A stretch of DNA of 64,000 nucleotides from an uncultured Clostridium sp. Its GTDB lineage: Bacteria > Bacillota > Clostridia > TANB77 > CAG-508. The position numbers and the translations under genes are program-made. The notes beneath the pieces are model-generated. The model searched no databases. It saw nothing but the letters and a program-made list of their open reading frames with translations, and was not told the origin of the DNA. Shown here one piece after another: positions 1 to 64,000 of this stretch (the first letter of the stretch is position 1; every line of letters begins with the position of its first letter). The stretch spans positions 8,116 to 72,115 of the forward strand of contig CAOJKK010000002.1 of the NCBI GenBank assembly GCA_948437895.1, given 5' to 3'.

Positions 1-1
1 A

Positions 2-298
2 AGAGTTCAAATAGCAAGAACTTTATCAGATATTAGAAGTATAAATATTTATGATGATACACTTTCTGCATTAGATTATGAAACAGAAGAGAAAGTATTA
101 AATTCAGTAATTGATGAAACACAAGAAGAAATATTAATTATAGTATCAAACAAAGTAAGCAGCATGAAAAATTTAGACAAGGTATATATGTTGATAGATG
201 GAAAAATTTATGCAGAAGGTACACATGAAGAATTATTAGAAAATAATGAGCTATACAGAGAAATGTATAATTATGAAAAAGAAGGTGATTTAATATGA
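2..298 (+). CDS. ABC transporter ATP-binding protein, C-terminal fragment (5' end outside window)
   Basis: Frame 2 reads RVQIARTL...IYDDTLSALD (Walker B region) to TGA at 296-298. It overlaps the next ABC gene by 4 nt. Confidence 0.8.
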   Translation, partial: RVQIARTLSDIRSINIYDDTLSALDYETEEKVLNSVIDETQEEILIIVSNKVSSMKNLDKVYMLIDGKIYAEGTHEELLENNELYREMYNYEKEGDLI

Positions 299-1938
299 AA
301 GAAATTATAAAAAAACATATTAAATCGTTCCTACTTGCTGCACTTTTAGTATTTATATGTAACTTATTAAGTGTTAGTCACCCATTTATTGTAAAAGAAG
401 CAGTAGATATTGATTTTAATTCAGAAAATATAAAACAAATATTAATACAATTGTTTTCAGCATATTTAGTTATTCATATTGTGCTTGCAATAATTAAAAA
501 TGTTAGAAATATATGTGTAAATAAACTAATGGCTAGTATTTTAAGTGATATTAGAGAAAAGCTATTTTGCAAAGTATTAAAATTTAAGATGAAAACATAT
601 AACAAGTATAATTCTTCAGAGATATATACTAGATTAACATCAGATGCAGATAATCTATTTCAATTATTTTTTGGAACTATTCAGATTCTAGTAAATAATG
701 TAATATACATAGCTTTAATGGTAGTTATGATGTTCTTTGCAGATATTAATCTAGCAGTAATAGGATGTATAACTGTAATAATAGTAGCATTTTCGTCACT
801 TAAGTTTACTAAGAAATTAAAACGCTTAGATGATGGAATATTGCAGAAAAGGGATGAAGAAAACAGAGAGTTTTCTGAAATGTATAATAAAAATAAACTT
901 ACGTATTTGTATAAAATGCAAAAAGATAATATTAAAACAACAAGCAAGCTATTAGATGAGGAATTGAAAGTAAGAAAAAAATACATATTTGTACATAATT
1001 TCGTGTATCCAGTAGCATTAATATTGGAAGCACTGGGAATATATGCAATACTATATTATGCTTTAAATATAAATACTAATATATCTTTAGGAAATATTTA
1101 TTTGGTGCTTTTCTATGTAAAAGAATGTAGAAGTCCATTGTCTCAAATGTTTGACCAATTAGAAGAGATGCAAACATGTTTAAACTCGTTAAGAAGAATT
1201 AATAGTATATTAAGAGAAAAAGATGATGAAGACATATATACAGGAGAAGATGCAAAAGATTTAAATGGTGATATAGAGTTTAAGAATGTATATATGAAAT
1301 ATGGAAGAGAACCTGTTCTAAAAGATATATCTTTTGTTATAAAGAAAGGTTCAAAAGTAACAATAGCAGGAAGAACAGGAGTCGGAAAGTCAACACTTAC
1401 AAATATATTTATGAGGCTATATGATATACAATCAGGACAAATACTTATGAATGGTTATGATATATCAAAAATATCAATTAAGTCACTTCGTGATAACATA
1501 TCATATATTTCTCAGAATCCATATATTTTTGAGGACACATTGAGAAATAATATAACACTTGGAGACAATAATATTTCAGATGAGCAAATCTTAGATATTG
1601 TAGAACATATTGGAGTAAAAGATATTTTTAGTAGATTTACAAATGGATTAGATGAAGTTATAAAAGACAAAAAACTATCTTATGGTGAATTACAAGTGAT
1701 TTCATTTATAAGAGCTATTGTACATAAATCAAATATATACATATTTGATGAACCAACATCAAATATTGATTTAAAAACAGAAAGATTAATACAAAACCTA
1801 ATAGATAAGATATCTGAAAATAGTACACTTATAATAGTTGCACATAGAAAATCAACATTAGAGAGTTCAAACAAGATTATTTATTTAAAAGATGGACAAG
1901 TGGATATGATCGTAAATAGAGAAGTAGAAACCATATAA
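295..1938 (+). CDS. ABC transporter permease/ATP-binding fusion (exporter half-transporter)
   Basis: 547 aa. N-terminal TM domain, Walker A GRTGVGKST, Walker B IYIFDEPTS. Likely heterodimer partner of the upstream fragment. Confidence 0.85.
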   Translation: MKEIIKKHIKSFLLAALLVFICNLLSVSHPFIVKEAVDIDFNSENIKQILIQLFSAYLVIHIVLAIIKNVRNICVNKLMASILSDIREKLFCKVLKFKMKTYNKYNSSEIYTRLTSDADNLFQLFFGTIQILVNNVIYIALMVVMMFFADINLAVIGCITVIIVAFSSLKFTKKLKRLDDGILQKRDEENREFSEMYNKNKLTYLYKMQKDNIKTTSKLLDEELKVRKKYIFVHNFVYPVALILEALGIYAILYYALNINTNISLGNIYLVLFYVKECRSPLSQMFDQLEEMQTCLNSLRRINSILREKDDEDIYTGEDAKDLNGDIEFKNVYMKYGREPVLKDISFVIKKGSKVTIAGRTGVGKSTLTNIFMRLYDIQSGQILMNGYDISKISIKSLRDNISYISQNPYIFEDTLRNNITLGDNNISDEQILDIVEHIGVKDIFSRFTNGLDEVIKDKKLSYGELQVISFIRAIVHKSNIYIFDEPTSNIDLKTERLIQNLIDKISENSTLIIVAHRKSTLESSNKIIYLKDGQVDMIVNREVETI

Positions 1939-1960
1939 TATAAAACGAGGAGAGATAAAT

Positions 1961-2986
1961 ATGTGGATTTTATACATTATAATAATTATATTATTGATAT
2001 TGTTATTAATATCAAAACTAGTTTTGAATATAGCGTTTGGAAAAAGATGTGAAGGAAACCAAAAACTAAAATATTTTACTTCAGATGATTTTGAAGGACT
2101 TGAAATATTAAGAACTATAGAAGTGAAATCTAATAAAGGACAAATTTTAAGAGGTAATATATACACAGATAAAAGTATGAAAGAATATAAAGGATTGATA
2201 GTATTTGTTCATGGAATGGGTGGAGGACATTTAAGCTATACTACAGAAATAAATACACTTGCAAGGGCAGGGTTTATGGTTGTTGGATATGATAATACTG
2301 GAACTTGCTTGTCAGAAGGAAAAAACCTAAGAGGATTTTTCCAATCAGTAATAGATTTAGACCATGTTTTGAATTTTATAGAAAAAAATGAAGAACTAAA
2401 TAAATATTCAATAGAATTAGTAGGGCATTCTTGGGGAGCATATACAGTATGTCAATCACTACAATTTAATCATAATATAAAGGCAGTAGTTGCAATATCA
2501 GGATTTAATAGTAGTGCTAAAGTTGTGTGTGATACTATGAAAAATGAAACAAATATAAATTTTAGTTTTTTAAAGCCATTTGTTACAACAATAAATTTCC
2601 TTACATTTGGAAAGAAAGCAACAAAAGATACAATTAACATTTTAAAACATACAAAAGTGCCAGCATTACTATTACATGGAGATGCAGATAAATCTGTTTA
2701 TATTGAAAACAGCTTGGTTAGTAATAAAGAGATATCAAAGAATAATAGTAATATAAAACAAATTGTTTATGAAGGAAGATGCCATAATATATATCAAACT
2801 AAAGAATCAGAGGAGTATTTAAACATTACTTTTGGAGGACTTTCTGAATTAAATAAGAAGTATAAAGGGAAACCACCAGAAGAAGAAATAAATAAGATAT
2901 ATGATAACATTGACTACAAACGAATGACTGAAGAGGATGAAGAAGTTATGAATATGATTATTAAATTTTTAGAAGAAGCAATATAA
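1961..2986 (+). CDS. membrane-anchored alpha/beta hydrolase
   Basis: N-terminal hydrophobic helix, nucleophile elbow GHSWGA, HGDADKSV near the C-terminus. Confidence 0.7.
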   Translation: MWILYIIIIILLILLLISKLVLNIAFGKRCEGNQKLKYFTSDDFEGLEILRTIEVKSNKGQILRGNIYTDKSMKEYKGLIVFVHGMGGGHLSYTTEINTLARAGFMVVGYDNTGTCLSEGKNLRGFFQSVIDLDHVLNFIEKNEELNKYSIELVGHSWGAYTVCQSLQFNHNIKAVVAISGFNSSAKVVCDTMKNETNINFSFLKPFVTTINFLTFGKKATKDTINILKHTKVPALLLHGDADKSVYIENSLVSNKEISKNNSNIKQIVYEGRCHNIYQTKESEEYLNITFGGLSELNKKYKGKPPEEEINKIYDNIDYKRMTEEDEEVMNMIIKFLEEAI

Positions 2987-2991
2987 ATGAA

Positions 2992-3027
2992 AAATCTATA
3001 GCTTTATGCAAAGCTATAGATTTTTTT
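2992..3027. terminator. bidirectional rho-independent terminator
   Basis: 14-bp perfect stem aaatctatagcttt / aaagctatagattt with loop atgc. A-run upstream and T-run downstream, between convergent genes. Confidence 0.8.
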
Positions 3028-3038
3028 ACATCACATAA

Positions 3039-3797
3039 TTATAATTGAATTAAATCATCCATAGCCCAAAAACCAGGAGTATCTTTTTCAAGCAAAAACT
3101 TCGCAGCCTTGAGAGCACCTTGGGCAAATAAGTCACGTGAGTAAGCAGTGTGCTTTATCTCAAGTGTGTCATATTCGCCAAAAAAGAAAACAGAATGCTC
3201 ACCGACAATATTGCCACCTCGTATAGAAGAAATACCAATTTCGTTAGAATTTCTTTTTTCTTCTCTGCCATAAACGATTTTCTTTTTATCGCTCAAAGAG
3301 TCATTTATAGCATTTGCAAGAAGCTTTGCTGTACCACTTGGAGCATCTTTTTTGCGATTGTGATGAGCTTCAGAAATCTCGATATCACAATTTGAAAGTT
3401 TTGAAGCAACCATCTGAACGATACTCTTCAAAAGCATAATGTCGAGCGACATGTTTGCTGATTGGAAAACTGGTGTCAAGTAAGAAGCTTCAAGAATTGC
3501 TTGACTCTGTCCAACGTTGAAACCTGTTGTTGCGATAACAATAGGAATGGTGTGGTGTTTTGCAAAATCCAGTAATGGTATTATACCTTCTGGTGCTGAG
3601 AAATCGATGATAATATCAGGAAGTTCTTCAGAATCGATATCATCGAGATTTGTACAAACACAATAGTTTGGCCATTCCCAAGCTGTTTTGTCGTATGCAT
3701 ATTGAACCTGAAAATTATCACTTTCATCAATCATCCGACAAAGTATTTGTCCCATATGGCCATTGCAACCTGAGACTAAGACTTTCTTTTTTGTCAT
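3039..3797 (-). CDS. dapB: 4-hydroxy-tetrahydrodipicolinate reductase
   Basis: MTKKKVLVSGCNGHMGQ (GxxGxxG), EAHHNRKKDAPSGTA motif. SD aaggagg lies 7 nt before the ATG at 3797, so the longer track ORF start at 3857 is rejected. In-frame CGG at codon 21. Confidence 0.9.
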   Translation of the reverse strand: MTKKKVLVSGCNGHMGQILCRMIDESDNFQVQYAYDKTAWEWPNYCVCTNLDDIDSEELPDIIIDFSAPEGIIPLLDFAKHHTIPIVIATTGFNVGQSQAILEASYLTPVFQSANMSLDIMLLKSIVQMVASKLSNCDIEISEAHHNRKKDAPSGTAKLLANAINDSLSDKKKIVYGREEKRNSNEIGISSIRGGNIVGEHSVFFFGEYDTLEIKHTAYSRDLFAQGALKAAKFLLEKDTPGFWAMDDLIQL

Positions 3798-3985
3798 TTT
3801 AAATGACCTCCTTAAAAATAATAGTGATGTTTTGCAGTAAAGATACCGCAAATTCAAAATAAAATTTGAACAGTAAAATTATATCAAATAATTATGTAAA
3901 TGTAAATATAATATTGAGTTAATCTAAATATAAAAGAAGCGAAATATATATTATCAGTTATTATAAAATAATAACCCAGATAAAG

Positions 3986-4014
3986 TTGAAGGATACATAA
4001 AAATATGATATAAT
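3986..4014 (+). promoter_or_regulatory. sigma-A type promoter
   Basis: ttgaag (3986-3991), 17-nt spacer, tataat (4009-4014), TG at -15. Confidence 0.55.
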
Positions 4015-4083
4015 GTTAACATAGTACTTTTGTACTAAATAATTCAAAAGCTAATCTTTTTAGATTAGTAGGAGGTTAAAACT

Positions 4084-4716
4084 ATGGAACAGCCATCTAG
4101 GCCAATAGCTATAGTTTTGAGTATAGTTACATTTGTAATTATACTATCAGGCAATGCAAATGCAGCACAAACTATAGCTACTGAAAATGTTGGAGTTACA
4201 AGAGAAATTATGGTCGAAGAGACTATAAAAACTATTGAAGAGCCAACAACCGAAATGACTGAAGCTACGACAGTAGCTACTACAGTCGAGGATACAGTGA
4301 AAGCTACTACTGTAGCAACCACAACGTCAACCACTGTAGAGACAACAACAGCTACTACTGTAGCGACCACAAAGGCTGAAACTGTTGAAGAAACAGTTGA
4401 TCAAAGCTGGGACGGACCGGTTCTAAATCGGATAAATGGTACTGTAAAAGGACCATCCGGTAAAGAAACATACTATAATCTCAATATGTCAAAAGTTGTT
4501 TCAATTATGAGAGGACTTGGCTATGAAGATTATGAGTATTGGGTTCGTGAAGACGGAGTAAAAATGTTTGGTCCATACGTTATGTGTGCAGCAAACCTAA
4601 AAATCCGTCCAAAGGGTAGTATTGTAGAAACTTCTTTAGGTACTGCAATTGTTTGTGATACTGGAAGTTTTGCAAAGACAAACCCCTATCAGTTAGACAT
4701 AGCTGTCAGCTGGTAA
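4084..4716 (+). CDS. secreted protein with Thr-rich linker and C-terminal 3D/DPBB-like domain
   Basis: Signal-like N-terminus (LSGNANA), T/V/E-rich low-complexity linker. The C-terminus GPSGKETYYNL...VCDTGSF...QLDIAVSW resembles 3D-domain wall-active proteins. In-frame CGG at 4429-4431. Confidence 0.55.
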   Translation: MEQPSRPIAIVLSIVTFVIILSGNANAAQTIATENVGVTREIMVEETIKTIEEPTTEMTEATTVATTVEDTVKATTVATTTSTTVETTTATTVATTKAETVEETVDQSWDGPVLNRINGTVKGPSGKETYYNLNMSKVVSIMRGLGYEDYEYWVREDGVKMFGPYVMCAANLKIRPKGSIVETSLGTAIVCDTGSFAKTNPYQLDIAVSW

Positions 4717-4729
4717 CCTCAAAAAAGTT

Positions 4730-4768
4730 AGAGCCTGTAAGGATTATTATCCGGGGCTCTTTCTTTTT
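4730..4768 (+). terminator. rho-independent terminator
   Basis: Stem agagcc / ggctct followed by ttcttttt. Confidence 0.6.
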
Positions 4769-4777
4769 AGCAAAATC

Positions 4778-4806
4778 TTGTAAAAGAAAGCCTTTTATGA
4801 TAATAT
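4778..4806 (+). promoter_or_regulatory. sigma-A type promoter for the isp operon
   Basis: ttgtaa, 17-nt spacer, taatat, with a TGn extension. Confidence 0.5.
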
Positions 4807-4846
4807 TTTTGTGTGGAATATTAAAGAAGAATAGGAGTAATTTAAT

Positions 4847-5311
4847 ATGAAAGTTGCAATAGGACAAGATAGTCATAGAATAGATTATGAGAATAAAGAA
4901 AAGAAATTCATCTTAGGAGGAATAGAATTTGAAGAAGATTATTCTTTAAATGGAAATAGTGATGCAGATGTCGTTTTACATGCAATAACTAATGCGATAT
5001 CAGGAATTACCTGCAAAAATATCTTAGGAAAAGTATCTGACGATATGTGCAAAAGTGGTATTAAAGATAGTGAAGAATACTTGAAAGAAGCGTTAAGGTA
5101 TTTAAATGAAAAGATTGTGCATCTATCAATATCAATAGAATGTAAAGTGCCTAAAATAAGCCCTAAAATAGAAGACATGAGAAAAAATATTGCAAGAATA
5201 TTGAATATATCAGAAAACTCTATAGGAATAACTGCTACTACAGGAGAAGGGCTAACTGAATGTGGAAAAGGAAATGGAGTAAGTGTAATTGTTTTGATTA
5301 CAGTGGAATAG
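4847..5311 (+). CDS. ispF: 2-C-methyl-D-erythritol 2,4-cyclodiphosphate synthase
   Basis: IGQDSHR...GNSDADVVLHAITNAISG, typical IspF metal and substrate motifs. 154 aa. Confidence 0.85.
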   Translation: MKVAIGQDSHRIDYENKEKKFILGGIEFEEDYSLNGNSDADVVLHAITNAISGITCKNILGKVSDDMCKSGIKDSEEYLKEALRYLNEKIVHLSISIECKVPKISPKIEDMRKNIARILNISENSIGITATTGEGLTECGKGNGVSVIVLITVE

Positions 5312-5319
5312 GAGCGTTT

Positions 5320-6180
5320 ATGAATCAAATATACATGAAAGCAAGAGCAAAAGTTAATTTAACACTAGAAGTATTAGATAAAAGAGAAGATAATTATCAT
5401 AATTTAAAATCAGTATTTCAAAAAGTAAGCTTATATGATGAAATATATATATACAAAACTGATAGTGATGATTTTGAATTAGAAACAAATATAGGTGAGA
5501 TAAACAACGAAGACAATATAATATATAAAGCATATATAAGGATTAAAGAGAAGTTTAATACGATTTCAGGAGTAAAAGTAGTGTTAAACAAAAAGATACC
5601 TATGCAAGCTGGAATGGCTGGAGGTAGTACAGATTGTGCCAGCTTTATATTAGGTATGAATAAATTGTTCAATTTAAATTTGAGTAAAAATGAAATTATA
5701 GATTTAGGAAAAAGTTTAGGAGCAGATGTAGTTCCATGTCTATATAACAAAGCAGTTCTTGCAGAAGGAATAGGAGATATTATTACTAAAATAAATACAG
5801 ATTTCAAATACTATATTTTAGTTATAAAGCCTAAGATTTCATGTAATACAGGAGAAATGTTTAGAAAACTAGATAGTAAAAAAAGAGAATTTAAGAGAGA
5901 TAATACTGATAATGTAATAAAAGCTTTGGAAAGTAATGATATTGAATTATTATCAAATAATCTATATAATACATTTGAAAGTGTTGTAGATGCTAAAAAT
6001 ATAAAAGATGAACTTCTGGATAATAAAGCAATAGGAGCACTACTTACAGGTTCGGGATCATGTGTTTTTGGGATATTTAAAGATAAGAAAAATGTAAAAA
6101 ATGCATATAACAACCTAAAAAATAAATATGAAACATATATATGTTTATCATATAATTCTTCAAGGGAGGAAATGGTATGA
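5320..6180 (+). CDS. ispE: 4-diphosphocytidyl-2-C-methyl-D-erythritol kinase
   Basis: KARAKVNLTLEVL start and GHMP kinase motif PMQAGMAGGSTD. ATG at 5320 chosen over the track start at 5260. Confidence 0.85.
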   Translation: MNQIYMKARAKVNLTLEVLDKREDNYHNLKSVFQKVSLYDEIYIYKTDSDDFELETNIGEINNEDNIIYKAYIRIKEKFNTISGVKVVLNKKIPMQAGMAGGSTDCASFILGMNKLFNLNLSKNEIIDLGKSLGADVVPCLYNKAVLAEGIGDIITKINTDFKYYILVIKPKISCNTGEMFRKLDSKKREFKRDNTDNVIKALESNDIELLSNNLYNTFESVVDAKNIKDELLDNKAIGALLTGSGSCVFGIFKDKKNVKNAYNNLKNKYETYICLSYNSSREEMV

Positions 6181-6857
6181 TATTAAATAAAACAGTAACA
6201 GGAGTAATACTAGTTGCAGGAAACAGTACAAGATTTGGACAAAATAGAAATAAAAACTTTGAGCTAATAAATGGAAAAAGTATATTATCATACAGCATAA
6301 GTGCTTTTAATAATAACAAATACATTGATAATATTATTATTGTTATAAAACAAGATGATAGAGAAAATGTTCAGAAAATAATAGATGAGCAAGAAATAAA
6401 TAAAAATATAGACATAGTAATAGGTGGAGCATCAAGACAAGAATCAGTATATAACGCAATAAAAACTACTATATCAGATATTGTAATAATTCATGATGGT
6501 GCAAGACCTGCAATAAAACAAGAATATATAAATAAATCTATTGAAGAAATGAGTAATTTTAAAGGTGCAACAATAGGAGTAAAATCTAAAGACACAATAA
6601 AAATTACAGATGATAATGGGATTGTAATAAATTCAACTAATAGAAGTAATACATATGTCATACAAACACCACAATGTTTTGATAGAGAAATATTATTAAG
6701 CCTACATGAAAAGTATAAAGATACAGAAGTTACAGATGATTGTATGTTACTTGAAAAAGGTGGATATGAAGTAAAGATAATAGAAGGAGACTATACAAAT
6801 ATAAAAGTTACGACATATAGTGATATGAATATTATAAAAGAATTTTTAAATTCTTAA
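6177..6857 (+). CDS. ispD: 2-C-methyl-D-erythritol 4-phosphate cytidylyltransferase
   Basis: VILVAGNSTRFG nucleotide-binding loop, VIIHDGARP. ATGA overlap with ispE. Confidence 0.85.
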   Translation: MILNKTVTGVILVAGNSTRFGQNRNKNFELINGKSILSYSISAFNNNKYIDNIIIVIKQDDRENVQKIIDEQEINKNIDIVIGGASRQESVYNAIKTTISDIVIIHDGARPAIKQEYINKSIEEMSNFKGATIGVKSKDTIKITDDNGIVINSTNRSNTYVIQTPQCFDREILLSLHEKYKDTEVTDDCMLLEKGGYEVKIIEGDYTNIKVTTYSDMNIIKEFLNS

Positions 6858-6869
6858 GGAGAGGATAAG

Positions 6870-8015
6870 ATGAAAAAGAAAGTAGCAATATTTGGCTCAA
6901 CAGGTTCTATTGGAACTAGTACTTTAAATGTAATTAGAAATAATAAAGAGATATTTGAGGTTGTAACTTTAGTTGCAGGAAATAATATAGAGAGATTAAT
7001 AGAGCAAATAAATGAATTTAATCCTAAACATGTGTATATTAAGTCAGAAGAAAATAGTAAGGTTTTAAAAGATAAATTTAAAGATTTAGATATATATTAT
7101 GGAATGCAGGGAATGAGAGATATATCAAAACTAACTGATTATGATATTTCAGTATCTGCACTTGTTGGAATTGCGGGATTAGAGCCTACATATAACATGA
7201 TAAAAAATGGTAAAACTGTAGCACTTGCAAATAAAGAAGTATTAGTTGCAGGTGGAGAGTTAATTATAAACACAGCAAAAGAAAATAATGCAACACTACT
7301 TACAGTAGACAGCGAGCACAGTGCAATAATGCAATGCTTAAATGGAGAAAATAATAATCCAATAGATAAAATACTTCTTACTGCTTCTGGAGGCCCATTT
7401 TTTGATAAAGAAATAACAGAAAATATAACTGTAGAAGAAGCCTTAAATCATCCAACATGGAGTATGGGTAAAAAAGTAACAATAGATTCAGCTACAATGA
7501 TGAATAAAGGATTTGAAGTAATCGAGGCAAAATGGCTATTTGATGTAGAGCCTGAAAAAATTCAAGTTGTTGTTCATAGAAAGAGTTTAGTACATTCAAT
7601 GGTGCAATTTGAAGATGGAACAATCATGGCAAATATTGGTCCAAAGTCAATGGAAATCCCAATTGCTTATGCATTAAACTATCCTAGTAGATTAAAAAAT
7701 AATTTAGAGAAATTAGATTTGTTTGATGTAAGAACTCTTGAGTTTGAAAAACCTGATTTAGAAAAATTCAAATGTCTAAAATTAGCTTTTGAAGCTATAA
7801 AAAAAGGACACAGCTATCAAGTAGTATTAAATGCTGCTGATGAAGTATTAGTAAATGCATTCTTAAAGGGAAGAATAAAATATACAGATATTCCAAATAT
7901 GATTGAAAAAATGCTAGATATGCATAAAGCAGAAAAATTAGATACAATAGATAAAATACTAGAATTAGATAAAAGAGCAAGAGAAGAAACTGAAAAATTA
8001 ATAACTAATATATAG
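6870..8015 (+). CDS. dxr: 1-deoxy-D-xylulose 5-phosphate reductoisomerase
   Basis: KKVAIFGSTGSIGTSTL, LANKE, DSEHSA, NHPTWSMG motifs. Confidence 0.92.
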   Translation: MKKKVAIFGSTGSIGTSTLNVIRNNKEIFEVVTLVAGNNIERLIEQINEFNPKHVYIKSEENSKVLKDKFKDLDIYYGMQGMRDISKLTDYDISVSALVGIAGLEPTYNMIKNGKTVALANKEVLVAGGELIINTAKENNATLLTVDSEHSAIMQCLNGENNNPIDKILLTASGGPFFDKEITENITVEEALNHPTWSMGKKVTIDSATMMNKGFEVIEAKWLFDVEPEKIQVVVHRKSLVHSMVQFEDGTIMANIGPKSMEIPIAYALNYPSRLKNNLEKLDLFDVRTLEFEKPDLEKFKCLKLAFEAIKKGHSYQVVLNAADEVLVNAFLKGRIKYTDIPNMIEKMLDMHKAEKLDTIDKILELDKRAREETEKLITNI

Positions 8016-8029
8016 GAGGTAGATATATA

Positions 8030-8399
8030 ATGGCAAGAATTTTAAAAAATAAAGAATTAGTAAATACAAGACTTGCAACTAATTATGGAGGATGGATGTA
8101 TTGCACAAATTGTAATAAGAATATAGGGTATTTATGCTATGTTACATATGATAGATTAAATTTAAAATATGAATGTAACTGTGGAAGTAAACGGGAGTGC
8201 ATTATTAGATTTTGAAGATAGTAAAGAAGGAAGTTTTTGTGATGAACAATTAATAACATTAAAAAATAGATTTTGCTGTCCAGAGGATGAGTCCCCTCTT
8301 ATAACTATGCTATCTAAAAATGTAAAAAATTATGAATTTGAAATTACATGTAAATCTTGCAATAAAATATATAAAAGAAAAGAGAATTTATTAAAATAG
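8030..8399 (+). CDS. small zinc-ribbon protein; needs +1 shift at C8192
   Basis: Track ORFs 8030-8215 and 8169-8399 join if C8192 is skipped (agt aaa C ggg agt). The joined protein has CxxC, CxC, CC and CxxC clusters. Confidence 0.5.
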
Positions 8400-8408
8400 G
8401 AGGAAAAC

Positions 8409-8723
8409 ATGGCAACTTCACAAGAGTTTATAAATTATGTATGTGATCAAATAAGTGGAATTGGAGATATTAGATATAAGAAAATGTTTGGCGAATTTAT
8501 GGTATATGTTAATGATAAACCAGTTATTATAGTTTGTGACAATACTGCATTTGTAAAGAAACTTGAATGTATACAAGAAGAAATGAAAGATGCAGAAGTT
8601 GGTTTTCCATATAAAGGTGCGAAAGAACATTATGTCTTAGATATTGACAATTCTGAATTTTGTAAATCAGTTGTAACAGAAGTCGAAAAGGTAACACCAC
8701 TGCCAAAACCAAGAAAAAAGTAA
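8409..8723 (+). CDS. TfoX N-terminal domain protein
   Basis: KKMFGEFMVYVNDKPVIIVCDNTAFVK matches the TfoX_N pattern. Confidence 0.6.
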   Translation: MATSQEFINYVCDQISGIGDIRYKKMFGEFMVYVNDKPVIIVCDNTAFVKKLECIQEEMKDAEVGFPYKGAKEHYVLDIDNSEFCKSVVTEVEKVTPLPKPRKK

Positions 8724-8740
8724 TATAAAAGAGGTGTAGT

Positions 8741-10972
8741 ATGAGAAAGAAAAAAGAAGATATGAAGATTAAAAAATATAAACTAAAGACAGGATGGATA
8801 GCTATTTTGTTTTTATTAGTCCTTATACTATCATTTTTCTATGTTAATCACGTCAAAAAATTAATATATAAAAATATATATAACAACATAAGTGAACTTA
8901 GTCAGCAAACTGCTACACAATTAAATCTTTCTATAACAGACCAAATGAACTTTGTTGAAATAATGGTAGATTCAATAGATAGAGGTGATTTTAATACACC
9001 ACAAGATATTTTTGATGGATTTAAAGAAGAATTAGAAAATTATCATTTTACGAGATTTGTAATTTTGGATAAAGATGGGAATGGTACAACAAGTGATGGA
9101 CATGTTGTAAAAGATTATGCCAATATACAAGAATTCTTTAATCAAGATGAAGTTTATTTATCTGAAAATAGACCAAGTACAGTTTCTGATAATCAAGTAA
9201 ATATATATTCAAAAACATTTAAACTTAATGGAGAAGAGCTAGTATTAATGGCAACAATTAATACAGAAGATTACAAAGAAATCCTATTAAGAAGACTATT
9301 TGGTATTGGTGGAACATATCTAATAAATAATGATGGAGATATACTTATAGATTCGTTTGATAACGTACAAGGAACTAACACAAATTTATATAATTACATG
9401 ATAAGTGAATATACGTTAAAAGGACAAGCAGATATAGATAAAGTAGTTAAAATGGGAGAAAGTGTAAAAAATAAAGAAACAGGCACTTTTGATATAAAAC
9501 TTGAAAAAAACACATATTTTGTACACTATGAAAAAGTTAATATAAATGATTGGTATGTAGTAACTGTAGCATCAGATGAAACAATTGCTAAAGAACTTAT
9601 TACATTAGTAGTATTATCTGTTATACTTTGCTTATCAATTTGTTTTGTTATAATATTAATCTCCCTATATATAGATATGTCAAATCAAAAAAAGAATCGT
9701 AAACTATATGATGTTGCATATATAGATCCAATAACATTACTTGGAAATGAGAGCTATTTTAGAGAGAATGGTTCTAAGTATTTACAAAATGAAGAGAAAA
9801 ACAAATATATAATTGCACTTGATATTAATAAATTTAAAGCTTTAAACAATGTTTATGGTTATGAATTTTGTAACAATGTATTAAAAGAAATTGGAAATAA
9901 ATTAGTTAACATACTACCTCAAGACAATATTACATGTAGAATTTCTAATGATGTTTTTGCAACTATATTTAGTTATAAAAGAAATATTCATAATCTACTT
10001 AACAAAATATTTAATGAAGCTTCAAACCTAAAAATAGACGATACAAACATACATGTTAATTTGTCAATAGGAATATATAAGATTAAAGAAAAGGATAAAG
10101 ATATAAATAAAATACTGGATAAAGCATATATGGCACGCTCAAAGATAAAGGGTCTATATAATAGAAATTACTATATATTTGATGAAGTGCTTGAAAATCA
10201 ATTAGTTGAACAACAAAAAATTGAATCATGTATGGAGGATGCATTAAAAAATAAAGAGTTTAAAGTTGTATATCAACCTAAAACTTATACAAAAACTGAA
10301 AAGCTATCTGGAGCAGAGGCTTTAGTTAGATGGCAAAGAAATGGTGAAGTTATTCCACCAAACAAATTCATACCATTATTTGAAAAAAATAAATTCATAA
10401 TAAAACTAGATTTATATATTTTTGAACAAGCATGCAAAGATATTGCAAATTGGAAAGAAAAATTAAATTTCCAACCAATAATTTCAATAAATGTATCTAA
10501 AGAACACTTTGTAGATGAGAATTTTATAGATGAATATGTAAGAATTGCTGATAAATATAATATAGATAGAAGTAAAATAGATTTAGAAATCACAGAAAGT
10601 GCAGCCATAGATGAAAATATAGATACATTAAAAATATTTAATAAGATAAAAGAAAAAGGGTTTGACATCTCAATAGATGACTTTGGTACAGGATATTCAT
10701 CACTTAGTATGTTAGAAAACCTGCCAATAGATGTAATAAAAATAGACAAAGTATTTGTTGATAAAGCAGATTTGAATAGTAATAAAAACATCATTAACTA
10801 TATTATGCTTCTTGCAAAAAGACTTGGAGTAAGAACAATTGTAGAAGGTGTTGAAACTAAAGAACAAATAGAATTTGTAAGAAAGCTAAAATGTGATGTG
10901 GTTCAAGGATATTATTATTCAAAACCAATATCGAAAGAAGAGTTTGAAGAGTATATAATCAAAAATAAATAG
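8741..10972 (+). CDS. membrane sensor with Cache-like periplasmic domain, degenerate GGDEF and intact EAL domain (c-di-GMP phosphodiesterase)
   Basis: Two TM segments flank an extracytoplasmic domain. The GGDEF position reads SNDVF. EAL motifs EALVRW, DDFGTGYSSL and EGVET are present. Confidence 0.8.
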   Translation: MRKKKEDMKIKKYKLKTGWIAILFLLVLILSFFYVNHVKKLIYKNIYNNISELSQQTATQLNLSITDQMNFVEIMVDSIDRGDFNTPQDIFDGFKEELENYHFTRFVILDKDGNGTTSDGHVVKDYANIQEFFNQDEVYLSENRPSTVSDNQVNIYSKTFKLNGEELVLMATINTEDYKEILLRRLFGIGGTYLINNDGDILIDSFDNVQGTNTNLYNYMISEYTLKGQADIDKVVKMGESVKNKETGTFDIKLEKNTYFVHYEKVNINDWYVVTVASDETIAKELITLVVLSVILCLSICFVIILISLYIDMSNQKKNRKLYDVAYIDPITLLGNESYFRENGSKYLQNEEKNKYIIALDINKFKALNNVYGYEFCNNVLKEIGNKLVNILPQDNITCRISNDVFATIFSYKRNIHNLLNKIFNEASNLKIDDTNIHVNLSIGIYKIKEKDKDINKILDKAYMARSKIKGLYNRNYYIFDEVLENQLVEQQKIESCMEDALKNKEFKVVYQPKTYTKTEKLSGAEALVRWQRNGEVIPPNKFIPLFEKNKFIIKLDLYIFEQACKDIANWKEKLNFQPIISINVSKEHFVDENFIDEYVRIADKYNIDRSKIDLEITESAAIDENIDTLKIFNKIKEKGFDISIDDFGTGYSSLSMLENLPIDVIKIDKVFVDKADLNSNKNIINYIMLLAKRLGVRTIVEGVETKEQIEFVRKLKCDVVQGYYYSKPISKEEFEEYIIKNK

Positions 10973-10989
10973 AATGGGGAATAAATATA

Positions 10990-11766
10990 ATGAAAGATAA
11001 AAAGTTTGTAGTAACAGAAGAAAATGTTAGAGAGTGTTGCAATGAAATAGAACAATGGATAAAAGAGAAGGTAGAAAATGCAAAAGCAAATGGTGTTGTG
11101 TTAGGAATGAGTAGTGGTGTAGATTGTAGTACTGTTGCAAGATTATGCCAAGATGCTGGAATAAATACACATTTAGTGCTTATGCCATATGGTGAAGATA
11201 TGAATAATTCAAAGAGCTATCAAGATGCAATGGAATTAATAAATAAGTTTAATTTTGACTATCATATATTTGATATAAAACCCGCTGTAGATAGTATACA
11301 AATACCTAGTGATTCTGATATCTTAAAAGGTGCTAATACTACAAATATAGAACTTTCAAAAGCAAATATTAGACCTAGAGTTCGAATGACATATCTATAT
11401 CAATATGCGCAGATAAATAATCTTTTAGTCATAGGTACAGGAAATTTATCAGAGTGCACAGTTGGATATTTTACAAAATGGGGAGATGGAGCATGTGATA
11501 TAAATCCAATGAGATTCATTACAAAAAGAGAAGTATATATTTTGGCTAAGTATTTACAAGTTCCAGAATGTATAATAAATAAAAAACCATCTGCAGGACT
11601 TTGGGAAGGTCAAACTGATGAAGAAGAATTAGGAATAAAGTATGAGCAAATTGATGAATTTATTCTAAACGGAACTTCTGGTAATGAAGAAGTTGATAAA
11701 GTAATAAAAATCAAAAATGAAAGAGCTATGCATAAACTAAAACAAATTTCGGTTTTTAATAAATAA
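10990..11766 (+). CDS. nadE: NH3-dependent NAD+ synthetase
   Basis: GMSSGVDCS PP-loop variant, GTGNLSE, YFTKWGDG. Confidence 0.8.
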   Translation: MKDKKFVVTEENVRECCNEIEQWIKEKVENAKANGVVLGMSSGVDCSTVARLCQDAGINTHLVLMPYGEDMNNSKSYQDAMELINKFNFDYHIFDIKPAVDSIQIPSDSDILKGANTTNIELSKANIRPRVRMTYLYQYAQINNLLVIGTGNLSECTVGYFTKWGDGACDINPMRFITKREVYILAKYLQVPECIINKKPSAGLWEGQTDEEELGIKYEQIDEFILNGTSGNEEVDKVIKIKNERAMHKLKQISVFNK

Positions 11767-11791
11767 TTGTGAAATAGAAAGAGGATACAAT

Positions 11792-12319
11792 ATGAAGATT
11801 TATGTAATAAGACATGCACAGACAGATTCTAATAAGAATGGGATAGCAGGAGACATTGAAGAAGATATTAATGAAACAGGTGTACAACAATGTTTGGAGG
11901 CAAGAGAAAAGGTTAAGAATTTAGATATAGATTTAATAATATCTTCACCAGCAAGAAGAACTAAACATGTAACAGAAATAATAAATGTAAACAATATTCC
12001 TGTAATATATGATGAAAGAATAATAGAAAGAGAATTAGGTAAATACGAAACCTATAATTATAAAGATATAGACAAATCTGATTTTTGGAACTATTATCCT
12101 AAAAAGTATTTAGAACTAGAATCAATGAAAAGTGTTTGCGACAGAGTAAATGACTTTATAAAAGATATAAAAGAAAAATATCATGATAAAAAGATACTTC
12201 TTGTAACACATGGAGGAGTAACAAGAGGAATTTATTGTAATGCATATGGAATTCCAGAAGACGGAGATTTATCTCTTTTAAATCAGAAAAATTGTGAACT
12301 AAAAGAATATGAAGTATAG
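11792..12319 (+). CDS. histidine phosphatase family protein (phosphoglycerate mutase-like)
   Basis: RHAQTDSN N-terminal RHG-type motif and a late TH(G)G motif. Confidence 0.7.
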   Translation: MKIYVIRHAQTDSNKNGIAGDIEEDINETGVQQCLEAREKVKNLDIDLIISSPARRTKHVTEIINVNNIPVIYDERIIERELGKYETYNYKDIDKSDFWNYYPKKYLELESMKSVCDRVNDFIKDIKEKYHDKKILLVTHGGVTRGIYCNAYGIPEDGDLSLLNQKNCELKEYEV

Positions 12320-12337
12320 AAAAAGAAGGAATAGAAT

Positions 12338-12913
12338 ATGAAATTAACTAGTAATCAAGCTAAAGAGATGCTAAAAGAAATAGAAGAAAATTTAGAAGAT
12401 AATTATTGGATAAGACATTCTATATGTGTTGGAGATTCAGCAGGTAGAATAGCAGAAAAATTAGGTTCAGATATAGATAAAGCTATGACTTTAGGATATA
12501 TTCATGATATAGGAAAAAAGTTTGGAAACTTTCAGGAACATGATATGAATGGTTATATGTATATAAAAGAACTTGGATATGATGAAGAGTATGCTAATGT
12601 TTGTTTAACACATTCATGTCTAAATAATGACATAAAGTGTACAGTAGGCATAGTATTATCTGATAATAAGGTAAGGACTGATTTCATAGAAAACCATGAA
12701 TATACTATTTATGAGAAAATAATTAATTTATGTGATTTGATGTGTACAGATGTAAATATGACATTAGAAAAAAGATTAATAGATATATTTGTAAGAAGAG
12801 GAATAAACGAAAATACTGTTTATCATATAAAAGAAGCACAGAAATTAAAGAAATACTTTGATGATATGTTGGGATATAATGTATATGATTTATTTCCTAA
12901 TGTTATAGTTTAG
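12338..12913 (+). CDS. HD domain protein
   Basis: H...HD pattern (RHSICV, YIHDIGK). Confidence 0.6.
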   Translation: MKLTSNQAKEMLKEIEENLEDNYWIRHSICVGDSAGRIAEKLGSDIDKAMTLGYIHDIGKKFGNFQEHDMNGYMYIKELGYDEEYANVCLTHSCLNNDIKCTVGIVLSDNKVRTDFIENHEYTIYEKIINLCDLMCTDVNMTLEKRLIDIFVRRGINENTVYHIKEAQKLKKYFDDMLGYNVYDLFPNVIV

Positions 12914-12976
12914 ATATAAAAGCATGTTTTACATTTTTGAATGTAGCATGTTTTTTTATTAAAATAAAATTCTACA

Positions 12977-13000
12977 AATATGACACACATATGTCATATT
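12977..13000. promoter_or_regulatory. inverted-repeat operator AATATGACA-N6-TGTCATATT
   Basis: Perfect 9-bp inverted arms. It sits at the -35 position relative to the TGnTATAAT element at 13005-13013, upstream of the WYL regulator. Confidence 0.6.
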
Positions 13001-13030
13001 ATTGTGATATAATTAAATACGGTGAGGAAT

Positions 13031-13924
13031 ATGCAAATTAATAGGTTATTTGAAATAGTATACATGTTGTTAGAAAGAAAAAACATTACAGCAAAAGAAC
13101 TTGCTGATAAGTTTGAAGTGTCTACAAGAACAATTTATAGAGATATAGAAATACTAAGTGCAGCGAAAATTCCTATATATGCAGTAAAAGGAAAAGGTGG
13201 AGGAATTGCTCTTTTAGATGATTATGTATTAAATAAATCAATATTATCAGAAGAAGAACAAAATCAAATATTGTTTGCTCTTCAAAGTATGGATAAAATA
13301 AGTAATCAAGATGAAAAGAATGTATTAGAAAAAATGAGTTCCATTTTTAATAAAAGTAGAACAAATTGGATAGAAGTAGATTTTTCAGACTGGGGAACAA
13401 TAGGAGATCAAGATAAAACATTTAATTTAATTAAAGAAGCAGTATTAAAGCAAAAGGTATTAGAATTCATATACTATAATTCCTATGGAGAAGATAAAAA
13501 AAGACAGGTAGAACCGCTTCAAATATATTTTAAAGACAAAGCATGGTATTTAAAGTCCTATTGCAGAGATAAAAAGGATTACAGATTATTTAAAATATCA
13601 AGAATGAAAGATATTAAAATATTAGATGAAACTTTTAAAAGAGAATTATCTGAAATAGTAGAGAAGAAGCAGGAGTTTAAAACTATAAAACTAGAATTAG
13701 AAATTTCCAAAAGTATGTCATATAGAGTATATGATGAATTCAAGAAAGAAAATATAACTAAAAAGGAAAATGGAGACTTCATTGTAAATATAGAATATCC
13801 TGAAAATGATTGGGTATATGGATATATTTTATCTTTTGGAGAGAATATAAAAGTTATATCACCAGAATATGCAAAAGATATTATAAAAGAAAAACTACAA
13901 AAAAGTATGAAAAATTATTTATAA
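13031..13924 (+). CDS. HTH + WYL domain transcriptional regulator (YafY-like)
   Basis: N-terminal HTH (ITAKELADKFEVSTRTIYRDIE) and a KAWYLKSYC WYL motif. Start is uncertain (ATG 13031 or GTG 13022). Confidence 0.8.
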   Translation: MQINRLFEIVYMLLERKNITAKELADKFEVSTRTIYRDIEILSAAKIPIYAVKGKGGGIALLDDYVLNKSILSEEEQNQILFALQSMDKISNQDEKNVLEKMSSIFNKSRTNWIEVDFSDWGTIGDQDKTFNLIKEAVLKQKVLEFIYYNSYGEDKKRQVEPLQIYFKDKAWYLKSYCRDKKDYRLFKISRMKDIKILDETFKRELSEIVEKKQEFKTIKLELEISKSMSYRVYDEFKKENITKKENGDFIVNIEYPENDWVYGYILSFGENIKVISPEYAKDIIKEKLQKSMKNYL

Positions 13925-13946
13925 TATGACAGACAGTTGTCAAATT
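13923..13946. promoter_or_regulatory. second copy of the TGACA-N6-TGTCA operator
   Basis: AATATGACA gacagt TGTCAAATT, same architecture as 12977-13000. It lies between the WYL gene and the GyrI-like gene. Confidence 0.5.
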
Positions 13947-13981
13947 TACTTATATATAATTCAAACCAGGAGGTAAGAATT

Positions 13982-14443
13982 ATGGAATATGAAATTGTAG
14001 AATTAGAAGAAAAAATAGTAGAAGGAATTAACGTAAGAACAACCAATCAAGATGGAAAATCTATACAAGATATAGGGGCTTTGTGGCAAAAATTTTATGC
14101 AGAAGGAGAATACAACAAAATCGAAAACAAAGTAAATAATAAAGCAATAGGTTTATACACAGAATATGAAGGTGATTATACAAAACCATATAGCTTTATA
14201 GTATGTAGTGAAGTAGATAAAAAGTCTAATAATATGGAAAACAGAATAGTTAAAGTAATTCCAAAAGGCAGATATGCTAAATTCGTAATTATAGGTGATG
14301 TTCAAAAATCAGTAGGAGAAGCATGGGGAAAAATCTGGAACATGAATTTAGAAAGAAAGTATACATGTGATTTTGAAGAATATCAAAATAATACAGAAGA
14401 TATGCAGAATCAAGAAATTCATATTTATATAGCTATAAAATAA
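13982..14443 (+). CDS. GyrI-like small-molecule-binding domain protein
   Basis: MEYEIVELEEKIVEGINVRT...ALWQKFY. SD aggagg before the ATG at 13982. Confidence 0.7.
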   Translation: MEYEIVELEEKIVEGINVRTTNQDGKSIQDIGALWQKFYAEGEYNKIENKVNNKAIGLYTEYEGDYTKPYSFIVCSEVDKKSNNMENRIVKVIPKGRYAKFVIIGDVQKSVGEAWGKIWNMNLERKYTCDFEEYQNNTEDMQNQEIHIYIAIK

Positions 14444-14464
14444 TAAATGGAAGAGGAGTGCTAT

Positions 14465-15119
14465 ATGGAAAAGATAGATTATAAAAAGAAATATAAAGAA
14501 TTATACTTGCCTAAAACAAAACCAGAGCTTGTTTATGTACCAGATATGAAATTCATAATGATAGAAGGAAAAGGTAATCCAAATGAAGAAAATGGAGAAT
14601 ATCAAGAAGCTATGCAATTGTTATACGGATTATCATTTACAATAAAAATGAGCAAGATGGGAGAAACTAAAATAAATGGTTATTTTGAATATGTTGTACC
14701 ACCATTAGAAGGATTATGGTGGCAAGAAGGTGTTAAACGGAATTGATTATTCTCATAAAGAAAATTTTAAATGGATTTCAATGATAAGACAGCCAGAATT
14801 TGTAACAGAAGAAGTTTTTAAATGGGCTTGTAAAGAATTGAACGATAAAAAAGGACTAGATACTTCAAAGGTGAAATTTAAAGAATTAGAAGAAGGTTTA
14901 TGTGTTCAAATGATGCACATAGGTTCTTATGATGAAGAACCTAATACAATAAGAAAAATAGATGAATATATAGAAAACAATAATTTGAAAAACGATATAG
15001 GTTCTTTACTAAAAGATGAAACAATAAGAAGACATCATGAAATATATTTATCTGACCCTAGAAGAACAGCAGTGAATAATTTAAAAACTGTAATAAGAAT
15101 ACCAGTAATAAAGGAATAA
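14465..15119 (+). CDS. GyrI-like domain protein; needs +1 shift at C14738
   Basis: Track ORFs 14447-14746 and 14730-15119 are the two halves of one family-typical protein (PLEGLWWQEGVK-G-IDYSHKENFKWISMIRQPEFVT). They join when C14738 is skipped. Confidence 0.7.
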
Positions 15120-15124
15120 GAATA

Positions 15125-16009
15125 ATGGAATTTATACCAGCAAAAACTATATTGCAAAAAGCTAGTCATTCTGAAGAATGGTTTGGAATTGACTATAATA
15201 TGAATTTATATAAAGGGTGCTGTCATAAATGTATCTATTGTGATAGTAGAAGTAATTGTTATAAGGTAGAAGATTTTGATAGAGTAAGAGCCAAAGAAAA
15301 TGAGATAGAAATTTTAGATAAGGAATTAAGTAGCAAGAGGAAGAAAGGAGTTATAGGTATTGGAGCAATGTCTGATACATATAATCCTTTTGAAAAAGAA
15401 TACGAGATAACTAGGAAAGCACTAAAACTTGTATCTAAATATAACTTTGGGGTATCTATAGAAACAAAAAGTAATCTTATTACTAGAGATATAGATTTGT
15501 TTAAAGAAATAAATTCTAAGGCAAATGTAATATTAAAATTTACAATAACTACAGCAGATGACGTTTTATCAAAAATTATAGAACCATGTGTATGTATATC
15601 TTCAGAAAGACTAAAAGCAATGAAAAAATTATCAGATGAAGGATTATTTGTTGGAACTCTACTTACACCTATCATTCCATTTATAACAGATTCTGAAGAG
15701 AATATAAGAGAAGTGATAAGGTTATCAGCAGAAAATGGAGCAAAATTTGTGTTCTCAATGGGTGGTGTGACATTAAGAGAAAATCAAAGAGACTATTTTT
15801 TTAAGGAATTAGACAAGTCTTTTCCTGGATTAAAACAAAAGTATATAGAAACATTTGGTAATGATTATTTTTGTTATCCACTAAATAAAAATTTGAGCAG
15901 AGTTTTTAAGGAAGAATGCGATAAATATGGTTTGATATATAAAATGAAAGAGATAATAAAAGCATATAAAAAGGAGAATAGCAATGAAGAACAGTTAAGA
16001 TTTATATAA
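15125..16009 (+). CDS. radical SAM protein (SplB / DNA-photolyase-like COG1533 type)
   Basis: CxxxCxxC cluster CHKCIYC near the N-terminus. 294 aa. Confidence 0.65.
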   Translation: MEFIPAKTILQKASHSEEWFGIDYNMNLYKGCCHKCIYCDSRSNCYKVEDFDRVRAKENEIEILDKELSSKRKKGVIGIGAMSDTYNPFEKEYEITRKALKLVSKYNFGVSIETKSNLITRDIDLFKEINSKANVILKFTITTADDVLSKIIEPCVCISSERLKAMKKLSDEGLFVGTLLTPIIPFITDSEENIREVIRLSAENGAKFVFSMGGVTLRENQRDYFFKELDKSFPGLKQKYIETFGNDYFCYPLNKNLSRVFKEECDKYGLIYKMKEIIKAYKKENSNEEQLRFI

Positions 16010-16039
16010 AAGGAAGTTATAGTGAAGGTTTAGAATATG

Positions 16040-16070
16040 ATAGGAAAGTATATAAGTACTTTCCTATTTT
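16040..16070 (+). terminator. rho-independent terminator
   Basis: 11-bp stem ataggaaagta / tactttcctat followed by tttt. Confidence 0.75.
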
Positions 16071-16260
16071 AATATAATAATATAATTGAAAACTACATAA
16101 AGTTATGATAATATAATTTTAAATTTGGGAATATGGGATTTAAAGAAAAGATGATAGGTAAAGCATATACAGCTGGAATTTCTGATTTCATTACAAGTGT
16201 GTCAACAGTGATTGCGATTTATAGATATTATTATAGAAGTAAAATAAAGGAGAAGGATAT

Positions 16261-16848
16261 ATGAAAATTGGAGTAGATGTAGATAATACAATAACAAATA
16301 CAATGCCAATCTTAAAGGCATATTGCAGAAGATATAATGATGAAGTTATAAAAAGAAATCTAGAAATGAATGAAAAAGGCTATTCATCAAGAACATTATA
16401 TAATTGGACGCCTGAAGAAAATCTTGCGTTTTGTAATAAATATTTACAGGAAATTGTTCTTCAAGCAGATATAAAAGAAAATGCTAGAGAAATAATAGAA
16501 AAGATAAAAAACGAAGGTAATGAAATATATATAATAAGTGCAAGAAGTGAGCCAACGTTTATAGATCCATATAATGTAACAAAAGGATTTTTAGATAAAA
16601 ATAATATTGTATATGATAAAATAATAGTCAATTGTGAGGATAAATACACATATTGTAAAGAAAATGGTATTGATTTAATAATGGATGATGAGCCCCAAAA
16701 TGTAAATCCTATTTCTGAAATAATACCAGTAATAGTTTTTGAGGGATTACAAAATGAAGACTGTAAAGGCGAAAATGTCATCAAAGTAAATACTTGGAAA
16801 GAAGTATATAAAGAATATAGAAATATAAAAGAGAAATTAGATAAATAA
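16261..16848 (+). CDS. HAD-family 5'(3')-deoxyribonucleotidase-like protein
   Basis: MKIGVDVDNTIT (DxDxT) motif. Paralog of the next gene. Confidence 0.6.
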   Translation: MKIGVDVDNTITNTMPILKAYCRRYNDEVIKRNLEMNEKGYSSRTLYNWTPEENLAFCNKYLQEIVLQADIKENAREIIEKIKNEGNEIYIISARSEPTFIDPYNVTKGFLDKNNIVYDKIIVNCEDKYTYCKENGIDLIMDDEPQNVNPISEIIPVIVFEGLQNEDCKGENVIKVNTWKEVYKEYRNIKEKLDK

Positions 16849-16863
16849 ATATTGGAGGAAAAA

Positions 16864-17439
16864 ATGAGAATAGGAATAGACATAGATGGAGTATTAACAG
16901 ATATATCAAAATTCTATTTAGATTATGGAGCAAAATTTGCTTTTGAAAATAATATAGAACCAATAATAGCAGATCCTAATGAATATGAAATTGAAGAGAT
17001 ATTAGATTTAGAAAAGGGAGCACATAAAGAATTTTGGAAAAAATATGATGAGTTCTATACTAAAAAAATATATACAAGAGAGTTTGCTGCTGAAGTAATA
17101 GACAAATTAAAAAACGAAGGTAATGAAATACATATAATTACTGCAAGAAATCCAAATGAAGAACAAAGCGAAACATGGACAAGTGATTGGCTAGATGATA
17201 ACAATATTCATTATGATAATTTAGTATTTACTGATAAGAAAGTAGAATATTGTAAAGAGAACAATATAGATTTAATGATAGAAGATAGTGTAAATAATAT
17301 TCTAGCACTATCTAAGGTAATCCCAGTTGTATGTTTAGATAACAGATATAATAAAGAGTGTGAAGGAAAGAACATAACAAGATGCTATAGTTGGTATGAT
17401 ATTTATAGTAAAATATTAAAAATGAATAAGAGGGGATAA
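16864..17439 (+). CDS. HAD-family 5'(3')-deoxyribonucleotidase-like protein (tandem paralog)
   Basis: MRIGIDIDGVLT. Shares KNEGNEI(Y/H)II(S/T)AR and CKEN(G/N)IDL with the previous gene. SD ggagg before the ATG at 16864. Confidence 0.6.
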   Translation: MRIGIDIDGVLTDISKFYLDYGAKFAFENNIEPIIADPNEYEIEEILDLEKGAHKEFWKKYDEFYTKKIYTREFAAEVIDKLKNEGNEIHIITARNPNEEQSETWTSDWLDDNNIHYDNLVFTDKKVEYCKENNIDLMIEDSVNNILALSKVIPVVCLDNRYNKECEGKNITRCYSWYDIYSKILKMNKRG

Positions 17440-17442
17440 TAA

Positions 17443-17895
17443 ATGATAGTAGAGAATCAATATTTGGATGAACTATTAAATATATTTGATAATAATCACA
17501 AAAACCATGTAGTAGATAGAACAGCATCACAAAGAATGCCTGTAGTTGTGTATGTAAAAGATGAAGAACCAGTAGGATATGGAGTAGTATATATAGGAAA
17601 AAATTTTTGTGAACAAGAAGAATATCCAATTACTATAGAAGAAGCAAAAGATGATTCTGTATATATATGGCAATTAGTTACAAAACAGGGATTTGAAAAT
17701 CAAGGCATAGCTACAAGTATAGTAAGATATATAACAGAGAAATATAAAGATCATGATATATATGTGTCTGTAAATATAAATAATTATGCAAGTATGAAAT
17801 GTCAATGTAAATGTGGATTTGTACCAATAAAGGCATTTGATGATAATGGAAAAACACATATAATTCTAAAAAAAGAACAAGTAATAGAAAAATAA
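17443..17895 (+). CDS. GNAT family N-acetyltransferase
   Basis: QGFENQGIATSIV acetyl-CoA loop. Confidence 0.65.
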   Translation: MIVENQYLDELLNIFDNNHKNHVVDRTASQRMPVVVYVKDEEPVGYGVVYIGKNFCEQEEYPITIEEAKDDSVYIWQLVTKQGFENQGIATSIVRYITEKYKDHDIYVSVNINNYASMKCQCKCGFVPIKAFDDNGKTHIILKKEQVIEK

Positions 17896-17926
17896 AATCT
17901 ATTTTTTACAAAAATATAAAAAAACT

Positions 17927-18107
17927 CAGCCAAAGAGTATAAAAACTTTGGCTGGATTAAATTAAAATCAGCATATAAAAAATATACTGGATTAAAATGT
18001 ACTAATATTCTATGCAGTATATTTATGTTCTATTCAAATAAAATAACGACAGTCTTGAAGACTGTCGGATTAAAATGATAACGTAACTTTCGTTACGGAT
18101 TAAAATG
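17927..18107. repeat. array of four different hairpins, each abutting the constant motif GGATTAAAATG
   Basis: Stems: 17927-17954 (9 bp), 17969-17989 (8 bp, 1 mismatch), 18047-18067 (8-10 bp), 18082-18097 (6 bp). Exact GGATTAAAATG at 17989-17999, 18067-18077 and 18097-18107; variant GGATTAAATTAAAAT at 17954-17968. Confidence 0.7.
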
Positions 18108-18157
18108 TTTTATTTAATATAATTATACTATTAATATTACTAGAAAGTCAATACTAT

Positions 18158-18655
18158 TTAAAAACTTCGCTGTTTGTCAGGAAATTCCTGTAATTTATAA
18201 TAGTTTCCTAGTGCTCTATTGATATTCTTTAGGTCATTTGGTGTTATTCGGTTTATAAGTCCATTTGTCCTTTGAGGATTCAATACCCTTAATTTGCTAA
18301 TATTTTTAATCTGTTCAATCATAGCGGTAGAATTTTTCTGTTCTAAATCTATATGATACCATCTTTTATCATTTAACCTAACAGATGTCAGAGGTAGTAT
18401 TGTACACATGGGAAAATTGGTTTGAGTTCTAACAATAATAGCAGGTCGAATTTTATTTTGTTCACTTCCTACATTTATTCCTAAATTACACCAATATATA
18501 AAATTATTTGTAATAGGAAAAGACGGAATACTTTTCTTGAATTTCATTTTTGCTTTGTCTTTAGTCCAGCTAGCATATTCGACAGCTAAATCATCAGGAA
18601 TATTCTCTAGTATTGCTTTTGTTTCATCGAAATGATTATCAATTTCTATATTCAT
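18158..18655 (-). CDS. PemK/MazF-like endoribonuclease toxin with a roughly 55-aa N-terminal extension
   Basis: NFIYWCNLGINVGSEQNKIRPAIIVRT...CTILPLTS matches the MazF/PemK core. SD gaggtg. No adjacent antitoxin ORF. Confidence 0.65.
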   Translation of the reverse strand: MNIEIDNHFDETKAILENIPDDLAVEYASWTKDKAKMKFKKSIPSFPITNNFIYWCNLGINVGSEQNKIRPAIIVRTQTNFPMCTILPLTSVRLNDKRWYHIDLEQKNSTAMIEQIKNISKLRVLNPQRTNGLINRITPNDLKNINRALGNYYKLQEFPDKQRSF

Positions 18656-18733
18656 AAATTCACCTCATGTTCGAATTATAGCATATCAAAAGCAACAAGT
18701 AAACAAAAGTTCGTAAAATTTGGAGGAATTTTG

Positions 18734-19576
18734 TTAAGAATTAGAGTTTATTATAGGAATATAAATATTAGTAGTGATTTTTCCTACATATTCTTCTACA
18801 TCAGGAATTGTATCTAAATCATATCCTAAATAAGGTATAACACATGCATAAACCATATTAGTAAAATTAGCAATATCTGTTGCTTTTCTACTTTCTATAC
18901 TAAACTTTAAAAATGTTTTGTTCTCTATTGTATAAGGTTTGCTTCCCTTAAAGTTATGAGTACTTGCAATATGATATGTAGCCATTTGGGAATCGTCTAT
19001 AAATTTATCATATTCTACTATTCCATATCTTTTATCTCCAAAAATGAAATCTTTATTTGCAAGCATTTCATCCCAGAAAGGAGAAGCAATTTCAGGAATA
19101 ATATCTATTGGCATAGTTTTACTTACACTATATAAATTAAAACTTATATTTTTAACAATTGAGTAATTTATTTCTTCATAATCTTTACTAACTTGCATAA
19201 AGTCAAAGACAGGGAAAACCTTTAAGTTAGTTTTATTCTTAAAAATATCTTTTGGGCTAAATCCCATCATTTTTTTAAATGCTCTTCCAAAAGAAGTAGC
19301 TGAATCATATCCATACTTTAATGCAACATCTATAACTTTAGTTCCATTTAACAAATCAGTACAAGATACAGTAAGTCTTCTTTTTCTTATATATTCAGAT
19401 AGAGATATATTAGTCACAAAATAGAATATTCTATGAAGTGAATATTCATTAACACACAATATTTTAGCAAGATTTTTATATTCTAAATCTTTATCTAGAT
19501 TATTTTCTATATATTTAATTAATTCATCTAATTTATCTATACTTCCGCTTAAACATAAACCACTCCTAACAAACAT
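18734..19576 (-). CDS. AraC-family regulator with C-terminal GyrI-like effector domain
   Basis: N-terminal AraC HTH (LAKILCVNEYSLHRIF...ALKYGYDSATSFGRAFKK) and a C-terminal effector-binding domain. Confidence 0.75.
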   Translation of the reverse strand: MFVRSGLCLSGSIDKLDELIKYIENNLDKDLEYKNLAKILCVNEYSLHRIFYFVTNISLSEYIRKRRLTVSCTDLLNGTKVIDVALKYGYDSATSFGRAFKKMMGFSPKDIFKNKTNLKVFPVFDFMQVSKDYEEINYSIVKNISFNLYSVSKTMPIDIIPEIASPFWDEMLANKDFIFGDKRYGIVEYDKFIDDSQMATYHIASTHNFKGSKPYTIENKTFLKFSIESRKATDIANFTNMVYACVIPYLGYDLDTIPDVEEYVGKITTNIYIPIINSNS

Positions 19577-19716
19577 TATATCATCTTTACATAAATTTGA
19601 CTAGAGTTTTTAGTAAATCCGTAAACTATAGAATTAAAAAAACAGATAAAATATTGACTTACGAAAACAAATAAGATAATATAAACATAATATTTGAGAT
19701 ATTGGAGATTGTTTAT

Positions 19717-20226
19717 ATGAGTAATTTGATTTATAGAAGAATAGTAAAAAAAGATGAAAAACAATTAAGGGAATTAATAAAGGTTGTACTAGGAGATTTG
19801 GAAAGACTAGAGTTTTTTGTACCATTTTCAGAGGAAGAAATCCAAGACATACTTGATGAAAGCAAAGTTATAGCATATGGAGCATATGATAATGAAAAGT
19901 TAGTAGGAAGTGGACAGCTATTTTTAGATGAAAAATATGTGGAAGATATAAAGAAAGCTATTAAAATAGACGATAGTAAAGTTCTGGAACTTGGAGGATA
20001 TTTAGTTTTAGAGGAATATAGAAATCAAGGAATCATGAAAAAATTACAAGAAATATTATCAAAAGAAGCCCAAAAAACAGGATTTGATTATGCAGTAATT
20101 ACAGCACATCCAGATAATGTTTCATCAAATAGCGTTATTAAACATAGCAAAGCAAGACTTGTAAAAACAATGAATTTAGGTGAGTTTTTAAGAAACATAT
20201 ATCTATTACAATTAAAGGAGAAATAG
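19717..20226 (+). CDS. GNAT family N-acetyltransferase
   Basis: YRNQGIMKKLQE acetyl-CoA loop. ATG at 19717 after ggag. Confidence 0.65.
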   Translation: MSNLIYRRIVKKDEKQLRELIKVVLGDLERLEFFVPFSEEEIQDILDESKVIAYGAYDNEKLVGSGQLFLDEKYVEDIKKAIKIDDSKVLELGGYLVLEEYRNQGIMKKLQEILSKEAQKTGFDYAVITAHPDNVSSNSVIKHSKARLVKTMNLGEFLRNIYLLQLKEK

Positions 20227-20229
20227 AAA

Positions 20230-20766
20230 ATGGAATTATCTTTAGAATACATATTATCACAAGTGTTTATAGTTATTAGTTACTTATTTTTAGTATTAAC
20301 ATATCAAAGTAAATCAAGAAAGAATATTTTAATATATAGTTTTGTATCTTTAATTGCAAATGCTATATCATATGTATTTTTACAAGCATATACAGGACTT
20401 GCAATGTGTTTTGTAGCGATTTTTAGAAATATAATATTCATGATTGATGAGAAGAGAAACGGTAAAAGTGATGAGATAAAGAAAAAGGATATTCTGATAT
20501 TAATAGTACTATATGCAATATCAATCATATCAACAGTATTTACATATGATGGATTCTTAAGTTTACTATCTGTTTTTGCAACAATGCTATATACATATTC
20601 TGTATGGCAAAAGAAGACATCTGTTTACAAGATACTAGGATTGCCAATAGGAATATTATGGATAGCATATAACATTTATATAATGTCTATATTTGGAATA
20701 ATACTAGAAACAATACTTACCATATCTGCAATATATGGTTATTGTAGAGAAAAGAAAAATAAATAA
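20230..20766 (+). CDS. YgjV-like inner membrane protein
   Basis: Five or six hydrophobic helices. Family call is from recollection of YgjV-type proteins. Confidence 0.45.
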   Translation: MELSLEYILSQVFIVISYLFLVLTYQSKSRKNILIYSFVSLIANAISYVFLQAYTGLAMCFVAIFRNIIFMIDEKRNGKSDEIKKKDILILIVLYAISIISTVFTYDGFLSLLSVFATMLYTYSVWQKKTSVYKILGLPIGILWIAYNIYIMSIFGIILETILTISAIYGYCREKKNK

Positions 20767-20779
20767 ACATAGAATTTGA

Positions 20780-20815
20780 AGAGGTAGAAGGACTTTAATG
20801 CTTTCTACCTCTTTT
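20780..20815 (+). terminator. rho-independent terminator
   Basis: 10-bp stem agaggtagaa / ttctacctct followed by ttt. Confidence 0.7.
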
Positions 20816-20947
20816 AAAGTTTCTAAATAGTAGATTACATAAAAACTATTTAATTTGTTATGCACCCAAACTATAATTGATTCATATGCAACGTTGTTGC
20901 GTTTAATATATAAGGTATTTTAATCAATAACAGGAAGGAGTTAATTT

Positions 20948-22435
20948 ATGAGTATACGGTTAAGTTCGAAAGAAAAAGAAGATTTGGTTGTAAAAAATCA
21001 AGGGCTTGTACGCTATATTGTGAACAAGCTAGGGGCAAATTATAGTGATTATGATGATTTGGTCTCGATAGGCAATATAGGATTAATCAAAGCTGCTGTA
21101 AGTTTTGATGATTCTAAGGGAATAAGATTTGCAACATATGCAACTACTTGCATAAATAATGAGATTTTTATGCATTTTAGGAAAGAAAAGCAAAATACAA
21201 ATGTTATTTCGTTAGATGAACCAATTGCTAATGATGGTAATGGAGGAGAATTGACACTAGCAAGTGTGATTCCTAGTTCTGATAGAGATTTTGTAGAAAA
21301 AATTGAGGGAATTGTAGCTTTTGAAAAAGTTATAAGCATCATATTAAATCTTTTAGAACCAAGAGAGAAATTTGTTATGTTGAATTATATAGCTGGTAAT
21401 AGCCAAGCTTACATTAGTAAAATATTAAATATTTCACAGAGCTATATTTCGAGAATTACAAACAGAACATGTCAGAAGGTAAAAATTTATTTTTCTACTA
21501 AACAACAATATAAGGAGGTTTTCTCAATGACAATGGTAGATAATAGTTTATACAAAATTACTTTTTATTCAAAAGATATTAAACAATTCAATAAGATTTT
21601 TTCAACACTTTTATTGAATTTGAAACCTGAAGCAACTTTACCTGATTTTAAAGTTAGTTGCAACAAAGAACGGATAGTAATTAATTTACCTGCAGATCTT
21701 CAAGCGTTTTCTTTTGTTGCTCAAATTATTCAAGAAATTGATGATTTTGAGATTTCATTTAAATCTTCAAATAAAGATTCATTGGAATCAGAAGAAGAAA
21801 ATATAAAGGTTGAGACAAGAGAACATGATACAAAGAATATTGAGCAAAAAATGAAAGAATCAGAAATCCCAGAAGTTGATTCAATCAATGAGGATTTACC
21901 AGAATCTGAAAGCTCAGAAGTTAATCCAATCAATGAGGATTTACCAGAATCTGAAATAGATAAAAATCCAAAAGTCGAAACAGATGACAAAGTTAAATCA
22001 AGAAAAGATAACAAAACTAAGAAAGTAAGAGACTATATATTAACATTACAATCTTTTACTTCTAAGGAATTAAGTGAGCATTTTCCTGATTTAAGTGTAG
22101 GTGATATAGGAAGCGCACTACACATTATTAAAAATAAAGGATTGATAACATCTACAGGCAGAGGTAAATATATTGTAAATGAAAATTCGCCTAAACCTGA
22201 AACTATTGAAAATACAGAAGTAAAGAAGTGCAGTAAAGCTAAACCAGTAAAAGACAATAAAGTCGAAAAAGTAAGAGATTATATATTAACATTAGAATCT
22301 TTTACTTCTAAGGAATTAAGTCAGCAATTTCCTGATTTAAGTATAGGTGATATAGGAAATGCACTGTATCTCGCTAAAAAGAAAGGATTAATAATATCTA
22401 CAGATAGGGGCAAATATACTGTAAATAAAGATTAA
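20948..22435 (+). CDS. sigma-70 family factor fused in frame to a 300-aa tail with acidic repeats and two winged-helix-like modules
   Basis: Regions 2-4 lie in residues 1-185 (VSIGNIGLIKA, FATYATTCI, QSYISRI). A strong SD precedes the ATG at 20948. In-frame CGG at codons 4 and 242. Internal SD aaggagg (21512-21518) plus in-frame ATG at 21527. Confidence 0.7.
   Translation: MSIRLSSKEKEDLVVKNQGLVRYIVNKLGANYSDYDDLVSIGNIGLIKAAVSFDDSKGIRFATYATTCINNEIFMHFRKEKQNTNVISLDEPIANDGNGGELTLASVIPSSDRDFVEKIEGIVAFEKVISIILNLLEPREKFVMLNYIAGNSQAYISKILNISQSYISRITNRTCQKVKIYFSTKQQYKEVFSMTMVDNSLYKITFYSKDIKQFNKIFSTLLLNLKPEATLPDFKVSCNKERIVINLPADLQAFSFVAQIIQEIDDFEISFKSSNKDSLESEEENIKVETREHDTKNIEQKMKESEIPEVDSINEDLPESESSEVNPINEDLPESEIDKNPKVETDDKVKSRKDNKTKKVRDYILTLQSFTSKELSEHFPDLSVGDIGSALHIIKNKGLITSTGRGKYIVNENSPKPETIENTEVKKCSKAKPVKDNKVEKVRDYILTLESFTSKELSQQFPDLSIGDIGNALYLAKKKGLIISTDRGKYTVNKD
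22019..22432 (+). repeat. intragenic duplication of about 165 bp (two copies offset by 246 bp)
   Basis: Copy 1 is about 22019-22186 and copy 2 about 22265-22432. They encode KVRDYILTL(Q/E)SFTSKELS...GDIG.AL...KKGLI.ST.RGKY.VN. A 45-bp tandem repeat also lies at 21883-21955. Confidence 0.8.
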
Positions 22436-22442
22436 AATACCG

Positions 22443-22477
22443 AAACATTGCTGTTATATTAATGGCAATGTTTTTTT
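22443..22477 (+). terminator. rho-independent terminator
   Basis: Stem aaacattgc / gcaatgttt followed by a T7 run. Confidence 0.8.
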
Positions 22478-22609
22478 ATGTATAAATATAATATATTTAT
22501 CTTATAACAATAAATACAAATCAACAAAAGAGATATCAAAAAAGTAGAGTAATTCCTTTTAATTAGATATATATTTTAGCTAGATATCTAATTGGAGGTG
22601 TTTTTTGTT

Positions 22610-22774
22610 ATGAACATATACAATTTTAATAGAAATATTAACGGACTTAAAAACTTAAATGAAGGAGAATATACAAATCAGATGTTTAGCAACCTTGAAA
22701 ATGAAATAGCAAATAGTTTAAACATTGATTTGGACAATCAAAATAAATATATAAATAAAGAAATTAAATTTTAA
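22610..22774 (+). CDS. small Asn-rich peptide (54 aa), unknown function
   Basis: SD ggagg 11 nt before the ATG at 22610. No Cys and no GG leader. Immediately upstream of the ABC pair. Confidence 0.4.
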   Translation: MNIYNFNRNINGLKNLNEGEYTNQMFSNLENEIANSLNIDLDNQNKYINKEIKF

Positions 22775-22784
22775 GGATTAACAG

Positions 22785-24549
22785 ATGAAAAATAATGTAA
22801 TAACAATTGGATTAAAAGGAACAAAAAGATATATATTTTTGCTCCTTGTTTTGAGTATAGTATTTTCATATTTAACATTACAAACAGCTATATATATAAA
22901 ATATGCAATAGATAATGTTATTTGTAATGACTATGAAACATTACCAGCATTAATTAAACGAATATTAACTAACAATCATATGTATGACCTATTGATAATC
23001 TCAGCAATTATTATAATAATAAATTTATTAATTATGTTTGTGAGCTATCTAAGAAATATAACAACAAGTAAATTTAAACTGAAAATAAATACTAATGTAA
23101 AATCAGAGTTATATAAACATATCTTAAATTTGGAATACAAAAGTTATAACTCATATGACAAAACAGAAATTCTACAGAGAATAACAGAGGATAGCGATGT
23201 TTATTCTAGCTTTTTTCAAAATCAATTTAATATGATAATAGATATAATATTCTTAAGTATATTTATAATAACAGAAACAGTACACTTAAATGTTGCTATA
23301 ACAATATATTTTGCAATTACATTTGTTGTAATGGCATCATTTTCTATATGGTATGTAAAAAGACTAGACAAGCAAGTTAATGAATGTATTGGGAAAAGAA
23401 AAGCATTGTTAGGAGCAACAATGCTAAATCTTAATAATTTTAAACTAGTAAGAATGTTAAACAAACAAGAAGAGGAAATAGAAAAATATGAAAGTTTAAA
23501 TAAAGAATGTACAAACAGCAATATCAAATTAATAAAATTAATTCTATTCTATGAAATAATGAATGACCACATAACATATTTAAAAACCCCTATAATTTTT
23601 ATAATAGGAGGAATAGCTGTTATATCTGGAAATATGACTATTCGGAGGAATAACAGTATTATTAAACTATGCAGAAAACATATTTAACTATTTTCTAGAA
23701 TTAGGAGCAAACTTTGAATCAATTGATAATTTCTATGCTGTTAGTAAAAAGATAAGTAAAATACTTAAATTGAAAGAAGAAACAAAAGAGAATAATTCAT
23801 ATAATCTAGATGGAGATGTAATGTTTAGCAATGTAGAAATATTTGCTGAAGATAAACCAATGTTAAAAGATTTGAATTTTTTAATAAGAAAAGGCGAAAA
23901 AGTAGCTATTATCGGAGACAATGGAAGTGGCAAAAGTTTATTATCAAAAGCAGTATTAGGATTTAATGATTATAACGGAAATATATATGTAAATAATCAC
24001 AATACAAGTAGATTAAATAAAAGTAATATAAGAAAATATATTGATTTAGTAGAAGGAAATTCATATTTATTTAAAGGTACAATTTTAGATAATGTATTGT
24101 TAAAGAATAAGGATGATAAAAAAGAAAAATTACTGGATGAAGTTTTTAAAGATTGTGAAATCTATGATGATATTCAAAGATTTAATGAAAAAGAAAACAC
24201 ATTAGTTGGAGAGAAAGGAACAAAACTATCAGGAGGACAAAAACAAAGAATATCAATTGCAAGAACACTAATCAAGGACAAGCCAATACTTATACTTGAT
24301 GAAGCATTTAATAAAATTGATAAGAATACAAAGGAAAAAATATTAATCAATCTTATAAATAAATATTCTGAAAAGACAATGGTATTTATAACACATGACT
24401 TAAGTATAACAAAATATGTAGATAGAATAATATACATAGATGAGAACACAACTATAGTTGGAAAACATAACGATTTAATAAAAAGAAATTCTAAATACAG
24501 AAAATTAGTAAAAATGAATTGTGATATAGGAGCAAAAGATGAGGATTAA
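22785..24549 (+). CDS. ABC exporter permease/ATPase fusion; needs +1 shift at C23643
   Basis: The TM domain (22785-23687 ORF) and ATPase domain (23770-24549 ORF; GDNGSGKS, LSGGQ, ILILDEA) join through GNMTI-G-GITVLLNYAENIF when C23643 is skipped. Confidence 0.75.
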
Positions 24550-26204
24550 CACTAATAAATTAAAAGAATTAAAAAAAATGTATAAAGAAGCACGGACATC
24601 ATAAGAAATTTATTCAGCTTTTTATACTAATTGATGTTAGAATGATTTTTGAATTTATATTAGCTACATATATTACAAAAAAAGTTATAAATGTAGAAAT
24701 TGTGAATGGCAATATAAAAGGAGTTGTTCTATATTCAATATTATATATTTTAATAATATTGGTACAAAGTTATATGGTTTTAAAACATTGTGATATAAGG
24801 TGCATATTAGAGATTATAATGCGAGGAGAATTAAGAGATAAAGTATTTAGAAAATTGCAAAAGGTTGGCACAAAGTTTTATGATGATAACGGAGCAGGAA
24901 CAATACTTCAATTTATGCAAAACGATACAAATGAAGCAGCTAGATTATTCCCAGATATAATGGTAGAAATGTTTTTTATGGGACTTGGAAGATTTACAAT
25001 TATAGCTATTTTACTTATGTTTATTGAAATTAAAGTAACGTTACTAATTGTAGGATTATATATAATTGGATATGCAGTGACTGTGTATTTTAATAGAAAA
25101 ACAGTAAAAGAAATATATGAAATAAGAAAAACTAATATTGAGATTTATACATTAATAAATGATGGAATAGAAGGTTTCTTAACAATAAAAACATTAGAAA
25201 TTGCAGAGAATAAAATACAAGAGCTAGAAGAGAGATTAAAAGAATTTACTGAGAAAAATAAAAATGTAGAAAAGATAGTTGGAAAGTATAATAGTATTTT
25301 TACATTTATAACCTCTCTTGCTATTCCTTTCATAATATATTTTGCAGGTAATAATGTTGCTAAAGGACTTGCTACATATGCAGAAATAATGTTATTAATT
25401 GAATATAGTGGAGAACTTAAATATGAATTTAATTGGTTTATAAAGCATTTAACAGATTTTAACAAATCATTTATTTCATATTCAAAGATGTTAAAATTCT
25501 TAGAGTTAGACAATATGGAGAATGTTAATGAAGGGGAAGATTTAAAGAGAATTGATTCCATAGAATTTAAAGATGTAAATTTCTCATACAATGACAATCA
25601 AAAAACTATTAAAGGATTTAGTCTGAAAATAGATAAAAATGATAAGGTTGCTTTAGTTGGAAAGACTGGAAGCGGAAAGAGTACAATTACAAATTTACTG
25701 TGTAGATTTTATGAACCGAACAAAGGAAAAATATTAATTAATGATATTGATTACAAAAGGTTTAGTATAGCATCTCTAAGGCATAATATAGGATATATAA
25801 TGCAAGATGTACAAATCTTGCCCAATACAATAATTGATAATATAAGGTACGTTAATAAAGAAATAAGCGAAGAAGAAATAGAAAATATATTTAGAAGATT
25901 AAAATTCCACGACAAGATAATGAGTTTAGAAAATGGATATAATACAGATATTTTTAGCAATACAGATATATTGTCAACTGGAGAAAAGCAGTTAATTAGT
26001 TTTGCAAGAATTATGGCAATGAATCCAGATTTAATAATACTAGATGAGGCAACATCTAATTTAAGCTATAACTCTGAATTACTTGTAAAAAATGCAATAG
26101 AGGAAGTAACAAAAGGAAAGATAAGCATAATGATAGCACATAGATTAGAGACTACTAAACTATGTAATAAGATCGTTACTATGCAAGATGGGATCATAGT
26201 ATAA
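24539..26204 (+). CDS. ABC exporter permease/ATPase fusion; needs +1 shift at C24593
   Basis: The ATG at 24539 overlaps the upstream stop. MRINTNKLKELKKMYKEA-G-HHKKFIQLF joins the 24642-26204 ORF (GKTGSGKST, LSTGEKQ, LIILDEA). Confidence 0.7.
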
Positions 26205-26221
26205 ATATTGTAAAAGAATGT

Positions 26222-26250
26222 TTGACAAAATAATATAAAAATAATATAAT
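26222..26250 (+). promoter_or_regulatory. consensus sigma-A promoter
   Basis: TTGACA (26222-26227), 17-nt spacer, TATAAT (26245-26250). Confidence 0.7.
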
Positions 26251-26256
26251 AAAGAA

Positions 26257-26338
26257 AACAAGGTCCACAAAATGTGGTACCATCAGGAATTGATTTTGAA
26301 TCACATCTCTAATGGTTAGCAGAGATGTGATTCTCTTT
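26257..26338 (+). ncRNA. candidate antisense small RNA (type I antitoxin-like)
   Basis: The inferred transcript runs from the consensus promoter through hairpin ggtccaca/tgtggtacc and a 10-bp terminator hairpin (26301-26330) plus ttctcttt. It is antisense to the 3' end of the 45-aa ORF. Confidence 0.45.
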
Positions 26339-26446
26339 ATATGTAATTATAGACAAAGCTATAATTAAAACAAGAGAGATGATAGCAAAAGCTATATTGC
26401 TAATTAAAGATAAAATCAATAATTTTAATAAAACTTCTTCTAACAT
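26309..26446 (-). CDS. 45-aa single-TM hydrophobic peptide (candidate type I toxin)
   Basis: MLEEVLLKLLILSLISNIAFAIISLVLIIALSIITYKENHISANH. SD gtgaggtg 5 nt before the ATG at 26446, so the longer 71-aa track start is rejected. Confidence 0.5.
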   Translation of the reverse strand: MLEEVLLKLLILSLISNIAFAIISLVLIIALSIITYKENHISANH

Positions 26447-26515
26447 ACAAATCACCTCACTTTCTTTAGAAATATGAGATGATACCACATTCTGCTTTCC
26501 TTGCTTTCTTCCAAA

Positions 26516-26544
26516 ATTATACAATTCAAAAAAATGAAAGTCAA
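26516..26544 (-). promoter_or_regulatory. sigma-A promoter for the small hydrophobic ORF
   Basis: On the minus strand: ttgact, 17-nt spacer, tataat, with a TG extension. Confidence 0.6.
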
Positions 26545-26674
26545 GAGAAAAACAAACAAAAGTTCTGAAAATATTTACGGAAATTTACAACTATGATATT
26601 ATAATATTAATTTAAATCAACAAACTTTGCTTCATGGCATTTCGCCAATAAAATTCAAATAATCAAAATAAAAT

Positions 26675-26950
26675 ATGAAAGGAATGATGAACATAGAACT
26701 AAAAAAGATAGAAGAAGGAATAATACCTATTTACGCAAATAAATCAAAAGAGAGATTAATTAATGCAAGAGAATTGCACAAAGTTTTAAAAAATAGAAGA
26801 CAATTTGCCAATTGGATAAAACAAAGAATTGAACAATATAATTTTATAGAAAATAAAGAATATATCCGCTTTAACAATTTTGTTAAAGCGGATGAAAAAG
26901 GATATGGTAACAAAACTCAAATAATAATACAAATCAATTCATTGATATAA
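26675..26950 (+). pseudogene. phage antirepressor (AntA/AntB N-terminal domain) remnant
   Basis: INARELHKVLKNRRQFANWIKQRIEQYNFIENKEY matches the AntA-type N-terminal domain. The ORF ends after about 90 aa with no continuation in any frame. Confidence 0.5.
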
Positions 26951-27041
26951 TGCAGAATGCAATAAATTATAAAAGTGATTTGGTTGATATATAAAACATA
27001 ATGTGATATATTGTACTCAACTGTTGGAGGAATAATAATCA

Positions 27042-37655: not shown

Positions 37656-38300
37656 ATGAAAATAATATATGGAAGTGGAAATGCTGGGAAAGTTCAAGAA
37701 GTAAAAGAATTGTTCAAAAATAATAAAATAGATGTAGAGTTATTATCTTTAAAAGATATAAACTTTAATGAAGAAATAGATGAGAACGGAAAAACATTTG
37801 AAGAGAATTCTTTAATTAAAGCAAAAGCAATAAAGGATTTTTGCACAAGAAATAATATAAATGAAATAATAATAACAGATGATGCTGGATTATGTGTAGA
37901 TGCATTAGATGGAAGACCTGGTGTATATAGTGCGAGATATGCAGGAGATCATGCACCACAGGAAGAAGTAATAAATAAATTACTAAGTGAACTTGAAAAT
38001 GTACCTGATGAAAAAAGGACAGCACAATTTGTTTGTGTGTTAACAGCAATTTTAAAAGATGGAAGAATAATTGTAGCAAGAGGAGAAACAAAGGGAAGAA
38101 TAGCAAAAGTTCCAGGACCTATGGGAAAACTTACATATGGACCTATATTTGAGCCAGATGAATATGGAAAAGTTATGAATGAGTTAACACCTGAACAATT
38201 AAAACATACACATAGAGAGAAAGCATTAGTTGAACTATTAAATAAAATGCATGAATTAAAATATGGGGGGGATTCATATGAAAATATCATTTTATACTAA
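37656..38300 (+). CDS. rdgB: dITP/XTP pyrophosphatase (RdgB/HAM1)
   Basis: SGNAGKVQE, DDAGLCVDALDGRPGVYSARY, FVCVL, GYDPIF-like motifs. Confidence 0.85.
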   Translation: MKIIYGSGNAGKVQEVKELFKNNKIDVELLSLKDINFNEEIDENGKTFEENSLIKAKAIKDFCTRNNINEIIITDDAGLCVDALDGRPGVYSARYAGDHAPQEEVINKLLSELENVPDEKRTAQFVCVLTAILKDGRIIVARGETKGRIAKVPGPMGKLTYGPIFEPDEYGKVMNELTPEQLKHTHREKALVELLNKMHELKYGGDSYENIILY

Positions 38301-39432
38301 TTTTCTTACACACCACCAATTACCTTTCTGCTTAGAAATGTATAAGAAATATGGGGAGAATTTTAAGTTTGTATCAACTGTTAAAATAAATGAAGAAAGA
38401 TTAAGTTTAGGATACAAAGATATGGATAATGATTATCCTTTTGTTTTAAAAGCTTATGAAAGTGAAGAAAAATATAAGGAAGCAATGAAACTTGCTTTGG
38501 ATAGTGATGTAGTTATAATGGGATCAACTCAGACAGATGAATATATAACTGAGAGATTAAAGCAAGATAAACTAACATTTAGATATTATGCTAGGATTTT
38601 CTATAAAGGAATATTTAGCATATTTGATTTTAAAAACTTGAATATAGTTTATAACAAACATTTTAAATATAGAAAAAATAAAAATTTATATTTATTATGT
38701 GCAAGTGGTTATGGGCCAAATGATTTTAATAAATTAGGAATGTACCTAGAAAAATGTTTCAAATGGGGATATTTCCCAGAGACCAAAATATATGATGAAA
38801 AAGAACTGATGTTAAAAAAAGAAAATGATACGATAAACATTGTTTGGGTTGGACGTTTTATAAAATGGAAAAAACCAGAGATCATGATTAAACTAGCTCA
38901 AAAATTAAAGAAAAATAATTATAAGTTTGAGATAAAAATGATAGGTAATGGTGTTTTATTTAATAAAACACAAAAACAAATTGAAAAATACAAATTACAA
39001 AATGAAGTCAAATTAATTGGAGCTGTGGATAGTGATAAGGTAAGAGACTATATGGAAAAGTCTAATATATTTATATGTACAAGCGATAGAACAGAAAGAT
39101 GGGGAGTAGTACTAAATGAAGCTATGAATAGTGGATGTGCAACTGTTGCATATAAGGGAATTGGAGGAGTGCCTTTTCTAATAAATAATAAAAACAATGG
39201 ATTTGCATACTCAGACTTTAATAATTTATACAATAAAACAGAAAAATTAATTAGTGATAAAGAATTGAGAGAAAAGATTTCAATAAATGCTTATAAAACA
39301 ATATCTGAAATATGGACAGCAGATAATGCAACAAATAATTTTGAGTTGCTAATAAATTCAATAATTAACAAAACAGAAAATCCAGTAAAAGATGGACCTG
39401 CAAGTAATGCATATCCATTTAAGAGTAAATAG
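38278..39432 (+). CDS. glycosyltransferase family 1 protein
   Basis: C-terminal ERWGVVLNEAMNSGCATVA (E..G....EAM..G) motif. Confidence 0.65.
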   Translation: MKISFYTNFLTHHQLPFCLEMYKKYGENFKFVSTVKINEERLSLGYKDMDNDYPFVLKAYESEEKYKEAMKLALDSDVVIMGSTQTDEYITERLKQDKLTFRYYARIFYKGIFSIFDFKNLNIVYNKHFKYRKNKNLYLLCASGYGPNDFNKLGMYLEKCFKWGYFPETKIYDEKELMLKKENDTINIVWVGRFIKWKKPEIMIKLAQKLKKNNYKFEIKMIGNGVLFNKTQKQIEKYKLQNEVKLIGAVDSDKVRDYMEKSNIFICTSDRTERWGVVLNEAMNSGCATVAYKGIGGVPFLINNKNNGFAYSDFNNLYNKTEKLISDKELREKISINAYKTISEIWTADNATNNFELLINSIINKTENPVKDGPASNAYPFKSK

Positions 39433-39521
39433 TTGATTTTAAAAAAACTTTTATGATAAAATGCTCTTGTAAAATACACATATAAATCATACTAATAAAT
39501 ATATATTAGATGGAGGATAAA

Positions 39522-40685
39522 ATGAAAGAAGAAATAAAGTCTAAATTTGAAGAATTATTTGGTAGTGAAGGGGATATCAAAGTATATTTTGCACCAGGAA
39601 GAGTTAATTTAATAGGAGAACATACTGACTATAACGGAGGACACGTTTTTCCGTGCGCTCTTACAATGGGTACATATGCAGTAGCAAGAAAAAGAAGTGA
39701 TAATAAACTAAGATTTTACTCAATGAATTTTGAAAAAATAGGTGTTTTAGAAAGTACAATAGATGAATTAAAATATAATCAAGAAGAAGATTGGATTAAT
39801 TATCCTAAAGCAATGATATGGGCATTAAAAAGTGAAGGATACAAAATAGATACAGGATTTGATATTGTATACAATGGAACAATACCAAACGGAGCAGGAC
39901 TTTCATCATCTGCATCAATAGAAGTTTTAACAGGATTTGTCTTAAAAGATTTATTCGGATTAGATGTTGATATGGTAAAAATTGCCTTACTTGGACAAAA
40001 AGCAGAAAATCAATATGTAGGTGTAAACTGTGGAATAATGGACCAATTCATAATAGCAAATGGAAAAAAAGATTGTGCAGTATTTTTAGATACAGCAACA
40101 CTAGAATATGAATATGCGCCAGTAAAACTAGAAAATGAAAAAATAGTAATAATGAATACAAACAAAAAGAGAGGACTTGGGGATTCTAAGTATAATGAAA
40201 GAAGAGCAGAGTGTGAAAAAGCTTTAGAAGAATTACAAGAAAAACTAGATATAAAAACACTTGGAGAGTTAACAGAAGAAGAATTTGAAGCAAACAAATA
40301 TTTAATTAAAGATGAAAATAGACAAAAAAGAGCAAAGCATGCAGTATATGAAAATCAAAGAACAATAAAAGCTGTAAAAGCACTTGAAGATAATAAAATA
40401 GATTTACTAGGAGAATTAATGATAGCATCACATAATTCTTTAAGAGATGACTATGAAGTAACAGGAAAAGAACTAGACACATTAGTAGAAGAAAGCTTAA
40501 AGCAAGACGGAGTAGTTGGAGCTAGAATGACAGGAGCAGGATTCGGAGGATGTGCAGTAAGTATAGTAAAGAAAGATAAAGTAGAAGACTTTATAAAAAA
40601 TGTAGGAAAAGCATACAAAGAAAAAATAGGATATGAAGCAGACTTTTATGCTGTTGAAATAGGAGATGGACCAATAGTATTATAA
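39522..40685 (+). CDS. galK: galactokinase
   Basis: GRVNLIGEHTDYNGG signature and GHMP motif PNGAGLSSSAS. Confidence 0.92.
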   Translation: MKEEIKSKFEELFGSEGDIKVYFAPGRVNLIGEHTDYNGGHVFPCALTMGTYAVARKRSDNKLRFYSMNFEKIGVLESTIDELKYNQEEDWINYPKAMIWALKSEGYKIDTGFDIVYNGTIPNGAGLSSSASIEVLTGFVLKDLFGLDVDMVKIALLGQKAENQYVGVNCGIMDQFIIANGKKDCAVFLDTATLEYEYAPVKLENEKIVIMNTNKKRGLGDSKYNERRAECEKALEELQEKLDIKTLGELTEEEFEANKYLIKDENRQKRAKHAVYENQRTIKAVKALEDNKIDLLGELMIASHNSLRDDYEVTGKELDTLVEESLKQDGVVGARMTGAGFGGCAVSIVKKDKVEDFIKNVGKAYKEKIGYEADFYAVEIGDGPIVL

Positions 40686-40695
40686 AATTAAGATA

Positions 40696-40735
40696 AGAGG
40701 CGAGTATTACTCGTCTCTTACATTTTGTCGTTTTT
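40696..40735 (+). terminator. rho-independent terminator
   Basis: Stem aagaggcgagta / tactcgtctct, with T-rich sequence downstream. Confidence 0.6.
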
Positions 40736-40977
40736 TGAAATACGAAAATTATTTACAAATTTTAAAAGATAGTGTTTAATATAAATAGATATATCTTAAA
40801 ATTTAAATCTATTAATTTTAATATCTATAGATATAATAAAACAAATTATCAATATTTTTTAATCAGATAATTTGAATTCCAAGAAAAAACCAAAAAGCAT
40901 TTCAATATGTTTGTTAATTGTGCTCAAAATATTGCATAAGCAAATTATATTATGCTAAAATAAGGAGGAAGTAAATA

Positions 40978-41304
40978 TTGAATAGAGAGTTATTAAATAT
41001 AGAAAGTATAAGAAAATGTATATCAAGAAGAAATATAATTTGGACAAAACATTGTTTAAACAGAATAAATCAAAGAAATATATTAATAGCAGATATAAAA
41101 ACCGCAATAAATAATGGAAAGATTATTGAATACTATTATGAGGATTATCCATATCCAAGTTGTTTAATTATAGGAAAAGATACAAATGATAATATAGTAC
41201 ATATAGTATGTGGGATGAACAATAATTTGGCTTTTATTATAACCGCTTATCATCCAGACAGCGATGAATGGGAAGAAGATATGAAAACAAGGAGGGAAGA
41301 ATAA
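40978..41304 (+). CDS. DUF4258-domain protein (putative TA toxin)
   Basis: IIWTKHCLNRINQRNI...HIVCG...IITAYHPD pattern. TTG start after aaggagg. Confidence 0.6.
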   Translation: MNRELLNIESIRKCISRRNIIWTKHCLNRINQRNILIADIKTAINNGKIIEYYYEDYPYPSCLIIGKDTNDNIVHIVCGMNNNLAFIITAYHPDSDEWEEDMKTRREE

Positions 41305-41534
41305 TGAATTGTTTTAAATGTGAAGGAAAATTAATAGAAAAGAAAGTGAATTATATGGTAGACCTTGAAAGCACAATCATTATTATAAAAGAAGTTCCAG
41401 CGAGAGTATGTACTCAATGTGGAGAACAATATTTTGATGATGAAACATCAGAAAATATTGAAATTATAGTTAATAAATTAAAAGACTTATCAACAGAAGT
41501 AACTATTATAAATTACAAAGAAAATGTAGCATAA
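41304..41534 (+). CDS. YgiT-type zinc-finger protein (MqsA-N-like putative antitoxin)
   Basis: CxxC...CxxC (CFKCEG ... CTQCGE). TAATG overlap with the upstream gene. Confidence 0.6.
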   Translation: MNCFKCEGKLIEKKVNYMVDLESTIIIIKEVPARVCTQCGEQYFDDETSENIEIIVNKLKDLSTEVTIINYKENVA

Positions 41535-41553
41535 TTATAAAGAAGGAAGTAAT

Positions 41554-42360
41554 ATGAGTATTATAGGTATTGATATAGGAAGTTCAACAATAAAAATAGT
41601 AGAATATGAAAATAGTAAAATTCTAAACAAAGCTATTTCAGAAAATAAAGATTATGAATTAGTGCTTGATAACTTTATAATTCAAAATAATATAAAAGAA
41701 ATAGACAAAATTGTTGTAACAGGAATAAATGCTAAAAAGATAAATTTGAATAAATATGATGTACCAGTAGAATTTGTGGAAGAATTTATTGCAATAGGAA
41801 CAGGCGGATTATACTTATCTGAAAAAGAAAGAGCAATTATTGCAAGTATTGGAACAGGAACAGCATTGATAAGAGCAGAAAAAGGGAGAGAATCTAAACA
41901 TTTAGGAGGAACTGGTGTAGGAGCAGGAACACTAACCAATCTTTGTAATAAATTTGCAAGTACTAAATCTTTTGAAGAAATAATAGAATTATCTAAAAAA
42001 GGAGATTTAAGTAAGATTGACTTAAGAATTGCAGATTTAACAGATGAAGATATAAAAACACTTCCACCAGAACTTACTTTAGCAAATTTCGGAAAATTGC
42101 AAGAAAATGCAAACAAAGCTGACGTTGTGATGGGAATTGTAAATATGGTATTTGAAGTAATAGGAATGATGACAGCATTTGCAAGTATAAATGATAATAT
42201 CAAAGATGTCGTGCTAATAGGAAATATTACATGCATACCAGTAGTAAAAGATGTTATGAATAAGATAGAAAAAACTCATGGACTGTCTTTCATAATACCA
42301 GAAAATGCACAATATGGAGTTGCCATTGGTGCAATAAAAAGTATAGAAAAAAATCTTTAA
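41554..42360 (+). CDS. coaW: type II pantothenate kinase
   Basis: GIDIGSSTIKIV, SIGTGTAL, GGTGVGAGT and ANFG line up with the staphylococcal CoaW pattern as I recall it. Confidence 0.7.
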   Translation: MSIIGIDIGSSTIKIVEYENSKILNKAISENKDYELVLDNFIIQNNIKEIDKIVVTGINAKKINLNKYDVPVEFVEEFIAIGTGGLYLSEKERAIIASIGTGTALIRAEKGRESKHLGGTGVGAGTLTNLCNKFASTKSFEEIIELSKKGDLSKIDLRIADLTDEDIKTLPPELTLANFGKLQENANKADVVMGIVNMVFEVIGMMTAFASINDNIKDVVLIGNITCIPVVKDVMNKIEKTHGLSFIIPENAQYGVAIGAIKSIEKNL

Positions 42361-42377
42361 AATTTATTAAAAATCAT

Positions 42378-42406
42378 TTGACAAAGACATGCTTTTAATA
42401 GATAAT
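42378..42406 (+). promoter_or_regulatory. sigma-A type promoter
   Basis: ttgaca, 17-nt spacer, gataat. Confidence 0.55.
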
Positions 42407-42474
42407 TAATATGTTGAATTGAAATTAAGAACACAAGAAAAAACATTTTAAGTTACAAAGGAGGTACATTATAA

Positions 42475-45036
42475 ATGTACATATTTAATAAGATTACAGT
42501 AAATCCACAACTACCTAAAAAAATAGAAAGACTATCTGAAATATCAAATAATTTATGGTGGTCATGGAACACAGAATTTCTAAAATTATTTAAAAAAATC
42601 GATATAGATTTATGGGAGAAAATAGGTAAAAATCCTGTAAAATTTCTAAAACAAGTTGACCAAGAAAAATTAGAAAGAATTGCTGAAGATTCTGAATTTT
42701 TAAAAGAATATAATAGAAATGTAGAAAATTTTGAAGGCTACATGAACAGTAAAAATACTTGGTTTAACAAAACTTATCCAGAAAACAAAAATGATTTAAT
42801 TGCATATTTTTCAGCAGAATATGGATTGGATGAAATACTTCCAATATATTCTGGAGGACTTGGTATTCTTTCTGGAGACCATTTAAAATCTTCAAGTGAT
42901 TTAGGACTTCCATTAGTGGCAGTAGGTTTGTTATATAAAAATGGATACTTCCATCAAAAAATAAACAATATTGGTATGCAAGAAAGTGAATATCATGACA
43001 TTGATTTAAGTAATTTGCCAATAACTCCTGTAAAAAGAGAAACAGGAGAAGATTTAATTATATCTGTAAAAATGCCTAATTCTAGAGTATACTTAAAAGT
43101 TTGGAAAATAGCAGTAGGTAGAATAAATCTATACTTACTAGATTCAGATATAGAAGAAAATAGCGAAGAATATAGAGGAATAACGCTAAGACTTTATGGT
43201 GGGGACCAAGAAATGAGAATTCAGCAAGAAATAGTTCTAGGAATAGGAGGAGTAACATTGCTTAAAGAACTAGGGCTTGTTCCAACTGTTTATCATATGA
43301 ACGAAGGTCATTCATCATTCTTAGTATTAGAATTAATAAAAAATATAATGGAAGAGAAAAAGGTTTCTTTCAATATAGCAAGGGATATAGTAACAGCAAA
43401 AACTGTATTTACAACACATACACCAGTACCAGCAGGAAATGACATATTCCCAACTGATTTAGTAGAAAGATATTTTGATGGATTTTGGAAAAAACTTGGA
43501 CTTTCTAAAGAAGAATTCTTAGAATTAGGAATGAAACCAAGAGAAGAAAATAAAACAACATTCAATATGGGAATATTAGCATTAAAAGTAGCTGGTAAGA
43601 AAAATGGAGTAAGCAAATTACATGGAGCAGTTTCAAGAGAACTATTTGGTGATGTATGGCCAGAAATTGCACCAAATGAATCTCCAATAACATATGTAAC
43701 AAATGGTGTACACACATGTACATGGCTTGCACCAACTTTAAAGGAATTATATAACAAATATTTAACACCATTCTGGCAAGATAAAATTCATTTAAACGAA
43801 ACATGGGAAAAAATAAATGATATTCCAGATGAAGAATTATGGAATGAACATAGATTAAGAAAAGAAAAATTATTAAGTCTAGTAAAAGCAAATGTAACAA
43901 ACAGACTAAGAAATTCGGGTATGCATTATGATGAAATAAAAGAGATAACATCAAAACTAAATCCAGATGCATTAACAATAGGATTTTCAAGGAGATTTGC
44001 TACATACAAAAGAGCTACATTAATATTTAAAGATTTAGAAAGAATAACACAAATACTAAACGACGAATCAAGACCAGTACAATTAATATTTGCAGGAAAA
44101 GCTCATCCTAAAGATATTGAAGGACAAAACTTAATAAAAAGAATACATGAAATATCAATGATGCCACAATTCAAAGGTAAGATATTCTTGCTTGAAGGAT
44201 ATGATATGGCAATGGCAAGACACTTAATATCTGGAGTAGATGTATGGCTTAATAATCCAAGAAGACCAATGGAAGCATCTGGTACAAGTGGTGAAAAGGC
44301 ATCTGTAAATGGTGTTGTAAACTTTAGTATTTTAGATGGATGGTGGGCAGAAGGATATAATCAAAAAAATGGTTGGGCAATTGGAACAAATGCAGAATAC
44401 TATTCTTATGAAGAACAAGATAAGGCAGATAGTGATAGTATTTATAGTATTTTAGAAAATAAAATAATACCTGCATATTATAACCAAGAAAATGGAATAT
44501 CTAAAGACTGGATTGAATATATGAAAAACTCTATAATTTCAACAGGTGGAAATTACAGTATGGCAAGAATGATTACTGATTATACAAGTAAGCTATATAT
44601 TCCATTATGCAATTTAACAAATAAATACTTTAACAACCTAGAGTTGGTTACAGACTATAACAGAGTTAAAGAAGACTTGTATTCAAATTGGAATGATATT
44701 GAAATTACTCAAAACAATAATTTAGATAATATTTCAATGGATGCTGGAAAGAATATAGAAGTATCTTGCAATGTTAAACTACCAAATATAAATGTTGAAA
44801 ACATCGAAGCACAAGTATATTATGGAAAAATACTTGATAATGGTACAATAGAAAATATAAGCATAATTCCAATGAATTTAGTTGATAGCAATACTGAAGA
44901 AAAGGTATATACATATAATGCTAAAATAGAATTAAAAACAGGTGGAAATTATGGATATACATTCAGAGTAATGCCAAAACATGAAATGCTTTTGGAAAGT
45001 AGCAATTTAAATCTAGTAAAATGGATAACAAAATAA
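42475..45036 (+). CDS. glgP: alpha-glucan (glycogen/maltodextrin) phosphorylase, GT35
   Basis: 853 aa. AYFSAEYG, GGLGILSGD, HMNEGHS, EASGTSGEKA (PLP lysine region). Confidence 0.88.
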   Translation: MYIFNKITVNPQLPKKIERLSEISNNLWWSWNTEFLKLFKKIDIDLWEKIGKNPVKFLKQVDQEKLERIAEDSEFLKEYNRNVENFEGYMNSKNTWFNKTYPENKNDLIAYFSAEYGLDEILPIYSGGLGILSGDHLKSSSDLGLPLVAVGLLYKNGYFHQKINNIGMQESEYHDIDLSNLPITPVKRETGEDLIISVKMPNSRVYLKVWKIAVGRINLYLLDSDIEENSEEYRGITLRLYGGDQEMRIQQEIVLGIGGVTLLKELGLVPTVYHMNEGHSSFLVLELIKNIMEEKKVSFNIARDIVTAKTVFTTHTPVPAGNDIFPTDLVERYFDGFWKKLGLSKEEFLELGMKPREENKTTFNMGILALKVAGKKNGVSKLHGAVSRELFGDVWPEIAPNESPITYVTNGVHTCTWLAPTLKELYNKYLTPFWQDKIHLNETWEKINDIPDEELWNEHRLRKEKLLSLVKANVTNRLRNSGMHYDEIKEITSKLNPDALTIGFSRRFATYKRATLIFKDLERITQILNDESRPVQLIFAGKAHPKDIEGQNLIKRIHEISMMPQFKGKIFLLEGYDMAMARHLISGVDVWLNNPRRPMEASGTSGEKASVNGVVNFSILDGWWAEGYNQKNGWAIGTNAEYYSYEEQDKADSDSIYSILENKIIPAYYNQENGISKDWIEYMKNSIISTGGNYSMARMITDYTSKLYIPLCNLTNKYFNNLELVTDYNRVKEDLYSNWNDIEITQNNNLDNISMDAGKNIEVSCNVKLPNINVENIEAQVYYGKILDNGTIENISIIPMNLVDSNTEEKVYTYNAKIELKTGGNYGYTFRVMPKHEMLLESSNLNLVKWITK

Positions 45037-45045
45037 ATATAACTA

Positions 45046-45082
45046 AAAATCTTCTTTATAAAATTAAAGAAGATTTTTGTTT
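45046..45082 (+). terminator. rho-independent terminator
   Basis: 13-bp stem aaaatcttcttta / taaagaagatttt followed by a T-run. Confidence 0.85.
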
Positions 45083-45159
45083 ATGAATGTTGCAAAAATA
45101 ACTGTAAATAACTATAATATATAGAGAAAAAAACTGAAAACACAAAAAGAGGAGATTAT

Positions 45160-46599
45160 ATGAGAAAAACTAAAATAGTATGTACTTTAGGACCTGCTAC
45201 AGACGACCCTAAAGTTTTAAAAGAATTAATGCTTGCAGGTATGAATGTTGGAAGAATTAACTTTTCACATGGAAATTACAAAGATCAAGCAGGAAGAATA
45301 AATTTGTTTAAATCAGTAAGAGATGAGCTAGGTTTACCCATACCGCTTTTACTAGATACTCAAGGACCTGAAATAAGAATTGGAAAATTTAAGGAACCAA
45401 AGGTATTATTAAAAGCAGGAAAAACATTTACTTTATTAAATGAAGATACATTAGGAGATGAAACAAAAGTATCTATAACATATAAGGATTTATATAAAGA
45501 TATAGAAATAGGCAAAACAATATTGATAAATGATGGAACAATAGAATTAACAGTAAAAGAAATTGTAGATAAAGATATTATTTGTGAAGTTGTACAAGGC
45601 GGATATTTAACAGATAGAAAAAGTATAAATGTACCAGATTTAGTTTTAAATTTACCAAGTATTACTAATAAAGATATAGATGATATTAAATATGGAATAG
45701 CATCTGGATTTGACTATATAGCAGCATCATTTGTTAGAAAGCAAAAAGATGTATTAGCAATCAAAGAAGTTTTGAAAGAGAATGGCGGTAAAGATATAAA
45801 AGTTATATCTAAAATAGAAAATAGAGAAGGTATAAATAACTTTGATGAAATTTTAGAGGTATCTGATGGAATAATGGTTGCGAGAGGAGATTTAGGTGTT
45901 GAAATTCCTATGGAAGAAGTACCTATTTATCAAAAACAATTTATTAAAAAAACATATGCCCAAGGGAAACCAGTAATTACAGCAACACAAATGTTAGAGT
46001 CAATGATAACAAATTCAAAACCAACTAGAGCAGAAGTAAGCGATATAGCTAATGCTATATATGATGGAAGTAGTGCAATAATGTTATCTGGAGAGACTGC
46101 AACAGGAGAGTACCCTATAGAGTGTGTTAAAGTAATGAATAGAGTTGCAATAGCAATCGAAAAATCTTTAAAATATTGGAAAAGATTTAAAAATAGGAAT
46201 TATGAATTAGAGAAATTTGACTATAACTTTAACATGAATTATTCAGTATGTATGTCTGCTGCAAACATTAAAGCAAAAGCAATAGTTGCTTATACAAACA
46301 CAGGAAGTACATCAAGAACTGTATCAAGCTTTGGACCAGAATGTCCAATATTTGCAATAACAGAAAACGAGAGAACATATAGACAACAAGGATTATGCTG
46401 GAATATAATACCTAAACTATTCCCGCATCAAGAAACTATAGATAAACTAGTTTATTTAGGAATAGATACATTAAAAAAAGAAGGATTCCTTCAAGAAGGA
46501 GATGTTGTAGCTATTGCAGGAGGAGCGAAGGCTGTTTGTGATTTGTCAGACAATGAAGCAAGTGTAAATAGTTCTATGGGAGGAATTGTTAAAATATAG
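45160..46599 (+). CDS. pyk: pyruvate kinase
   Basis: RKTKIVCTLGPA, NFSHG, MVARGDLGVEIP. Confidence 0.93.
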   Translation: MRKTKIVCTLGPATDDPKVLKELMLAGMNVGRINFSHGNYKDQAGRINLFKSVRDELGLPIPLLLDTQGPEIRIGKFKEPKVLLKAGKTFTLLNEDTLGDETKVSITYKDLYKDIEIGKTILINDGTIELTVKEIVDKDIICEVVQGGYLTDRKSINVPDLVLNLPSITNKDIDDIKYGIASGFDYIAASFVRKQKDVLAIKEVLKENGGKDIKVISKIENREGINNFDEILEVSDGIMVARGDLGVEIPMEEVPIYQKQFIKKTYAQGKPVITATQMLESMITNSKPTRAEVSDIANAIYDGSSAIMLSGETATGEYPIECVKVMNRVAIAIEKSLKYWKRFKNRNYELEKFDYNFNMNYSVCMSAANIKAKAIVAYTNTGSTSRTVSSFGPECPIFAITENERTYRQQGLCWNIIPKLFPHQETIDKLVYLGIDTLKKEGFLQEGDVVAIAGGAKAVCDLSDNEASVNSSMGGIVKI

Positions 46600-46721
46600 T
46601 AATATAATTTAAATAGGGTATATAAGAAAGGTAACAGTAAAATGTTATCTTTTTTATTTGGTAACAAATAGTAAAAAAATATCATAATATGTAATATATA
46701 CAAAAATAAGGAGGAATTTTA

Positions 46722-47078
46722 ATGTATAGAAACTATATGCAAAAAAAATCATGCTGCTCTTGTAATTGCAAATGCGATAAGAAAGATGCAGATCTAATAG
46801 ATGATACTTGCGAATGTGTTAAAAATACTATGGATGTTCAAGATGTATGTGAATGCGGATTTGATGAAGAAGATAGATTATTTCCTGAAAATCCAATGCT
46901 TGCACAAAGCTATGTGCCATGGCAAACAATGGATAAAACATTTACTCCATGTGTTGGATTAAAAATGGGAACAATTTTTCCAGAATTAGTAAGCCCATAT
47001 ATGCCTGGACAATCAATGGAAGAAATTGAGTTTATTAGAAGAACAAATAAAATAGGAGAGGGGTGTAACAAATGCTAG
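46722..47078 (+). CDS. cotJA: spore coat-associated protein CotJA
   Basis: LAQSYVPWQ...GTIFPEL motif, and its position before cotJB/cotJC. Confidence 0.7.
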   Translation: MYRNYMQKKSCCSCNCKCDKKDADLIDDTCECVKNTMDVQDVCECGFDEEDRLFPENPMLAQSYVPWQTMDKTFTPCVGLKMGTIFPELVSPYMPGQSMEEIEFIRRTNKIGEGCNKC

Positions 47079-47395
47079 ACTGTAAAGAAAATAAATGTGA
47101 AAATTCTAAATGTGAAGAAAATAGAAAACATTGTGAATGTGGAAAAGATATGAGAAGACAAGAAATGATTGATCAAATAAAATGCTTAAGATTTTCAATA
47201 ATTGAACTTGGTCTATATTTGGATACACATCCTGAAGACCAAAAAGCATTATGTTTGCATAGAGAATATGCAAAACAATTAAAAGACTTAGAAGACAAAT
47301 ATCAAAAAATGTATGGGCCACTTACAATATTTTTCCCATGCAATAAATGGAGATGGCTTGAAGAACCATGGCCATGGGAAAGGGGGAATTATTAA
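47072..47395 (+). CDS. cotJB: spore coat protein CotJB
   Basis: LRFSIIELGLYLDTHPEDQKAL pattern. Confidence 0.75.
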   Translation: MLDCKENKCENSKCEENRKHCECGKDMRRQEMIDQIKCLRFSIIELGLYLDTHPEDQKALCLHREYAKQLKDLEDKYQKMYGPLTIFFPCNKWRWLEEPWPWERGNY

Positions 47396-47994
47396 TGTGG
47401 ACCTATAATAAAGTATTAGAATATCCAATAAATATTAAATGTCCAAATCCAAGACTTGCAAAAAATATAATATCTCAATATGGAGGACCTGATGGAGAAC
47501 TTGCAGCATCACTTAGATATTTATCTCAAAGATTTGGAATGCCAGATCAAAAATCAAAAGCTATATTAAATGATATAGGAACAGAAGAACTTGCTCACTT
47601 AGAAATGGTAGGAACTATAGTTCACCAATTAACAGATGGTGTATCTGCAGAAGAAATGGAAAAAGCAGGTTTAGGAGCATATTATACAGATCATGGCTTA
47701 GGAGTGTATCCTCAAGCTGCGGCTGGATGGCCATTTAGTGCAGCTGTATTAGCTGTAAAAGGTGATCCAATTGCAGATCTTCAAGAAGACCTTGCTGCTG
47801 AACAAAAAGCAAGAGCAACTTATGAAAAATTAATAGATTTATGCAAAGATGATCCAGATGTAATTGATCCACTTCGTTTCTTAAGAGAAAGAGAAGTAGT
47901 TCACTTCCAAAGATTTGGAGAAGCACTTAGAGGAGTACAAGACAAACTTGCAGAAAAGAAATTTTATATGAATAAAGATATAAAATGCAGATAA
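47395..47994 (+). CDS. cotJC: spore coat protein CotJC (manganese catalase family)
   Basis: MWTYNKVLEYP...GGPDGELAASLRYLSQRF...EELAHLEMV. TAATG overlap with cotJB. Confidence 0.88.
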   Translation: MWTYNKVLEYPINIKCPNPRLAKNIISQYGGPDGELAASLRYLSQRFGMPDQKSKAILNDIGTEELAHLEMVGTIVHQLTDGVSAEEMEKAGLGAYYTDHGLGVYPQAAAGWPFSAAVLAVKGDPIADLQEDLAAEQKARATYEKLIDLCKDDPDVIDPLRFLREREVVHFQRFGEALRGVQDKLAEKKFYMNKDIKCR

Positions 47995-48113
47995 AATTTT
48001 ATTATAAATTTTCAAAAAATTATAGGGGGTACCTTAAAAAGTATCTCCTATTTTTGTAAAACGGAGGAATAAGAGGATATATAATCTAATAAAATTATTA
48101 TTGGAGGGATTTT

Positions 48114-48626
48114 ATGATAAAAAAATATGAAATAATAAGTGCAATTTTTGTATGTATACTAGGTACTTTATTACATTTTACATATGAGTTTTCTGGAGAA
48201 AACACACTTGTGGCATCATTTTCGGCAGTCAATGAAAGTGTATGGGAACATCTAAAATTATTATTCTTTCCTATGTTACTCAGTACAATAATTGGTTATT
48301 TTTATATAGGGAAAAATATACCCAACTTTATATGTTCAAAAACTTTAGGAGTAATTGCATCTATGTTGTTTATAATAATATTTTTTTACACTTATACAGG
48401 AATTATAGGCAAAAGTATTGTCTTCATAGACATAGCATCATTTTTCATTGCTGTCATATTGGGTGAATATTTAGCTTATAAACTTATGATAAGTACCTTT
48501 AAGTGTAACAACGTAGTTTCTATAGTTGTTTTAACAATTATATTAATATGTTTTGTACTCTTTACTTATTATACTCCTAAGATAGAAATATTTAGGGATC
48601 CAGTAACAAATAATTATGGAATATAG
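48114..48626 (+). CDS. membrane protein, unknown function
   Basis: Five hydrophobic helices and its own SD. Confidence 0.5.
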   Translation: MIKKYEIISAIFVCILGTLLHFTYEFSGENTLVASFSAVNESVWEHLKLLFFPMLLSTIIGYFYIGKNIPNFICSKTLGVIASMLFIIIFFYTYTGIIGKSIVFIDIASFFIAVILGEYLAYKLMISTFKCNNVVSIVVLTIILICFVLFTYYTPKIEIFRDPVTNNYGI

Positions 48627-48662
48627 AAAAGCTCCTTCAATTATAATATTGAAGGAGCTTTT
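48627..48662. terminator. bidirectional terminator
   Basis: 14-bp stem aaaagctccttcaa / ttgaaggagctttt between convergent genes. Confidence 0.85.
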
Positions 48663-48671
48663 CTATATTAT

Positions 48672-49287
48672 TTACATTATACTTCTAACTTTTTCTATAA
48701 TCATATTAAGAGCAACTTCATTGTGTCCACCTTCTGGAACAATAATATCTGCAAATTTTTTACTAGGCTCTACGAATTGTTCATGCATAGGCTTAACTGT
48801 TGCACAATATTGAGAAACAACAGAATTTAGAGTACGACCTCTTTGCTCAACATCACGTAAAAGCCTTCTTATAAATCTAATATCTGCATCAGTATCTACA
48901 AATATTTTTATATCCATTAAGTCTCTAAGCTCCTTGTTTTCAAATATCAATATACCATCTACAATAATGACTTTTTTAGGAATAACTTCAACAGTTTCAT
49001 CTAATCTTTGATGATCAACGAAAGAATATTCTGGTCTGTAAATAGTATTTCCTTTTTTTAATTCTTTTAAGTGTTCTATAAGCAAACTAGTTTCAATTGA
49101 ATCTGGATGATCATAGTTTAACTTTGTTCTTTCTTCAAATGGAAGTTCAGGATGAGCTTTATAATAAAAATCATGTGATATCATAGTAATATCATTACTA
49201 AATTCTTTTTTTATATTTTCGGCAAGAGTACTTTTACCGTGAACCTGTACCACCTGCAATGCCTATTATAATTGGATCAAGTGCCAT
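48672..49287 (-). CDS. udk: uridine kinase; needs +1 shift at G49239 (a C on the coding strand)
   Basis: The minus strand reads MALDPIIIGIAGGTGS then CGG TAA. Skipping the C gives the P-loop GGTGS-G-KSTLA and joins the 48672-49259 ORF. Confidence 0.85.
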
Positions 49288-49458
49288 ATATTTGTTACCT
49301 CCGAATATTTATTATACATACATAATAAAGTATTTTTCTAATAAAAGCAAGTAAAGGTATCAAAATACAATAAATATCTACAAAATATTTATATGAAATA
49401 AAATCTTGAAAATACGCTGAAAGAGACATATAATAATAAAAGAGAAGAAGGTGAAACA

Positions 49459-49824
49459 ATGGTATTAATAGGAAAGATTACGAAAGGTATGGGTGTTGCA
49501 GGAAGATTTGTAAACATGATGCAAAAAGCATTTTATGAAAAAACAAAAGTAAAGTTATATCCAGGAACATTAAATATAAAGTTAAGTGATCTATATATTC
49601 TAAAACCAGATTATATAATAAAACCAGAAGAATATGGTGGAACATTTAATGTTCAAATACAGCAGTGCAAAGTTTTAGGAGAAAATGCATATATACTAAG
49701 ATCAGAAAAAAATATAGATGACAAAGGAGATTATGGACAAGATATAATAGAAATAATTTCAAATATAAATTTTAGAGAAAAATATAATTTAAAAGATGAA
49801 GATGAAATAAAAGTAGAAATATAA
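49459..49824 (+). CDS. CTP-dependent riboflavin kinase-like (DUF120) protein
   Basis: GKITKGMGVAGRF...LYPGTLNIKL pattern. Confidence 0.6.
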   Translation: MVLIGKITKGMGVAGRFVNMMQKAFYEKTKVKLYPGTLNIKLSDLYILKPDYIIKPEEYGGTFNVQIQQCKVLGENAYILRSEKNIDDKGDYGQDIIEIISNINFREKYNLKDEDEIKVEI

Positions 49825-49984
49825 ATTGAGTACGCTCCAGAGTGCATGGCAGTCCTTATACGAGATTTTGTCGCAAAAGGGACACATCTATGCCTCAATT
49901 TTTTATTTTTTAAAATTTTAGTTCTAAAACACTTTTTATTAGCATATATATATTTAAGGACAAGTTATATATAAGGAGAAAAAT

Positions 49985-50933
49985 ATGCTAATTTCTAATT
50001 TACTTACATATTTTCCAGAAGAAATTTCCGAAACAATTGAAGAATACTTCAAAGAAGATAAAGAAGAAAAAAATAAATCCATTGAAGAAATAAGATTAAG
50101 GGCGGACAAGCCATTAATCTTAAAATTCAATAAAAAAGAAGTAGTTTTTAAAGTAAATATAACTCAGGAAATGATACTTCAAACTTTACAGAAGGTTTGT
50201 GATAATTCAATATACAGTTTTCAAGGACAAATAAGAGAAGGTTTCATTACATTAAAAGGCGGACATAGAATAGGAATAACAGGAAATTGTGTAATTGAAG
50301 ATGGAAAGGTTTCAAATATAAATTACATATCAAGTTTGAATTTTAGAATTGCAAAAGAAATAAAAGGATGTAGTAATAAATTACTAAAGTATGTATTAGA
50401 TTTAGAAAATAATAATATATACACAACACTTATAGTATCACCACCAGGGGTACGGAAAAACTACCATTCTAAGAGATTTAATACGAAAGATTAGTACAGG
50501 TATAGAGAAATTGAATTTTATTGGTATTAATGTTGGATTAGTTGATGAAAGAGGAGAGATTGCTGCTATGTATAAAGGAATTTCTCAGAATGATATAGGT
50601 ATAAGGACAGACGTACTTGATAATATACCAAAAGCAATTGGAATGAGAATGCTAATAAGATCAATGGCACCAAAAGTGATTTCTGCAGATGAGATCGGAA
50701 ACAATGATGAAGTAGAACCTATAAACTATGCAATATGTTCAGGAATAAAAGGTATATTTACAGCACATGGATCTTCATTAGAAGAAATATCAATAAATCC
50801 AACATTAAAAGATTTATTAAATCTACATGCTTTTGAAAGAATAATCTTTTTAAGTGATAGAAATCAAAAGGCAGAAGTAGAAACTGTCTATACATTAAAT
50901 AAAAAAACATCAGAGTATAGTATTATGGAGTGA
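49985..50933 (+). CDS. spoIIIAA: stage III sporulation protein AA (ATPase); needs +1 shift at C50453
   Basis: IEEIRLRADKPL. Skipping C50453 restores the Walker A SPPGV-G-KTTILRDLIRKIS and joins the 50511-50933 ORF. Confidence 0.88.
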
Positions 50934-50938
50934 TTTTT

Positions 50939-51448
50939 ATGTTGTTTATTAAAATTATAATTTATTCATTAATATTTCTATCATGTTCAACAATAGGAAT
51001 ATTAATTTCAAAGAAATATGTCAATAGAGTAAATGAGTTAAGAGAATTTAAAAATGCTTTGAATCTTTTTAAAACAAAAATTAGATATACATATGAACCA
51101 TTGCCAGAGATTTTTGCAGAAATATCAGAAAGTATAGAATCAAACATATCAACAGTGTTTAAACAAGCATCTGAAAAAATGTCTGCATGTACAGCTGGAG
51201 AAGCTTGGAACTTGGCATTAAAAGTTAATACATTAAATATAGATGAAGAGGATAAGACTGTGCTAAAAAATCTTAGCAAATTGCTTGGTAAAACAGACTT
51301 AGAAGGACAACTTAATCAAATAGAGATGACATCTGATTTTTTAGACAAACAAATTAGAAAAGCGGAAAACCAAAAAGAAAAAAGTGAAAGAATGTATAGA
51401 ACACTTGGAATGATTATGGGAATGGTAATTGTAATAATACTTATTTAA
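50939..51448 (+). CDS. spoIIIAB: stage III sporulation protein AB
   Basis: Operon position, N-terminal TM helix, ELREFKNAL pattern. Confidence 0.75.
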   Translation: MLFIKIIIYSLIFLSCSTIGILISKKYVNRVNELREFKNALNLFKTKIRYTYEPLPEIFAEISESIESNISTVFKQASEKMSACTAGEAWNLALKVNTLNIDEEDKTVLKNLSKLLGKTDLEGQLNQIEMTSDFLDKQIRKAENQKEKSERMYRTLGMIMGMVIVIILI

Positions 51449-51467
51449 TGTTTAAAGGAGTTTACAT

Positions 51468-51662
51468 ATGAATATAGATTTATTATTTAAGATAGCCGCA
51501 ATTGGAATTTTAGTTGCAGTTTTGCATCAAGTTTTAGTAAGGGCAGGAAGAGAAGATCAAGCTATGATGACAACACTTGCGGGATTAGTAATTGTACTTA
51601 CAATGGTTATAAAAGAAATAAGTACACTATTTAATACAGTAAGAACAATATTTGGATTGTAG
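51468..51662 (+). CDS. spoIIIAC: stage III sporulation protein AC
   Basis: 64-aa two-TM protein with the ..AGREDQA.. motif. Confidence 0.85.
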   Translation: MNIDLLFKIAAIGILVAVLHQVLVRAGREDQAMMTTLAGLVIVLTMVIKEISTLFNTVRTIFGL

Positions 51663-51663
51663 G

Positions 51664-52059
51664 GTGAAGTTATTGGATATTGTAAAGATAATAGGTGTGG
51701 GATTAATTGCACTAATAATAATTATCATATTAAAACAGTACAAGCCTGAATTTACAGTATATGTATCAATAATAGCAGGTGCAATAATAATTTTTATGGT
51801 GATGGACAAGCTAACCTCAGTAGTTGGATTACTTACCAATCTTACAAGCAGAACTGGAACAGGAAGTACATTTTTAAAAATACTTCTAAAAATTACAGGA
51901 ATTGCAATACTAACCGAATTTGCTGTTAGCATTTGTAAGGACTCTGGAGAAACTGCGATTGCAAGCAAAATAGATTTAGGTGGAAAAATAATCATAATAA
52001 GTATATCAATACCAATAATAACAGCACTTTTAGAATTATTAATTCAGATATTACCATAG
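51664..52059 (+). CDS. spoIIIAD: stage III sporulation protein AD
   Basis: Four-TM protein with DIVKIIGVGLIA...KQYKPEF. GTG start at 51664 is uncertain (the track ORF begins at 51652). Confidence 0.75.
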   Translation: MKLLDIVKIIGVGLIALIIIIILKQYKPEFTVYVSIIAGAIIIFMVMDKLTSVVGLLTNLTSRTGTGSTFLKILLKITGIAILTEFAVSICKDSGETAIASKIDLGGKIIIISISIPIITALLELLIQILP

Positions 52060-52111
52060 TGAGACAAATGGGACGGGGGTTTTTGTCGCATATATTAATT
52101 AGGGAGAACAA

Positions 52112-53258
52112 ATGATAAAGAGAATATTAGTTATATTTATTTTAATATATTTAATAATTATTCCAAGTTCATATTCAACTGATGAGATAATCTCATCTCA
52201 AATGGAAGCGTTGAATTTATCTTCTTTCATGACTGAAGGAAAAAAATACACAGAAGATGTTTTTCCAGATATGGATTTAAACGAATTACTTAATTCGGCA
52301 ATAAGAGGAAATATTGATAACAAAAGTATATTTAAAGGGATTTTATCTGTTTTTGGAAATGAGATTGCCTCAAGTATTTCTCTTTTAGGTAGCATTTTAA
52401 TAATAATTGTAATACATAGTTTGCTTAAGAGCTTTTCAGAAAATTTAAATAATAACAAAGGGGTTGGACAAATTGCATATTATATAGAATATATTTTAAT
52501 AGTTACATTAGTAATGGCCAATTTTTCAAGCATAATAGCTATGATAAAAGAGGCAATTTCTAATTTAGTTGGATTTGTTAATTGCTTAATTCCAATTTTA
52601 CTTGCATTAATGTCCGCTACACGGAAGCGTTGTATCTGTTAGTTTAATACAGCCATTGATAATATTTGCGGTAATATTCATTGCAAATGCTATAACACTA
52701 TTTATTTTGCCTATAACATTAATTGCAACATCATTAGGAATAATATCGAATTTATCTGACAGAGTTCAAATAGGTAAACTGTCTAAGTTTTTAAAATCAG
52801 GAATAACTTGGTCTTTAGGAGTAATAGTAACTATATTTGTAAGTATATTATCTCTAGAAGGTGGATTAACTAGTAACATAGATGGACTTGCAGCAAAAGG
52901 AATAAAATCCGCAGCAACTACATTTATACCAGTAGTAGGTAAAGCTTTAGGAGAGTCAGTTGATATGGTTATTGGTTCAACATCACTACTTAAAAATTCT
53001 ATTGGAATTGTTGGTATGATTATAATAATAGGAATATGTGCAATGCCGATAATAAAACTTAGCATACTAACAGTTACATACCACTTTGCATCAGCAATAT
53101 GTGAACCGTTAGCAGATAAAAAAGTAGTAGCTCTATTAGAGCAAATGGGAGGAACATTTAAAGTGCTTTTAGGAATAATGTTTTTTGTTGCAGTTCTACT
53201 GATTATAGGACTGGCTATGTGTATTAAGATATCTAATAATGGAATGATGTATAGGTAG
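52112..53258 (+). CDS. spoIIIAE: stage III sporulation protein AE; needs +1 shift at C52622
   Basis: ORFs 52112-52642 and 52656-53258 join as LLALMSAT-G-SVVSVSLIQPLIIF when C52622 is skipped. Polytopic membrane protein in the expected operon slot. Confidence 0.82.
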
Positions 53259-53266
53259 GTGAAATA

Positions 53267-53902
53267 ATGATAGGCTTCATAAATTCATGGGCTCAAGGAA
53301 TCATATTAGCAGTCATAATTGCCACAATAATTGAAATAATATTACCTGAAGGAAAGAATAAAAAATATGTAAAAACTATTATAGGAATTTATATAATTTT
53401 TGTTATGGTATATCCATTAGTGTCAAAAATAACAAGCAAAAATATAAATATAGAGGAATTGCTCAATAGTACAATAAGCAAAACAAGTAAATATGAAACA
53501 GACAATGAGTTGGCTATTAACACCAATACATATATAGAAGAAACATACAAACAAAAACTAGAAGATGATATAAAAAGAAGAGCAGTTGAAAAGAACTATG
53601 AAATTAATTTTCTAGATCTGAATATAGAAACAGATAATGAGAATTATGGACAGATCAATAGTATTAATATGAAAATATCTAAAAAAGAAGATAATAAAAA
53701 GATACAAGATAATACTAATAATACAAATAACAATATTAATCAAATAGAAAAAGTAGAAATAAAGGTATCAAATAATAATAACAAAAGAGAAGAAAATGAA
53801 AAGAATGAGATAAGAATACCAGAAGATGAGATAAATGAATTTAAAGAATACCTAGCTAATTCTTATGGAATTGAAAAAGAAAATATTCATGTAAATGAGT
53901 AG
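53267..53902 (+). CDS. spoIIIAF: stage III sporulation protein AF
   Basis: Operon position. N-terminal WAQGIILAVIIATIIEIILPEG pattern. Confidence 0.8.
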   Translation: MIGFINSWAQGIILAVIIATIIEIILPEGKNKKYVKTIIGIYIIFVMVYPLVSKITSKNINIEELLNSTISKTSKYETDNELAINTNTYIEETYKQKLEDDIKRRAVEKNYEINFLDLNIETDNENYGQINSINMKISKKEDNKKIQDNTNNTNNNINQIEKVEIKVSNNNNKREENEKNEIRIPEDEINEFKEYLANSYGIEKENIHVNE

Positions 53903-53923
53903 ATTAAAAGAATGGAGGAAGAA

Positions 53924-54556
53924 ATGTTTAAAGAGAAGTTAGAGAATTTAAAGTTAAAATTTACTAAAAATACAGAAGAGAATAATAAAAGGAAAATAGA
54001 GAATTTAGTAGTTTTTCTAATTCTTTTAATAATAACAATAATTGCAATAAATACAATATGGAGAGACAAAAAAGAAGATGTGAAGAAAAATGATAACGAT
54101 GTATCATATAAACAACTTGCAGAAAGTTTAGATAATAATATTAATAGTAATAATCAACAATTAGTTGAATATAATTTAGAACAAAGCTTAGAGGACATAC
54201 TATCTAAAATGGCAGGAGTTGGAAAAGTACAAGTATTAGTTACATATTCAGAAACTAGTGAAGTTGTTGCAATGTATAATGAAACATACAAATCTAGCAA
54301 TACAGAAGAAACAGATACAAATGGTGGGATAAGAAAAATTGAAGAAATGGATACAAACAAAGAAATAATATTTGAAGACAAAGACGGTAAACAAACTCCA
54401 ATTACTCAAAAAGTTGTGATGCCTAAGATTGAAGGAGCTATTGTTACAGCAGAAGGTGCAGGAAATGTTAATATTAAAACAAATATTATTCAAGCAGTTT
54501 CTGCAGCAACAGGATTAGCTACATATAGAATTCAAGTTTTTGAAATGGAATCTTAA
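53924..54556 (+). CDS. spoIIIAG: stage III sporulation protein AG
   Basis: Operon position. C-terminal P.IEGAIVTAEGAGN...AVS..TGL pattern. Confidence 0.8.
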   Translation: MFKEKLENLKLKFTKNTEENNKRKIENLVVFLILLIITIIAINTIWRDKKEDVKKNDNDVSYKQLAESLDNNINSNNQQLVEYNLEQSLEDILSKMAGVGKVQVLVTYSETSEVVAMYNETYKSSNTEETDTNGGIRKIEEMDTNKEIIFEDKDGKQTPITQKVVMPKIEGAIVTAEGAGNVNIKTNIIQAVSAATGLATYRIQVFEMES

Positions 54557-54577
54557 AATACAAGGAGAGTGTAATTT

Positions 54578-55231
54578 ATGAAAATTTTAAAAAGAAATCA
54601 ATTAATAGTTTTAGTTGTATCTTTGATGTTAATAACAGCAGGATATTTGAATTTTACTACTAATCAAGGAAATATGCAGACAAGCACAATAGTAGGTGAT
54701 AGGGATGATGAAAGCATAGGAGATGCACAACTTGTAAGTACAATCCCTGATGAAAACGAACAAGACATGATAGAAAATCTTGTAAATGGACAAACAAATG
54801 CCAACGAAACAGAAAACATACCAGAAGAGACAGAAGCCCCAACAAGTAGTGTGGTGGATAATAAAGGAAACGAAAACAAGTCAGAAGATTTCTATTTTAC
54901 AACATCTAAATTAGAAAGAAATACAATGTATTCAGAACTTTTGGAAACTTATCAAGAAATGTACAATAATTCTACTGCAACAAATGAAGCAAAATCAGAA
55001 GCTTTGGGTAAAATAAATAATATTAACAACACTAAAAATGCAATAATGATTTCGGAAAATTTAATAATGGCAAAAGGATTTGAAGACGCAGTAGTATTTG
55101 TGAATGAAGGAAGCATAAGTGTAGTTATTAAATCTGAAGAACTAAAGGGAGAACAAGTTGCCCAAATACAAAATATAGTTTCAAGAGAGTTAAATGTTGG
55201 AGCAGAAAATATACATATTAGTAATAAATAA
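54578..55231 (+). CDS. spoIIIAH: stage III sporulation protein AH
   Basis: Operon position. N-terminal TM helix and a C-terminal YscJ/FliF-like region (AVVFVNEGSISVVI). Confidence 0.78.
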   Translation: MKILKRNQLIVLVVSLMLITAGYLNFTTNQGNMQTSTIVGDRDDESIGDAQLVSTIPDENEQDMIENLVNGQTNANETENIPEETEAPTSSVVDNKGNENKSEDFYFTTSKLERNTMYSELLETYQEMYNNSTATNEAKSEALGKINNINNTKNAIMISENLIMAKGFEDAVVFVNEGSISVVIKSEELKGEQVAQIQNIVSRELNVGAENIHISNK

Positions 55232-55244
55232 AAATGATAAGTTT

Positions 55245-55279
55245 AAAACTACCTAAGTAAGTTGCTTAGGTAGTTTTTT
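55245..55279 (+). terminator. rho-independent terminator of the spoIIIA operon
   Basis: 13-bp stem aaaactacctaag / cttaggtagtttt followed by a T-run. Confidence 0.85.
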
Positions 55280-55345
55280 AGTACCTTACTTAAAAAATAA
55301 ACATATAATAAAATAAAAGTTATCACTTATGAGAGGAGGTACTAA

Positions 55346-55858
55346 ATGAAACAACTATATCAGGATGCGAAAAATATTATGAAAAAGGATCCTGCTGCAA
55401 GAAACATATTAGAAGTTATTATACTATATCCAGGTTTTCATATTTTGATATTTCATAGAATTGCTAATTTTTTATATAGACACAAATTGTTTTTTATAGC
55501 TAGATTAATTTCTCAAATAGGAAGATTTATTACAGGAATTGAAATACATCCAGGTGCTAAAATAGGAAAAAGACTATTTATAGACCATGGTATGGGAATA
55601 GTTATTGGTGAGACTGCAGAAGTTGGAAATGATTGTACAATATACCACCAAGTAACATTAGGAGGAACAGGTAAAGATAAAAATAAAAGACATCCAACAG
55701 TGGGAAACAATGTTATGATAGGTGCTGGTTCTAAAGTATTAGGTCCAATAAAAATAGGTAACAATGTAAAAATAGGAGCTGGTTCTGTTGTATTGCATAA
55801 TATAGAAAATGATTCGACTGTTGTAGGTGTGCCTATTGATAGGATTATTAAAAGATAA
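55346..55858 (+). CDS. cysE: serine O-acetyltransferase
   Basis: [30 protein letters not shown] hexapeptide repeats. Confidence 0.88.
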
Positions 55859-55937
55859 ATAATATTAATGAGAAAGAAGAAAAAACAGAAATGAAAAGAA
55901 AAAATACGATGCCGGCAAAATAATTATGTAAACACAT

Positions 55938-55966
55938 TTGCAATTTTATGTTAAATATGATATAAT
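55938..55966 (+). promoter_or_regulatory. sigma-A type promoter with a roughly 128-nt leader
   Basis: ttgcaa, 17-nt spacer, tataat, with a TGn extension. Confidence 0.55.
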
Positions 55967-56100
55967 ATCAAATATAAAGACCATGAATTAAATTTACATG
56001 GCTATGATTATATAGTAATCATAATATTAGCAAAAATCCTTTTTTACAGCGTAAGGCTGATGACATATATTAAAAAAACTTTTTTAAAGGAGAACAAAAA

Positions 56101-56523
56101 ATGGAAAAATTATTTTTAGTAACAATTATTGGGATTATTTTGTTTGGATATGCGGTTTCTGCAGTTGCTGCAGAGATAAGAGGAGACAGAGCAGTCGTAA
56201 CACCCAAATCAGTGTATGTGAATTCGTCTCGAGGAGTCGAAGCAAAATTCTTGCATTCTTCAGCGGCATACAAAATTATGCCTATAACAACTTGGATATG
56301 TGTTGGATTAGGCATTTACGGATGGTATAATAATATATTTTCGTCATCTATTACTACCATAACAATTATCACATTTGCAAGTATGGCTATCGTTTACACA
56401 GTGGCTTGTATAATTGACATTGCATGCAAAGCGGAAAATGCACCCAAGGACATCCATACTATTATAAGTACTGCAATTAATTGTGTGGTTGTGATAGCGA
56501 TATCGATTGTTGCTGCAGCTTAA
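56101..56523 (+). CDS. membrane protein, unknown function
   Basis: Strong SD, four hydrophobic segments. Confidence 0.5.
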   Translation: MEKLFLVTIIGIILFGYAVSAVAAEIRGDRAVVTPKSVYVNSSRGVEAKFLHSSAAYKIMPITTWICVGLGIYGWYNNIFSSSITTITIITFASMAIVYTVACIIDIACKAENAPKDIHTIISTAINCVVVIAISIVAAA

Positions 56524-56537
56524 GTTAAGTTATTCCA

Positions 56538-56575
56538 CTAAAGAGCCATATTATAATATGGCTCTTTAGTTTGTA
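56538..56575 (+). terminator. rho-independent terminator
   Basis: 14-bp perfect stem ctaaagagccatat / atatggctctttag followed by ttt. Confidence 0.85.
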
Positions 56576-56743
56576 TATTTAAATAAAAAATCTGATAAAC
56601 ACCTTGTAAATATTTAATTTATTGGTATAATATACAGAGAATAAGTTGCAAAAATGGAACTTTTTAAGTATAGAAATTTCATTTTTGGAATTTAATTAAG
56701 GAAAATAACAAATAATTTTTTATAAATCATGAAAGGGGAAACT

Positions 56744-57880
56744 ATGGTAAAGAAAGTTGCTATAATTACAAATGGCGGAGATTGCCCAGGTCTTAATGCA
56801 GTAATCCGTGCAATAGTAAAAACAGCTGAAACTCATGGAGTTGAATGCTATGGATATATAGAAGGATATAAAGGACTTTTAGAAAATAACTATATAAAAT
56901 TAGAATCTAATGGTTCAGCATCAGGACTTCTTCATAGAGGTGGAACAATTATAGGTGCATCAAACAGTACAAACCTATTCAATTATCCAGTAGAAGAAAA
57001 TGGAGAAATAGTATATAAAGATATGTCATATAAAGCAGTAGAAAATGCTAGAAATGCAGGATTTGATTGTATATTTACATTAGGAGGAGATGGAACACAA
57101 AAATCTGCAAGAGACTTCAGCTTAAGAGGGCTAAATGTAATAGGAGTACCAAAAACAATAGATAATGATGTTGCACATTCAGAAATAACATTTGGATATA
57201 ATACAGCAGTATCTGTTGCAACAGAAGCACTAGATAGATTACATTCAACAGCAGAATCACATCATAGAATAATGACATTAGAGGTAATGGGAAGATATGC
57301 AGGATGGATAGCATTAGAATCTGCAATAGCAGGTGGAGCAGATGCAGCAATAATACCAGAAATACCATATGATATTAATAAGATAGCTGAGAAGATTAAC
57401 AAAAGAAAAGAAGAAGGTAAAAAATTTAGTATAATTGTTGTATCAGAAGGTGCAAAACCAAAAGATGGAGAAATGATTGTTAAAAAGACTTTAAATGATG
57501 GTAAAGGATTGGACAATATAAGACTTGGAGGAATAGGAGAAAAACTTTCAAGAGATTTAGAAGAATTAACTGGAATGGTATCAAGAAATACAGTTCTTGG
57601 ATATGTACAAAGAGGTGGAACACCAACAGCATTTGATAGAGTGTTATCTACTAAATATGGTTCTAAAGCAATGGAACTTGCATTAGAAGGTAAATTCAAT
57701 ACATTAGTAACATTAAAAAATGGAAAATTAGATTATGTACCATTAGAAGAAGTAGTAGGAAATAACAAAGAAATAGGAGCACGTTCTGGTGGAACAGAAA
57801 GTACAAGTATTAAGAGAGTAACAATGGATGATGACTTAGTAAAAATAGCGAGAGATTTAGACATTTGCCTAGGAGATTAA
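56744..57880 (+). CDS. pfkA: 6-phosphofructokinase
   Basis: KKVAIITNGGDCPGLNAVIRA, GGDGT, PKTIDND, MGRYAGW. Confidence 0.9.
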   Translation: MVKKVAIITNGGDCPGLNAVIRAIVKTAETHGVECYGYIEGYKGLLENNYIKLESNGSASGLLHRGGTIIGASNSTNLFNYPVEENGEIVYKDMSYKAVENARNAGFDCIFTLGGDGTQKSARDFSLRGLNVIGVPKTIDNDVAHSEITFGYNTAVSVATEALDRLHSTAESHHRIMTLEVMGRYAGWIALESAIAGGADAAIIPEIPYDINKIAEKINKRKEEGKKFSIIVVSEGAKPKDGEMIVKKTLNDGKGLDNIRLGGIGEKLSRDLEELTGMVSRNTVLGYVQRGGTPTAFDRVLSTKYGSKAMELALEGKFNTLVTLKNGKLDYVPLEEVVGNNKEIGARSGGTESTSIKRVTMDDDLVKIARDLDICLGD

Positions 57881-57965
57881 ATGTCCCAAAAGGGACGTTT
57901 CTAAATGGGACATTTTGTCCAAAAAAATGCATAGGTAATAAGTAACAAACATAAAGGAGAATAAG

Positions 57966-64000: not shown

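Follow-up and report, generated by a model that had tools for sequence, protein, structure and literature searches.

In the hok/Sok system of the Escherichia coli plasmid R1 and in AapA1/IsoA1 of Helicobacter pylori, the 5′ and 3′ ends of the full-length toxin mRNA interact over a long distance and so close the molecule, with the Shine-Dalgarno sequence (SD) sequestered; the antisense RNA binds the 5′ leader or the translation-initiation region, and trimming of the 3′ end activates the mRNA. BsrG/SR4 has reportedly been described by Jahn and Brantl in 2013 as having a 3′-binding antitoxin which also tightens the ribosome-binding site (RBS). In this system and in TxpA/RatA of Bacillus subtilis (as well as in BsrE/SR5 and YonT/SR6), a small transmembrane (TM) peptide with a polar tail is encoded together with a convergent 3′-side antisense RNA that overlaps the end of the ORF (PMC8594479). 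The concept of fold-back inhibition in hok/Sok and AapA1/IsoA1 is discussed in two reports (PMC9841398, PMC6733600). Type I modules of Clostridioides difficile (CD2517.1/RCd8 and others) encode peptides of 34–59 aa, each made up of a TM segment and a charged tail, and their antisense RNAs are convergent and overlapping (PMC6563280).

Nearly all type I toxin-antitoxin families known so far come from cultured model bacteria. The locus described here appears to be one copy of a large family found in uncultured gut Clostridia with small genomes, and no description of this module family was found in curated family collections or in the literature. The family is apparently undescribed and confined to one order of these bacteria.

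Parts of the locus and its likeness to described modules

The window (the whole stretch of 64,000 nucleotides that was analysed) has a G+C content of ~26% and derives from contig 2 of a genome bin of 1.09 Mb that is 68% complete. It was found to hold a cassette of ~330 bp, in which a gene for a tiny membrane peptide converges with a candidate antisense sRNA gene (Table 1). A first-pass annotation had listed both promoters, the SD, a 45-aa ORF, an inner hairpin and a 10-bp hairpin with a U-tract, and a check of the sequence found every one of them where it had been placed. The toxin and sRNA promoters are the two highest scoring of 26 promoter-like sites within 3 kb. In total there are as many such sites as expected from shuffled sequence, and a promoter match by itself is therefore no evidence; chance is excluded because the whole module is conserved in dozens of genomes. 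The TTGAC and TATAAT boxes of the toxin promoter are invariant or almost so in 27 aligned modules, and the sRNA promoter is kept in all aligned modules, also at loci without a peptide ORF.

Table 1. Positions of the predicted parts of the cassette within the window.
Feature	Position	Strand	Description
Predicted toxin mRNA promoter	26516–26544	−	TTGACT-17-TATAAT; 11 of 12 consensus matches; predicted start near 26509
Toxin mRNA 5′ leader	26447–26509	−	~63 nt; holds panhandle 5′ strands, anti-SD and SD region
Panhandle 5′ strands in leader	P1 26507–26499; P2+P3 26495–26478	−	
Anti-SD	26483–26475	−	ATCATCTCA; in leader
SD region	26459–26451	−	TGAGGTGAT; in leader
SD	26460–26453	−	GTGAGGTG
Candidate toxin gene	26309–26446	−	single-TM peptide of 45 aa, MLEEVLLKLLILSLISNIAFAIISLVLIIALSIITYKENHISANH; ATG at 26446, stop TAG at 26311–26309
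Hairpin 1	26301–26330	both	TCACATCTCT/AGAGATGTGA; 10-bp stem, 10-nt loop
U-tract following hairpin 1	26331–26339	+	TTCTCTTTAT
Predicted 3′ UTR of toxin mRNA	26255–26284	−	GATGGTACCACATTTTGT (26284–26267) and CCTTGTTTT (26263–26255) complementary to 5′ leader, −38.8 kcal/mol
Weak hairpin in toxin mRNA 3′ UTR	26277–26265	−	CCACATTTTGTGG; with T-rich tail, terminator-like
Predicted antisense sRNA promoter	26222–26250	+	TTGACA-17-TATAAT; 12 of 12 consensus matches
Predicted antisense sRNA (candidate antitoxin)	26257–26339	+	~82 nt; 5′ hairpin, single-stranded spacer, terminator hairpin 1
sRNA inner (5′) hairpin	26265–26277	+	CCACAAAATGTGG

In many modules each promoter has its −35 box repeated in inverted orientation ahead of it (TTGTCAA-N7-TTGACWA; for example L022, L038 and L023, and 26208–26228 on the plus strand of the window). 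This palindrome over the −35 box could be an operator for a regulator common to both promoters.

Hairpin 1 covers the last codons and the stop of the peptide gene, as the first-pass annotation had noted (8 codons by its coordinates), and its loops in the two RNAs are fully complementary to each other. Of 49 distinct loci, 43 have a T-tract (at least six T in 9 nt) after it in the sRNA direction and only 4 have one in the toxin direction; in the toxin direction of the window copy it is followed by TTCAAAATCAATT, with no U-tract. Because the U-tract is one-sided, hairpin 1 is predicted to be the intrinsic terminator of the sRNA and, in most copies including that of the window, an internal hairpin and not a canonical terminator of the peptide mRNA. 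The earlier proposal that both transcripts share this terminator stands for the sRNA and mostly falls for the toxin mRNA. The proposed overlap of their 3′ ends is retained, although its extent is probably the whole sRNA (~82 nt) and not the hairpin alone.

At the level of sequence, the plus-strand element is an antisense RNA gene with a promoter and terminator of its own and with complementarity to the toxin mRNA, which is perfect and limited to the 3′ UTR and the last codons. Between the 5′ part of the sRNA and the toxin leader and start region, complementarity was no better than in shuffles (mean z −0.17, 27 loci). A contact at the translation-initiation region of the par/Fst or SprA1 type is unsupported, since the sRNA 5′ part has no complementarity there beyond that of shuffles.

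The layout is similar to that of TxpA/RatA and BsrG/SR4, as had been suggested, i.e., a Gram-positive type I layout in which a convergent antisense RNA overlaps the toxin mRNA at its 3′ end and extends over the last part of the ORF. It differs in that no sequence relation of peptide or RNA was detectable (Pfam, NCBIfam, and Rfam, in which no family matched within the module at E ≤ 5) and in that the present family is not prophage-borne. In addition, the present mRNA would have a conserved 5′–3′ panhandle, one strand of which is the sRNA target, and the 5′ part of the sRNA is a same-sense copy of the mRNA 5′ end. With hok/Sok and AapA/IsoA the locus would share a 5′–3′ long-distance pairing in the full-length toxin mRNA, a likeness that was obtained computationally and needs the inferred read-through of hairpin 1. 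However, the present sRNA is complementary to the 3′ strand of the long helix and not to the 5′ leader, the peptides are unrelated, and the hosts of those systems are Gram-negative.

The first-pass annotation had also pointed to the par system (Fst/RNA II of Enterococcus faecalis pAD1), which does resemble this locus in that its convergent RNAs meet at a single hairpin, in being built from repeats and in having terminator loops that are complementary. This likeness was not borne out further. The toxin is non-homologous, with no match to the Fst/Ldr family for any of 20 members in Pfam and NCBIfam even at E ≤ 10, and the present hairpin, with its U-tract on one side, is not a bidirectional terminator. 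The repeats are inverted and not direct, and for this reason the 5′ part of the sRNA looks like the toxin leader rather than being able to pair with it. The C. difficile modules, compared by description, likewise have clostridial hosts, similar peptides and convergent overlapping antisense RNAs; they are found mostly in prophages or near CRISPR arrays and often have SigB promoters, whereas the present family is chromosomal, has promoters of the sigma-70 type with consensus boxes and gave no match outside its own order.

The peptide and the predicted sRNA

Peptides of the family (35–55 aa) were found to begin with M[LVI]E[EQ] and to consist of one TM helix and a short polar tail; that of the window has an uncharged stretch of 28 residues and a maximum 19-residue Kyte-Doolittle value of 2.7. 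The start codon and the SD are kept across the family. Entropy at codon position 2 is 0.46 compared with 1.05 and 0.96 at positions 1 and 3, and the pN/pS of the ORF is ~0.64, which corresponds to weak purifying selection. Judging from this much higher conservation of position 2 and from the pN/pS value, the peptide ORF is a real coding sequence that is selected mainly for hydrophobicity. No relative of the peptide was found in Pfam, NCBIfam, PHROG or PDB even at E ≤ 10, the Pfam and NCBIfam searches having taken in 20 family members.

The subfamilies differ in how the ORF ends. In one subfamily the stop lies just before the hairpin (..IISK), in the subfamily of the window the ORF runs into the hairpin (..YKENHISANH), and in a third the same hairpin is read in another frame (..NTSLL..). 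The terminator stem CACATCTCTGC yields, in its two frames, tails with ..HISA.. (two subfamilies) or ..NTSLL.. (another), as seen for example in the window (26330–26309), L087 and L102. As the same hairpin is read in different frames, the conserved letters of the C-terminal tail are imposed by the RNA stem, and protein conservation of the tail is, on the evidence of these alignments, a by-product of RNA structure.

In several members (P0001, P0005, P0036 and others) gene callers start at an in-frame ATG within an AUGUGG box of the leader, resulting in products of 50–62 aa. The short form of the peptide is the likely product, because this leader ATG has no SD and is out of frame in the window copy. 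In L028 (G035:C2, from another family of the order) the ORF is split, the stop of MEEILTRC overlapping the ATG of a hydrophobic frame of 29 codons. The gene is either a pseudogene with a frameshift, or its two parts are read in a coupled manner; both the sRNA and the panhandle are intact at this locus.

The sRNA hairpins were evaluated in two sets of loci. In the first, pattern-seeded set 96.8% of positions were paired, with compensatory changes at 5 of 16 pairs, and in the peptide-seeded set, which is free of hairpin-pattern bias, the corresponding values were 94.5% and 12 of 16. None of 500 shuffles reached these values in either set. For hairpin 1 in the toxin-seeded sample, 10 of 11 pairs were compensatory.

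Predicted folding of the peptide mRNA and proposed mechanism

The helix formed by the anti-SD and the SD is paired at 95.5% in 27 modules and includes 3 compensatory pairs, and the ribosome-binding site is predicted to be locked by this conserved upstream anti-SD. The ends of the module form an inverted repeat (terminal inverted repeats of ~60 bp) that spans the promoters and the first ~35 transcribed bases, and the first ~30 nt of the sRNA are a same-sense look-alike of the 5′ end of the toxin mRNA. The toxin-strand 5′ end can pair with a segment downstream of hairpin 1, giving a panhandle of 27–30 bp. Its duplex energy ranges from −34 to −47 kcal/mol in 27 of 27 loci, and in other genera from −33 to −50 kcal/mol in 22 of 24 loci (z of −5 to −11 against shuffles). 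Cognate ends gave −38.7 kcal/mol compared with −32.7 kcal/mol for non-cognate ends (permutation p < 1e-4), and in helix P1 seven of the 10 pairs have changed on both sides in a compensatory manner. Where the repeat is imperfect, G.U pairs number 96 on the toxin strand and 26 on the opposite strand, and the toxin-sense duplex is more stable than that of opposite sense in 27 of 27 and 23 of 24 loci. Adding the 3′ segment lowers the predicted energy of the mRNA by ~25 kcal/mol. Hand-defined helices and per-locus duplex folding were used, as whole-module RNAalifold (408 columns) gave an implausible structure owing to indels.

On the basis of the covariation, the cognate duplex energies, the G.U strand bias and the absent U-tract, the toxin mRNA (~260 nt) in most members probably continues past hairpin 1 as far as ~26250 and folds back to form the panhandle. 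The covariation could also reflect ends that are kept alike in some other way, such as by a shared protein site, gene conversion or concerted evolution. This is made less likely by the G.U bias, although the positions behind that bias are few and inherited.

A clean switch, with the panhandle and the anti-SD helix being mutually exclusive, was considered and rejected. On folding, the SD stays mostly paired in either state (probability unpaired 0–0.21), and the predicted opening energy of the RBS shifts by ~3 kcal/mol, from 11.9 kcal/mol in the free mRNA to 14.9 kcal/mol with the 3′ UTR occupied, being higher in 25 of 27 loci. The shift is kept as a weak secondary effect.

In the proposed mechanism, the strong minus-strand sigma-70-type promoter would give rise to an mRNA of ~260 nt for the 45-aa single-helix membrane peptide, the presumed toxin, with its RBS held shut by the upstream anti-SD. 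This mRNA would pass the hairpin at the stop codon and reach the region opposite the sRNA start, so that its 3′ end could pair with its own 5′ end. From the consensus promoter on the plus strand an sRNA of ~82 nt ending at hairpin 1 would be made, and its first contact with the mRNA would be through the two fully complementary hairpin loops. The sRNA would then zip up, displacing the mRNA 5′ end from the panhandle; since its target is the 3′ strand of the panhandle together with hairpin 1, binding would have to open the panhandle. By analogy with TxpA/RatA and BsrG/SR4, the consequences would be a long duplex cleavable by RNase III, an exposed 5′ end and a somewhat tighter RBS, and the peptide would not be made as long as the sRNA is made. 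Decay triggered by the duplex is the more likely main effect in this model, because the RBS is predicted to be strongly closed in both states.

A more specific version of this mechanism is offered tentatively, and we regard it as somewhat more doubtful than not. The antitoxin would act by mimicry of a 5′ end, in that the sRNA and the 5′ end of the mRNA would compete for one segment of the 3′ UTR, and invasion of the panhandle would open a closed, protected mRNA and so set its decay and the state of the RBS from 200 nt away. No description of such a mode of type I control was found in the literature. If true, it would combine a fold-back of the hok/AapA type with 3′ antisense action of the BsrG/SR4 type. 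The model of a 3′ UTR-binding antisense RNA that controls both a distant RBS and mRNA stability is testable.

Distribution, genomic context and loss pattern

A search of the same genome for paralogs, as the first-pass annotation had advised, yielded two diverged copies on contigs 15 and 14, with DNA identities of 72% and 68%, respectively. The three copies can be aligned over the two promoters, the SD, the ORF and the two hairpins. Of 25 genomes of the genus searched with blastn, 20 contained the module, with no more than 5 copies in any one. The hairpin signature was identified at 60 places in named genome records and the module confirmed with nhmmer at 52 of these, the hosts being bins of uncultured gut Clostridia (sampled from rabbit, chicken, goat, water deer, mouse and human) and Clostridium sp. 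CAG:452; the non-Clostridia pattern matches L052, L062, L067 and L078 are without the module.

A covariance model (R1) was built from the sRNA and searched against 401 genomes of the order, which we take to be TANB77/CAG-508. Matches were obtained in 231 of them, in 33 of the 49 genera of the order and with 1–8 copies each, so the family occurs in more than half of the order's sampled genomes with up to eight copies per genome. In a class-level sample at E ≤ 1e-5, R1 matches were confined to the window's own family, and no match outside the order was obtained among ~290 sampled Clostridia genomes. A profile of the peptide detected its ORF in 36 of 61 genomes of the window's family. A search for contigs that might derive from transcripts yielded nothing but metagenome contigs of 2–6 kb.

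The first-pass annotation had placed the locus beside a phage antirepressor remnant and had regarded this as a typical neighbourhood. The adjoining ORF is real (26675–26950 on the plus strand, 91 aa, PF08346, E = 6e-14), but the setting is not typical of the family, as its paralogs lie elsewhere and searches of phage, plasmid and viral-contig collections turned up no true copy. The paralogs neighbour purM and a trmB-type methyltransferase gene in one case and an Amidase_6 gene and a V-ATPase F subunit gene in the other, and such sites are common to different species, for example adjoining trmB in G000, G024 and G006. Neither tblastn nor blastn gave a match to the module in GenBank phage records or PLSDB plasmids, and the single hairpin-pattern match among IMG/VR viral contigs was a GC-rich chance sequence without a model match. 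Members of the family are chromosomal and have been passed on by vertical inheritance, the phage remnant by the window copy being incidental.

Several minor observations concern the surroundings of the window copy. The AntA-domain ORF consists of the N-terminal domain of AntA/AntB antirepressors alone and is divergent from the toxin promoter. At the orthologous locus of G022 (L012) the upstream flank has a different sequence from that of the window. A weak match resembling the c-di-GMP-I riboswitch, immediately upstream of the toxin promoter (26576–26656, minus strand), scored 20.9 bits against a gathering threshold of 35 (E = 0.87) and differs in the same ortholog; it is probably due to chance.

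The same data bear on whether the cassette is a decayed MITE-like element of ~330 bp with terminal inverted repeats of ~60 bp, present in multiple copies and with an incidental ORF and "promoters". This reading is rejected as highly improbable. It would account for the ends being inverted repeats, the toxin-side promoter and leader matching the sRNA side on the other strand (as seen with nhmmer), and for the several copies per genome. However, copies within one genome are just 68–72% identical and the same chromosomal sites are occupied across species, as at trmB. Furthermore, mismatches within the repeats are biased to G.U on one strand, the interior has codon periodicity, and the plasmid, phage and viral collections contain no match.

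Among hairpin-seeded loci, at least six independent events have deleted either the SD together with the ORF or the gene's 5′ half and left the sRNA gene intact (L076/L099/L027/L036; L094; L043; L047; L061; L081/L082/L018/L020; and others). The toxin promoter and the first bases of the leader often remain at these loci, and several of them occupy the chromosomal site at which contig 14 has its intact copy. Two more copies have frameshifted or split ORFs (L098 and L028). Among the peptide-seeded loci the convergent overlapping sRNA is kept in 28 of 29, the exception being L124, in which the sRNA gene is lost and the toxin promoter is broken, with a 27-nt spacer. Such an asymmetry of loss is as would be predicted for a harmful gene held in check by an RNA, though it is no proof of this.

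That the sRNA gene is intact at many loci without a peptide ORF would also be expected if the plus-strand element were mainly a trans-acting sRNA with other targets, or if mRNAs from the paralogs titrated it, so that overlapping the peptide gene would be secondary. The 5′ parts of the sRNAs are very similar between paralogs, so that cross-talk or other targets are possible. This explanation is nonetheless improbable, given the convergent overlapping sRNA at nearly every peptide gene and the fact that the conserved 5′ part of the sRNA is the exact complement of an mRNA segment which covaries with the mRNA 5′ end.

The peptide could instead be a harmless small membrane protein that is tuned by a cis-antisense RNA within the same architecture, with neither toxicity nor addiction. 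We consider this unlikely, if less so than a mainly trans-acting role for the sRNA. The modules are chromosomal and syntenic with none found on mobile elements, a pN/pS of 0.64 amounts to loose constraint, and toxicity is an inferred property; all of these fit a harmless protein. It is less easily reconciled with three features that are typical of type I toxins: with diverged paralogs in 1–8 copies per genome, with an SD so heavily locked that its opening would cost ~12–15 kcal/mol, and with the repeated precise loss of the SD and ORF where the sRNA gene is kept, against one reverse case.

The reading as a type I toxin-antitoxin-like locus, which the first-pass annotation had put forward, gains support at its core from the coding-type substitutions, the conserved sRNA promoter, the covarying hairpins, the locked SD and the pattern of ORF loss with retention of the sRNA. 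In our estimation the locus is quite likely to be one copy of a lineage-specific family of this type, the proposed mechanism included, with the toxicity of the peptide presumed from comparative sequence data. The comparative data, which are unusually consistent, by themselves serve to define the predicted promoters, peptide, sRNA structure, SD lock and 5′–3′ panhandle of the family. With the model R1 and the peptide alignment (A4), small genes and sRNAs of gut metagenomes that so far lack annotation can be annotated in their hundreds.

Tandem or clustered copies were also observed, with two modules, or a module and a second sRNA gene, within 1–1.5 kb (L051, at 479–850 and 1400–1768; L120 and L121). 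In the decayed copy L065 (~7330–7500 of G001:C6, CALXNI010000006.1) the 5′ part of the sRNA is replaced by a GC-rich, near-perfect palindrome of ~100 nt (GGCTGAGCTAGCCCAAGAGGAATACAACAAAGCGCTCCACGTGC / GCACGTGGAGCGCTTTGTTGTATTCCTCTTGGGCTAGCTCAGCC), which could be a small inserted element.
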